From Thermoplasmata archaeon (GTDB taxonomy: Archaea > Thermoplasmatota > DTKX01 > DATEUP01): 32,155 nt of DNA. Below the pieces are notes generated by a model, which was given only the letters and a program-made list of their open reading frames with translations, was not told the DNA's origin and did no database searches. Positions within the stretch are counted from its first letter, which is position 1. Every line of letters starts with the position of its first letter. A program made the position numbers and the translations under genes. Positions 1 through 32,155 of the stretch are shown here, piece by piece. The stretch is from the NCBI GenBank assembly GCA_041487695.1, contig JBGPNV010000003.1, forward strand, positions 1 to 32,155. The letters run 5' to 3'.

Positions 1-532
1 CGAGGTCCAGCTGCGGGTGCGCGCGACGGGCCTCAACCGCCTCGACCTGTGGACCCTTGCCGGGATCCCGGGCGTCAATGTGCCGCTGCCGCACATCGGC
101 GGCTCGGACATCGCGGGCGACCTGAGCGCCCTCGGCGAGGGCGTTCAAGGGTGGAAGCTCGGCGAGCGTGTGGTCGTGAACCCCTCGCTTTGGTGCGGCA
201 CGTGCGAGTTTTGCAAGCGCGGGGACGAGAACTACTGCCGGGAGTACGGGATCATCGGCGAGCACATCGACGGCGGCTTTTCGGAGTACTTCACGTGCCC
301 CACGAAGCACCTCCTGCGGATGCCCAGGGACGCCGCCTACGAGGAGGCGGCCGCGGCCGCGCTCGTCTACCAGACGGCCTGGAGGGCGGTCGTGGTCCGC
401 GGGGGGCTGCAGCCCAGCGAGTGGGTCCTCGGGACCGGCGCCTCGGGCGGCGTGTCGACGGCGGCAATCCAGATCGCGAAACTTGCCGGCGCGCGCCCGT
501 GGATGAGCGCGAGCATGCGCGGGAGCGGGTAG
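1..532 (+). pseudogene. Zn-dependent alcohol dehydrogenase / MDR family, 5'-partial and 3'-truncated
   Basis: GSD variant of the GHE motif (PHIGGSDIAG), structural-Zn cluster CGTCEFC-x7-C and GASGGV nucleotide-binding loop. Similarity ends abruptly after AKLAGAR (~496), roughly half of a normal MDR. The frame is open from the window edge. Confidence 0.8.
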
Positions 533-2019
533 AGGTCGATCGGGTCTTCCTCGGCGCCGAGGACCTCGAGCACCGCGCTCCACTTGAGCCCCTGCCGCGG
601 GACCTTGAACGGGTGGATCTCGTGCCACATGTGGTCCTCGAAGGCCTTCGCGTCGCCTTCCTTGGCCTCGCCCTCGGCCACCTTCGCGCGCCAGGAGACG
701 TACGCGGAAAGCAACCGCCAGATGCGCTGGTCTTGCGCCTCGACCCCGAGCTCGTCGAGGGGTTTGCGCGCCTCCTTGTAGAGGTCGCCTTCGAGGAGCT
801 TGTCGACCCCTTCGAAGATCTCGCGCATCCCCGGCTCGAGGGTCCGCACGATCGTGATGAGCGTCTTGCGGTACTCCGCCTCGTCGCCGAGCATTCGGTA
901 GAACTCCTCGTCGAACTCAAGCTGGATGGGCTTGGCGACCTCCGGGTCGAAGCGCTCCTTGCGCTCGAACTCCTCGCGGTACGCGCTCCGCCACGACTCG
1001 GCCTCGGCGCGGTGCCCCGCGAGAATCGCCAGGTGGGCGCGCAGTTTGTAGTAGGTGGGCCCGCGCTGCTCTTTCCAGTGCTCCATGATGAGGGGCTTTG
1101 CGAGCTCGAACATCTCGCGCGCGCCCTTGAAGTCGCCGGCAACCGTGAGGTGCACGCCGGCCTCCATCATGCACTCCATCGGGCGGAACGCCTCCCATTT
1201 CTCGTTGGGGGCGACGAGGAGGCGCGCCACGTCGGCCTCGCAAGAGGCCCAGCGGCCGAACGCCTCGAGGAAGAGCGCGTCGTCCTGCAGGTCAAGGGAC
1301 TGGGACAGCGCGCGCTCGAACGCCGTCCTCGAAAGCTCGTAAGGGTCGGCCTTGCGGTCTTCGACGAGGCGCCTTGCCCGCTCGCCCTCGGCCATCGCTT
1401 CACCGACCGCCACGCGCCGCCACCCTGCGGCGCCCTCCGTGTCCTTGAGGCGCGTGCGCAGCTCCGCGAGGAACTCCGCGTCGTCGAGGGCCTCGCCGTG
1501 GCGCCCGTCCGTGCGCGCCTTCTCGAGTCGGGCTTTGGCCGCCGCCTCCGCCCGTCCGAGCGTTTCGCGGCCCCGCGCCTGGCGACCGGCAAGCGCCTCC
1601 AAGTCGAAAGCGCGCAGCGGGGAGGTCGTCCGCCGCCCCTCGATGAGCCGCGTGCCCGGGCTCGGATCGCGCGCGACGGCCTCGCCGTAGACGTCGGCCG
1701 CCCTTGCGAATTCCTTCACCTGCTCGAAGAGCAAGGCCGCCTTGATGAGGTGCTCCGTCGCGCCTTTCGCGTCGACCTCGGGCGCTCGGGCAAGCTCGAG
1801 GTTGATCTCGGCCGCACGGATTCCGCAGCGGTGCGCGGCCTCAAAGTTGCCGTTCTTGAGGTGCCCCAGCATGTCGATCTCCCAGTCGATGCTGGGGTTC
1901 TTGCGCGTGAGGTTGTAGGCGGCTTGGACGGGGTCGAAGCCGCGGTCGGTCGGGATCAGGGAGCCGTCCTCGGCCGACCCACAAAGCGGCACGTATAAAG
2001 CGGTTGGGACGGCCGCCAT
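367..2019 (-). CDS. Large helical-repeat (TPR/SNAP-like) protein, paralogue of 3054..4766; last ~40 codons probably read-through across a junction
   Basis: Host-like codon usage. ATG at 2019 (MAAVPT). Ala/Glu/Leu-rich helical repeats such as AALLFEQVKEFARAADVYGEAVA, with collinear motif matches to the 3054..4766 protein. Confidence 0.75.
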   Translation of the reverse strand: MAAVPTALYVPLCGSAEDGSLIPTDRGFDPVQAAYNLTRKNPSIDWEIDMLGHLKNGNFEAAHRCGIRAAEINLELARAPEVDAKGATEHLIKAALLFEQVKEFARAADVYGEAVARDPSPGTRLIEGRRTTSPLRAFDLEALAGRQARGRETLGRAEAAAKARLEKARTDGRHGEALDDAEFLAELRTRLKDTEGAAGWRRVAVGEAMAEGERARRLVEDRKADPYELSRTAFERALSQSLDLQDDALFLEAFGRWASCEADVARLLVAPNEKWEAFRPMECMMEAGVHLTVAGDFKGAREMFELAKPLIMEHWKEQRGPTYYKLRAHLAILAGHRAEAESWRSAYREEFERKERFDPEVAKPIQLEFDEEFYRMLGDEAEYRKTLITIVRTLEPGMREIFEGVDKLLEGDLYKEARKPLDELGVEAQDQRIWRLLSAYVSWRAKVAEGEAKEGDAKAFEDHMWHEIHPFKVPRQGLKWSAVLEVLGAEEDPIDLYPLPRMLALIHGRAPASFAIWIAAVDTPPEAPVPRTHSLGCSPPRTTTALQAVW

Positions 2020-2085
2020 GGGCGCCTGGGGCCTTCCGGGTCGGCCCCCAGGGGATTTTTGGCTCCCCAGGAATATTGGAGAAGC

Positions 2086-2092
2086 TTTTAAT
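2086..2092 (+). promoter_or_regulatory. TATA-like box for the first receiver gene
   Basis: TTTTAAT preceded by purine-rich GGAGAAG (BRE-like) in an otherwise GC-rich intergenic region. Confidence 0.5.
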
Positions 2093-2146
2093 CCAAGGCG
2101 GCCGGCTAGATGAGACCCGCTGGCTCGCCGGCCAGGGGGTTTTCTA

Positions 2147-2530
2147 ACGGGACGCATCCTCGTCGTGGACGATGAGCCCTACATCCAGGAACTCTACGAG
2201 GCCATGCTCCCCATCGCCGGCCACACGATCGTCGACTCGGCCTACAACGGCCAAGAGGCGGTCGCGAAATTCGACGGCCTTGCCGCGAAGCCCGACATCG
2301 TCCTCATGGACCACCGGATGCCCGTAAAGAGCGGCCTCGAGGCTACGCGCGAGATCTTGGCACACGACCCGAGCGCGAAGGTGCTCGTAATCTCGGCCGA
2401 CGCGAGCGTGCAGCCCCGCTGCTCACAGTTTGGGGCCGCCGGTTTCCTCGAGAAACCCTTCACGATGGACGCCCTCTTCAAGACAATCGAATTGACGATC
2501 CGCGCGCCGATCGTGCGCGTGGCCCCCTAA
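2147..2530 (+). CDS. Single-domain CheY-like response regulator (probable ACG start)
   Basis: RILVVDDE, PDIVLMDHRMP (phospho-Asp), ISAD and FLEKPF receiver motifs. The conserved beta1 strand lies upstream of the GTG at 2165, and there is an in-frame stop at 2111. Confidence 0.92.
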   Translation, partial: TGRILVVDDEPYIQELYEAMLPIAGHTIVDSAYNGQEAVAKFDGLAAKPDIVLMDHRMPVKSGLEATREILAHDPSAKVLVISADASVQPRCSQFGAAGFLEKPFTMDALFKTIELTIRAPIVRVAP

Positions 2531-2599
2531 AAGCGCGTTTTTCGCGAACGGGCGGCCGCGGACGATTTTTCCGTGAATGGGCGGCCCTCCCAGCATACC

Positions 2600-2606
2600 T
2601 TTTTAT
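2600..2606 (+). promoter_or_regulatory. TATA-like box for the second receiver gene
   Basis: TTTTTAT about 63 nt upstream of the inferred start, with GGAGGT SD at 2657-2662. Confidence 0.5.
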
Positions 2607-2668
2607 TCGCACATCCTTCCTTTCCATCGCCACGCGTGCGAAACCAAGCGTGGGGTGGAGGTTTCGCG

Positions 2669-3052
2669 CTGGCACGGATCTTCGTTGTGGACGACGAGGT
2701 CTACCTCCAGGACCTCTACGCCGACCTGCTTGGCATCGTCGGGCACACGATTGTGGACACGGCCTTCAACGGCGAGGAAGCCGTCCTCAAGTTCGAGGCG
2801 ATGGAGGAGAAGCCCGACCTCATCATCATGGACCACCGGATGCCGATCAAGAACGGCATGGAGGCGACGCGCGAAATCCTCGAGATCGAGCCCAAAGCGA
2901 AGATCCTCTTCATCTCGGCCGATGTGAGCCAAGAGGACAAAGTCCAGGCCATCGGTGCGGTGGGCTTCCTCGAGAAGCCCTTCCCGATGGACAAGCTCTT
3001 CCGGATCCTCGACGGCGTGCTGAACGGCGCGCAAGCGAAGGCGCCGGCTTAG
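2669..3052 (+). CDS. Single-domain CheY-like response regulator (probable CTG start)
   Basis: RIFVVDDE, PDLIIMDHRMP, ISAD and FLEKPF. Clear tandem paralogue of 2147..2530. SD GGAGGT 6 nt before CTG. Confidence 0.92.
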   Translation: MARIFVVDDEVYLQDLYADLLGIVGHTIVDTAFNGEEAVLKFEAMEEKPDLIIMDHRMPIKNGMEATREILEIEPKAKILFISADVSQEDKVQAIGAVGFLEKPFPMDKLFRILDGVLNGAQAKAPA

Positions 3053-3053
3053 G

Positions 3054-4766
3054 TCAGGGCCTCTCCTTTGGCGCGCGCGCGCGGGCGAATTGCAGCGTGT
3101 CGGCGAAGGTCGTAAATTCCGCCGGCGGGTCCATTTCGATGAGCGCGCGCTCGATGAGGGGCCACTCGTAGCCGAGCGCCTTGGGGTCGAAGGGCGCCTC
3201 GCGGCGCGCGAAGTACTCGGCAGCCGCCTCCGGGCGCTCGCCCCGGCCGTCGCGGTGGAACGCGAGCGAGCGGGCGTGCAGGGCCTCACGCAGGAGCGCG
3301 GGGTCGGACCCCGCGCGCTCGAGGAAGCCTACGGCCTCGTCGAGCGACTCGCGCGATGACCCCCAGGCGCCCGCCTTCGCGAGCGCCGCGGCGCGCTCGA
3401 GCGCTTCGGCCGCGCCCTCGAGGGCGGCGACCCGCAAGATCTCCACGACTTCAAGGTGGCGCTTGATGTCGCCCTTGCGCCTATAGAAGGCCTCGCGGAG
3501 GATGAGTTGGCGGACGCGCGCGGACGGGTGGTCTTCGTGGACGCCGGCGGCCTGGATGAGAGACTTGGCAAGCCCCGCGGCGTTCTTGAGGTGCGTCTCG
3601 GCGCGCTCGGGGTCGGCGTGGGGCCCTTTGAGGAGGAAGAGGGCGAAGGCCACTTCGTCGAGGGGGCGCCGATCGGCCTTGGAGTACTTGGGCGAGACCT
3701 CGTAGGCGCGCGCGAAGCACTCCTCGGCCGACGGCCAGTTGCCAAGATGCTGGAAGCGGCGGCCGGCCTCGAAGAGGAGGCGCACGCCGTCGGCGCGCTT
3801 CTCGACGGGGACGCTGCCTTCCATGAGGGCGAGAGCCGCATCGAGGAGCGCGCGGGCCGCGCGCCCGTACGTTTCGATGCACAGGGCATCGTCGCGCGTG
3901 CGCACTGCCTGCGTGATCGCGGCGTCGGCAAATTGGATGGCCCTTTCGGCCGCCTCGCCCGACGGGAGGTCGCGCGCTTCGCGCTTCACGAGCGCGAGGG
4001 CAAGGTCCACGGCACCCATGCGCGCCTGGCGCTCCCCGGGCTTGTTGCCCGCAAGGGCGCTCGCCTCCGCGAGCGCCTGGGCATCGTCGAAGGCGGCGGG
4101 AAGCTCGGCGCGCGTGACCTGGCGCTCGAATCGCCGCGTCACATCCAGGATGAATGCGTCGTTGACCGCGCGCGCATCGCCCTCTTTGGCCGCCGCGAGC
4201 AGGAGGACGGCGAGCTTCACGCGGTGGGCGCCGCGGGACGGCTGCATCAAGCGGGCTTTGGCAAAGGAGTCTTCGCCGAGGGCCACAGCGCGGGCGTAGG
4301 AGCCGGCGGCGCGGTCGAAACGGTGGGCGCCGACGAACGCGTCGCAGGCGCGAAGGAGCCGCTCCTTTTGTCGCGGGCGCTCGTCGTCGGAGGCCTCGAG
4401 CCACCGTTCGGCCGCCTCGGAGCCAAGCGCCCGGGCCTCGGCCTCCCGCCCGCAAGCGCGCCAGACGGCGGCGGCCCGCTCCAGGGCAAGCGCGCGGGGC
4501 GCGGCGACGTCGGCGTCCTCGTGGGACACGGCCCGGCGGGCCACCCGCTCGACGGTTTCTGCGGCCGCCTCGCGCTCGGAGGCCGGCGCCTCGCAGTCCT
4601 CGAGGATGCAGGCACGCGCGTACGCGGCAAGGAGCGCGGCCTCGACCTCGACGAGCGGTGCGCCGTCAGGGAGGGCCGTCTTTTCCGCAAGGGATAGGCA
4701 GGCGCGCCTCACCTCCCCGGGCACATCGAGGGTCATCCGGGGAACGGCGCGCGGGACTTCGGCCAT
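3054..4766 (-). CDS. Large helical-repeat (TPR/SNAP-like) protein
   Basis: SD GGAGG 7 nt before the ATG at 4766. Repeats such as FEAGRRFQHLGNWPSAEECFARA. Paralogous to 367..2019. Confidence 0.8.
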   Translation of the reverse strand: MAEVPRAVPRMTLDVPGEVRRACLSLAEKTALPDGAPLVEVEAALLAAYARACILEDCEAPASEREAAAETVERVARRAVSHEDADVAAPRALALERAAAVWRACGREAEARALGSEAAERWLEASDDERPRQKERLLRACDAFVGAHRFDRAAGSYARAVALGEDSFAKARLMQPSRGAHRVKLAVLLLAAAKEGDARAVNDAFILDVTRRFERQVTRAELPAAFDDAQALAEASALAGNKPGERQARMGAVDLALALVKREARDLPSGEAAERAIQFADAAITQAVRTRDDALCIETYGRAARALLDAALALMEGSVPVEKRADGVRLLFEAGRRFQHLGNWPSAEECFARAYEVSPKYSKADRRPLDEVAFALFLLKGPHADPERAETHLKNAAGLAKSLIQAAGVHEDHPSARVRQLILREAFYRRKGDIKRHLEVVEILRVAALEGAAEALERAAALAKAGAWGSSRESLDEAVGFLERAGSDPALLREALHARSLAFHRDGRGERPEAAAEYFARREAPFDPKALGYEWPLIERALIEMDPPAEFTTFADTLQFARARAPKERP

Positions 4767-4790
4767 CGTGTTTCCTCCAGGACGTTCCAT

Positions 4791-5192
4791 TCAAACGGCG
4801 CCTGTCGGGAGGAAAGCGGCGGCGTCAAAGTCGACGGAGGGGAGGCGCACCGCTGAGGCCGCCGCCTGTTTGGACTGCACCATCCGGATCGCATCGAGGG
4901 CCGCCGTCGCGTCGCGGTCGAGCTGGGCGAGCCTCACGCCGCGGTGTCGGCTCCCGTACTTGCGGGTCTTGCGCAGCCCCCGGTCGAGCAGCGCCACGGC
5001 GCCCCGAAGGTTCCCCCGGTTGAAGTGCTCGCAGCCCACGGCGATCTGGATCAGCCCTTGGAGGAACTGCCGCTCGGCGGGCGGCTGGGCGTTCCAAACG
5101 TCCTCCCAGACCTCGTGGCAGTCGAAAAACTGCCCGGCGTTGAAGAGCTCGGCCCCTTCGGCCATGAGGCGGCGCTCCTCCGAGGCGTCCAC
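4791..5192 (-). CDS. DUF309 domain protein
   Basis: LFNAGQFFDCHEVWEDVW...FLQGLIQIAVG...H...GN..GA..LL signature. GTG start at 5192 is inferred. Confidence 0.88.
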   Translation of the reverse strand: MDASEERRLMAEGAELFNAGQFFDCHEVWEDVWNAQPPAERQFLQGLIQIAVGCEHFNRGNLRGAVALLDRGLRKTRKYGSRHRGVRLAQLDRDATAALDAIRMVQSKQAAASAVRLPSVDFDAAAFLPTGAV

Positions 5193-5337
5193 GGTCGCAG
5201 GCGAGGGCCGCGGGCAAGATGAACGTGGCGGAAGGGGCTCACCCTCCCCCGCGTTTCGCGGGGGGCAGAACCGGGACAAAAGAGTTTATCCCTCGCCCGG
5301 GCAAACCGAGTTTCCGCGTTGGACAAGGGGTGGGACG

Positions 5338-5562
5338 CTGGCGGGCACGGACGCGACGGCGAAGAACTTCTGCCGCCACTGCGGAAGGCCCACGCTCTCG
5401 GCGACAGACCGGCTCAAGGTGGGGGGCGTGGACTACGAGGTGGTGTACTGCTCCGAGTGCGGCATCGCAAGCAGCGGGTTTAGGCTCGCGCGCGACGGCT
5501 CCCGCGAAGGTCCGGCCGACACCCTCTTGTTGCGGCGGCTCCACAAGCCCGAGAAGAAGTGA
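5338..5562 (+). CDS. Small Zn-ribbon protein (CxxC-x21-CxxC), probable CTG start
   Basis: FCRHCG and YCSECG knuckles. TTTATC TATA-like at 5285 and GGGGTG SD 5 nt before CTG. This is the coding-like 3' end of the long ORF 4606..5562. Confidence 0.72.
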   Translation: MAGTDATAKNFCRHCGRPTLSATDRLKVGGVDYEVVYCSECGIASSGFRLARDGSREGPADTLLLRRLHKPEKK

Positions 5563-5585
5563 GATTGCGCCCTCGCGAAGTGACC

Positions 5586-5593
5586 TTCAAATA
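5586..5593 (+). promoter_or_regulatory. TATA box of tRNA-Met
   Basis: TTCAAATA about 40 nt upstream of the mature tRNA. Confidence 0.5.
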
Positions 5594-5631
5594 GGGCGCG
5601 CCCGGTGCTGCGCGTGCGCCGCCTTTCCCAC

Positions 5632-5736
5632 GCCGCGGTGGCTCAGCCCGGCGGAGCGAGGGACTCATAGGGCGTGTGGGGCGACCTGCGCGCCGGAGAG
5701 ATCCCTAGGTCGAGGGTTCAAATCCCTCCCGCGGCA
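5632..5736 (+). tRNA. tRNA-Met(CAT), elongator type, with a 31-nt intron (5670..5700) at position 37/38
   Basis: Acceptor GCCGCGG/CCGCGGC, D arm GCTC/GAGC, anticodon stem AGGGA/TCCCT, CAT at 5666-5668, T arm GAGGG-TTCAAAT-CCCTC. The intron folds into a GCGA-capped hairpin with a BHB-like junction. Confidence 0.93.
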
Positions 5737-5848
5737 CCTCGCGCTTTCTTGAGGCCACGTCCCGCTCACGCGACTGCGGGGAAAGTCTGCCGACCTTGAG
5801 AGAGGGTGGGACGACAACTTTTAACCGCGGCGCGCCCTCGACGAACCG

Positions 5849-6652
5849 ATGGTAGGAGCGCGCGGGGCCGCAAGGAGCCGGGAAGCAAACGCACCGTTGG
5901 CCGGCCGCGTCGCGCTCGTCACGGGGGCCGCCCGCGGGCTCGGGGCGGACGTGGTCCGGCGCCTCCACGCCGAGGGTGCCTCGGTCGCCTTTTCCTACCT
6001 GAGCTCGAAGGCCCCCGCCGAGGCGCTGCTCAAGGAGCTCGGGGGGACGAAGCGCGCGCTCGCCGTGCGCGCGGATGTCTCGCGGGAGGCCGACACGCGC
6101 AGGCTTGTGGCGGCAGTCCTCGCGGAGTACGGGCGCCTTGACTTCCTGGTCAACAATGCCTCCTACTCGAACGACGCGCTGTGGAATGCGCCGTTCGAGC
6201 GGGTCGAGAGCAGGCAATTCGCGCGGGTCCTCGAGGTCGACGTGGTCGGAACGTTCAACATGTGCAAGCACGCGGCCGGCCCGATGCGCAAGCAAAAATT
6301 CGGCCGGATCGTGAACTTCTCGAGCGCGGCCTCGCTTGCCGGGGACGAGACGATGGTCGCGTACAGCCCGGCGAAGGTGGCCGTCGTGGGGCTCACGCGT
6401 AGCCTTGCCCGTGCGCTTGCCCGCGACGGGATCACCGTGAACGCCGTGGCGCCTGGCTCGATCGACACGGGCTGGATCGAACGGTGGGGGCTCACGAAAA
6501 AGGAAATTGCCGAGACGATCGCGGAGATCCCGATGGGGCGCATCGGCACGCCCGCCGAGGTCGTGGAGGCGGTCATGTTCCTGCTTTCCGAGAGCGCCGG
6601 GTTCATCACGGGCCAGACCTTGCCGGTCGACGGGGGCGTGACCGTTGGGTAG
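5849..6652 (+). CDS. SDR family NAD(P)-dependent oxidoreductase (FabG-like)
   Basis: TGAARGLG, NNAS, catalytic S and YSPAK, ITGQTLPVDGG. TTTTAA at 5819-5824 lies about 25 nt before the ATG (leaderless geometry). Confidence 0.92.
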   Translation: MVGARGAARSREANAPLAGRVALVTGAARGLGADVVRRLHAEGASVAFSYLSSKAPAEALLKELGGTKRALAVRADVSREADTRRLVAAVLAEYGRLDFLVNNASYSNDALWNAPFERVESRQFARVLEVDVVGTFNMCKHAAGPMRKQKFGRIVNFSSAASLAGDETMVAYSPAKVAVVGLTRSLARALARDGITVNAVAPGSIDTGWIERWGLTKKEIAETIAEIPMGRIGTPAEVVEAVMFLLSESAGFITGQTLPVDGGVTVG

Positions 6653-7316
6653 CCCGCCGTCTCGCGCGCCACCGGCGGCGGTCGTGATGCTGTCGGGCGG
6701 GCTCGATTCGGCCGTCGCCCTTTTCTGGGCCCGGGCCGAAGGCTACACGCTCCTGCCGCTCTCGATCGAGTTTGCCGGCCGGCCCGCGCGCGAGCTCGAG
6801 GCGGCGGCCGCAGTCGCGCGCGCGGCGGGCGCAGGGCCCCTTGCGAAAATGCCGCTGCCCTTCGTGCGCCTCGCGCACGAGCTGCCGTCGTACAAGACCC
6901 CGAAGCGGCCCGTCCCCTACGGCTACATCCCGCTGCGCAACCTCCTGTTCTACACGCTTGCGGCGTACCATGCCGACGCAAACGGCGCGCGGTTCGTCGT
7001 GGGCGGGCACCTGCTCGAGGACGCGCAGGACTTCCCCGACGCCTCGCCGAAGTACTTCGCAGAAATGAACGACCTCATCGCGCGGTCGACGAACGGCTGG
7101 GGCCTGGCCGGCTCCCCCGAGGTGCAGCTGCCGTTCTCGGGGCTGAAGAAGGAGGAAGTCGTCGCGATCGGGCTCAAGCTCGCCGTCCCCTTCGAACTCA
7201 CATGGTCGTGCTGGGTCGACGGCGATGCGCCCTGCGGCGCGTGCGCGTCTTGCAAGGACCGCCGCGAGGCCTTCGAAAAGGCCGGGATCAGCGACCCGGC
7301 GGCGGCTCGGCCGTAG
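6645..7316 (+). CDS. queC: 7-cyano-7-deazaguanine (preQ0) synthase
   Basis: PP-loop SGGLDS, YIPLRNLLF, FPD, and C-terminal Zn site TWSC-x6-CGACASC-xxR. Start overlaps the SDR stop. Confidence 0.88.
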   Translation: MGSPPSRAPPAAVVMLSGGLDSAVALFWARAEGYTLLPLSIEFAGRPARELEAAAAVARAAGAGPLAKMPLPFVRLAHELPSYKTPKRPVPYGYIPLRNLLFYTLAAYHADANGARFVVGGHLLEDAQDFPDASPKYFAEMNDLIARSTNGWGLAGSPEVQLPFSGLKKEEVVAIGLKLAVPFELTWSCWVDGDAPCGACASCKDRREAFEKAGISDPAAARP

Positions 7317-7950
7317 GCACGGCAGGGGCCGCTTCCGCTCCTGTTTGGGCCTCCCCGTCGTCGGGAGAGTCCCTCCCGTCGCCGTCCTCGCCCTCACCGT
7401 CCTCGCTGGGGGGCGGCACGCGGAGCCCCGCACGGACAAAGAAAAACCAGCCGAGCGCCAAGCCCGCGGTGGCGGGGAAGATGAAGAGGAGGATGCTCGT
7501 GTCGGGGGGCGGGGCGTTGAGGACGAAACTGTACGTCAGGAAGACGCTGAAGTTGTAGGGGTTCTCGAAGTAGATCATGTAGCTTGCAGCCTCTGGCACA
7601 GTCCAGTTGTCCCGAAGGCCGGACACGGTCCTGTTGTAGTAGACCTTGTACCCGGTGAGCCCCGCGTGCGTGTGGATCTCGAAGAGGATGGGGGCGCCCG
7701 TCCCGTTGTTGACGGCAAATTCGACGCGGAGGGTGTCGCCGACGGAGGGCGGCAGCCCGATCTGGTCGAGGTAGGCATGCAGCGTATAGTTCGGGGAACC
7801 CCAGGGCGCGAGCGTCTGGTTCCCCGATTGGTAGAGGGGGGCCGAGCCGGCAAGGTGGGCGCTTGCCGGGCCCGCGGCGGAAAGGCTCAACAGCAGGGCA
7901 ATGGCGGCAAGGATGGCCCGGCAGGCATGGGGGGTTCGCACGCCCTTCAC
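7288..7950 (-). CDS. Exported membrane-anchored protein with predicted mature N-terminal His; last gene of the copper operon
   Basis: GTGA overlap with the upstream stop. Signal peptide ends ASA|HLAG, followed by a beta-rich domain with an EIHTH motif, a C-terminal TM and an acidic tail. Only this 3' part of ORF 7288..9348 looks coding. Confidence 0.75.
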   Translation of the reverse strand: MKGVRTPHACRAILAAIALLLSLSAAGPASAHLAGSAPLYQSGNQTLAPWGSPNYTLHAYLDQIGLPPSVGDTLRVEFAVNNGTGAPILFEIHTHAGLTGYKVYYNRTVSGLRDNWTVPEAASYMIYFENPYNFSVFLTYSFVLNAPPPDTSILLFIFPATAGLALGWFFFVRAGLRVPPPSEDGEGEDGDGRDSPDDGEAQTGAEAAPAVPTAEPPPGR

Positions 7951-9662
7951 ACTCCCCGCAACGTGACACCAAACGAGAAGGTGAGCGGGTCGCCGCTCAG
8001 CATGAGGACGGTGCCGTCGAGTCGCCACGTCCCGGGCTGCGAGAGGGCCGGAGTGTCCGTGAAGAAGTGGTTGCCGTGGGGCCCGTCGAACGCGACGGGG
8101 TTCGGAGGAAGCGTGCTGTTTTGCAACGTGAAGCGCACCGAAAGATTCGTCGCGCCGTCGAACTCGGCGCCCGTCGAGGCGTTCCAGAGGGTGATCTGAA
8201 GGCTGTACACTTGGGGGACGGACGGTGTGGGGTCGCACGTGAGGTCGAAGCGGACGGCGCCCTGGGTTTGGTGCAGCACAAAGGGTTCGGGGGCCGCGGG
8301 GGGCGGGGCGGCCGCTGGCGAAAGGGCCGTGAGCAGGCCCGCCAGGACGAGGATGCAGGCGCCGAGCAGGACCTCGAAGCGCACGCGCGCGAGGATGTGT
8401 CGCACGGCCGGCGCGCGCTTCGAAGGCCGTTCGAGCTTGGGGACATGGCGGAAGTGGTTCCAGGCGCCGAGGGCCGCAAGCGGGACGAAGAGCAGGGCCT
8501 TCAGGAGGACGACGTTGCCAAAGGCCGTCGAGAAGAGGCGGTCGACGGACTTGACCTCGAGGACCGCGAGGGTGAGCCCCGCGAGGAGCGCGAGGACGAC
8601 AGAGCCGGTCGCCAACTTCGAGAACCGTTCGAGGGCCGGGGCCGCAACCTCGGCCGTGTGGGGGGCGTTCAAGGCGGCGCGCACCACGGCAAGGGCGAAG
8701 AGGCCGCCCACCCAGGTCGTGACGGCGCTCAGGTGCGCCGCGTCGAGGAGGGCCCCCCAAGCGCGCAGGTTCGCGTCGGCGGCCGCATGGCTTGCAGCGC
8801 TCGTGGATGCCACGGCGCCAAGTGCGGCAGCAAGAGCGGAAAGGAGGAGGGGGTCCAGGGCGCGGGCGGGCAGGATGGGGCGGCGGCGGGCAAGGAGGAG
8901 CAGCGCCGCGGCGCCGCCCCCGAAGGCCATGCGCGCAAGCAGCGAGAGATTGAACGGGGTCATGAGCGAGACCGTGGCACCATCGGCGGCCGCCGCGCCG
9001 ACCGAATACGCGAGCCAAGAGAGCGTCACCGCGACAAAGGCGCCTGCGTTCCCGCCGGCCCAAAGGAGGAGGAAGCGCAACGTGACAAGGCTGCGCGCCC
9101 GGCTTTCCTCGTCGCCGCGGCGCGCGGCGGGGGCCCAGACGAGGGCGGCAAGTGCCGCGCCGCCGACGGCGAGCGCAAGAGTGAAGTAGGCCGCGATGCG
9201 CAAGGCGACCTGCGCCGGCGCGGGCGTGTCGGACTCCGACGGCCCGCCGGCCTGGAGTGTGCCGTTGATGCTGCCGTTGGCGTCGGGGATGGCGAAGGAA
9301 AAGGACCCGGCGTTGTAGTGGCCGTCGACCGCGGAAGTCCCCGACCAAACCACGGTGTAGACGCCCGGGCTCAAAGGGCCGAGGTCCGTCTGGATCACGC
9401 GAGCGTCCGCCGACGAGACCCGAGTGCCGTTCGCGTCGTGGCGCGTGCCCGTGCTGTCCGTGACGCGGATGCTCGCGCTGCCCTGCGCGACGTCCTCCGT
9501 GAGCGAGACCGAGACGTTGAGGGGAGCCTGATCAAGGATCTGGTTGGGCCTTGGCGCCGAGGTAACAAAGAGCGCGTGGCCCATCGCCGGCGCGGCAAGG
9601 GCGAGCAAAACGACCGCGAGGCCCAAGGCCGCGACCGGTGCTTGCCTTCCCATGATCCTCAT
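7947..9662 (-). CDS. copCD: CopC/CopD fusion copper transport protein with C-terminal soluble (YtkA/FixH-like) domain
   Basis: Signal peptide then HA, CopC motif GVYTVVW..SAVDGH..GSFSF, CopD TM region with SHAA, H..A...WVGGL, RFS and FG.VVLLK. Confidence 0.88.
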   Translation of the reverse strand: MRIMGRQAPVAALGLAVVLLALAAPAMGHALFVTSAPRPNQILDQAPLNVSVSLTEDVAQGSASIRVTDSTGTRHDANGTRVSSADARVIQTDLGPLSPGVYTVVWSGTSAVDGHYNAGSFSFAIPDANGSINGTLQAGGPSESDTPAPAQVALRIAAYFTLALAVGGAALAALVWAPAARRGDEESRARSLVTLRFLLLWAGGNAGAFVAVTLSWLAYSVGAAAADGATVSLMTPFNLSLLARMAFGGGAAALLLLARRRPILPARALDPLLLSALAAALGAVASTSAASHAAADANLRAWGALLDAAHLSAVTTWVGGLFALAVVRAALNAPHTAEVAAPALERFSKLATGSVVLALLAGLTLAVLEVKSVDRLFSTAFGNVVLLKALLFVPLAALGAWNHFRHVPKLERPSKRAPAVRHILARVRFEVLLGACILVLAGLLTALSPAAAPPPAAPEPFVLHQTQGAVRFDLTCDPTPSVPQVYSLQITLWNASTGAEFDGATNLSVRFTLQNSTLPPNPVAFDGPHGNHFFTDTPALSQPGTWRLDGTVLMLSGDPLTFSFGVTLRGV

Positions 9663-10378
9663 CCGCTCTTCGGAGGCGTGCGCCTGCCCCTCATCGCGAG
9701 GCCCGCGCCCGCGGCCCCCGCGAGGATGCCGACAACCGCCAGCAGCTCCGCGAGGGTGGCCGTGGATTTGAGGGATTCGTTGTCTGCCCGCAGTTGGGCG
9801 ACCTGCGCGGCGAGGGCCCCGCTGCTGCTGTTCGCCTCGAGGGCGCCGACGCGCGCCCCGAGCGTCGCTACCGACCCTGCGGCGGCCGCGATCGACGCTT
9901 CGAGCGCCGGGGCCGAAGGCGCCGGCAGGGGGAACCCGAGGTCCTCGCGGGCCACCGCGTCCTCCAAGGTCGCAGTCACGTTGATGGCCGTGCCGTTCAG
10001 CGTCCCGGTGATGCGGACGCTGTAGGGGCCCGCCTGCGTGGGGATGAAGTCGAAGGTGTACCAGCCGGGCCGGTCTTCCTGGGGCGCGAGCGCCATGGGC
10101 CTCGAGTGCGAGCCAAAGATCAGGAGCGCGCTGAGGTCCAATTGCGCGCCCTCGACGGGGGCCGAGGAGTTGTTCGCAATGTCCCTAGTGTTCACGTTGA
10201 AGTCGAGCCCGTTCATCTCGTCCACGACCGCGGGCTCGGAGGTCCACCCCACGACCAGGTCATAGGGGTCGGCCGGGTAGTGCTCGTGGGCCGCGGCGGG
10301 AAGAGCGGCCATTGCGAGGGCGGCAAGCGCGGTCAGCGATAGGCTTGCAACGGTAAGGGACACCCGCGAGGCGTGCAT
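9659..10378 (-). CDS. Exported membrane-anchored protein with N-terminal His motif (putative Cu-binding)
   Basis: Signal peptide AAA|HEHY..DLVVGW..EP, Ig-like domain (GWY..F.PT..G.Y), coiled coil and C-terminal TM. ATGA-coupled to copCD. Confidence 0.8.
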   Translation of the reverse strand: MHASRVSLTVASLSLTALAALAMAALPAAAHEHYPADPYDLVVGWTSEPAVVDEMNGLDFNVNTRDIANNSSAPVEGAQLDLSALLIFGSHSRPMALAPQEDRPGWYTFDFIPTQAGPYSVRITGTLNGTAINVTATLEDAVAREDLGFPLPAPSAPALEASIAAAAGSVATLGARVGALEANSSSGALAAQVAQLRADNESLKSTATLAELLAVVGILAGAAGAGLAMRGRRTPPKSG

Positions 10379-10410
10379 GGGTTCGCGTGAACTCGGGCGT
10401 CATAACGCGT

Positions 10411-10421
10411 TTGTGGCACAA
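10411..10421. promoter_or_regulatory. Palindromic operator candidate TTGTG-G-CACAA between the divergent copper operon and regulator pair
   Basis: Perfect inverted repeat in the 117-bp divergent intergenic region. Confidence 0.4.
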
Positions 10422-10495
10422 TCCTAAACCGCCTTGCCCCCAAGTGAGCGCAAGGCTTAAGGCGCGCGCCGGGCAGGGGAGAGGGAGGACTCCGC

Positions 10496-10798
10496 GTGAC
10501 CATGCACCTCATGTTGGAGGTCTTCGCGGCGGCCTTCGCCCTCGTCCCCCTGACGGCCCTTTTCATGGGCTGGCGCCGGACGGGCTCTGCCCGCCTCGCC
10601 CTCGCGATGGCGGCTTTTGCCGTGCTCGAAGTCCGGCTCGTCGCGATGATCCTTGTCCACACCGTCGTATGGGTTGACCACCCAACCGAAGAATTGATTG
10701 AGTTTGGCGGTGACCTCGCGGTGATCGCGGCCTTTGCCGCCGCGTTCCTGAAAGACGGGAGGCTGCTCCGTGAGCGTGCTCGTGTCAAACCCGCGTGA
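10496..10798 (+). CDS. Small three-TM membrane protein
   Basis: GGAGG SD, three hydrophobic segments, RRTGS..L loop. Overlaps the downstream wHTH gene. Confidence 0.75.
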   Translation: MTMHLMLEVFAAAFALVPLTALFMGWRRTGSARLALAMAAFAVLEVRLVAMILVHTVVWVDHPTEELIEFGGDLAVIAAFAAAFLKDGRLLRERARVKPA

Positions 10799-11279
10799 GC
10801 GGCTCCGCGCGCTCGTCGCGCGCGAGCCGGGGCTCCACCTTCGCGAGATCCCCCGGCGGGCCGAGCTCTCGCTCTCCGCCGTGCGCTACCACCTCCAGGG
10901 GCTCGCGGCCGAGGGCGCCGTCGTCGGCGAGCGCGCGAGCGGCTATGTGCGCTACTTCCCGTCGTCGGCGTTCTCGAAGGCCGAGCGCGCGGTGCTCGCC
11001 GCCGCGCGCGTGAAAGGGCAGCGCCTCGTGCTTGAGGCCCTGTTTGCCAAGGGCCCCCTTATGTTCGAAGGCCTCCGCAGCTGCACGGGGCTCTCGAAGG
11101 GCTCACTCCATTGGCATCTGAGGAGGCTCGCCGCAGGCGGGGCGGTCGAAGTCGGCGAGGCCGGCCGGGTCTCGCTTGTCAATCGGGCTGCCGTCGAGAT
11201 GGCCCTTGCAATCACGCGCCCCTCGGCGGCCGACACCGTCGCCGACGCAGCGGTCGAGATCTTCGACCCGAAAGCCTAG
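10770..11279 (+). CDS. Double winged helix-turn-helix transcriptional regulator
   Basis: PGLHLREI...LS..AVRYHL..L first wHTH and GLSKGSLHWHL..L second wHTH. Confidence 0.85.
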   Translation: MSVLVSNPRERLRALVAREPGLHLREIPRRAELSLSAVRYHLQGLAAEGAVVGERASGYVRYFPSSAFSKAERAVLAAARVKGQRLVLEALFAKGPLMFEGLRSCTGLSKGSLHWHLRRLAAGGAVEVGEAGRVSLVNRAAVEMALAITRPSAADTVADAAVEIFDPKA

Positions 11280-11305
11280 CGCCTCCTCCAGGGGGAAGGG
11301 TTGCC

Positions 11306-12595
11306 ATGAAAGCGTTCTGGGGGTTGGGCCTCCTCGCGGCCTTCGGCGCGCTTTGCCTTTTTGCCGCGCCGGCCAGCGCGACGCATTGGACGGGGTCCGG
11401 GACGCTTGCGCCGCTCGCGGCCTTCTCGGGCGAAACGGTGCACTTTGCCTTTGTGCTCAACAACTCCGCCAACGAGACCCTCTCCGTGATCGGTGCGACG
11501 ATGGTCGCCTGCTGGCACGGGTCGGGCCCCGGGTCCGACCTCAAGGCCGACGACGGCACGAACCTGACGGTACCCGCCTCATCGAGCACGCGCATCGAAG
11601 CCGACGTCGGCGTGCCGCCCCTTGCCCCGGGCCTTTGCCACACGACCGTGGTCGTCCACGCGCAGGCGGCGTCGGACCCCTCGCCCGGGTACGGCGACTA
11701 CCACTTCGACGTGAACTACTCGACACGCCCGGCGGTCACCCTCGCCCTCAACGCGTCCCCTCTCGAGGGCGCGCCGGGGCTCAACGTCACCTTCGCGGCC
11801 ACGGTGGGTGGGGGCCAGAGCCCCTACAACCTCACGTGGCAGTTCGGGGACGGGACGATGGGCTCGGGGGCCTCCGTCGTCCACCTCTACGCCCGGGTCG
11901 GCCGGTTCAACGCCACCGCGGTGGCAGAAGACGCGCGGGGGTCGCGGCAGTCCCGAAGCGTCGAGGTCTGGGTCTTTTCGGGCCTCTCCGTGACAGCCAG
12001 CGCGATCCCCACGGTCGGGCAGGCCCCGCTCACGGTCGCGTTTGTGGGCAATGCCGGCGGGGCCTACGGGGCGCTCGGCATTGGCTGGCAGTTCGGGGAC
12101 GGGGTGAACGGCACGGGGTTCCGCCCCTCCCACGTCTTCCTCCAACCTGGCTCGTACACCGTCCGATTCTGGGCCGTCGATGAGGCGGGCGCCGAGGCCA
12201 ACGCCACGGTCGTCGTGCACGTGCTCACGCCGATGAACGTGACGATCGCGGTAACGCCAGGTGCCGACGGTTCGACCTTCACGTTCGCCGCCACGGTGGT
12301 CGGCGGCGGCGCGAACCTCTCCTTCCACTGGTCCTTCAGCGACGGGGGATTCGCCTCGGGCGCGGAGGTGAGCCACCGGTTCGCCGCGAGCGGGGGCTTC
12401 CGCGTCTCCGTCCATGTCATCGACAGTGCTTCGGGGGGCTTTGCGACGGCGAACGCGACGGGCAACGCGAATGGATCGCCCGCGGCGCCCCCGAGTCCGC
12501 GCTCACCGGGCTTCGATGGGCTCGGCGCGGCCGCCGCGCTTTCGGCGGCCGGGCTTTTCGTCGCCCTTCGGGGCCGCGCCGCGGCGCGCCGGTGA
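11306..12595 (+). CDS. PKD-domain cell-surface protein with PGF-CTERM-like sorting signal
   Basis: Signal peptide, three PKD motifs (WQFGDG twice, WSFSDG), and a C-terminal SPGF + hydrophobic + RR tail typical of archaeosortase A substrates. Confidence 0.88.
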   Translation: MKAFWGLGLLAAFGALCLFAAPASATHWTGSGTLAPLAAFSGETVHFAFVLNNSANETLSVIGATMVACWHGSGPGSDLKADDGTNLTVPASSSTRIEADVGVPPLAPGLCHTTVVVHAQAASDPSPGYGDYHFDVNYSTRPAVTLALNASPLEGAPGLNVTFAATVGGGQSPYNLTWQFGDGTMGSGASVVHLYARVGRFNATAVAEDARGSRQSRSVEVWVFSGLSVTASAIPTVGQAPLTVAFVGNAGGAYGALGIGWQFGDGVNGTGFRPSHVFLQPGSYTVRFWAVDEAGAEANATVVVHVLTPMNVTIAVTPGADGSTFTFAATVVGGGANLSFHWSFSDGGFASGAEVSHRFAASGGFRVSVHVIDSASGGFATANATGNANGSPAAPPSPRSPGFDGLGAAAALSAAGLFVALRGRAAARR

Positions 12596-12689
12596 CGCCG
12601 ACGAGGGCTTTCGCTCACCCCCCGCTTCGAGCCTTATATGCCGGCCGCGCTAGGGTGGGTTGGCGGGGTCATGAAGTATAGGCGAGCCC

Positions 12690-13472
12690 TCAGCGGGGCG
12701 CCTCGAAGCGCCGCTCGAGCTCCGCGCGCTCCTTCAGCACCGCCGCAAGCGGCGTTGTTCCAAGGCCCTGGTTGATGCGCGTCATGAAGGCGCGTTGCGC
12801 CTCCAGCAGCCCCTTCTCCCGTGCACCTTGCCCGGCCCCTGACCTAGCAAGCTCCCTCGCGCGCCTTGAAAGGACGAGGCAGAGGGCGTCGAAAACCGCG
12901 GCCTCGAGCGGTCCCATCTCGATGGCCCACACCTCCTCGCCGCCTGCGAGAGAGGCGGCCGGCGTGAGCCCCCGCTCACGCATCGCACGGTCGAGCTCGG
13001 CCCACCATGCATCGACGTCGCGGGCAAGCGCCTCGTCTTCGCGGCCGCCCGCAAGGGCGCGCGCGGCGAGCCGCTCGGCGCCCTCGAGCCTCTGGAGGTA
13101 GAGGGCCTCCATCGCGCATGCGGCGCGGATCGGCTCGATCTCGTGGACGCGGTGCCGCCTTGCGACGAACTCCATGAAAAGCGCGAGCGAACGCGGCGTC
13201 AACCGCGTGACGGGCCCCGCGAAGGGCCCCTGCGTGATGCTGTAGTCGAAAAGGAACACCCACAGGTCGCGCTCCGCGGCGTCCTCGGGCATCTTCGGAT
13301 AGGTGTTGGCGAGGAACTCCACAAACAGGTACGCGTTGTCCGCATGGAGGTGCGCCTCGGTCTTGTCCATCCGGCCGCCGGCGTCGAGGGCGCTCGCGAA
13401 GGCCTCGACCTCTCGGGCCGCCGCGAGGTGAACGGTGTCGAAGGGGTCTTCGGGCTGCACGGGCAAGGTCAC
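12690..13472 (-). CDS. Hypothetical protein; N-terminal half resembles an integrase core-binding (SAM-like) helical domain
   Basis: Host-like codon usage. GTG at 13472 is chosen because the upstream ORF extension runs through tRNA-Gly. Domain resemblance is by eye only. Confidence 0.65.
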   Translation of the reverse strand: MTLPVQPEDPFDTVHLAAAREVEAFASALDAGGRMDKTEAHLHADNAYLFVEFLANTYPKMPEDAAERDLWVFLFDYSITQGPFAGPVTRLTPRSLALFMEFVARRHRVHEIEPIRAACAMEALYLQRLEGAERLAARALAGGREDEALARDVDAWWAELDRAMRERGLTPAASLAGGEEVWAIEMGPLEAAVFDALCLVLSRRARELARSGAGQGAREKGLLEAQRAFMTRINQGLGTTPLAAVLKERAELERRFEAPR

Positions 13473-13532
13473 CTCGTCCCCAAGCCAAAAAGGGTGGCCG
13501 ACGGGGGCGCCCTCCCGAGGGGGCGAAGTGTC

Positions 13533-13538
13533 TTTAAG
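13533..13538 (+). promoter_or_regulatory. TATA box of tRNA-Gly
   Basis: TTTAAG about 30 nt upstream of the tRNA. Confidence 0.55.
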
Positions 13539-13568
13539 CGGCGCCCCGCGTTTTCCGCTCGGCCCCAA

Positions 13569-13641
13569 GCAGGCGTAGTCTAGCTGGTCAGGACTTCGGC
13601 CTTCCAAGCCGATGACCCGGGTTCGAATCCCGGCGCCTGCA
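13569..13641 (+). tRNA. tRNA-Gly(TCC)
   Basis: Acceptor GCAGGCG/CGCCTGC, anticodon stem TCGGC/GCCGA with TCC at 13603-13605, T arm CCGGG-TTCGAAT-CCCGG. No encoded CCA. Confidence 0.96.
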
Positions 13642-13691
13642 TACTTTTCACTTCTGGCTCTAGCGGTCATGAGCGGGGGATTGAAAGCGCT

Positions 13692-13718
13692 CCGTTGTCC
13701 CCTTTCGCCTGCCCCCCG
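13692..13718 (+). repeat. Partial copy (right-hand box) of the island repeat
   Basis: CCGTTGTCCCCTTTCGCCTGCCCCCC matches CTGTTGTCCCTTTTGCCCGCCCC of the full repeats. It lies about 50 nt after the tRNA end. Confidence 0.6.
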
Positions 13719-13799
13719 AGGAGGGGGGCGGGCTCTTTCCGTCCCCCGTCTTCCCCAATGACCAAACTCAAATACCGCAGTGGAGGAGATGTCCCCCGC

Positions 13800-14510
13800 A
13801 TGGAGAATAAGCCCGCAGCGCCCGCTGATCAGCCCGCGTCCGTCGCGAGCGTCCTGCTTTTGCCCCTTCTAGCTACCGGGGCTGCTGGTTTCGAGATGGC
13901 CCTCGCATTTCTGTACGTTTACATTGATCCCTTCCCAAATATCATGCTCGGGTTTCTGTTTGCAACGTTTCCCCTCGTCGCGGGCATGGCAATCTACCGA
14001 CCTACCTTGGCTCGCCCGGAACCCAAGGGGGCGGCCGCCCAGACGTTCGGTGGCCGCGCCAGGTGGTTGGGGATGATTACCGTAGCGTCCTGGGGAATGG
14101 GTGTCCTCGTAATCTCAAGCCCCAAGGTTCACCTTTCGGTCCCGATGGCCATATGGACCGGCCTGTTCGGCTCGATGGGGATCGGCGTCGGTTGGGCCCT
14201 TCGCCCGACTCAAGTGACCTTCACGGCTGATGCCGCGGAACTGCGACTCAATGGCCGCATTGAGTGGCGGGTTCCATGGAGCGATGTCACAGAAATCCGC
14301 CGCGGGGGGTCGATCGTCCTGGGCCCGAAGGGCGTACCCGCTTCCCAACCTTGGATACTTCTCGTTAGAACCGGCGGGGATTCCGTGTCGATAGAGTGCG
14401 ACCGGTTGCCGCCATCCGTGTTCAACTGGATCGAGGAGTTCTTGAAGGCCGAAGCGGGGCGCCGCGGAAATGTGCGTTGGACCAGCTCTGTGCGTCCTGC
14501 GCAATCTTGA
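13800..14510 (+). CDS. Membrane protein (4 TM) with C-terminal bacterial PH-like domain
   Basis: GGAGGA SD before ATG 13800, four hydrophobic helices, VPWSDVTEI motif. Visibly more A/T at third codon positions than the backbone genes. Confidence 0.7.
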   Translation: MENKPAAPADQPASVASVLLLPLLATGAAGFEMALAFLYVYIDPFPNIMLGFLFATFPLVAGMAIYRPTLARPEPKGAAAQTFGGRARWLGMITVASWGMGVLVISSPKVHLSVPMAIWTGLFGSMGIGVGWALRPTQVTFTADAAELRLNGRIEWRVPWSDVTEIRRGGSIVLGPKGVPASQPWILLVRTGGDSVSIECDRLPPSVFNWIEEFLKAEAGRRGNVRWTSSVRPAQS

Positions 14511-14589
14511 TACCTCGCCTTGGGTTCCCGAGAGCCCGCTCGAAGGTGCCGAAGACTTGAACGTCGCGGCCCTGCGCACCCCTTTCGAA

Positions 14590-14685
14590 TGGACAGGAAG
14601 AGGGCTGCTCGCCCCCCCACCCTGGCTGCTCCTCGCAAGCCCTGGCTTTTGCACCGCGCCCTGTTGTCCCTTTTGCCCGCCCCTC
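14590..14685 (+). repeat. ~96-bp intergenic repeat, copy 1
   Basis: TGGACAGGAAG...CCCTGGCTGCTCCTCGCAAGCCCTGGCTTTTGCACC...CCCTGTTGTCCCTTTTGCCCGCCCCTC. About 7 differences from copy 2 by manual alignment. Confidence 0.95.
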
Positions 14686-14752
14686 GTCAGCAATGACCGA
14701 TGGCCCCCTCCCATGAGTGGGTTTCATAACCGGGTCCGGCCTCGTCGTCCCG

Positions 14753-15271
14753 ATGAGCAAGCGCTCGGTGCTCCCCCTCGGCAAGTGGACGGTCTCGGTC
14801 GATGTCGAGGCCACAAGAGCAATCTACGCCAACGAGAAGGCCGGCGCCGACGTGTGCGTCTGCGGCATGTGCAAGAGTTACGGCTCAGTGCGAGCCGTGG
14901 CTATTCCGGCGAGGGGGCGAGCGATGCTCGAGGTCCTCGGGATTGACCCTTCGAAGGAGGAGGAGATCGTCTGGGGCTACCCGGCCGAGGACGGTTACCG
15001 CTTCTTCGAAGGGTGGTTCCACTTTGTGGGCGAGGTGGTGTCGGGCGGCCCGGCGTTCAACGAGAAGGCAGAGCCGCAGCATTGGTGGGATCAGATCACG
15101 GGGCGCTTTGGAATCGGAGTCTCGGCAGGGCGAGGTCTGCCGTGCTTTGAGGCGTTTCGAAAGGGCCATTCGGAGGCCGTTGAGTTCCGGGTGGAGGTTG
15201 CAGAGGCGACGCCGGGTTTCAGGAAGCTGAGGGCCCCGGAGTTTGAGGAGTTGGAGCCACCGGCGCCGTGA
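14753..15271 (+). CDS. Hypothetical protein with CxCxxC motif
   Basis: VDVEAT..Y...CVCGMC...LGIDP.K...GWFHFVG. TTCATAA lies about 24 nt before the ATG (leaderless geometry). Bracketed by repeat copies 1 and 2. Confidence 0.78.
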   Translation: MSKRSVLPLGKWTVSVDVEATRAIYANEKAGADVCVCGMCKSYGSVRAVAIPARGRAMLEVLGIDPSKEEEIVWGYPAEDGYRFFEGWFHFVGEVVSGGPAFNEKAEPQHWWDQITGRFGIGVSAGRGLPCFEAFRKGHSEAVEFRVEVAEATPGFRKLRAPEFEELEPPAP

Positions 15272-15314
15272 GAACCGCTCCGACGTAGGAGTCGACGCCG
15301 GCTCCCTGACCGAG

Positions 15315-15409
15315 TGGACAGAAAGAAGGCTGCTCGCCCCCCCACCCTGGCTGCTCCTCGCAAGCCCCGACTCTTGCACCGCGCCCTGTCGTCCCTTTTG
15401 CCCGCCCTC
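15315..15409 (+). repeat. ~96-bp intergenic repeat, copy 2
   Basis: Direct alignment with 14590..14685. Confidence 0.95.
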
Positions 15410-15490
15410 ACTTCTGCCCGCCGCCACCCGGGGCGTCGGGCGCCCTCCCATTATTTATCTGAGGGCGCCTACAACGAGCGGAGGAGCATC

Positions 15491-15748
15491 ATGGCGGCGC
15501 CCGCTTCACGGAAGACCCATCGGGCGGGGGGCAGGCGTCCACGATCTGCCTCGGCGCGCGGGCGGCTCCCCGGACTCGTGGTCTTTGACGTGGCCAAGTA
15601 CGGCGGCAAATGGGTCGCGACGCGACGCGGCCAAATCGTGGCGGCGGCCGACGACTTCGCCGCTATTCGCAGGGCCGTCCGTGAACTCGGCCTCGAGGAC
15701 GACGCGATCCTCACACGAATCCCCGAAACGGGGGAGTACGCCTATTGA
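15491..15748 (+). CDS. DUF5678-like small protein
   Basis: KYGGKWVA...QIVAAADDF signature. TATTTATC TATA at ~15452 and GGAGGAG SD. Confidence 0.78.
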   Translation: MAAPASRKTHRAGGRRPRSASARGRLPGLVVFDVAKYGGKWVATRRGQIVAAADDFAAIRRAVRELGLEDDAILTRIPETGEYAY

Positions 15749-16233
15749 CGACTCCACGCGACCGGGTCTCGTTCGGGTTCCACGCGTTCCCCTTCTACGG
15801 AATGGCGAGGCCGGAACGGCCCCTCTACTCGGTTCCGCTCTTGCCCATCCGGGTTCGTCCCCCCGGCGGGCCGTGGTCGAACCCGCTGAATGCCGTAATG
15901 GACACGGGGTCAACGCACTCCTACCTTCCCGGCGACATGGCCGGGGAACTGGGGCTTGCCCCTGAAGGAACGGAGGTCGAGCGCAAAGGCTCCGGGGCCA
16001 CATTTGCGGCGCAAGCCGCGCGTTGTGACCTTGCGATTGTCGATGCGGGGTTTCCGACCGTCACCTGCTGGGAACTGTCCGATTTCGAACTATGGGTTCC
16101 GACGAAGCGGGCGTCATTGGAAGTGCCGCTTCTCGGTTGGGACCTGCTGCACCTCTTCGACCTCTCGCTCAGCAGCCACGAGGACCTCATCCGGATGCGG
16201 CTCGCCCCCGCGCCGGCGGCCAGCAGGCGATGA
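15745..16233 (+). CDS. Retropepsin-like aspartyl protease
   Basis: AVMDTGSTHSYLP catalytic motif and PLLGWDLL psi-loop. TTGA overlap with the DUF5678 gene. Confidence 0.85.
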   Translation: MTTPRDRVSFGFHAFPFYGMARPERPLYSVPLLPIRVRPPGGPWSNPLNAVMDTGSTHSYLPGDMAGELGLAPEGTEVERKGSGATFAAQAARCDLAIVDAGFPTVTCWELSDFELWVPTKRASLEVPLLGWDLLHLFDLSLSSHEDLIRMRLAPAPAASRR

Positions 16234-16384
16234 CTTCCCGAGGCCTTGAGGGCCCCGGATCGACGTATTATGGCGAGCGGTTTGAGCTTGTGAAATGCCT
16301 CGTTGCGTGGGCGGATTCGCGTCGTGGGCGGATGAAGCGGGAGCGGACGGGACGGTGTCCTGGGTCGCGACCGCTGGCTCGACG

Positions 16385-16437
16385 GTCAATTTGGGGGTTC
16401 TTGCACGTGGCCCTGTTGTCCCCATTGCCTGCCCCCG
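16385..16437 (+). repeat. Partial copy (right half) of the island repeat
   Basis: GTCAATTTGGGGGTTCTTGCACGTGGCCCTGTTGTCCCATTGCCTGCCCCC aligns to the right half of copies 1-3. Confidence 0.8.
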
Positions 16438-16567
16438 ATTGAGGCACAGGGGTGGGCACGCTCCCGTCAATTTGTGACGGTCAACGTCGCCACAGTTCAA
16501 ACCACGAGAATTGGCGGCCGCGCGCCGCCTGCGCCCCAGAAGGGCGGATCAACAGCTGCGACGACTA

Positions 16568-16600
16568 CGATGACCCGGGTTCGAATCCCGGCGCCTGCAT
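16568..16600 (+). repeat. att-like 33-bp direct repeat of the tRNA-Gly 3' end
   Basis: CGATGACCCGGGTTCGAATCCCGGCGCCTGCAT is identical to 13610..13642. Confidence 0.95.
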
Positions 16601-16612
16601 CCCTCTCCTAAC

Positions 16613-16674
16613 GGGCTGCCCATTCAATCAGCCGACCTTTGCTCGGGCCCTGCTGTCCCGTTTGCCCCCCCCCC
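16613..16674 (+). repeat. Diverged partial copy of the island repeat directly after the att duplicate
   Basis: GGCTGCCCATTCAATCAGCCGACCTTTGCTCGGGCCCTGCTGTCCCGTTTGCCC aligns to the right ~60 nt of copy 2. Confidence 0.7.
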
Positions 16675-16740
16675 GAGCGCGCAGAACGCGCCTCCCGCGC
16701 ACCGTGACGCCAGCACCCGCCACGAGTTGCAGCCAAGGAT

Positions 16741-16760
16741 GATATGTGAGTTCACATATC
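16741..16760. promoter_or_regulatory. Operator palindrome of the vapBC-like pair
   Basis: GATATGTGA-GT-TCACATATC, a perfect 9-bp inverted repeat 8 nt before the antitoxin ATG. Confidence 0.75.
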
Positions 16761-16768
16761 CCTCACCC

Positions 16769-16993
16769 ATGCCCAACCTGACCCTCGCGCTCGACGCGGA
16801 GACCGCCAAATGGGTGAAAGCGCACCCGGAGATCGGGTGGAGCGAGGTGGCGCGTCAGGCCATCCGCCGCCGGATCCGCGAGCTCCACGCGCTCGACGCC
16901 GCCTTTGCCGAGTCGCAGCTCAACGAGGCCGACATCGAGCGGCTCACGCGGAAGGCCAAGGAACGCCTGCTGCGGGAAGTCGGTCGCGCATGA
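16769..16993 (+). CDS. Ribbon-helix-helix antitoxin (VapB-like)
   Basis: MPNLTLAL...HPEIGWSEVARQAI archaeal RHH pattern. ATGA overlap with the PIN gene. Confidence 0.85.
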   Translation: MPNLTLALDAETAKWVKAHPEIGWSEVARQAIRRRIRELHALDAAFAESQLNEADIERLTRKAKERLLREVGRA

Positions 16994-17433
16994 CGGCAAG
17001 CCGCCCGCGGCTCGACGGGCCGGTCGTGGTCGACGCGAACATCCTTTTCGGCGCGCTGCTGCGGGACGGCACGACGCGGCACCTCTTGCTCTACGGCGGC
17101 CTCCAACTCCATACGCCCGCCCATGTGTGGGGAGAGTTCGAGCGCAACCGCGAGTATTTGCTCAAGAAGAGCGGGGCTACGGAGGCCGCGCTCGGTCTCT
17201 TGCTCGACGCGCTCCGAGATCGGATGGCCGATGTGCCCCTGCCATTGATCCGCGAACGGATGGAGGAGGCGGCCAAGAGCGTGGGCCCGCGGGGGACTCT
17301 GGACGCGCCGTATGTGGCTGCGGCTATGGCGCTTGGGGCCACGTTGTGGACCCAAGACAAGGAACTGAAGCGACACGCCCCGGTGCCCGTCGTGAACACG
17401 GCGGATGTGGTGGCCGCGCTCGGGCTGCCGTGA
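16990..17433 (+). CDS. PIN-domain toxin (VapC-like)
   Basis: VVVDANIL, E, DAPYVAAA and LWTQDKEL acidic tetrad. Confidence 0.9.
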   Translation: MTASRPRLDGPVVVDANILFGALLRDGTTRHLLLYGGLQLHTPAHVWGEFERNREYLLKKSGATEAALGLLLDALRDRMADVPLPLIRERMEEAAKSVGPRGTLDAPYVAAAMALGATLWTQDKELKRHAPVPVVNTADVVAALGLP

Positions 17434-17494
17434 GGTTCGTGAGCAGGGCGCCTCCGGGAGCGGCTCTGCAAGGGCCGCCCGGTCCCCTACCGCC

Positions 17495-17590
17495 TGGACA
17501 GGAAGGAATTTGATAGCCCCTGCGCCCTGGCTGCTCCTTGCAAGCCCTGGCTTTTGCACCCTCGCCCCGTTGTCCCTTCTGCCCGCCCTC
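17495..17590 (+). repeat. ~96-bp intergenic repeat, copy 3
   Basis: Same TGGACAGGAAG start and conserved right two-thirds; positions ~12-30 are diverged. Confidence 0.92.
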
Positions 17591-17682
17591 CGCAATGGGG
17601 GCGGGCGCCACGCTGGTGCCCGGCAACGGCTTCAGCGTCGGGGCGACCATGCCCGCGAAAGGCGGGCCGTCGCACGATCAAC

Positions 17683-18288
17683 TCAATGGCCGCTTGGGCC
17701 CTTGCGCCGGGGCACGAGCCATCCCACCTTAATCAGCCATGCCTTGAGCGCGAGGCGCGCCTGCCACCCATATTCTTCGGGGAGTAGATCCGAAACCCGC
17801 AGGGCGTGCATGCGCAGAAGGTCCCGTCCCACCAAACGCTCGGCGAGTGCGATACTCACCTCGCTGCGACGGGCGTGCAGCAAGACCGCCACATCGGTAA
17901 GGTCCATTTCGCGCCCGGCCCTGAGCTTGAGGCGAAGGAGGTCCTCAAGGGATGCTACCGAGACCGGAACCTTGGCATACACGAGCTTGCGGGCCCGGTG
18001 CATGAGATCCTCATCAACCGGCACATCCCCGATTCGCGATGTGTAGGCGTCGACCTCGCCGACCGCGGGCGACTTGAACGTGTGCTTGGCCAGGTGCGTT
18101 TCGCGGTGGGAGAAGCCGGCTCTCAGCAAGGCAGCCTTGAGGGTCGGGAAATCCCGCTCTCGCGTGACGACATCGATGTCGTGGGTCGTTCGGTAAGCCA
18201 CATAGGACTCGACCGCAACACCTCCGATGAAGACCGCGCGGTCGGCGAGGTGCTCCTCGATGAGCCGCACAATGGCTGCTACGTCCAC
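17683..18288 (-). CDS. Nucleotidyltransferase-fold toxin (AbiEii-like)
   Basis: FIGGVAV...RTTHDIDVV and LLRLKLRAGREMDLTD motifs. Confidence 0.82.
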   Translation of the reverse strand: MDVAAIVRLIEEHLADRAVFIGGVAVESYVAYRTTHDIDVVTRERDFPTLKAALLRAGFSHRETHLAKHTFKSPAVGEVDAYTSRIGDVPVDEDLMHRARKLVYAKVPVSVASLEDLLRLKLRAGREMDLTDVAVLLHARRSEVSIALAERLVGRDLLRMHALRVSDLLPEEYGWQARLALKAWLIKVGWLVPRRKGPSGH

Positions 18289-18908
18289 GGCGCGGCCTCC
18301 TCTAGCACCTTGAGCATCGCGTGACCGTCGATCCTCATCCCCGGCCGCCGGCTCTCAGGGAATTCGACAAACACGCGAGCCGCATCAAGACCGTGCCGGC
18401 CCCCCATCCGCGCCGAGTCCTCGACGAGGCGGCTCAAGGACACCAAGCACAGGCCTTGCGTGACCTGCGAGTTGGAAAGAACATCGTCGGGAGCGCGAAG
18501 GAGTACGAGGTTCGCGCGCTCACCGTCCTCAGGAGGGACCGCGCCTTTGGCCCGCAGGGCGCGGCGCCAAAGCGCGATCGGCCGGACGTACACCCAAACG
18601 GCCGCGGGCGTTTGGTACTTGGTGAGAACCCAGGCCGCCACGTCAAGCGTTGCTGCATAGGGAAGCTCCTTCCGCGCGGCTACGGCCTTGACCGCATCGG
18701 TGGCATCGGCCACCCCGCGCCCGCACCGCAGGTACACGGGCTCCGCAAATGGATCAAGGACGCGCTCCAGGGCCTCGCGCGTGACAGCCGATGGGACTTG
18801 AAGCCCGTTTTCAATGAAACTCAGAGAGGTGCGCGAAATCCCCGATGCCGCCGAGAGATCCGCCTGAGAGAGCGCCAGGTTTCGGCGTCGATTACGCAGG
18901 TCTAACAT
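18279..18908 (-). CDS. Xre-HTH protein, putative cognate (AbiEi-like) antitoxin
   Basis: RRRNLALSQADLS...ISRTSLSFIENG..PS HTH and a C-terminal YA.T...AAW / VWVYV / GERANLVLL region. Overlaps the toxin start. ATG at 18908. Confidence 0.78.
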   Translation of the reverse strand: MLDLRNRRRNLALSQADLSAASGISRTSLSFIENGLQVPSAVTREALERVLDPFAEPVYLRCGRGVADATDAVKAVAARKELPYAATLDVAAWVLTKYQTPAAVWVYVRPIALWRRALRAKGAVPPEDGERANLVLLRAPDDVLSNSQVTQGLCLVSLSRLVEDSARMGGRHGLDAARVFVEFPESRRPGMRIDGHAMLKVLEEAAPWT

Positions 18909-18935
18909 GATGTTAAGTAGGATTAACATGGTCAA
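18903..18935. promoter_or_regulatory. Operator-like palindromes at the start of the HTH gene
   Basis: TAACAT-G-ATGTTA (18903-18915) and a second related TTAACATGGTCAA in an AT-rich patch. Confidence 0.5.
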
Positions 18936-19004
18936 GAACGTTGCGTCCAACGGCACTACCGGGTCGCCGCCTTCGGCGACACGTACGTCCTCGGGGTCCT
19001 CGGG

Positions 19005-19221
19005 AGAGATGGGCCTGCGGTTCGACTTTCGGCAATTCCGCCGCGCCTTCGGGCAAAACGCCTTGGATCGCGGCCCACGGCTCGATTCCGTGTCGGTGGC
19101 CCTCGGCCACCACAGCACCAAAACCACGGAGGCCTACTACGCGCGGATACGGACCAAGGACGCCTTCAGGGACCTCGAACGAGTTTGGGTTACCCCCTCG
19201 GTGCAAAAACCCGCTGATTGA
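19005..19221 (+). pseudogene. C-terminal fragment of a tyrosine recombinase/integrase
   Basis: FDFRQFRRAFGQ (HxxR variant)...VSVALGHHSTKTTEAYY with the catalytic Tyr. N-terminal domains and the box I Arg are absent. Confidence 0.85.
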
Positions 19222-19371
19222 CGCTAGAGCCAGCGGCGCCGCCTTCAAGGGCCGGCGCCTGCAGTTCTCTTCATCACGCGGACAGGTCCCCCCGCGACCG
19301 CATGGCCCGCGGAAGCCCCTTGAACTCGCGGGACGGTTCGCGCCCGAGGCCGCTTGGTGGAAAACGGGAAG

Positions 19372-20052
19372 CTACGGCGGGCTCTTCGGCCGTGAAACCT
19401 GGAAGGAGGCGACGAGGGTCAAGACGACCGTCGCCTCGGCTAAGCCCACACCCGGGAGGAATCGGCCCCCGGCGGCGCCCGGCGGGGGCCGGAAGTTGCG
19501 GTCGACATAGTCGATGCGGTCGGCGGCGCTCCCTCCATCGTAGAGGTTCCGAGACACCTGCGCCTGGGCCGTCCATCCGCCCGAGATGTCGGAGAAAAGG
19601 GACCGGGGAATTGCCATGGTAAGCGTGTCCCCGTGGACCGTCCAGTTGACAACACCCTGGCCCTCGCGGTGCTCCATCTCGGCGCTCCCGTTAGAATAGT
19701 AGAGTCGGAGGACAAACGACGCGTTGGGGTGGGAAATGAGGGCGTCGTAGCTCACCCCGGGGTCGCTCTGCGCGATTGCCCCCTTCACCTGAAGCTCGAC
19801 CACAATCTGGTCAGCGACGTTGCACGTCCTGAGGTCGACCACGTCGAGTTCCTCGAAGCCCGAGACTTGGGCCGGCGGCGAGGTCTGCTGAACATCGCCC
19901 GCGGGGTCAAGCAGGCGGTACTCGTAGGCTGAGCCGCACGAAGGGGCCGGCGCTGCGTCGCCGGAGGGGGCGGAAGCAAGGAGCGCGAGCAGCCCGACGC
20001 CAAGGACCCAAGGAGGAAACCTTTTCGTCAACGGGAGGCCGATGGCAGGCAA
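19372..20052 (-). CDS. Exported protein with PGF-CTERM-like (LPGV) anchor
   Basis: Signal peptide, DPAGDV...LDVVDL beta domain, and FLPGVG + hydrophobic + basic tail. Start uncertain (TTG 20052 or 20031). Confidence 0.72.
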   Translation of the reverse strand: MPAIGLPLTKRFPPWVLGVGLLALLASAPSGDAAPAPSCGSAYEYRLLDPAGDVQQTSPPAQVSGFEELDVVDLRTCNVADQIVVELQVKGAIAQSDPGVSYDALISHPNASFVLRLYYSNGSAEMEHREGQGVVNWTVHGDTLTMAIPRSLFSDISGGWTAQAQVSRNLYDGGSAADRIDYVDRNFRPPPGAAGGRFLPGVGLAEATVVLTLVASFQVSRPKSPP

Positions 20053-20168
20053 GGCGCGGACGGCTCTTCAACTTTGGCGGGAGGCCTTTCATTGACTTCA
20101 CCCGAGCGCTTTGGCAAGCGACGTCGCCCGTGCCCGGTTTGCACCCTGCGACCCCCCGAGGTGCAACC

Positions 20169-20642
20169 ATGACCATCCAGGTCGCGCTGCGCCCCGTCGC
20201 CGACAGCGACCTCCCCTTCCTCTTCGCCAACCAACAGGACCCGGTGGCCACCGCGATGGCCGCCTTCCCCACCAGGGACAGGGAGGCGTTTTGGGCGCAC
20301 TTGAGCAAGATCCGCGCCGACAAAGCCGTCACGCTGAGGACGGTCCTCGTCGGCAGCGAGGTCGCGGGGACGATCAACAGCTGGCCCCAAGACGGCCGGG
20401 CGATGGTCGGTTACTGGATCGGACGGGCCTTCTGGGGCCGGGGCGTGGCCACCGAGGCGCTGCGGCTGCTTCTCCGCGAGGTGAAGGAGCGCCCTCTTTA
20501 CGCGCACGTGGCCAAGCAAAACGTTGGCTCGGTCCGCGTGCTCGAGAAGTGCGGCTTCAAGATAGTGGGCGAGGAGAAGGATGTCTCGGTCGGCGGCGGC
20601 CCGCCGGCCGACGAGTGGGTCATGCGCTTGGACGGGCCCTGA
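20169..20642 (+). CDS. GNAT N-acetyltransferase (RimJ/RimL-like)
   Basis: VGYWIGRAFWGRGVATEAL and NVGSVRVLEKCGF. GAGGTG SD. Confidence 0.92.
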   Translation: MTIQVALRPVADSDLPFLFANQQDPVATAMAAFPTRDREAFWAHLSKIRADKAVTLRTVLVGSEVAGTINSWPQDGRAMVGYWIGRAFWGRGVATEALRLLLREVKERPLYAHVAKQNVGSVRVLEKCGFKIVGEEKDVSVGGGPPADEWVMRLDGP

Positions 20643-20649
20643 GCGGGCG

Positions 20650-22524
20650 TCACTGCGGCTTCTCCGGCGGCGCCGCCGATTCTTCGGCCGGCGGCTCGCC
20701 CCCGCCCTTTCCGTCCGCGAATTTCTCGAAGAGCTGCGTGTACTCCTTCTCCTCGTTCATCGTGCCCTTGTAGAACCGCCCGAACTGGTCCTCGTACGCC
20801 TCCTTGCGCGGCGGCCCCCGCCGCCTCCACCACAGCGCGAGCAGCGCCGAAACGACGACGGCCGCCGCAAGCGAGGCGAGCGCGAGCGGCTCCTCGATCG
20901 CGTTGGGCGCCGTCACCGGTCGCTCCTGGACCTCGAGCGTGATGTTCCGGTAGGCAACATTGCCCGAGCCGTCGTCGCCGCGCAGCGAGACGGCGTAAAG
21001 TCCCGCGGAGGGGAACGCCAGGTGCAGGGCGCGGCCCGGGATCCACCCCGTCGCGAGGCCCGGGCCGGTGATGTTCCAAGCCAAGAGGAGGACCCCAGCC
21101 TCGGGGTCGCTCGAATTCCCCGCGTCGAGTTCGATCGTCGCATTCGGGTAGAACTCGCCGGAAAACGTGAGCTCGAGCGTCGGGGGCGCGTTCGTGGCCG
21201 GCTGCGACCGTGAAGCGAAAACGCGGAAGGTCGCGGGCAGGTCGCCTGGCGTGCCCTCGACGCGCGCAACGTTCGACGGCCCACTGAGCGCCGTCACGAG
21301 GGCGAGCCACGCCCCCCCCTCGAGGCGGTGGAGCCGCGCGGCGGAGCCGTTCACGCCGGCCGCCGGCAGGAACGCGACTTCGAGGGTGTAGTTCGACGCG
21401 CCAAGCGCGCTGCCGTTTACGAGGTAGGCGGGGGAGACGGGCACGAGGCCCGCCGGGTCGGCCGGGAAGGGACCCGGCGCCGGGTTTATCGTGAAATTCC
21501 CTGGCCTGAGGAGGGAAAGAGCGAGCCGCGCGCCTGCATCGGGCGAAAGCGCGCTGGTGTTTTGCCACACATCGGGCCCCGTGAGAGTGGGTGTCAGATT
21601 TGTGAAGCGCCCGTCGTCGGCAAGGACGTAAAAAGCGTGGCGGCCCGCGGACGGCGAGAGCGAAAGGCTGTAGGCTTGCCCGGCCCGGGGGTCGGCCCCA
21701 GAGCTTTTGACCATGGGGTGCGGCGACCCGTCAAGGACGAGCAGCACGCCCGCCGCCTCCTCGCCGTTGTCCTCCGTGTAGGTGGCTGAAAAGGTGAAGG
21801 GGTCGCCTTCGAAGCCCGAGGCCGGCGACGCGGGCAGCGCCACTATGCGAGGCGGCACATTGACCTCGACCATGACCACGACGGAGGCTGTGTCTTCGCC
21901 GCCGCGGTTGTCGACGGCGCGAAGCGTGATCGTGTGGCGGCCCGCCATGAGCTTGACACTCAGGTTCTCGCCAGTCCCGAACTGGCCGGACAGGTTCGTC
22001 GACCAGAAGAACGTGAGCGGCCCCCCCTCCGGGTCGCTGGAGCCCGACGCAGTGAAGTTGATGAACTCGTCCGTGAAAAAGCGCGAGCCGTTGAGCGGCG
22101 CGGCGAGCAGCGCCGCGGGCGGGGCGTTCGGCGGACGGATGGTGACGGTGACGTTCGCGTAGGCCTCGAGGGACTCGTTGTCCCTCACCGTGAGCTCGAC
22201 CACATAGGTGCCGGGCACCGTGAAGTTCGTGTAATTCACGACCTGCGCGAGGGGCCCCTCGATCCGCTCGGTCGGGAAGTCCCAGATGAAGTACAGGGGG
22301 CCGCCGTCCGGGTCGGTCGATCCGTTGGCCGAGAAAACGATCAGCGCGCCGGCGTCGTAGGCGGAGTTGTTTGGGGGGGCGGCGACATTGGCAAGCGGCG
22401 GGCTTCCCGCGGAAGCGCCTTGCGAAAGCGCCAGGGCAAGCAAGGCCGTCCCGAAGGCCGCGAGCGCGAGCACCAGGGGGCCAGGGATCCCCTCGCGGGG
22501 GCGGGCTTCGCCTCGTTGCGCCAC
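20650..22524 (-). CDS. PKD-domain cell-surface protein with C-terminal TM and cytoplasmic tail
   Basis: Three S(T/S)DP(D/E)..L...W modules, PGTYVVELTVRD and many NxS/T sequons. GTG start at 22524 is inferred. Confidence 0.85.
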   Translation of the reverse strand: MAQRGEARPREGIPGPLVLALAAFGTALLALALSQGASAGSPPLANVAAPPNNSAYDAGALIVFSANGSTDPDGGPLYFIWDFPTERIEGPLAQVVNYTNFTVPGTYVVELTVRDNESLEAYANVTVTIRPPNAPPAALLAAPLNGSRFFTDEFINFTASGSSDPEGGPLTFFWSTNLSGQFGTGENLSVKLMAGRHTITLRAVDNRGGEDTASVVVMVEVNVPPRIVALPASPASGFEGDPFTFSATYTEDNGEEAAGVLLVLDGSPHPMVKSSGADPRAGQAYSLSLSPSAGRHAFYVLADDGRFTNLTPTLTGPDVWQNTSALSPDAGARLALSLLRPGNFTINPAPGPFPADPAGLVPVSPAYLVNGSALGASNYTLEVAFLPAAGVNGSAARLHRLEGGAWLALVTALSGPSNVARVEGTPGDLPATFRVFASRSQPATNAPPTLELTFSGEFYPNATIELDAGNSSDPEAGVLLLAWNITGPGLATGWIPGRALHLAFPSAGLYAVSLRGDDGSGNVAYRNITLEVQERPVTAPNAIEEPLALASLAAAVVVSALLALWWRRRGPPRKEAYEDQFGRFYKGTMNEEKEYTQLFEKFADGKGGGEPPAEESAAPPEKPQ

Positions 22525-22640
22525 GGCACCAACGATCCCCCCGACCGCGGATAAATAGCCTCTCCGACAGCCTTCGGAGAGTGCGGGCCCGAAGGGGCCG
22601 CAAGGCAACCTACTTGACCCATCCAGCGCCTCCCCGGCTT

Positions 22641-23483
22641 GTGCCACGCAAGAGCGAATTCCACGCCTTTCTCGACGAGGACGTGGGCCGAGGCGACGTC
22701 ACCTCGGAGCTCGTGGTCCCGCGCAAGGCCAGGGCACGCGGGCGAATTGTCGCGAAACAAGCCTGCGTGCTCGCGGGACTCGACGAAGCCGGAGCGGTCT
22801 TTGGCGAGCTTGGCCTCGCCTTCGACGCCAGGGCAAAGGACGGCGAGCGCGTCGCGCGGGGGCAGGTCGTCGCCAAGGTGCGCGGCAAAGCGCGCTCGCT
22901 TCTCAAGGGCGAGCGCGTGGCCCTCAACATCCTCCAGCGGATGAGCGGGATCGCGACGCTCACGCGACGCACAGTCGAGGCGGGCCGGCGCGCGAACCCC
23001 CGGCTCATCGTGGCCGCCACCCGCAAGACGACCCCGGGCTTCCGCGCGTTTGAAAAACGCGCCGTCGTGCTCGGCGGGGGCGACCCGCACCGGTTCGCGC
23101 TCGACGACATGGTCCTTGTGAAAGACAACCACCTCGCCATCGTGGGCGGGGTCGAGCCTGCCATGGCGGCCCTGGCGAGGCAAAGCGGCACGCCCTTCAC
23201 GAAGAAGGTCGAGGTCGAGGTGTCGAACCTCAAGGACGCGCTCAAAGCCGCCGAGCTTGGCGCCGACATCGTGATGCTCGACAACTTCCCGAAGGCGGGG
23301 CTCCCACGGGCCTACCGCACGCTGAAATCCGCGTACCCGCGGGTCCTCGTGGAGGTCTCGGGGAACATCGACGCCTCGAACATTGCGCGGGTGGCGCCCT
23401 ACGCCGACATCGTCTCCTGCGGTGCCCTTACCCATTCGGCACCGGCCTGCGACTTCAGCCTCGAGGTTGAGCCGGAAAAGTGA
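22641..23483 (+). CDS. nadC: Quinolinate phosphoribosyltransferase
   Basis: EDVGRGDVTS, ERVALNILQRMSGIAT, TRKTTPG, HRF, KDNH, EVEV, MLDN, SGNI, GALTHS. Confidence 0.96.
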   Translation: MPRKSEFHAFLDEDVGRGDVTSELVVPRKARARGRIVAKQACVLAGLDEAGAVFGELGLAFDARAKDGERVARGQVVAKVRGKARSLLKGERVALNILQRMSGIATLTRRTVEAGRRANPRLIVAATRKTTPGFRAFEKRAVVLGGGDPHRFALDDMVLVKDNHLAIVGGVEPAMAALARQSGTPFTKKVEVEVSNLKDALKAAELGADIVMLDNFPKAGLPRAYRTLKSAYPRVLVEVSGNIDASNIARVAPYADIVSCGALTHSAPACDFSLEVEPEK

Positions 23484-23531
23484 AAGGGCAAGAGCGCCAG
23501 ATCCCCCCTTACTCGACGGAGCGTGGAAGCG

Positions 23532-23933
23532 GTGCTGCCAGGTGGGATGGACCCTCGCAAGATGAAGGCCCTCATGAAGCAGATGGGCATCGAGCAGGAA
23601 GAGCTGCGCGACGTGCTGGAAGTCGTAATCCGGATGCGCTCGAAGGATCTCGTGTTCAAGGAGCCCCAGGTCGTCGAGGTCCGCGCGCAGGGCTCGCGCA
23701 CGTTTCAAGTCGTCGGCAGGCCCGAGGAAAGGGCCCCGTCGTCAGGGTCGCCGACGAAGGTCGCCGCCGCCGCGACCCCGCGGAAGGACGAGCCCGTGGA
23801 GCCGTCGGAGTTTCCCGAGGACGACGTCCGGCTCGTCATGGACCAGGCCAGCTGCTCACGCAAGGCCGCGGTCGGCGCGCTTCGCTCAGCGGACGGCAGT
23901 CCCGCCGAGGCGATCCTCTCGCTCATTTCATGA
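23532..23933 (+). CDS. nac: Archaeal nascent polypeptide-associated complex protein
   Basis: GMDPRKMKALMKQMGI, V.EVVI, and C-terminal UBA-like DDVRLVMDQA...AEAILSL. Confidence 0.93.
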   Translation: MLPGGMDPRKMKALMKQMGIEQEELRDVLEVVIRMRSKDLVFKEPQVVEVRAQGSRTFQVVGRPEERAPSSGSPTKVAAAATPRKDEPVEPSEFPEDDVRLVMDQASCSRKAAVGALRSADGSPAEAILSLIS

Positions 23934-23960
23934 TACAGACGGCCCAGGCGATCGGGCGCG

Positions 23961-24188
23961 CTACCGGAATCGGGCCATCACTCGCGGCGCGCTGTCGGGG
24001 TTCGCGCGGCGCTTCATGTCCTGGAGCAGCCCGCTGTAGTACGAGATCTGCTGCCGCACGCGCGCGGTCTCTTCGGGAAAGGCCCGAGCGCCGCCGGTCT
24101 CGCCGAGCTCCTTGGCGCGCCGCTCCCACCGGCGCAACTCGTCGATGGCGAGGAGCACCTTGTCCACGTCGAGCGCTGCTTCGCCCAC
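23961..24188 (-). CDS. Small coiled-coil hypothetical protein
   Basis: 75 aa, host-like codon usage, fills the gap between nac and the next promoter, G-rich SD. Confidence 0.65.
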   Translation of the reverse strand: MGEAALDVDKVLLAIDELRRWERRAKELGETGGARAFPEETARVRQQISYYSGLLQDMKRRANPDSAPRVMARFR

Positions 24189-24447
24189 GCCGCGCCCCCA
24201 GATTCGAGGGGGGGCACCAGGAAAAGAACGTTTTGTGCCTGCGGGGGGAGCGCTCCTCGCAGGCGGGAGGCCGGGGCCCGGGCTTCAACGCCTGCCGATG
24301 GCTCGCACGTGGTTTGGCGATGACTTCTTCGGCCTTTTTCGCGCGCTGGCTCGGTTATGAGACACACCTGGGTGAGAGAATCACGGTTGCGGTTCTCGCC
24401 GTTACCTTTAATGCCTCGACGTCCGGCCTTCGCCTTACGGTGAACAC

Positions 24448-26733
24448 GTGCAAACGTCCGTACGCCTGTGCCAAAGCCTGTCGATCGCCCTTTTGATGTT
24501 CGGCCTCGGCCTTGCCGCCCTCGCGCTGCCGACCGCCGCCGAAACCATCGACCTCTCGCCCTCGAAGGACCCGAGCGCCTACATCCCAGGCGAAGCCGTG
24601 ACGATCACGGTGGGCGGCATGTCCACCACGGTCGCCTACGACCTCTTTGTGCGCCACTCGAACGGGACCGACCTCATGGAGATGTACAACGTCTCGTCCA
24701 CGCAGACGGGCACCTACGTATGGCCCGTTGTGATCCCCACCGATTGGGACGGCACGTACTATGTCTACGCGTACCGCAACGGGAGCTTGTTCCCGGCGCG
24801 CACCAGTTCCTTCACGGTCAACCTCTTTGACCTCAACGCCGAGGCGAACCACCGCGTGTACCTGCCGGGCGACACCGTCACGGTCTTCTACTTCACGCAG
24901 CGGGTCGACAACCAGCGCCCGCTTGACAGCGGCAGCGGAAGGTGGCGCCTCCAGATCCAGCGCGACAACGGCTCGGGGTTCGTCACCGACAACCTCGGCG
25001 AGGCCGTGACCGCCACGCAGGGCAGCTTCTCGTTCACCCTGCCGGCCACGACGCGCTCGAACAGCTACACCCTCGTGCTCACCTACAACGACACGACCAA
25101 CATGCACTCGGAGACGGCGACGGTCACCATTTACGTCGGCACGTTCAACCTCGCCGTGTCGGTCGACCGGTACCCCGCGGTGTACCAGTCCGGCGACAGC
25201 GTCGTGGTCTCGGTAAGCGCCACGACGAGCTACTACTACTCGGACCCCACGGCCGGCGTCGTCGTGACGACAAGGGTCGAGAAGTACGACCCAGGCAACG
25301 CGACCTGGAGCAATGACACCTCGTACACGGTGCTCGGGCAGACCACGAGCCAGCAGGGCACGGTCTCCTTCATTGTGACGCTCCACCAGGGAATTGCCGA
25401 CGACACGATCCTGCGCATTTTCGTGTCGGCCGCGCACGGCGGCGCCACCCAAGAGGCCTCGGCGCAGTTCACGATCCGAGCGGCTACGGGCTTCTCGATC
25501 GACCTGAAGCTCGACAAGACCCAGTACAAGCCCGGCGAAACAATCAACGCGAGGCTCGTGTTCGTCACGACGAACACCACGCTCATCACGGGCGCGATGT
25601 ACCACTGGCGCGTCACGAACTCGAACACGAACGCGGTCCTTATGGAGGACTACCTCGCGGGCACCTCGACCGGTTCGGAGAAGACCGTGCAGATCCCCTC
25701 GGACTTCATCGGCCAGATCTACGTGGCGGTCACCGTCTTCACCCCCGATGACCAGACCTACAACCGGGGCGAGTACGCGAACGTGTTCTCCTACGCGATG
25801 CTCATGAACCCGCTGAAGAACGCCTACAACCCGGGCGAGACGATGCAGGTCGACGTGACGCTCGTGACGGACCGCGACTGCGGCGCCGGCGGAGCGACCT
25901 TCATCTTCATCGTGACGCCGAACGCGGGCGGCGACCCGATCGCGAACGGGACGCTCACGCCCGGCGGCAAGACCGCACGGATCACCTTCGTGATCCCCGG
26001 CGAGCCGGACGACCGGTACGATGTCAATGTCGCGGCCTCCTGCGGAGGCCTCGTGGCGCAGGACTCGACGAGCGTCTCGCTCGCGAAGTACCTCGCCCTT
26101 TCGATCAGCATCCCGGACAAGTCCTTCAAGCCGGGCGAGAGCGTGACGGTCCACTACAAGTTCGTCACCGTGGGCGGCGCGACGATGCCGGCCACGACAA
26201 CGATCACCGTGTCGCTCTACGGCGGCGCCGGTTCCCTGCCTGGCGGGAACAACGTCGGTACGCGCCAGTACGACGTGAGCGCGATGGAAGGCGACCTGAC
26301 CTTCGTCGTGCCCTCGACGACGGCGGCCGACGGCGACCTGCTCGTCATCGCGTCGGCAGGCAGCGCAGGCTCGAGCAGCGCCACACTCTTCACGCGCCCC
26401 TCGGGCGGCGCCTCGCCGGTCTCGGCGGCGGCAAGCACAGCCAACCTTGGCGTGATCGTGGCGGTGCTCGCGCTCTTCGTCGGCGTGGTCGCCCTGATGC
26501 GCAGGCCGCGCCCGCCGATGGGCACGATGGGCGGCGGCGAGTCGGGCCACGCGCCTTCGAGCTTCTCGGACATGAAGCCGGAGTCGCCGAAGAAGGCGGA
26601 GGGCAAGGGAGGGGACCACAGCACCGCAGTGGATGTCCTGCCCTTCGGCAGCGCCCCGGAGCCTATTCCCCGCTTGGATCGGGTCATCATTGACAACCCG
26701 CCCGCTGGCTCCCAGCCGCCCAAGTCCCTCTAA
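24448..26733 (+). CDS. Membrane-anchored surface protein with six macroglobulin (MG2)-like Ig repeats
   Basis: Signal peptide, six Y/F-x-(P/S)G-(E/D)-x-(V/I/M) motifs about 100 aa apart, C-terminal TM and tail. TTTAAT TATA at ~24407. Confidence 0.85.
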   Translation: MQTSVRLCQSLSIALLMFGLGLAALALPTAAETIDLSPSKDPSAYIPGEAVTITVGGMSTTVAYDLFVRHSNGTDLMEMYNVSSTQTGTYVWPVVIPTDWDGTYYVYAYRNGSLFPARTSSFTVNLFDLNAEANHRVYLPGDTVTVFYFTQRVDNQRPLDSGSGRWRLQIQRDNGSGFVTDNLGEAVTATQGSFSFTLPATTRSNSYTLVLTYNDTTNMHSETATVTIYVGTFNLAVSVDRYPAVYQSGDSVVVSVSATTSYYYSDPTAGVVVTTRVEKYDPGNATWSNDTSYTVLGQTTSQQGTVSFIVTLHQGIADDTILRIFVSAAHGGATQEASAQFTIRAATGFSIDLKLDKTQYKPGETINARLVFVTTNTTLITGAMYHWRVTNSNTNAVLMEDYLAGTSTGSEKTVQIPSDFIGQIYVAVTVFTPDDQTYNRGEYANVFSYAMLMNPLKNAYNPGETMQVDVTLVTDRDCGAGGATFIFIVTPNAGGDPIANGTLTPGGKTARITFVIPGEPDDRYDVNVAASCGGLVAQDSTSVSLAKYLALSISIPDKSFKPGESVTVHYKFVTVGGATMPATTTITVSLYGGAGSLPGGNNVGTRQYDVSAMEGDLTFVVPSTTAADGDLLVIASAGSAGSSSATLFTRPSGGASPVSAAASTANLGVIVAVLALFVGVVALMRRPRPPMGTMGGGESGHAPSSFSDMKPESPKKAEGKGGDHSTAVDVLPFGSAPEPIPRLDRVIIDNPPAGSQPPKSL

Positions 26734-26758
26734 GGCTCAAGGGCCCCCTTTCCCTTCC

Positions 26759-26790
26759 CCCTGGCCGCAAGGCCGGGGTCCCTTTCTTTT
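26759..26790 (+). terminator. GCAA-tetraloop hairpin followed by pyrimidine/T tract
   Basis: CCCTGGCC-GCAA-GGCCGGGG then TCCCTTTCTTTT, just after the stop at 26733. Confidence 0.5.
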
Positions 26791-26899
26791 CCGTAACGCT
26801 TGACGGCAACCGATTCGACACAACGGGCGGTAAGCACCGCACGTTCAAGGGTTAGGCGTCCCTAGATTGTTGCCTTGCCAGCGATGGCAGGATCATTCC

Positions 26900-27754
26900 G
26901 TGGAAGCCTCCGACGAGCAGAACCTGCGCCTGCCGGCCGCACTCACAGGCGTCTTCGTCGTCGGGCTCCTCCTCGGCGTTGCCGGCGGCGGGCTCCTTGC
27001 GCGCGCCCCGGCGGCCTCACCGGGCCCCGACACCTCCGGCCTTGCGGGGGAGGTCGCCAGGCTCAATGCGACGGCTGCGGCCCTGAACGCGTCGCTCCTT
27101 GAGGCGCAGCGGACCGCGGCCTTCGCAGCCAACGAGGCGGGCGTAAGCGAGCTCGCCGCAAGGCTCGCGGAGGTCGAGGGGCTCCTTAGCGAGAGCCGTA
27201 AGACGGACGCCTTCGAGCCGCTGAAGACTCTTGTGGCCGCGGCGACCCATACGCCCTGGGCGCCGGTCCTGAACACGAGCGTGCGGCCGGTGCGTGAGAA
27301 TGCGAGCCGGCTCCTCGAGGCCATGATGTACGGCAACGACTCGGAGGTCGCGCCGGCGCTTGGCACGCTGCGCCATGCCGAAGACGCCTTTGACGCGGAC
27401 GCTCGGCTCCTCTACCTGCCCTTCCACGGGGCCAATCCCGAGGGCGCGGCCGTCGAGCTCACCGAGAACATGACCGGGATCTACCTCCGGAAATCCGGGG
27501 CCGCGCCCGAGCGGGCGCCCACGCTCCACCTCGCGCGGGGCGCGACGATGATGGTTGAGGCGACGAACAACGACGTGATCGTCCACAACTTCGCGGTTCC
27601 AGACCTCACGGCGATCACGCGCGCAATCCAGCCCGGCGAGACCGTTGGGCTCCTCGTGAAGGCCACCGCGGTCGGCAACTACCGCTTCTTCTGCGATATC
27701 CCGGGGCACGACGCCACGATGTTCGGTTACCTGAACGTCGGGCCCGCAGCCTGA
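26900..27754 (+). CDS. Membrane-anchored cupredoxin with coiled-coil stalk (type-1 Cu site)
   Basis: N-terminal TM, coiled coil, and C-terminal VHNF...YRFFCDIPGHDATMFG supplying His/Cys/His/Met ligands. Confidence 0.85.
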   Translation: MEASDEQNLRLPAALTGVFVVGLLLGVAGGGLLARAPAASPGPDTSGLAGEVARLNATAAALNASLLEAQRTAAFAANEAGVSELAARLAEVEGLLSESRKTDAFEPLKTLVAAATHTPWAPVLNTSVRPVRENASRLLEAMMYGNDSEVAPALGTLRHAEDAFDADARLLYLPFHGANPEGAAVELTENMTGIYLRKSGAAPERAPTLHLARGATMMVEATNNDVIVHNFAVPDLTAITRAIQPGETVGLLVKATAVGNYRFFCDIPGHDATMFGYLNVGPAA

Positions 27755-28198
27755 TCAGCGCACAACGAGCACCGGGCAAGGCGCAAGGCGCACGACTTTC
27801 TCGGCAACGGAGCCGAGCAGGACGCGCGCGATTCCCGTGCGCCCGTGGGAGCCCACGACGATGAGTTTGGGGTGGATCTCCTCGGCCTCCTGCACGATGG
27901 CCACCGCGGCATCGTGGCCCTCGAGCACCTTGGCCTCGAAGGGGACCTTCGCGTTCTCGGCTTCGCGGACGGCCTGCGAGAGCGTGCTGCGGGCGTCCTC
28001 GCGCAGCTTCGGGAGCGCCGAGTACCAGTAGGTCGCGGCCGCCCCGGTCCCGCCCGAGCCGCCGTAGACGAGCACGTTGGCGATCTCCACGGAGGCGCCC
28101 ATCGCCTTGGCGATTCGAAGGCCAAGCCGCGCGGCCTCCAGCGAGGGCTTGGAGCCGTCAACGGCGATGAGGATGACATCTTGCGTTCTTCGAGGCAT
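27755..28198 (-). CDS. Universal stress protein
   Basis: ILIAVDGS, LIVVGSHGRTG and LLGSVAEKVVRLAPCPVLVVR. Confidence 0.95.
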   Translation of the reverse strand: MPRRTQDVILIAVDGSKPSLEAARLGLRIAKAMGASVEIANVLVYGGSGGTGAAATYWYSALPKLREDARSTLSQAVREAENAKVPFEAKVLEGHDAAVAIVQEAEEIHPKLIVVGSHGRTGIARVLLGSVAEKVVRLAPCPVLVVR

Positions 28199-28330
28199 GG
28201 GGGTTCCCGGCCTGCCATGCGCCGCCCACCCCAAAAAGGCGCGGCCCTTAGGCCTCTCACCGCCACCCCCGCATCTTTTTATGGGGCCCCCCCTCTCGGG
28301 GCGGAAGGCGCCCCCCAAAGGGGCCCCCGC

Positions 28331-28404
28331 GGGCTCATGGTCTAGCTGGTCATGACGCGACTTTCACAAGGTCGAGGTCGCCGGTTCGAATCCGGCTGAG
28401 CCCA
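28331..28404 (+). tRNA. tRNA-Val(CAC)
   Basis: Acceptor GGGCTCA/TGAGCCC, anticodon stem CGACT/GGTCG with CAC at 28365-28367, T arm GCCGG-TTCGAAT-CCGGC. Followed by TTCTTTT. Confidence 0.96.
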
Positions 28405-28467
28405 TTCTTTTCCTCCGTCCCCCGTGCGTTGGGTTTTACGCGGCCCTCTGCGGTTGGCGGGAAGAGG

Positions 28468-29418
28468 TCAGGGCTCAAGCGGGGCGCGGGCGTGGGGGTT
28501 CTGGCGCCTCCATTCGGCCGCCGGATGATCGCGGATGTTCGGATTGACTGGAACCTTTCCAAAGAGAAGACCCGGCTCGTACTTGCCGGATTCCAAGAGG
28601 CGGCCGAACTTTTCCTCCGCCTGATCGAGGGCCAGGAGCCCCTTCAGGTGAGGCAGGACGCCTGCCACGAGCGCCTTCCCGTCGGGGCGTTTCCCGCGGC
28701 GTAGCAAGGGGAGTAGCCTATTCTGGAACGCCTTCTCATCGAGGCGCTCAATGGCGGAGACATCGACCGTGCGGAGGGTTGCGTCGTCCATAGAGGCGAA
28801 GAAGAGGAAAGCCTTCCGCAGCCGGTCAGGGTCGTGAGGGACCGAGCCGCCGAAGAGGTGGGCCGCATCGAAGACATCGCGGGGCTCGCCCCTCACCGCG
28901 AGCGCCGTCAACTTGCCGCCGTAGGCCTCCTCGACCGAGACGACCCGGACGAGAGGCTCTTCGATTTCGAAGATTGGAGGCAGCACCCTCGCCTCCGTAT
29001 CGTAGAGCGAGAGGCGCTGGAGGAAATTCACGTCCGCCTTGAGCCCGTCTCCACTGCCGTGAGCGTTTTCGTAGAGGAACCTGATGCTCCATCCTGCATG
29101 CTCGTCGAAGACGATGTCAGTGCCATAGCCCAGCGACTTCATGAGCTGTAGCAAGGCGTCCTTGACCCGCGGTTTCTCCTCAAGCATGGTTTCTCGCGGT
29201 ACGGCCCCGACATAGTTCAAGTCGACGTCGACGGAAAGTCGGGGAAGGCCCGCATGGAAGAAATTGATGCAGGTGCCACCTTTCAGGACCAGCCGTGGCC
29301 CGAGGTAAGGGTGGCGCGAAACGTCGGCGAGCAGGAGGGCGAGCCTGTAAGCCCGTTCGAACGCATCTTGGTGGAACCCTTCCTTGCCGGCGACGCGGCG
29401 CAACCACACCGAGTCCAC
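28468..29418 (-). CDS. abiEii: AbiEii/AbiGii-family nucleotidyltransferase toxin (type IV TA)
   Basis: LVLKGGTCIN...PRLSVDVDLNY, K..AL..R..PRDVFD, and C-terminal HP..EWR. GTG at 29418 with GGTGA SD. Confidence 0.92.
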   Translation of the reverse strand: MDSVWLRRVAGKEGFHQDAFERAYRLALLLADVSRHPYLGPRLVLKGGTCINFFHAGLPRLSVDVDLNYVGAVPRETMLEEKPRVKDALLQLMKSLGYGTDIVFDEHAGWSIRFLYENAHGSGDGLKADVNFLQRLSLYDTEARVLPPIFEIEEPLVRVVSVEEAYGGKLTALAVRGEPRDVFDAAHLFGGSVPHDPDRLRKAFLFFASMDDATLRTVDVSAIERLDEKAFQNRLLPLLRRGKRPDGKALVAGVLPHLKGLLALDQAEEKFGRLLESGKYEPGLLFGKVPVNPNIRDHPAAEWRRQNPHARAPLEP

Positions 29419-29425
29419 TCGAGGG

Positions 29426-30196
29426 TCACCCAATGCGCTCAGCCTCCAGGAATCGTGCGGGAACAATCACGCGCCAGCGGCGGACCAGGCGGCCCCCGGC
29501 CCGCGCTTTCGTCCCGAAGTAGGTTGCGCCACGCCCCACCCGGGCATCGAGGAACGCCATGATCGGCGCAGGGGGGTTCCAGCGGTCTGCGTTGCGCTCG
29601 ACCAGGAAGCCAACTTTTCGGTTCAGGGCGGCCTTCCCGAAAAGCCTGAGCATCTCTTCCAGGGCGGGCCAATCAATCGAAGGAAACCCTCGGATCGCCT
29701 GCATTACCTCGTCCAGTCCTCCGCAGTAATCCGGCCGGTCGGCCGCCTGGAGCAGAGTCAGTTCCCGGCTTGCGACTGAAATTTTTTGGCCGGATCGGCG
29801 AAGCGTCACCGACCCGCGGCGTAGCAGCAGGCTCGAGAGGAGCACGGATCTGAACGCCGCTCCTTCGAAGGAAAAATGCGCCGGGCGGCGGGGGGTTCCG
29901 ATAAAGACGGTGCTGAAGGAGGCCGCCTGCGTGACACCGTGCAATTCGAGCGCACTGTGGAAGGATAATGCGTACGGGGCAGCGACTTTGCTGGCGAGCA
30001 CGAACCGATCAGGTCCGTCGCCCTCCCTTTTGGCAACGAAGGCGTATAGGCCGCGGCGAACGGTGACGATGTAACCCCGCTCGCGAAGGTAACGGATGCT
30101 CTCGACCGCGGACCGAAGGCCTACGGCTTTGGCGGCCTCTGCGGTTGTGAAGCATCGCGCATCCGAGAATGCATCAATGAGTTTGGGGAGTGCCAT
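29426..30196 (-). CDS. abiEi: AbiEi-family antitoxin (type IV TA)
   Basis: N-terminal wHTH (FT..EA...L...GYI..VRRGLY), LSFHSALELHG, and E.T.....DRPDYCGGLDEV. Confidence 0.9.
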   Translation of the reverse strand: MALPKLIDAFSDARCFTTAEAAKAVGLRSAVESIRYLRERGYIVTVRRGLYAFVAKREGDGPDRFVLASKVAAPYALSFHSALELHGVTQAASFSTVFIGTPRRPAHFSFEGAAFRSVLLSSLLLRRGSVTLRRSGQKISVASRELTLLQAADRPDYCGGLDEVMQAIRGFPSIDWPALEEMLRLFGKAALNRKVGFLVERNADRWNPPAPIMAFLDARVGRGATYFGTKARAGGRLVRRWRVIVPARFLEAERIG

Positions 30197-30214
30197 TTGT
30201 ATTCCGTCGAGCAA

Positions 30215-30318
30215 ATGGTAGATTTATACCTCTTTGCTAGACACAAATCATAGCGACTCCCGTATTTATTATCTTCTATGATTAACAGATGGGTAAGAAA
30301 TACCTCTTTGGCGCACAA
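30215..30318. promoter_or_regulatory. AT-rich abiE promoter with two imperfect direct repeats (operator candidates)
   Basis: ATACCTCTTTG at 30226-30236 and 30300-30310, each within GGTA-N5/6-TACC..CACAA. Confidence 0.6.
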
Positions 30319-30724
30319 TACTCGAAATTGACCCGCCGCGGGGCCCTCGCCCTACGGCACCTTGTCCCTCAACGTTCCGGGATACGTCAGCCCCGGGACC
30401 GTTGGTGAACGAGGAGGCCCGCCCTGGCCGCTTCCCAATCGTCATCGATGCGGGCCGGGCGCTCCGGGCGTCATCATCGTTCTTGCAACATGCCTAACCA
30501 GCGTTCTTGGATGAGATGTTTTGTCGCGCAACTCTGCTATATGACAGACTTTGGCCACATTACTTCCCATGAATTGAGGGGAGAGCTCTCCGTGGCGAAG
30601 CGCGAGGAATGCTCGGGTCCGAAGTCCCTAGGCCCGCAACTCGAACCGGTTTCCCGGTGGGCCCGGCTGGGCCCATCCTCTTCCTTCGCGAACGGGCCGT
30701 CGTTCAAACGGCCCTCTTTCCGGC

Positions 30725-31489
30725 TCAATACGCGGTCCATCCACCGTCCGCGGTGATGACCGCTCCGTTGACATTGCTCGCCTCGCTGGAGGCCAGGAAG
30801 AGCGCGAGGCGGGCGATCGCGTCCGGGTCCGCAGGACGGGGGCTCGTAGCGAAGCCGAGCTGCATGCGCCGGGCGCCGACCGGGTGGGGTTCACCCATGC
30901 TCTTGGCGATGTTCGTCGCGACCGCTCCGGGGGCGATGGCGTTGGTTCGGATGCCCTTGTCCGCGTACATGTAGGCCATGTTGCGCGTGAGACCGACGAC
31001 GGCGTGCTTGGATGCCGTGTAGGCGGCTCCAGCGCGGCCACCGTGGAGGCCGCCGACGCTCGCGATGTTCACGATGGCACCCTGCCCTTTCTTTAGCATG
31101 TATTGGGCGGCCAGGCGGGACGCGTAGAAGACTCCGTTGAGGTTGACGCCAAGCACGCGTTCCCATTGAGCGTTCGTCGTGGCATCGATGGGCTCCATGT
31201 TGTCCATGATGCCGGCATTGTTGACGAGCACATCCAAGGAACCGTAGGTGTCGGCAGCCGCGGCTATCATGCGGGCCGCGTCCTCTTCCCTGGAGACGTT
31301 GGCCTCGACGCCGGTCGCCGTGCCGTTTTGGCCGCGAATGATCTTCAGGGTCTCGTCCAAGCCCAGGGGATCGAGATCGGCGGCAACGACCTTGGCGCCT
31401 TCTTTTGCGAACAAGACCGCGATGCTGCGACCGATGCCACTTCCGGCGCCTGTGACGACGGCAACCTTCCCTTCGAGCCGGCCGTTCAT
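30725..31489 (-). CDS. SDR family oxidoreductase
   Basis: TGAGSGIG, NNAG, YTASK and VNGAVITADGGW. Confidence 0.94.
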   Translation of the reverse strand: MNGRLEGKVAVVTGAGSGIGRSIAVLFAKEGAKVVAADLDPLGLDETLKIIRGQNGTATGVEANVSREEDAARMIAAAADTYGSLDVLVNNAGIMDNMEPIDATTNAQWERVLGVNLNGVFYASRLAAQYMLKKGQGAIVNIASVGGLHGGRAGAAYTASKHAVVGLTRNMAYMYADKGIRTNAIAPGAVATNIAKSMGEPHPVGARRMQLGFATSPRPADPDAIARLALFLASSEASNVNGAVITADGGWTAY

Positions 31490-31999
31490 GGCATCCGCAC
31501 TCCGCTCCTACTCTTGCGTGCTGTCTTTTGTCCAGGAAGCAACATAGAGCTTTCGTGCTAGCAATCGTCCCCCGCACGTAGGGCTCCACGACCCCGCATC
31601 CGGCTTCGGAAGCCATTGGACGCGGCCGGCCCCCGGGCGGACCTGCAGCCCGCTCTCGACCGCTCGTTGCTTTGATGCCGGCTGTAACGCGGGTACCTTC
31701 AAGGGGCCCGGCGAGAATTAGGAAGCCGAGAAGCCCGGCCAAGAAGGTGCTCGCGGAGGTGCTCGTCGCACTCCAGCAGGAAGGCGGCGGCCCGTAATGG
31801 GATGGCAGGCGGCGCCCACCGTGCGCCTGTTTCGTCTCGCCACCCAACGCCCGTGACCGGCATGCGTTTCGAACCGGCTTTAAGGTGGGCCCGGCTGCGC
31901 CCATTTCCGCTCCTCGAGATTCGGGCTCCCCGCCGACGCAAACCCTGCACGAGGGCACAACCATCGGGCCGGTTCCACGGATGGAGCCGCGCCGCCGGC

Positions 32000-32155
32000 C
32001 TAGAACACCAGCACCTTGTGGGCCCACAGCGTCCACGCCGTCAGTTCGTCGAGGGAACTGCGCCGCGCGGCAGCCGTGAGGTCGCCTTCGGCAAGTCCCC
32101 GCGCGTCCATGCAGGTACCGCACACGCCCACCACGCCTCCTTTCGAGCCCACGGC
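32000..32155 (-). CDS. DsrE/YchN-family protein, 3' part (runs off the window)
   Basis: Manual translation AVGSKGGVVGVCGTCMDARGL...SSLDELTAWTLWAHKVLVF*. Absent from the ORF track because the start lies outside the window. Confidence 0.88.
   Translation of the reverse strand, partial: AVGSKGGVVGVCGTCMDARGLAEGDLTAAARRSSLDELTAWTLWAHKVLVF

Follow-up and report, generated by a model that had tools for sequence, protein, structure and literature searches.

A tRNA-Gly island of small gene modules separated by an attachment-site-like repeat in a Thermoplasmata archaeon

Layout of the island and its integrase remnant

The window (the whole stretch of DNA that was analysed, 32,155 nt from a Thermoplasmata archaeon) contains at 13642-19263 an island of five unrelated modules, with a co-oriented repeat of ~100 nt between modules. 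Its two ends are normal: attL unites tRNA-Gly with an arm, and attR the integrase remnant with a core. Its integration target is the forward-strand tRNA-Gly(TCC) gene (13569-13641; ARAGORN, and Rfam tRNA at 72.9 bits), which forms the attB half of attL. Directly beyond lies the attL arm (P', 13642-13737, forward strand; profile match at 13648-13715, E 1.4e-7), which contains the integrase 3'-end arm in inverted form, along with the conserved terminal block of the repeat and a GC hairpin; positions 13654-13677 of this arm form a 24-nt inverted repeat, 83% complementary, with 19210-19233 in the integrase 3' end. The arm is conserved with genome G003 up to ~13737, and beyond that point the content diverges.

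Module 1 (13758-14510, forward strand) encodes a 250-aa predicted membrane protein and module 2 (14753-15271, forward strand) a 172-aa protein with a CxCxxC motif, both being open reading frames with no Pfam match. Module 3 (15491-16233, forward strand) comprises a small DUF5678-like protein (15491-15748; E 2e-4, below the cut-off) and an aspartyl protease of retropepsin type (15745-16233), for which Asp_protease_2 scores 26.8 bits and passes its cut-off. Module 4 (16740-17433, forward strand) consists of a palindromic operator, an RHH antitoxin lacking a Pfam match (16769-16993) and a PIN toxin (16990-17433; PIN_2 at 1e-20), and a module of the tRNA-Ala island on contig C216 matches it at 77% identity across 685 nt. 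Module 5 (17683-18911, reverse strand) encodes an AbiEii/DUF2204-like nucleotidyltransferase (17683-18288) and an HTH_3 protein (18279-18911), both assigned by Pfam. The modules between repeats are mostly toxin-antitoxin pairs, and the units are tiny, each spanning 0.6-1.1 kb and holding no more than two genes. A sequence-only reading of this DNA had annotated the same modules, and Pfam agreed for the PIN, aspartyl protease, nucleotidyltransferase and HTH_3 proteins, gave weak backing for DUF5678, and had no match for the membrane/PH protein of module 1, the CxCxxC protein or the RHH protein.

All the repeat copies lie on the forward strand. The full copies are R1 (14579-14693; nhmmer 1.2e-28), which a single contig of the public run X1 spans without a difference (13660-15214), R2 (15303-15414; 89% identical to R1) and R3 (17484-17598; nhmmer), which with its GC hairpin extends to 17610. 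A fourth element, at 16345-16442, had been read as a partial copy near 16385 and is really a full-length variant, here termed type II (profile match, E 2.8e-11). Weaker copies lie at 13681-13717, 16394-16442 (inside the type II variant) and 16637-16673.

Two further attachment-type sequences occur in the island. At 16568-16607 (forward strand) an internal att site duplicates the tRNA-Gly 3' end, with 93% identity and 33 nt exact, and these 33 nt constitute the attR of G003; an arm (P') containing a partial repeat copy follows at 16608-16685 (forward strand; profile match at 16622-16672, E 1.1e-5). The attR itself (19199-19263, forward strand) combines an arm overlapping the integrase 3' end (inverted profile match at 19237-19199, E 0.021) with an attP-type core region whose final ~12 nt are the end of tRNA-Gly. 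The third tRNA-like segment, 19239-19270, had been taken for a decayed tRNA copy and proves to be the core region that belongs to the element's own attP.

That attP is found contiguous on metagenome contig L067, beside an intact 330-aa integrase, P0001, whose C-terminal residues 260-330 are 97% identical to the tyrosine-recombinase remnant of the window. The remnant (18982-19221, forward strand; Pfam PF00589, E 4e-4) comprises 79 C-terminal aa, with the catalytic tyrosine region and its own stop codon (19219-19221), and is missing the N-terminal ~250 aa. On L067 the order is integrase 3' end, core and an arm resembling window positions 13630-13690, such that this one attP matches both the attR of the window, at 92% identity, and its attL. 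An SSV-type ("suicidal") integrase element, whose attP sits within the integrase reading frame and whose integration cuts the gene into N and C parts, was rejected; the L067 reading frame stops just before the core, and the remnant keeps its own stop. Full-length relatives of the remnant adjoin tRNA genes. Every element listed in the sequence-only reading is present, the duplicate of the tRNA 3' end included. Its picture of unrelated modules piled up at a tRNA, with co-oriented non-attC repeats in between and a recombinase reduced on site to a remnant, is supported; the genes of the modules lie on either strand. The search it proposed for an intact integrase homologue elsewhere in the genome found none matching the remnant in the five assemblies of the genus, and the one recovered is that on L067.

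Structure and origin of the repeat

Seven full repeat copies were found in this genome by nhmmer, on contigs C3, C21 and C216, along with one degenerate copy on C36; the repeat is also present in three of the four other genomes of the genus and in none of 56 genomes outside it. As a short, intergenic, genus-restricted, multi-copy sequence with a short conserved T-run near its 3' end, it could conceivably be a MITE- or REP-like or regulatory repeat (a small RNA, terminator or promoter element) lying by chance between accessory genes. This is very unlikely. Many dispersed copies in either orientation, with TIRs and target-site duplications, are not what is seen: the full copies number just seven in three islands, orientation is never mixed within any of 8 arrays or contigs, and no flank duplication accompanies the copies, there being only 5-nt complementarity near the two ends. 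The adjoining genes lie on either strand and on both sides. Nor did RNAalifold give a consensus structure for 15 copies on either strand (-1.16 and -7.69 kcal/mol), and covariation was almost absent, with one compensatory pair per strand. As single-stranded DNA, the three window copies folded no better than shuffles on both strands (z +0.05 to +1.51), and Rfam holds no family for the repeat. Homology to att arms and a tRNA end speaks against a regulatory repeat as well. The repeat is not scattered genome-wide, its full copies being restricted to three contigs, and the lack of a hairpin in these folds agrees with its earlier description as non-attC; with full copies on C21 and C216, it is not confined to the tRNA-Gly locus.

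Judging from its parts, the repeat is a composite attachment-site half of the tyrosine integrase family that is seen as the island's remnant. It had been proposed as a new kind of capture site, and instead descends from the att site of an ordinary tRNA-integrating family. The first ~12 nt are the tRNA-Ala(CGC) 3' end in reverse complement, the middle resembles the inverted arms flanking the attP core of the remnant's family, and the last ~30 nt are common to the arm beside tRNA-Gly. Read on the reverse strand, a ~30-nt conserved block is followed by a ~33-nt arm that resembles the 3' end of the integrase gene and a ~30-nt core region that terminates in the last ~12 nt of tRNA-Ala(CGC). A profile of the repeat's right two-thirds matches the minus strand of the integrase 3' ends of L067 (E 0.017) and the window (E 0.021), neither of which was included in building it. 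In the type II variant, 16371-16406 and 19201-19236 in the integrase 3' end form a 36-nt inverted repeat, 81% complementary; the middle of the variant most resembles an integrase 3' end in reverse complement, and 10 of the 12 positions at its start agree with the reverse-complemented tRNA-Ala 3' end.

When 46 tRNAs were used as probes in both orientations, the best of the 92 for the repeat start was the reverse complement of the tRNA-Ala(CGC) 3' end (mean 9.05 of 12 positions over 22 copies, with a background of 5.60 +/- 0.72 matches), and nhmmer matched this tRNA end to the repeat start with E 0.016. Past the first ~12 nt the match is weak, a 24-nt probe ranking second of 92 (z ~2.4). Among the copies, R3 resembles the reverse-complemented tRNA-Ala 3' end most closely, over its first 19 nt. 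At both tRNA-Ala(CGC) loci seen, on C216 and at locus L046 of G001, the repeat follows the tRNA gene downstream, in the opposite orientation.

The core of an occupied tRNA does occur at a unit junction in the window, at 16568-16607, and the three full repeats start with the reverse-complemented tRNA-Ala(CGC) end. As these full repeats carry no tRNA-Gly core, they are not simple junctions of tandem tRNA-Gly integrations. The inverted orientation of the repeat at tRNA-Gly would need an extra step, presumably pairing through inverted arms.

Exchange of units among relatives

Comparisons within the genus draw on five fragmented MAG assemblies, 82-89% complete, in which many arrays stop at contig ends. 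In the sister species G004 the tRNA-Gly site is empty, with neither arm, repeat nor island, and cargo differs among G000, G001, G002, G003 and the metagenome locus L125. Decay of the integrase has proceeded to different lengths, its last 79 aa being left in the window and L125 and ~60 nt in G001 and G002; an attR with a 60-nt integrase remnant is common to G000, G001 and G002.

Integrase-less units have spread horizontally, as judged from their identity relative to that of their surroundings. The window at 17564-19272 is 89.4% identical to L125 across such a unit, with flanks at 64-70%, and one unit shared by G001 and G002 is 93.8% identical, with flanks at 64%; core DNA of G000 and G002 is ~84% identical. 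The RHH gene of the tRNA-Ala island on C216 is 92% identical to an RHH gene at another G002 locus (L049) and 78% identical to the one that G001 carries in its tRNA-Gly island (L047). The right-hand boundary of the shared integrase-less units is the exact end of the tRNA core.

These units bear on the possibility that the repeats are fossil scars only, left by old tandem integrations, and that later differences reflect homologous recombination, deletion and gene conversion with no site-specific activity at the repeat. In keeping with it, no integrase is present, the shortened remnant in attR is common to three genomes, the similarity of the neighbours R1 and R2 fits local conversion, and a review suggests that tandem archaeal elements exchange modules through homologous recombination (PMC8371274). 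We nevertheless consider it improbable. Transfer by flank homology is unlikely for units that are 89-94% identical across species between flanks of only ~64-70%, and the exactness of the right boundary at the tRNA core points to site-specific integration after integrase loss.

Breakpoints cluster in the repeat. In six junction alignments the change from shared to unshared sequence falls in, or at the edge of, its last ~30 nt; identity with L125 begins within the last ~35 nt of R3, and at the G003 junction the switch follows the hairpin adjoining the repeat. That relatives would differ in module content with breakpoints at a fixed part of the repeat had been predicted, and this is what was observed.

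It is conceivable that such clustering marks an active cassette-capture platform, in which a module plus one repeat would form a circularisable cassette moved by a trans-acting recombinase at the last ~30 nt; the platform would be functionally integron-like, with a site that is double-stranded and att-derived. Single-module cassettes, mostly TA and defence-type pairs and each with one ~100-bp site, might then, tentatively, be inserted, excised and passed between species of this genus. An integrase supplied in trans from an incoming plasmid or virus would, on the same doubtful footing, exchange strands within the last ~30 nt, and tRNA-Gly and tRNA-Ala would serve as platforms. The strict co-orientation in 8 arrays, the unrelated genes between copies with TA modules as in chromosomal integrons, the recurrence of the same modules at different loci and in different species, and the gathering of breakpoints in one ~30-nt block all favor this. 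The copies are also sharply bounded, all ending at the same two positions, and 9 of 26 are followed by a short spacer and an inverted 9-nt arm in a layout like a recombinase core, the same 7-mer occurring at a genome-wide rate of 11%. We nonetheless regard the capture platform as unlikely. No PF00589 gene adjoins any array in the five genomes, and contigs of four public runs contain no repeat-to-repeat, excision or circle joints (the two joints listed in them, with sides of 21 nt, lie away from repeats). Moreover, G001 and G002 carry a module of an RHH gene and a 149-158-aa protein in opposite orientations with respect to the neighbouring repeat, repeat copies flanking one module are no more similar than random pairs, and a conserved 30-nt block would likewise focus homologous recombination. 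Of the gene-capture platform first proposed for the locus, stacking at a tRNA stands, and active cassette-by-cassette capture found no counterpart in these contigs.

Probable tandem accretion and known systems

On balance, the island is probably a tandem accretion of decayed, cis-mobilizable mini-elements that has been reshuffled at a conserved site, and is not an integron. Small elements would have entered the tRNA-Gly 3' end by means of a tyrosine integrase family common in Thermoplasmata, piled up in tandem and afterwards lost their integrase. At tRNA-Ala loci, the repeat, read on the reverse strand, would be a scar of the classical attR type, with the same orientation as the tRNA. As the attP arms are inverted copies of each other, they could let a repeat unit pair oppositely with the arm of tRNA-Gly, which would yield the co-oriented array of the window. 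The modules would then be integrase-less units bounded by att halves, much like bacterial CIMEs, and recombination within the last ~30 nt of the repeat may have added them, removed them and exchanged them among loci and among species. The agent would be homologous recombination or an integrase that an incoming element provides in trans. Sequence comparison shows the att derivation of the repeat, the attL and attR ends, the vacant site in G004, the horizontal movement of integrase-less units and the clustered breakpoints; the order of events, the responsible enzyme and any continued movement of modules are what we infer here. Several observations count against accretion. Nothing on site can move the units, and the fixed ends of the repeat, which independent decay of integrase genes would not yield, suggest a functional site under selection. 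The missing tRNA-Gly core of the full repeats, the weak tRNA-Ala match past ~12 nt, the reversed RHH module of G001 and G002 and the fragmented state of the assemblies count against it as well.

Tandem accretion and decay of small elements is a process already known in bacteria and archaea, as far as the consulted portions of the sources cited here go. In the CIMEs of the ICESt1 family of Streptococcus, elements at a tRNA 3' end lose their integrase and keep their att sites, newcomers integrate alongside, and composite arrays can be moved by a related integrase, a three-step scheme set out in the consulted part of PMC5704250. The present island lies between attL and attR sites that match one contiguous attP, and has likewise lost its integration genes while keeping its att sites. 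Unlike ICESt1-type CIMEs, its units are tiny and its host is archaeal; the retained site is a single half-site of ~100 nt with fixed boundaries, and carries a tRNA-Ala end, in inverted orientation, even in a tRNA-Gly island. Movement by a related integrase is known for CIMEs and may apply here, with indirect support from the 89-94% identity of integrase-less units across species and from the intact relative with its attP on L067. Among archaea, tyrosine-recombinase elements target tRNAs, integrate in tandem and exchange modules by recombination, and arrays of Thaumarchaeota, Thermococcales and Sulfolobales re-use one integration site, with integrase loss after integration, according to passages of PMC6563490 and PMC8371274. 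The arrays described in those passages are whole proviruses or plasmids, several kb upward, whereas single small modules are stacked here. In the literature consulted, no description was found of a conserved att-derived repeat between single TA modules, nor of the integrase family of P0001 and the remnant in Thermoplasmata.

Chromosomal integrons, including those of Archaea, likewise have co-oriented sites between unrelated small units, many of them TA pairs, in the text available of two reports (10.1101/2022.02.06.479319; PMC13108822), and the island resembles them in that its co-oriented sites separate unrelated gene units. In integrons the attC sites are imperfect palindromes that form single-stranded hairpins with R''/L''/L'/R' boxes, and an intI gene adjoins the array. 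Unlike integrons, the island has no attC hairpin and no IntI, the 79-aa remnant being its sole recombinase sequence; its site descends from a tRNA-type attP and its genes lie on either strand, each perhaps with a promoter of its own, as the sequence-only reading suggested. Another point of comparison is the ssrA gene of Dehalococcoides, whose islands are larger, each with its own integrase. Successive islands occur at this one small-RNA gene, each bounded by a 3'-end repeat, as an excerpt of PMC3146451 relates. In the present island, by contrast, the integrases are gone and the repeat unites an arm with the core of a different tRNA.

The tRNA-Gly island and its cargo

The window corresponds to the whole of contig C3 from an archaeal metagenome-assembled genome (MAG) of 2.62 Mb (82% complete, ~69% G+C), and its island begins downstream of tRNA-Gly(TCC), located at 13569-13641. 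Three full copies of a ~100-nt repeat (14579-14693, 15303-15414, and 17484-17598) and three weaker copies (13681-13717, 16394-16442, and 16637-16673) occur here, all on the plus strand, together with a 40-nt duplicate of the tRNA-Gly 3' end (16568-16607) and the 79-aa C-terminal remnant of a tyrosine recombinase (18982-19221). Of the modules lying between the repeats, one encodes a membrane protein, one a CxCxxC-motif protein, one an aspartyl protease preceded by a weak DUF5678 match, and one an RHH and then a PIN protein; the island also carries a module with a DUF2204/AbiEii-type nucleotidyltransferase and then an HTH protein. The modules show no relatedness to one another, and the island is slightly lower in G+C than its flanks (62-68% vs. 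68-72%). The sequence-only reading had described stacked, unrelated modules, co-oriented repeats, a tRNA duplicate, and a recombinase remnant, and in this it was correct, with all of the elements located.

Across the arrays of this genome (G000) and its congeners G001-G003, most modules are toxin-antitoxin or abortive-infection pairs. A DUF7557 antitoxin with a ParE toxin is found twice on contig C21 of G000, an RHH-PIN pair both in the window and on contig C216, and a PIN gene in G003. An AbiEi-AbiEii pair also occurs in G003, with a comparable nucleotidyltransferase-HTH pair in the window, while G001 and G002 each carry a nucleotidyltransferase with a HEPN gene. Other cargo includes DUF1801, YCII-like, and PNPOx proteins, as well as several with no family assigned. 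Within the window, the small DUF5678-like gene and the retropepsin-like aspartyl protease gene (15491-16233) overlap by 4 nt at the protease start, resembling a two-gene, toxin-antitoxin-style module.

To the right of the island, the conserved flank is marked by an acetyltransferase-like gene at 20130-20642, and in the metagenome locus L125, G001, and G003 this flank starts ~65-125 nt past the island's right end. In the window, ~0.9 kb intervenes (19264-20129), with a 226-aa minus-strand ORF with a hydrophobic N-terminus at 19372-20052, and the stretch resembles an additional insertion beyond the island. Far to the left, positions 2160-2491 and 2678-2992 both align (at 70% and 79%, respectively) to a single region of the sister species G004 (locus L187, ~4074-4409), and G+C there falls to 0.61-0.64, a pattern suggestive of either local duplication or insertion of a paralogue.

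Attachment sites and the nature of the repeat

The integrase remnant and the C-terminus of P0001, an intact integrase of 330 aa, are 97% identical, and relatives of the remnant are found in Thermoplasmata and Methanomassiliicoccales MAGs. P0001 is encoded by L067, a 1661-nt metagenome contig in which a contiguous attachment site follows the stop codon, in the order of integrase 3' end, core region of ~30 nt, short spacer, and arm. The core region terminates in the last ~12 nt of tRNA-Gly, and the two arms of this attP are inverted copies of one another. Its left part is 92% identical to window positions 19010-19271, and its right arm is 81% identical to 13630-13690. Because both match halves of the L067 attP, 13642-13737 and 19199-19263 were assigned as attL and attR, respectively, and the island is bounded by ordinary att sites. 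What had been taken for a weak third tRNA copy at 19239-19270 is instead a core native to the element, as in the L067 attP. In G004, the same tRNA-Gly lacks arm, repeat, and island, and its distance to tRNA-Val is 6.2 kb, compared with 14.7 kb in the window. On L067 itself, positions 558-1661 hold the intact integrase and then the contiguous arm, core, and arm, with the remainder of the element off the contig; a free or tandem element would be expected to look like this.

The repeat copies have sharp boundaries common to all and three recognizable segments, each with a counterpart at attachment sites. When the 3' ends of all 46 tRNAs were used as probes in both orientations (92 probes), the first ~12 nt of the repeat were best fitted by the reverse complement of the tRNA-Ala(CGC) 3' end, with a mean of 9.05 of 12 matches over 22 copies (background, 5.60 +/- 0.72; runner-up probe, 7.1). 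A profile search gave this tRNA end an E of 0.016 against the repeat start, and a 24-nt version of the probe gave a weaker signal, ranking second of 92. The middle segment is homologous to the inverted attP arms, and a profile of the repeat's right two-thirds matches integrase 3' ends on the opposite strand (E of 0.017 for L067 and 0.021 for the window). The clearest link between arm and integrase comes from a variant copy at 16345-16442, in which 16371-16406 is 81% complementary to 19201-19236. The last ~30 nt form the most conserved block, also present in the arm beside tRNA-Gly, and in 9 of 26 copies a short spacer and a 9-nt arm in inverted orientation come after it; at other genomic occurrences of the same 7-mer, the figure is 11%.

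On its reverse strand, the repeat follows the order of the integrase side of the L067 attP, except for having a tRNA-Ala end, and the spacing from arm to core end, compared by eye, looks similar in the two. At both tRNA-Ala(CGC) loci seen (C216 of G000 and L046 of G001), the repeat is on the strand opposite the tRNA and downstream of it, in the place expected of an attR-type scar. The C21 array also ends in a tRNA-Ala 3' fragment, whose downstream flank matches that on C216.

Several other identities for the repeat were considered and rejected. An attC site or structured RNA is contradicted by alignment folds of -1.2 and -7.7 kcal/mol that show hardly any covariation, by single-stranded DNA folds no better than those of shuffled sequences, and by an Rfam scan of 12500-20500 (E <= 1) that returned the tRNA and one chance lncRNA match but nothing for the repeat. 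The reverse strand does give a similar peptide in several copies, yet indels of 1 nt and 5 nt separate the copies, and the repeat is therefore not a conserved coding tail. Nor is it a dispersed MITE: searches of this and other genomes found it to be not scattered but restricted to the genus, with seven full copies spread over three contigs of G000 plus a degenerate one, and it was present in three of the four other genus genomes and in none of 56 outside the genus. In all eight arrays or contigs examined, the copies are co-oriented.

Recurrence of modules across loci and species

The content of the tRNA-Gly island differs among G000, G001, G002, G003, and L125, so that the variable locus anticipated from the sequence was borne out by its relatives, along with an empty site in G004 and breakpoints in or beside the repeat's last ~30 nt. 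L125 has only the window's last module, with the same truncated integrase, and the two units are 89.4% identical over 1710 nt, compared with 64-70% for their flanks. Similarly, G001 and G002 have in common a unit of nucleotidyltransferase, HEPN gene, 60-nt integrase remnant, and attR that is 93.8% identical between flanks of 64%, and its right end is the exact end of the tRNA core. These differences between units and flanks indicate that integrase-less units moved between species, and their right-hand boundary points to site-specific integration after integrase loss.

Modules also recur at different loci. A unit consisting of a DUF7557-type antitoxin and ParE with a repeat on either side is ~77% identical across C21 of G000, C9 of G002, and C62 of G003, with different neighbours in each. 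The RHH gene of the G000 tRNA-Ala island is 92% identical to a copy at another G002 locus and 78% to one in the G001 tRNA-Gly island, and the RHH-PIN modules of the window and the C216 tRNA-Ala island are 77% identical. One common module is inverted relative to the neighbouring repeat in G001 vs. G002. Pairwise identities showed that repeats flanking the same module resemble each other no more closely than random pairs do, and gave no sign of whether the repeat travels with the upstream or the downstream module.

Six junction alignments were used to place the breakpoints. In three, the right side is common and the left differs (window vs. L125, G001 vs. G002, and C216 vs. the G002 locus L049), and identity starts where the last ~30-nt block starts. 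In the other three, the left side is common and the right differs (C21 vs. L048, L041 vs. L022, and window attL vs. G003), and identity stops just after the block or after the adjoining hairpin. All junction partners possess the block, and the pattern is that expected of crossovers within it. Such breakpoints would arise either from site-specific exchange or from homologous recombination over 30 nt of identity.

An active, integron-like cassette system, in which the repeat would serve as the exchange site, is an unlikely source of these arrays. The clustered breakpoints are compatible with it, and a recombinase, possibly supplied in trans, had been envisaged from the sequence. A search for an intact homologue failed, however: tblastn of the remnant against G000 found none, PF00589 searches of G000-G004 recovered only XerA-like genes and unrelated integrases, none near any repeat, and tblastn of P0001 and P0002 against those PF00589 loci likewise revealed no intact member of the remnant's family. 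No recombinase gene stands beside an array in the five genus assemblies, and IMG/VR contained neither an exact match to the repeat's conserved terminal block nor any integrase relative. A search for a second att copy in convergent integrase-tRNA elements found a tRNA-end-anchored exact repeat of at least 11 nt in only one of 15 loci. Among the public runs listed, eleven carry this sequence and none of these is an RNA run, and contigs over 12800-20300 from four sediment runs (X1-X4) were identical to the window, with some bridging the first and third full repeats. The two joints listed, 13036>19463 and 16898>17610, have 21-nt sides and neither is at a repeat, so these runs give no evidence of excision. 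The repeat-to-repeat junctions proposed earlier did not appear in credible form in these contigs, which are short, low-depth pieces that cannot rule out excision.

Probable accretion and decay of small elements

Tandem accretion and decay of small tRNA-integrating elements is the best-supported account. Small elements would integrate at a tRNA in tandem and then decay, leaving integrase-less units bounded by att halves, and these units could later be reshuffled and passed between species via the conserved repeat end. The inverted tRNA-Ala end within a tRNA-Gly island might be explained through the inverted attP arms. Bacterial cis-mobilizable elements (CIMEs) and their accretion (PMC5704250) correspond to this account, as do archaeal arrays arising from re-use of one site with subsequent integrase loss (PMC6563490 and PMC8371274). 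Unusual here are the very small units, a half-site with fixed boundaries, the inverted tRNA-Ala end of that half-site within a tRNA-Gly island, and the clustering of breakpoints. A literature search found no description of the repeat or of such arrays in Thermoplasmata, though supplementary tables, outside its scope, might hold some.

An archaeal tRNA locus can evidently collect changing toxin-antitoxin and accessory modules from elements now without an integrase gene, and a ~100-bp site together with an integrase family having a contiguous attP offers a concrete, testable substrate for asking if archaea possess mini-elements that are cis-mobilizable, or even an integron-cassette analogue that is double-stranded. 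A co-oriented repeat array between accessory genes need not be an integron, and MAG assemblies break at these repeats, exactly where gene content varies.

On contig C36 of G000, the 3' part of a 214-aa gene (4539-5183) recurs as a ~250-nt copy 2.2 kb away (2054-2301), and a degenerate repeat copy lies at 4399-4479; the stretch of ~2054-4790 resembles an element that integrated at the 3' end of a protein-coding gene. At the orthologous G002 locus, L049, a repeat is followed by different modules. An intact, unrelated tyrosine integrase (361-aa frame, PF00589 at 76 bits) at 28068-29665 of contig C4 of G000, ~1 kb downstream of tRNA-Ser(CGA) and near the contig end, is probably another integrated element, with no repeat copy nearby. 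In G002, tRNA-Glu(TTC) and tRNA-Ser(CGA) each occur twice, ~1.3 kb apart, at 4861-7993 of L188 (contig C121), which looks like either duplication of a tRNA pair or an artefact of assembly.
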